Source: Octopus sinensis
Taxonomy: Eukaryota
Direction: 5' to 3'
Assembly (NCBI RefSeq): GCF_006345805.1
Contig: NW_021829216.1
Location: forward strand, 1-6,740
Length of the DNA stretch: 6,740 nucleotides
The position numbers were made by a program, and so were the translations under genes. Positions within the stretch are counted from its first letter, which is position 1. The number at the start of each line of letters is the position of its first letter. Below are positions 1-6,740 of the stretch, one piece after another. Under the pieces are notes generated by a model. It saw nothing but the letters and a program-made list of their open reading frames with translations. It searched no databases and had not been told where the DNA came from.

Positions 1-39
1 AGCAGTATTAAGTTAAGGTAGCATCTACATATCATACTT

Positions 40-444
40 TACTTACTTGTACTTGTACTTGTACTTGTGACGGCGTTCACTCAGGGCGGGTTGAGCCGGC
101 TTCTTCTCTGGTCCTGACGGCGTCACGAACCATGGATTCATACAAGAAGTTTCGTGGGAATATTGAATTCACAAGCGGTCCCCGATATCCCGCATGCATA
201 TCCCGAGGGACGGGACGTCCTATTTGCCGTGGAGTTTCCACAAACGCAGGGACAGAACGACCTCGAAGCCGCCGGTTGCCGAACAGACGCCTCTTGGAAT
301 TTTCACCAGGCTTTGGCCCTAATATCGCTCGGTGCCAGACCAATCTGCCTTGGGAGTTTCTGAAGTTTCTGACGACATAGCTCTGACACTGCTCGTTAAC
401 ACCACCCTACCGCTTTGAGTAGGGGTTGGACTTTAGGTTGGACC
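40..444 (-). mobile_element. 405-bp RTE-clade LINE-derived insertion (5'-truncated or internally deleted, non-autonomous) with 10-bp TSD
   Basis: The exact direct repeat TATCATACTT lies at 30-39 and 445-454. The minus strand ends in a (CAAGTA)4 tail. Just before the tail, one frame reads SMVRDAVRTREEAGSTRPE*, which resembles RTE ORF C-termini as I recall them (..VRDxV....AGSTRPG*). No RT or endonuclease motifs are present. Confidence 0.8.
44..67 (-). repeat. (CAAGTA)4 tandem 3' tail of the RTE-derived element
   Basis: The plus strand has TACTTG at 44-49, 50-55, 56-61 and 62-67. Short tandem-repeat tails are typical of RTE-clade elements. Confidence 0.9.
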
Positions 445-1039
445 TATCATACTTAATATATATATATACACCGTTGAATGATCAACTCATAGCTGTATTC
501 CTCGGAGACAATATCTATTGTGGACGTGCTGTTTAAAAGTACAACATACATCAGAAGGAGACAAAAATCGTCCCAGAAACTGTCAGCAAGAAATATCAAA
601 TGTATTTAAGCCTCATTAAGCTTTGTCAATGGCATGTGTTCACGGCCATCTGCATGCTGAGGCGAGATTTATCATTGATATATAGGAAAGCAATGAAAAA
701 ATTTCACTGTAAATAAACGCCCGCTTTTTTCTTGCCCACATCCTGTAACATACTGTTTCGCGAGGAATAAATTGATGCAATAACTATCTCGCTGAATATG
801 TGCAGGTGGCAACTTAATTGTCTAAAACTCTTGAAGTCATAGATGGCAATGAGAACCAACAGGTGTGCCCATCATGTTTTTTGTAATAGCTTCAAACGAG
901 GATAAGTCGAAAGTGTTCTTTCATATTGTTTTAAGACCTGTTATGAAAATATGAAAATAGTAACACGAAATATATTCATGAATTATTTATGTATATATGT
1001 AGTCATTTTCCAAGGAAAATTCCTAACAATTTTGAAAAT

Positions 1040-1260
1040 TAATAGAAACAAATGAAGACAAGAATATCGAAAGATAGAATGAATTAAAGAATGAAAGAAA
1101 CAAAGGAAAGAAAGGAATGTTAATTGTAGTAAAAATATGTAAAATAGGGTCCAAGAAATTAAAGTTCAATGAACCGGTCTCTTCATCAATAGGCGAATAA
1201 ATAGAAGACAGAAAGGAAAGATAAATGAGAGCAAGGAAATGAAAATAGAAGAGCGGAAAC
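1040..1260. repeat. Purine-rich (GAAA-like) low-complexity tract
   Basis: Degenerate GAAA/GAAT/GGAA units. The tract explains the F/L/S-rich ORF 1023..1292(-). Confidence 0.7.
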
Positions 1261-1372
1261 AGTTTTCGAAAGCTTGTCCGTACAATCGCCATATTTGCAT
1301 TTATCTTTCTATCTTGTTAGGAATGCGCATTTCCCATTGTAAGTGTGAATATATATGTATATGAATAAATAT

Positions 1373-1639
1373 GGAGGTGCAATGGCCTAGTGGTTAGGGC
1401 AGCGAACTCGCAGTCGTAGGATCGCGGTTTCGATTCCCAGACCGGGCGTTGTGTGTGTGTATTGAGCGAAAACACCTTAAAGCTCCACGAGGCTCCGGCA
1501 GGGGGTGGTGGTGATCCCTGCTGTACTCTTTCACCACAACTTTCTCTCACTCTTTCTTCTGTAGGCCTGCTCGCGAAGCGCATTGTGACCAGCGATGTGT
1601 AACAACATCTGATGGCCTGGTCGGTCACGGAAGTCACGG
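1373..1639 (+). mobile_element. tRNA-derived SINE, family A, copy 1, with 12-bp TSD
   Basis: Starts GGAGGTGCAATGGCCTAGTGG, has A and B boxes, and ends in a GTCACGG-repeat tail. TSD ATGAATAAATAT lies at 1361-1372 and 1640-1651. A homologous inverted copy lies at 2146-2455. It resembles tRNA-derived SINEs of octopus; no family name is assigned. Confidence 0.93.
1383..1437 (+). promoter_or_regulatory. Internal Pol III type 2 promoter (A box and B box) of SINE A copy 1
   Basis: A box TGGCCTAGTGG at 1383-1393 matches TRGCNNAGYGG. B box GTTTCGATTCC at 1427-1437 is a GTTCGANNC-like variant. Confidence 0.8.
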
Positions 1640-1651
1640 ATGAATAAATAT

Positions 1652-1700
1652 ATGTATGAGTATATATGTGTATGTTTGTGTGTGCGTGTGTGTATTTATA
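1652..1700. repeat. (TA)/(TG) compound microsatellite
   Basis: Direct inspection. Confidence 0.85.
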
Positions 1701-1900
1701 CGTAAACTTTTGCGGTAGACATAGAAATATGTGAGATATGATTAAAATATTGGGGTCTCTGAAATGCGTTTACGGCACTTGACCAATCCCCTAAAACAAG
1801 TGACTAATCAGTTTATGCGTGCATGAAATCAGGTAGGTTCAACGAACCGGATTTATACTATAAGTATTTAGCATTTTAAGATGAGAGGTCTCGAGATAAA

Positions 1901-1933
1901 CAGACAGACAGGCAAAGAGAAAGAAAGGGAGAG

Positions 1934-1966
<33 letters not shown>

Positions 1967-2062
1967 GGGAGAGAAAGAAAAAAGGGAGAGAGAAAGAGAT
2001 AGAGAGAGACATACAGACAAGCAGATAGATAGATAAATAAATTGATTAATTGATTGATTGAT
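1901..2062. repeat. Compound microsatellite (CAGA)n-(GA/GAAA)n-(TAGA)n-(TTGA)n
   Basis: Direct inspection. It generates the SLSL-type ORFs 1868..2158(-) and 1876..2094(-). Confidence 0.9.
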
Positions 2063-2145
2063 AAATATATCGATACATGTGTAGAGAGATGCATGCGGAT
2101 AAATATACGTAAATGTTCCTATATATATATATATAAATATATATA

Positions 2146-2455
2146 TCACCGTGATCACCGTGACCGACTAGGCTATCAGATGTTGCTACACATCGCTGGT
2201 CACAATGCGATTGGCATTGTTTTAGCCTTTAAATGACGCCACCCCGCTGGCTAAGCGAGCAGGCCAACAGAAGAAAGAATGAGAGAAAGTTGTGGCGAAA
2301 GAGTACAGCGAGGATCACCACCATCCCCTGCCGGAGCATCGTGGAGTTTTAGGTGTTTTCGCTCAGTAAACACTCACAACGCCCGGTCTGGGAATCGAAA
2401 CCGCGATCCTACGACCGCGAGTCTGCTGCCCTAACCACTGGGCTATTGCACCTCC
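2146..2455 (-). mobile_element. tRNA-derived SINE, family A, copy 2 (longer form)
   Basis: The reverse complement starts GGAGGTGCAATAGCCCAGTGG. A box at 2445-2435, B box at 2401-2391, tail CACGGTGATCACGGTGA. About 22 differences over ~258 aligned columns versus copy 1, plus a 41-nt segment absent from copy 1. It sits between a (TA)n tract and a (CA)n tract, with no TSD seen. Confidence 0.93.
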
Positions 2456-2559
2456 ACACACACAAGTTAAAAGTTGTCTAAAGTCGTAAGACGCCCGCTG
2501 TTTTTGTCCTGCTTACCATTCTTGTTTTTTATTTCTATTTTTTGTTTCTTGTATTTATA

Positions 2560-2812
2560 TTCGTGTGGCACCCTGTCTTTGTTTCGTATACATTCGATCC
2601 TCTTTCCAAGAAATCTAATGCCTGTGGCTTAGTTTTTTTCTTGGGGCTGGCCGGTTCGGAGTGATATCGAGATTAAACAGCCGAAATTGCTAAGATGATC
2701 CGGTTCCGACTGAAGATTAGAGGCTTCGAGTGACCCGTTGTTTTTTTTTGTGTCGTCTCTTGTGTGTTTTTGCGTTTTGTCCCACTTGTATATTTTATAT
2801 TTTATATTTAAT
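2560..2812. mobile_element. Probable fragment of an unclassified interspersed repeat ending at a (TA)n tract
   Basis: A GC-richer block (about 2590-2750) followed by T-rich sequence running into (TA)n. I recognise it only from memory as an octopus-type dispersed repeat. No second copy is present in the window, and class and boundaries are uncertain. Confidence 0.35.
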
Positions 2813-2844
2813 TTCATATATATATATATATATATACATATATA

Positions 2845-3074
2845 ATCTTTTACTTGTTTCAGTCATTTGACTGCGGCCATGCTGGAGCACTGCCTTTATT
2901 CGCGCAAATCGAACCCAGCACTTATTCTTTGTAGGCCTAGTACTTATTCTATCCGTCTCTTTTGCCGAACCGCTAAATTAATGTGACGTAAACACACCAT
3001 TATCGGTTATCAAGCGATGTTGGGGAGACAAACACAGACACACAAAGACACACACACACACAGACATACACACG

Positions 3075-3106
<32 letters not shown>

Positions 3107-3282
3107 CATATATATATACAACGGGCTTCTTTCAGTTTCCGTCTACCAAGTTCACCCACAAGGCTTTGGTCGGCTGGAGGCTATAGTAGAAGACACTTGC
3201 CCATGGTACCACGCAGTGGGACTGAACCCGGAACCATGTGGTTGGGAAACAAGCTACTTACCACACAGCCTCTCCTCCGCCT
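2845..3282 (-). mobile_element. tRNA-derived SINE, family B, near full length, with internal (CA)n/(TA)n microsatellite
   Basis: Minus-strand head AGGCGGAGGAGAGGCTGTGTGG with a degenerate A box at 3271-3261 and B box GGTTCAGTCCC at 3228-3218. CCATGGGCAAGT follows, resembling the start of the CORE domain. Internal microsatellite at about 3028-3120; 3' end GAAACAAGTAAAAGA. A homologous copy lies at 3988-4320. Confidence 0.9.
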
Positions 3283-3595
3283 ATGAATATTTCATTTCAA
3301 TCCATGTACACAGTACCCGTTGTATTTTAAAAGCCAACTACGTAAAATTAATGTCCAGGAAGTAGAGTAGCTGCTTAAAAACATTTAATTTAATTTTGCC
3401 TTTATTGTTTAGTATTCTTCTAATTTTAGAACATTGCAAACTTTGAGCATTTTTTGCAAAATGGCTGAATTTTTTCTCCAGCCCAAAACTTTTCTAAAAT
3501 ACCAAGTTTGGAATGTAGCGAAATTTTAATCGGAAGTACGTAAAAAAATTTAATACAAGTTTCCTTACGGGATCCGGAACTATATTTCCATAGGG

Positions 3596-3668
3596 ATATA
3601 TATATAATATATATATATATATACATACACACACATGCATACATACATACATACATGCATAATATATG

Positions 3669-3729
<61 letters not shown>

Positions 3730-3740
3730 TATATAATATA
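3596..3740. repeat. (TA)n array with (TACA)n/(CA)n interruption
   Basis: Direct inspection. Confidence 0.95.
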
Positions 3741-3910
3741 TAGTGCACATTTAAACACATAAGAGCTAGCCTTAATAGGAGTACCTGCACGCTAGAGGAG
3801 CAGATAAATTCCGAACAAGTATTAGAGATAAAATATCGGAATTTAACTGTTATCTCTAGTGTGCATGTAGTCCAATGATGGCTAGCTCTTATGTGTTTAA
3901 CTGTACACAG
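3741..3910. mobile_element. 170-bp foldback MITE, probably Tc1/mariner-derived (TA flanks, consensus CAGTG terminus)
   Basis: Perfect 21-bp inverted repeat at 3751-3771/3880-3900 and perfect 10-bp inverted repeat at 3805-3814/3836-3845, with imperfect pairing along the rest of the arms and a 21-nt loop (3815-3835). TA lies at 3739-3740 and 3911-3912. The termini TAGTG and (reverse complement) CTGTG are each one change from CAGTG. Confidence 0.75.
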
Positions 3911-3987
3911 TATTTATATGAATAACATATAGTCTATTGACTAAATTTTTACATGCTAGGCCAACGGTAATGGAAATTTCTAATATT

Positions 3988-4320
3988 CCGACCATAGCAT
4001 TGTGAGTGGATTTGATAAACGAAAACTGAAAGAATCCCATCGTGTACATATATATATGTGTGTGTGTAGTTGTGTGTGAGTGTGTGTGTGTATGTTTGCA
4101 TGGCAATGTTAGCCCCTACTCCAACCTCACTTGACAACCTGGTTTCTTTACAATGGTGGTTTCTTTACATACCGTAGCTTAGCGGTTCTGAAGAAGACAC
4201 TAATAGAATAAGTACTACGCTTACAAAGAATAATTCCTGGGGTCGATTTGCTCGACAAAAGGCGGTGCTCCAGCATTGCCGCAGTCAAATGATGGAAACA
4301 AGTAAAGGAATAAACGAATA
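3988..4320 (+). mobile_element. SINE family B, 5'-truncated and more diverged copy
   Basis: Begins at CCGACC..TTGTGAGTGGATTTG with no tRNA head. Internal (TA)/(TG) tract at about 4046-4095. Positions 4179-4309 match the reverse complement of 2846-2976 with about 19 mismatches in 131 nt (~85%). Confidence 0.88.
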
Positions 4321-4437
4321 TGCATGTATATATGTTTGTATGTATGTGCATGTATGTGTGCCAATATACATACATATATATATATATGCGTGTGTGTGTT
4401 GTGTGTGTATGTGTGTATGTGCGTGTGTATGTGTGAG
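4321..4437. repeat. (TATG)n/(TA)n/(TG)n compound microsatellite
   Basis: Direct inspection. Confidence 0.9.
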
Positions 4438-4684
4438 TGCTCATATAAAGCGCTTATGTTCGGGACAAAGATAGTATCTGCAGACGGCAGGTAAAGCAAT
4501 TACGCGGGACTCGCGGAAAATACGTTTAAGACCCAAATATACATCTTACTCACTTGTCCATATCCAGAGATTGAATTCACCCGTCCCCTTTCTTCATACG
4601 TATGTACATAATTAGTATTAGGAATATTATGCATATATGTATGCATACCAGCATGTCTCTGCGTGTGTGTATGTATAGTGTCTA

Positions 4685-4717
<33 letters not shown>

Positions 4718-4722
4718 ATATT

Positions 4723-4761
<39 letters not shown>

Positions 4762-4858
4762 TAATAATATAATATATTATATTATATCACATATATTATA
4801 TATATATATATACATATAACATATATATATATATATAATATATATATATATAATATAT

Positions 4859-4905
<47 letters not shown>

Positions 4906-4992
4906 ATATATATATATATATATAATAAGAAAGTTGGTTTGTATATTATACATATATATATACATATAATATATATATATATATATAATTAT
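4685..4992. repeat. Long interrupted (TA)n array
   Basis: Direct inspection. One non-TA core AAGAAAGTTGGTTTG lies at 4927-4941. Confidence 0.95.
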
Positions 4993-5106
4993 TAATAAGG
5001 GTGGAGAATTAGATACTAATTTAATAGTATACCTATTCAAACCAAGTGGCCCAGTGCCCGAGAAACCTGGATTATTATAATATTTTATAACATATTATAA
5101 TCTTTT

Positions 5107-5266
5107 ATACAAAAATAAATATAGAGGAGTGGTCACTATGTGGCTCACTCTAGCACTAGTAAATCCAAAAGGTTTCAACCAACATGTATTTTGTGGTTGA
5201 AACCTTTGGATTACTAGTGCTAGAGTGAGCCACATAGTGACCACTCTCTTATATTTATTTTTATAT
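5107..5266. repeat. Long near-perfect inverted repeat (hairpin of about 70 bp)
   Basis: 5127-5162 pairs perfectly with 5211-5246 (36 bp). Pairing continues inward to 5184/5192 with single-A bulges at 5163, 5170 and 5182, and outward through 5111-5123/5250-5262. Confidence 0.95.
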
Positions 5267-5337
5267 TTATGTATATATAATATATATAATATATATGTAT
5301 ATATCATATATATATTATATATATATATATATATATA

Positions 5338-5389
<52 letters not shown>

Positions 5390-5479
5390 TAAGAAAGTTG
5401 GTTTGTATATATATACATAATAGATACATATACTATATATATATATATATATATTATATATAATAGATATATATATATA
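5267..5479. repeat. Long interrupted (TA)n array
   Basis: Direct inspection. The same non-TA core AAGAAAGTTGGTTTG lies at 5391-5405. Confidence 0.95.
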
Positions 5480-5973
5480 GTGAAATAGAAAGATGAATAA
5501 TCTTGTAGTAGATTAATCAAAAGTTTAACCGATACCTTAGTAGAAAAATCACAGCAGTAACAGCACGGTTGGAGGTACAACCATCGGCGTTTGCAACCGT
5601 GCGTTGGTGCGGATAATTGAAATTAAAACATTATTGGTGAATTGAAGAAATGGAGCGAACGCAGATTGAACAGAAATCGTTTTATTCATTCTACACGTGT
5701 TTCGAAAGGCACAAATTCCCCAAATCCGATTGAATAATGGGACCATATTGTGTCTTTCTCTTCAGGAAGAAAAAAGGAAATCGTTTGGAAAAAACAAGAC
5801 CCGTTGAATTCTTCAAGCACCGGTTCTCAACTACACTGATAAACAGTTTCGCCATGGGCCTCTTAGGAGCACAGTTCGATTTGTTTTTTGTTCCGCCTCT
5901 GTTCTGTTTTTGTTTTTTTCCAACGGATTACCTTTGGAGGCGTTCAGCTCCATTCTTCAATTCACAATAATGT
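5480..5973 (-). mobile_element. Hammerhead-bearing non-coding island in (TA)n; probable Penelope-like element pseudo-LTR or retrozyme-like remnant
   Basis: A 494-bp unique island with (TA)n on both sides. It contains an intact type I hammerhead and an inverted copy of internal sequence at its minus-strand 5' end. Hammerheads in pLTRs, inverted 5' segments and AT-repeat targets are known Penelope-like element traits. No RT or GIY-YIG ORF is present, so the class is inferred. Confidence 0.55.
5680..5775 (-). ncRNA. Type I hammerhead ribozyme
   Basis: Minus strand: CUGAAGA at 5765-5759. Stem II GAAAGACACAA (5758-5748) pairs with UUGUGCCUUUC (5714-5704), 10 of 11 pairs, closed by G-C. GAAA at 5703-5700. 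Stem III is the palindrome ACACGUGU (5700-5693). Cleavage triplet GUA at 5694-5692. Stem I UUUUUUCUUC (5775-5766) pairs with GAA(U)GAA(U)AAAA (5691-5680), 10 bp with two bulges. Confidence 0.88.
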
Positions 5974-6075
5974 ATATTATATTATGATATATATATATAT
6001 GTATATATATATGCATATGTGTATATATGTATACGTATATATATATATATATACTGTCTTCCCTCCTATATATAT

Positions 6076-6110
<35 letters not shown>

Positions 6111-6223
6111 TTTATATACCTTATATTATATATATATAATATATATGCATATATGTATATAAATATGTATATATCTATATTTTATTACATATATTGTTTA
6201 TATTATATTATATATATATATAT

Positions 6224-6259
<36 letters not shown>

Positions 6260-6284
6260 TATATAAAATGTATATATTTATACA

Positions 6285-6335
<51 letters not shown>

Positions 6336-6420
6336 AATATGTATATATTTATACCACATACATATATATATCTGAATATGCATTAAATTAATAATTATAT
6401 ATATATGTATATAATTATAT
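5974..6420. repeat. Very long interrupted (TA)n array
   Basis: Direct inspection. It is the source of the YIYI-type ORFs. Confidence 0.95.
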
Positions 6421-6624
6421 TAAGGGAGCAAGGGCGAAAAACATTCTATCTCCAACTTGCTTGAAAATGCCGAAGCACCTAGATACTACCGAAAAACTCC
6501 AAAATATACAGGGAGCGCGGTCGGGCGAGTGAAAGAATATTAATAAGATTTCACGCTAATAGTGAATTGGGTCCAATTTTTGGACTAAAGCTATAGAAAC
6601 AAGCTTTTTTTCCTTAGTCAACGT
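6421..6624. other. Unique ~200-bp island inserted in (TA)n; probable truncated mobile-element end
   Basis: Sharp borders with (TA)n on both sides and three short hairpins at 6550-6607. Class unknown. Confidence 0.45.
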
Positions 6625-6676
6625 AATATATATATACATATATATAATATATATATATATTATATATATAATATAT

Positions 6677-6714
<38 letters not shown>
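6625..6714. repeat. (TA)n array
   Basis: Direct inspection. Confidence 0.95.
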
Positions 6715-6740
6715 CTACTTCTGTCTTTGTGTGTGTTTGT

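What the first reader, a model, noticed from the sequence alone, without database searches (positions are those of the whole stretch)
5680..5775. Intact type I hammerhead ribozyme with palindromic stem III and extended stem II
Seen: every core position is canonical (C3 U4 G5 A6 A7 G8 A9, G10.1-C11.1, G12 A13 A14 A15.1, U16.1, A17), with a predicted cut after GUA between 5692 and 5691 on the minus strand. Stem III is the 8-nt palindrome ACACGUGU, leaving only a 2-nt loop in a monomer. Stem II has 10 of 11 pairs plus a distal CCCA/UGGG helix. Established: Penelope-like element pLTRs and metazoan retrozymes carry type I hammerheads with short palindromic stem III that cleave best as dimers, typically with a very short stem II. 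Inference: this solitary copy with a long stem II may need a second RNA in trans, or may use the stem II extension for tertiary contact with stem I. If it lies in a host intron it could cut pre-mRNA. I cannot tell whether this family is already catalogued.
Basis: partly seen in the sequence, partly recalled or inferred. Interest (0 to 1): 0.85.

Follow-up and report, generated by a model that had tools for sequence, protein, structure and literature searches.

The report
Solo hammerhead ribozyme motif in octopus repeat
The window, from an octopus-like genome, holds one complete hammerhead self-cleaving RNA motif that looks like a 94-base mobile-element insertion; it is an ordinary kind of animal repeat-borne ribozyme, and whether it cuts is untested.

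Summary
All core positions are canonical and the predicted cut is between 5692 and 5691.

Chance is unlikely for this window: comparable motifs arise about 5e-4 times per window in random sequence. It is not excluded genome-wide. Rfam's type I model gives only 15.4 bits against a threshold of 34.

The context is the new result. The hammerhead fills a 94-bp unit (5683-5776) bracketed by a perfect 10-bp direct repeat. That unit interrupts one arm of an inverted repeat whose other arm lacks it. This reads as an insertion with a target-site duplication. The host DNA is octopus-like repeat DNA, with repeats matching Octopus vulgaris.

My best reading is a solitary retroposed copy of a Penelope-like or retrozyme-type hammerhead, probably a dead-end relic. 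No second copy, tandem repeat or reverse transcriptase/endonuclease ORF was found. No animal genome could be searched beyond 46 kb, so family conservation and covariation are untested.

The "2-nt loop" is better read as 2 bp plus a tetraloop.

Verdict: new member of a known kind, of modest interest.

The parts
5680..5775 (-). Whole type I hammerhead motif, from the stem I 5' strand to the stem I 3' strand
   Evidence: Sequence reading. Only descriptor hit in the window. Rfam RF00163 match at 5771-5682, 15.4 bits.
5766..5775 (-). Stem I, 5' strand: UUUUUUCUUC
   Evidence: Constrained fold pairs it with 5691-5680, with U5688 and U5684 bulged. Only the first 3 pairs (C-G, U-A, U-A) are contiguous with the core. 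Their pair probability is about 0.13.
5759..5765 (-). Core C3 U4 G5 A6 A7 G8 A9 (CUGAAGA)
   Evidence: Sequence reading.
5704..5758 (-). Stem II domain. G10.1-C11.1 closes an 11-position helix (10 pairs, A5753 x C5709 mismatch), then an internal loop, CCCA/UGGG (5741-5738/5722-5719) and an apical hairpin.
   Evidence: Pair probabilities 0.91-0.999 for the basal helix and about 0.53 for the distal helix. Present in every predicted fold.
5701..5703 (-). Core G12 A13 A14
   Evidence: Sequence reading.
5693..5700 (-). Stem III, palindrome ACACGUGU (A15.1 to U16.1). As a monomer it is 2 bp plus an ACGU tetraloop. Between two copies it forms an 8-bp helix.
   Evidence: Sequence reading. Monomer pair probability is about 0.02. 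The predicted dimer uses the 8-bp intermolecular helix, -11.9 kcal/mol relative to two monomers.
5691..5692 (-). Predicted cleavage site: after A17 (5692), before G1.1 (5691)
   Evidence: Follows from the hammerhead numbering applied to the sequence. Not tested.
5680..5691 (-). Stem I, 3' strand: GAAUGAAUAAAA
5683..5776 (.). 94-bp unit that consists of the hammerhead alone; the presumed insertion
   Evidence: Bracketed by the 10-bp direct repeat. It coincides with the extra segment in the left arm of the inverted repeat.
5673..5682 (.). Direct repeat copy 1, GAAATCGTTT (+ strand); presumed target-site duplication
5777..5786 (.). Direct repeat copy 2, GAAATCGTTT (+ strand)
5628..5662 (.). Outer left arm of the host inverted repeat
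   Evidence: 91.7% over 36 columns with 5973-5940, E 2.6e-5.
5940..5973 (.). Outer right arm of the host inverted repeat
5910..5932 (.). Inner right arm. It pairs with 5672-5682 plus 5787-5797 only when the 104 nt between them are removed; this is the within-element 'empty site'.
   Evidence: Alignment score rises from 26 to 33.5 on removing the repeat-defined segment. The best deletions of 103-110 nt all span 5679-5759, that is the hammerhead core and helices II and III. The repeat finder pair I3.
5481..5583 (.). 103-bp unit next to (TA)n, shared with Octopus vulgaris chromosome OX597820.1. A neighbouring repeat, not shown to belong to the hammerhead unit.
   Evidence: 92.5-94.7% identity to L028:4817-4971; the homology ends at 5583.

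Best explanation
This is a genuine hammerhead-lineage sequence: a solitary, type I hammerhead of the kind carried by animal Penelope-like elements and non-LTR retrozymes. It sits in an octopus (Octopus vulgaris or a close relative) repeat-rich region.

Shown:
- A complete canonical core and three helices.
- The motif exactly fills a 94-bp unit flanked by a perfect 10-bp direct repeat.
- That unit interrupts one arm of an inverted repeat whose other arm is uninterrupted.

Inferred:
- The unit arrived by (retro)transposition with a 10-bp target-site duplication, copied from a parent element. In such parents the hammerhead processes multimeric or tandem transcripts, probably by pairing two copies through the palindromic helix III.
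- This copy is alone, so it cannot release a unit-length RNA and is most likely a dead-end relic.
- If the minus strand is transcribed, it could cut after A5692. That would be slow as a monomer, because helix III is weak and no canonical loop-loop contact is recognisable. It would be faster if two transcripts dimerise.
For: - Core and helices read directly from the sequence; only one such site in the window.
- Random-sequence expectation is about 5e-4 per window for weaker criteria, and about 7e-5 with the 8-nt palindromic helix III.
- The 27 occurrences of the same core plus helix III string in the viral and metagenome collections lack helices I and II.
- Several features catalysis does not require match animal type I hammerheads. 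These are the G10.1-C11.1 pair and a small palindromic helix III, which is also the <<<<>>>> consensus of Rfam RF00163. Others are a large helix II and a short helix I, as in Penelope-type motifs (PMC4209133).
- A hammerhead-compatible fold lies within 1.8 kcal/mol of the minimum free energy fold (-20.2 against -22.0).
- The 10-bp direct repeat sits exactly at both ends of the motif.
- The inverted-repeat arms align through only if 103-110 nt covering the motif are removed.
- The host is octopus-like. Cephalopods are reported to carry Rfam type I hammerhead hits, 235 in the giant squid (PMC6962438).
- Animal retrozymes have target-site duplications longer than 4 bp and occur as solo monomers (PMC7229834; preprint 10.64898/2026.07.22.740005).
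Against: - The Rfam score of 15.4 bits is far below the gathering score of 34. By my scaling, it would be matched by chance roughly a thousand times in a genome of a few Gb.
- No second copy of the 94-bp unit or of its host was found in the window or in 46 kb of O. vulgaris DNA. Family membership, conservation and covariation are therefore untested.
- No tandem repeat, and no Pfam RT or GIY-YIG match among the ten ORFs tested.
- Stem I is A/U-rich and of low complexity, and partly uses bases of the direct repeat.
- Helix III has a predicted pair probability of 0.02.
- The unit does not fold better than shuffles (z -0.45 and -1.3).
- A 10-mer direct repeat within 150 nt occurs somewhere in 8.6% of shuffles of the island. 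Only its position is telling.
- At 94 bp the unit is smaller than any described retrozyme monomer (about 170-400 nt).
- The unpaired base between A9 and G10.1 that is typical of Penelope minimal hammerheads is absent.
Confidence: 0.6

Rival explanations
1. Chance look-alike. An ordinary hairpin in A/T-rich repeat DNA happens to be flanked by CUGAAGA and GAAA and a short palindrome. It has never acted as a ribozyme and has no hammerhead ancestry.
For: - Rfam score below threshold, and not reported in the whole-window scan.
- The core plus helix III string alone recurs by chance in large collections.
- The window is full of hairpins and inverted repeats.
- The fold energy is not better than shuffles.
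- By simulation, motifs with stem II >=5, a palindromic 8-mer and stem I >=3 occur about 1 per 200 Mb. A scan of a whole genome of a few Gb could therefore meet some.
- No relatives were found.
Against: - The per-window expectation is 5e-4 or less.
- The further 5 pairs of stem II and the longer stem I lower it by about two more orders of magnitude (my calculation from base-pair frequencies).
- The motif's edges coincide with a 10-bp direct repeat and with the gap between the inverted-repeat arms. A chance motif has no reason to do that.
- Features that catalysis does not demand match animal hammerheads.
Confidence: 0.2
2. A hammerhead-only mobile unit. The complete element is the 94-nt hammerhead itself, a miniature retrozyme. 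In tandem master copies it would cut itself into about 94-nt RNAs that are circularised and copied back into DNA.
For: - The direct repeats bracket nothing but the hammerhead, from the stem I 5' strand to the stem I 3' strand.
- The unit folds as a closed three-helix structure, both linear and circular.
- Retrozymes are non-coding, A/T-rich and have target-site duplications longer than 4 bp.
Against: - Only one copy was seen, with no tandem array.
- The ends of the unit are not at the cleavage site and show no terminal redundancy.
- Described monomers are 170-400 nt.
- A 5'-truncated copy of a larger element that carries its hammerhead near the 3' end explains the same facts (PMC8557442).
Confidence: 0.12
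3. A host-domesticated ribozyme that cuts a host transcript, for example inside an intron.
For: The core is fully intact, while the helices carry one mismatch and two bulges.
Against: - No exon, gene or Pfam match in the window.
- The surroundings are microsatellites and repeats.
- Helix III is weak and no loop-loop contact is recognisable.
- A preprint reports retrozymes depleted from introns.
- No orthologue could be examined.
Confidence: 0.04

Closest known systems
Hammerheads of Penelope-like element pseudo-LTRs (minimal variants and the D. virilis-like variants; Cervera and de la Pena 2014, PMC4209133)
   Same: - Type I topology.
- G10.1-C11.1 pair.
- Helix II larger than in canonical motifs.
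- Short, poorly defined helix I.
- Small palindromic helix III that allows a two-copy (dimeric) active form.
- Dispersed, highly variable copies in invertebrate genomes.
   Different: - Helix II here is 11 positions plus a branched extension (55 nt in all), against 6-8 bp.
- No unpaired base between A9 and G10.1.
- No flanking RT/GIY-YIG ORF or second pseudo-LTR in the window.
- Family conservation not shown.
Canonical type I hammerheads of animal non-LTR retrozymes and satellite DNA (newt, Schistosoma, coral, mussel; PMC7229834; Rfam RF00163)
   Same: - Identical core.
- Helix III of 2 bp plus a palindromic tetraloop, described as typical of invertebrate motifs.
- Low G+C context.
- Target-site duplication longer than 4 bp.
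- Solo monomers are known.
   Different: - No tandem repeat.
- The unit is 94 bp, not 170-400 bp.
- Helix I 6 bp / helix II 4 bp with conserved loop-loop contacts is not present.
- The Rfam score is 15.4 against the 34-bit threshold.
Hammerhead-bearing SINE-like elements of Schistosoma (Sm-alpha / Sj-alpha)
   Same: A short, non-coding, dispersed retroposed unit that carries a type I hammerhead.
   Different: Those elements are a few hundred bp long and have an internal polymerase III promoter. No tRNA-like or promoter segment lies inside the 94-bp unit (one search found no tRNA in the window).

Membership tests
Hammerhead ribozyme class | Conserved core: C3 U4 G5 A6 N7 G8 A9, G12 A13 A14, A15.1-U16.1, H17 | tested here: met
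   All positions read from the minus strand at 5765-5759, 5703-5700 and 5693-5692.
Hammerhead ribozyme class | Three helices around the core | tested here: met
   - Helix II is robust (probability above 0.9).
- Helix I has 3 contiguous pairs, or 10 with two bulges.
- Helix III has 2 bp plus a tetraloop, or 8 bp in a dimer.
- Helices I and III are weak in the thermodynamic model.
Hammerhead ribozyme class | Site-specific self-cleavage | not testable with these tools
   Needs in vitro transcription or end mapping.
Rfam RF00163 Hammerhead_1 | Score at or above the curated gathering score (34 bits) | tested here: not met
   15.4 bits, E 0.44 on 181 nt; absent from the whole-window list. The 51-nt insertion in helix II and the weak helix I cost score.
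Canonical animal type I hammerhead (retrozyme type) | Helix I about 6 bp and helix II about 4 bp with interacting loops 1 and 2 | tested here: not met
   Helix II has 11 positions plus an extension, and no loop motifs are recognisable. Criterion from PMC4209133.
Canonical animal type I hammerhead (retrozyme type) | Helix III of 1-2 bp with a small palindromic loop | tested here: met
   A-U and C-G pairs plus ACGU. Criterion.
Non-LTR retrozyme | Tandem repeats of 150-450 bp, each with a hammerhead | tested here: not met
   One copy only; no direct repeat of the unit in the island or the window. Solo monomers are described, but this unit is only 94 bp.
Non-LTR retrozyme | Target-site duplication longer than 4 bp, when present | tested here: met
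   Perfect 10-bp direct repeat at 5673-5682 and 5777-5786.
Penelope-like element hammerhead | Located in a pseudo-LTR next to an RT plus GIY-YIG ORF | tested here: not met
   No Pfam match in ten window ORFs. The window is microsatellites and short repeats. A 5'-truncated solo fragment would also lack the ORF, so this does not exclude descent from such an element.
Penelope-like element hammerhead | Large helix II, short helix I, palindromic positions 15.2-16.2 / loop 3 | tested here: met
   Searches set against PMC4209133.
Penelope-like element hammerhead | Unpaired nucleotide between A9 and 10.1 | tested here: not met
   A9 (5759) is followed directly by G10.1 (5758), which pairs with C5704.
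Any hammerhead family | Many related copies with a conserved core and compensatory changes in the helices | not testable with these tools
   No animal genome collection is searchable by DNA. Only 46 kb of O. vulgaris could be fetched, and it holds no copy.

The most novel reading that the evidence does not exclude
The 94-bp unit is a complete mobile element consisting of nothing but a hammerhead with a long branched helix II. That would make it the smallest retrozyme-like element, giving roughly 94-nt self-cleaved and possibly circular RNAs in cephalopods.
Probability: 0.12. Interest if true: 0.65.

Novelty: new member of a known kind. Interest (0 to 1): 0.3.

Why it matters
Type I hammerheads are already known in thousands of copies in animal repeats, including Rfam hits in a squid genome. 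One more copy changes little.

Two points have some value:
- This motif falls well below the Rfam threshold although its core is perfect. Octopus genomes may therefore hold a hammerhead variant with a long helix II that standard annotation misses.
- The unit bounded by direct repeats contains only the ribozyme. If that holds across copies, it would bear on how small a ribozyme-bearing mobile unit can be, and on how retrozymes relate to Penelope-like elements.

Tried and rejected
**Searches for relatives that found nothing**
- Exact look-ups of two window ORFs across the island found no record.
- A protein-word search with the 77-aa island ORF found nothing.
- The inverted-repeat arm sequence was absent from viral contigs.
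- The core plus helix III pattern gave 1 viral and 26 metagenome hits, all without helices I and II. They served only as a chance control.

**Octopus DNA**
- SINE-derived ORFs gave only O. vulgaris "hypothetical predicted proteins".
- Through them 46 kb of O. vulgaris DNA was fetched. It holds no homologue of 5584-5985 and no Rfam hammerhead.

**Ideas tested and dropped**
- That 5481-5583 plus (TA)n is the 3' end of the hammerhead's element. Only one other copy was seen, it stops at 5583, and the hammerhead has its own direct repeats. I therefore treat 5481-5583 as a separate neighbouring repeat.
- That the inverted repeat is a head-to-head pair of truncated Penelope-like copies. Only one arm carries the motif.
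- tRNA-like or polymerase III features: none.

**Tool and library limits**
- Lunse et al. 2017 on dimeric Penelope hammerheads is not in the paper library.

Full report
**Observation**

On the minus strand, 5775-5680 reads UUUUUUCUUC-CUGAAGA-[G AAAGACACAA ... UUGUGCCUUU C]-GAA-ACACGUGU-A^GAAUGAAUAAAA. Every position of the hammerhead core is canonical:
- C3 to A9 at 5765-5759.
- G10.1 (5758) paired with C11.1 (5704).
- G12 to A14 at 5703-5701.
- A15.1 at 5700, U16.1 at 5693, A17 at 5692.
- Predicted cut between 5692 and 5691.

Helix II has 10 of 11 pairs, with an A5753 x C5709 mismatch, and continues into CCCA/UGGG and an apical hairpin. My descriptor scan of both strands found no other such site in the window.

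A 2-nt loop cannot close, so as a monomer helix III is 2 bp plus the palindromic tetraloop ACGU. Stem I can also be longer than implied: 10 pairs with two bulged U when the junction is enforced.

**Is it more than chance?**

I scanned 200 Mb of random sequence with the island's base composition.
- The bare core with a 2-bp helix II turns up about 1.9 times per window-equivalent.
- Motifs with helix II >=5 bp, helix III >=4 bp and helix I >=3 bp turned up 8 times, about 5e-4 per window.
- Only 1 had an 8-nt palindromic helix III.

The five further pairs of helix II and the longer helix I reduce this by roughly two more orders of magnitude. That factor is my calculation from pairing frequencies, not a tool result.

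As an empirical control, CTGANGAG-N35-65-CGAAACACGTGTH occurs once in the viral contigs and 26 times in the metagenome contigs. None combines a helix II >=5 bp with a helix I >=3 bp.

On the other side, Rfam's Hammerhead_1 model gives 15.4 bits against a gathering score of 34. The match appears only when 181 nt are searched alone (E 0.44) and not in the whole-window scan. That score alone would be reached by chance many times in a genome of a few Gb. The unit also folds no better than shuffles (z -0.45; -1.3). A hammerhead-compatible fold is close to the optimum, though (-20.2 against -22.0 kcal/mol), and helix II is very stable.

**Where the window comes from**

The window is non-coding, A/T-rich and full of microsatellites and short repeats.
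- A SINE-derived ORF matches a "hypothetical predicted protein" of Octopus vulgaris.
- Several window repeats match a 20-kb O. vulgaris chromosome segment at 77-87% identity.
- The stretch 5425-5580 matches that segment at 92.5%.

The host is therefore O. vulgaris or a close relative. Cephalopods are already reported to carry Rfam type I hammerhead hits, 235 in the giant squid (PMC6962438).

**Context of the motif (the new result)**

The island 5481-5973 lies between (TA)n tracts. It contains an inverted repeat with outer arms 5628-5662 and 5940-5973, 33 of 36 positions matching, E 2.6e-5.

The arms continue inward, 5672-5682 plus 5787-5797 against 5910-5932, only if about 104 nt are removed from the left arm.
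- The alignment score rises from 26 to 33.5 for that deletion.
- Over all deletions tried, the best ones are 103-110 nt long and all span 5679-5759, the hammerhead core with helices II and III.

The extra segment is bracketed by a perfect 10-bp direct repeat, GAAATCGTTT, at 5673-5682 and 5777-5786. The 94 bp between the copies (5683-5776) run exactly from the 5' strand of stem I to the 3' strand of stem I.

A 10-mer direct repeat within 150 nt occurs somewhere in 8.6% of shuffles of the island, so the repeat alone is weak evidence. Its placement at both ends of the motif, and at the gap between the arms, is what counts.

The simplest reading is that the hammerhead arrived as a 94-bp insertion with a 10-bp target-site duplication in one arm of a pre-existing MITE-like palindrome. 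The other arm then serves as an internal empty site. A chance motif has no reason to coincide with an insertion unit, so this raises my confidence that the sequence descends from a real hammerhead-bearing element.

**What it most resembles**

PMC4209133 describes two animal architectures.
- Canonical animal type I hammerheads have helix I about 6 bp and helix II about 4 bp, with loop-loop contacts. Helix III is 1-2 bp with a 2-4 nt palindromic loop, which favours dimeric action.
- Penelope-like element hammerheads have a larger helix II (6-8 bp), a short helix I, a conserved G10.1-C11.1 pair and palindromic 15.2-16.2 positions. They usually have an unpaired base after A9, and their activity in vitro is low even as dimers.

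PMC7229834 adds three points. A helix III of 2 bp plus a tetraloop is typical of invertebrate retrozyme hammerheads. Retrozyme monomers are about 170-400 nt and sit in tandem. When target-site duplications are present they exceed 4 bp.

The present motif shares the core, the G-C pair, the palindromic helix III, a large helix II and a modest helix I. It lacks the extra base after A9 and the canonical loops. Its helix II domain (55 nt) is much longer than either type.

**What is missing**

- No second copy, no tandem repeat, and no Pfam RT or GIY-YIG match among the ten ORFs tested in the window.
- No relative could be retrieved. ORF look-ups and a protein-word search found nothing.
- The only octopus DNA reachable, 46 kb, has no homologue of 5584-5985 and no Rfam hammerhead.
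- Conservation and covariation, the usual proof of a structured RNA family, are therefore untested. So is catalysis.

**Mechanism, with shown and inferred steps marked**

- Shown: the motif, its helices, the flanking direct repeat and the interrupted inverted repeat.
- Inferred: the unit was copied, probably through RNA, from a Penelope-like or retrozyme-type parent and inserted with a 10-bp duplication.
- Inferred: in the parent the hammerhead trims multimeric or tandem transcripts. Two copies probably pair through ACACGUGU; the predicted dimer uses that 8-bp helix, -11.9 kcal/mol relative to two monomers.
- Inferred: a lone copy cannot release a unit-length RNA, so this copy is most likely an inert relic. 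If its minus strand is transcribed it might cut slowly after A5692.

I put about 0.8 on hammerhead ancestry as opposed to chance. I put about 0.6 on the full statement including the insertion, and about 0.2 on significant activity in vivo.

**Rivals**

- A chance look-alike (0.2).
- A hammerhead-only miniature retrozyme (0.12). This is the most novel reading that the evidence does not exclude.
- A domesticated host ribozyme (0.04).

**Verdict**

This is a new member of a known kind, with an unusual long helix II and an interesting insertion signature. It is of modest interest until copies in octopus genomes are compared.

Noticed in passing
window 5131-5242 (extends to about 5110-5265): A near-perfect palindrome of about 110-150 bp that scores 72.9 and 72.3 bits on both strands against the plant miRNA family MIR2863 (gathering 94). 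It looks like a MITE-like foldback, not a miRNA gene.
   Followed up: no
window 3746-3907: A second element with terminal inverted repeats (TTTAAACACATAAGAGCTAGCC ... GGCTAGCTCTTATGTGTTTAA). It gives a sub-threshold MIR7993 match of 42.8 bits.
   Followed up: no
window 1372-1579 and 2250-2456: Two copies of a SINE-like repeat in inverted orientation (90-92% complementary, about 670-865 nt apart). An ORF across one copy matches an O. vulgaris 'hypothetical predicted protein' (P0001). ARAGORN finds no tRNA in them.
   Followed up: partly
window 2822-3290 and 3988-4333: A second repeat family, also as an inverted pair. It has at least six copies within 20 kb of O. vulgaris chromosome OX597820.1 (L028), some annotated there as small 'hypothetical' genes (P0002, P0003).
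   Followed up: partly
window 5481-5583; L028:4868-4971: A 103-bp unit directly following (TA)n is 92.5-94.7% identical (including part of the flanking (TA)n) to a copy in O. vulgaris, which also follows (TA)n. Homology stops abruptly at 5583, where the O. vulgaris copy runs into (GTAT)n. It may be the end of an unclassified repeat that targets or carries TA microsatellites.
   Followed up: partly
L030:17997-18040 (+), with its inverted partner at L030:17694-17769: O. vulgaris holds a minimal hammerhead-like motif (CUGAUGA-A-GGCUGG...CAGCC-GAAA-UGU-U). It has the extra base after A9 typical of Penelope-type motifs and a 5-bp stem I. It lies in one arm of a roughly 360-bp foldback. The other arm (89.5% identical) has CAAA instead of GAAA, so the motif is not kept there.
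   Followed up: partly
window 77-420: A G+C-richer stretch (about 0.48) with overlapping ORFs of 69-88 aa on both strands and no Pfam match. Its nature is unknown.
   Followed up: partly
window 5727-5731 against 5674-5678 and 5778-5782 (minus strand): The apical loop of the helix II extension contains AAUCG, complementary to the CGAUU within both copies of the direct repeat just outside stem I. A 5-bp pseudoknot is conceivable, but a match of this size is expected by chance.
   Followed up: no
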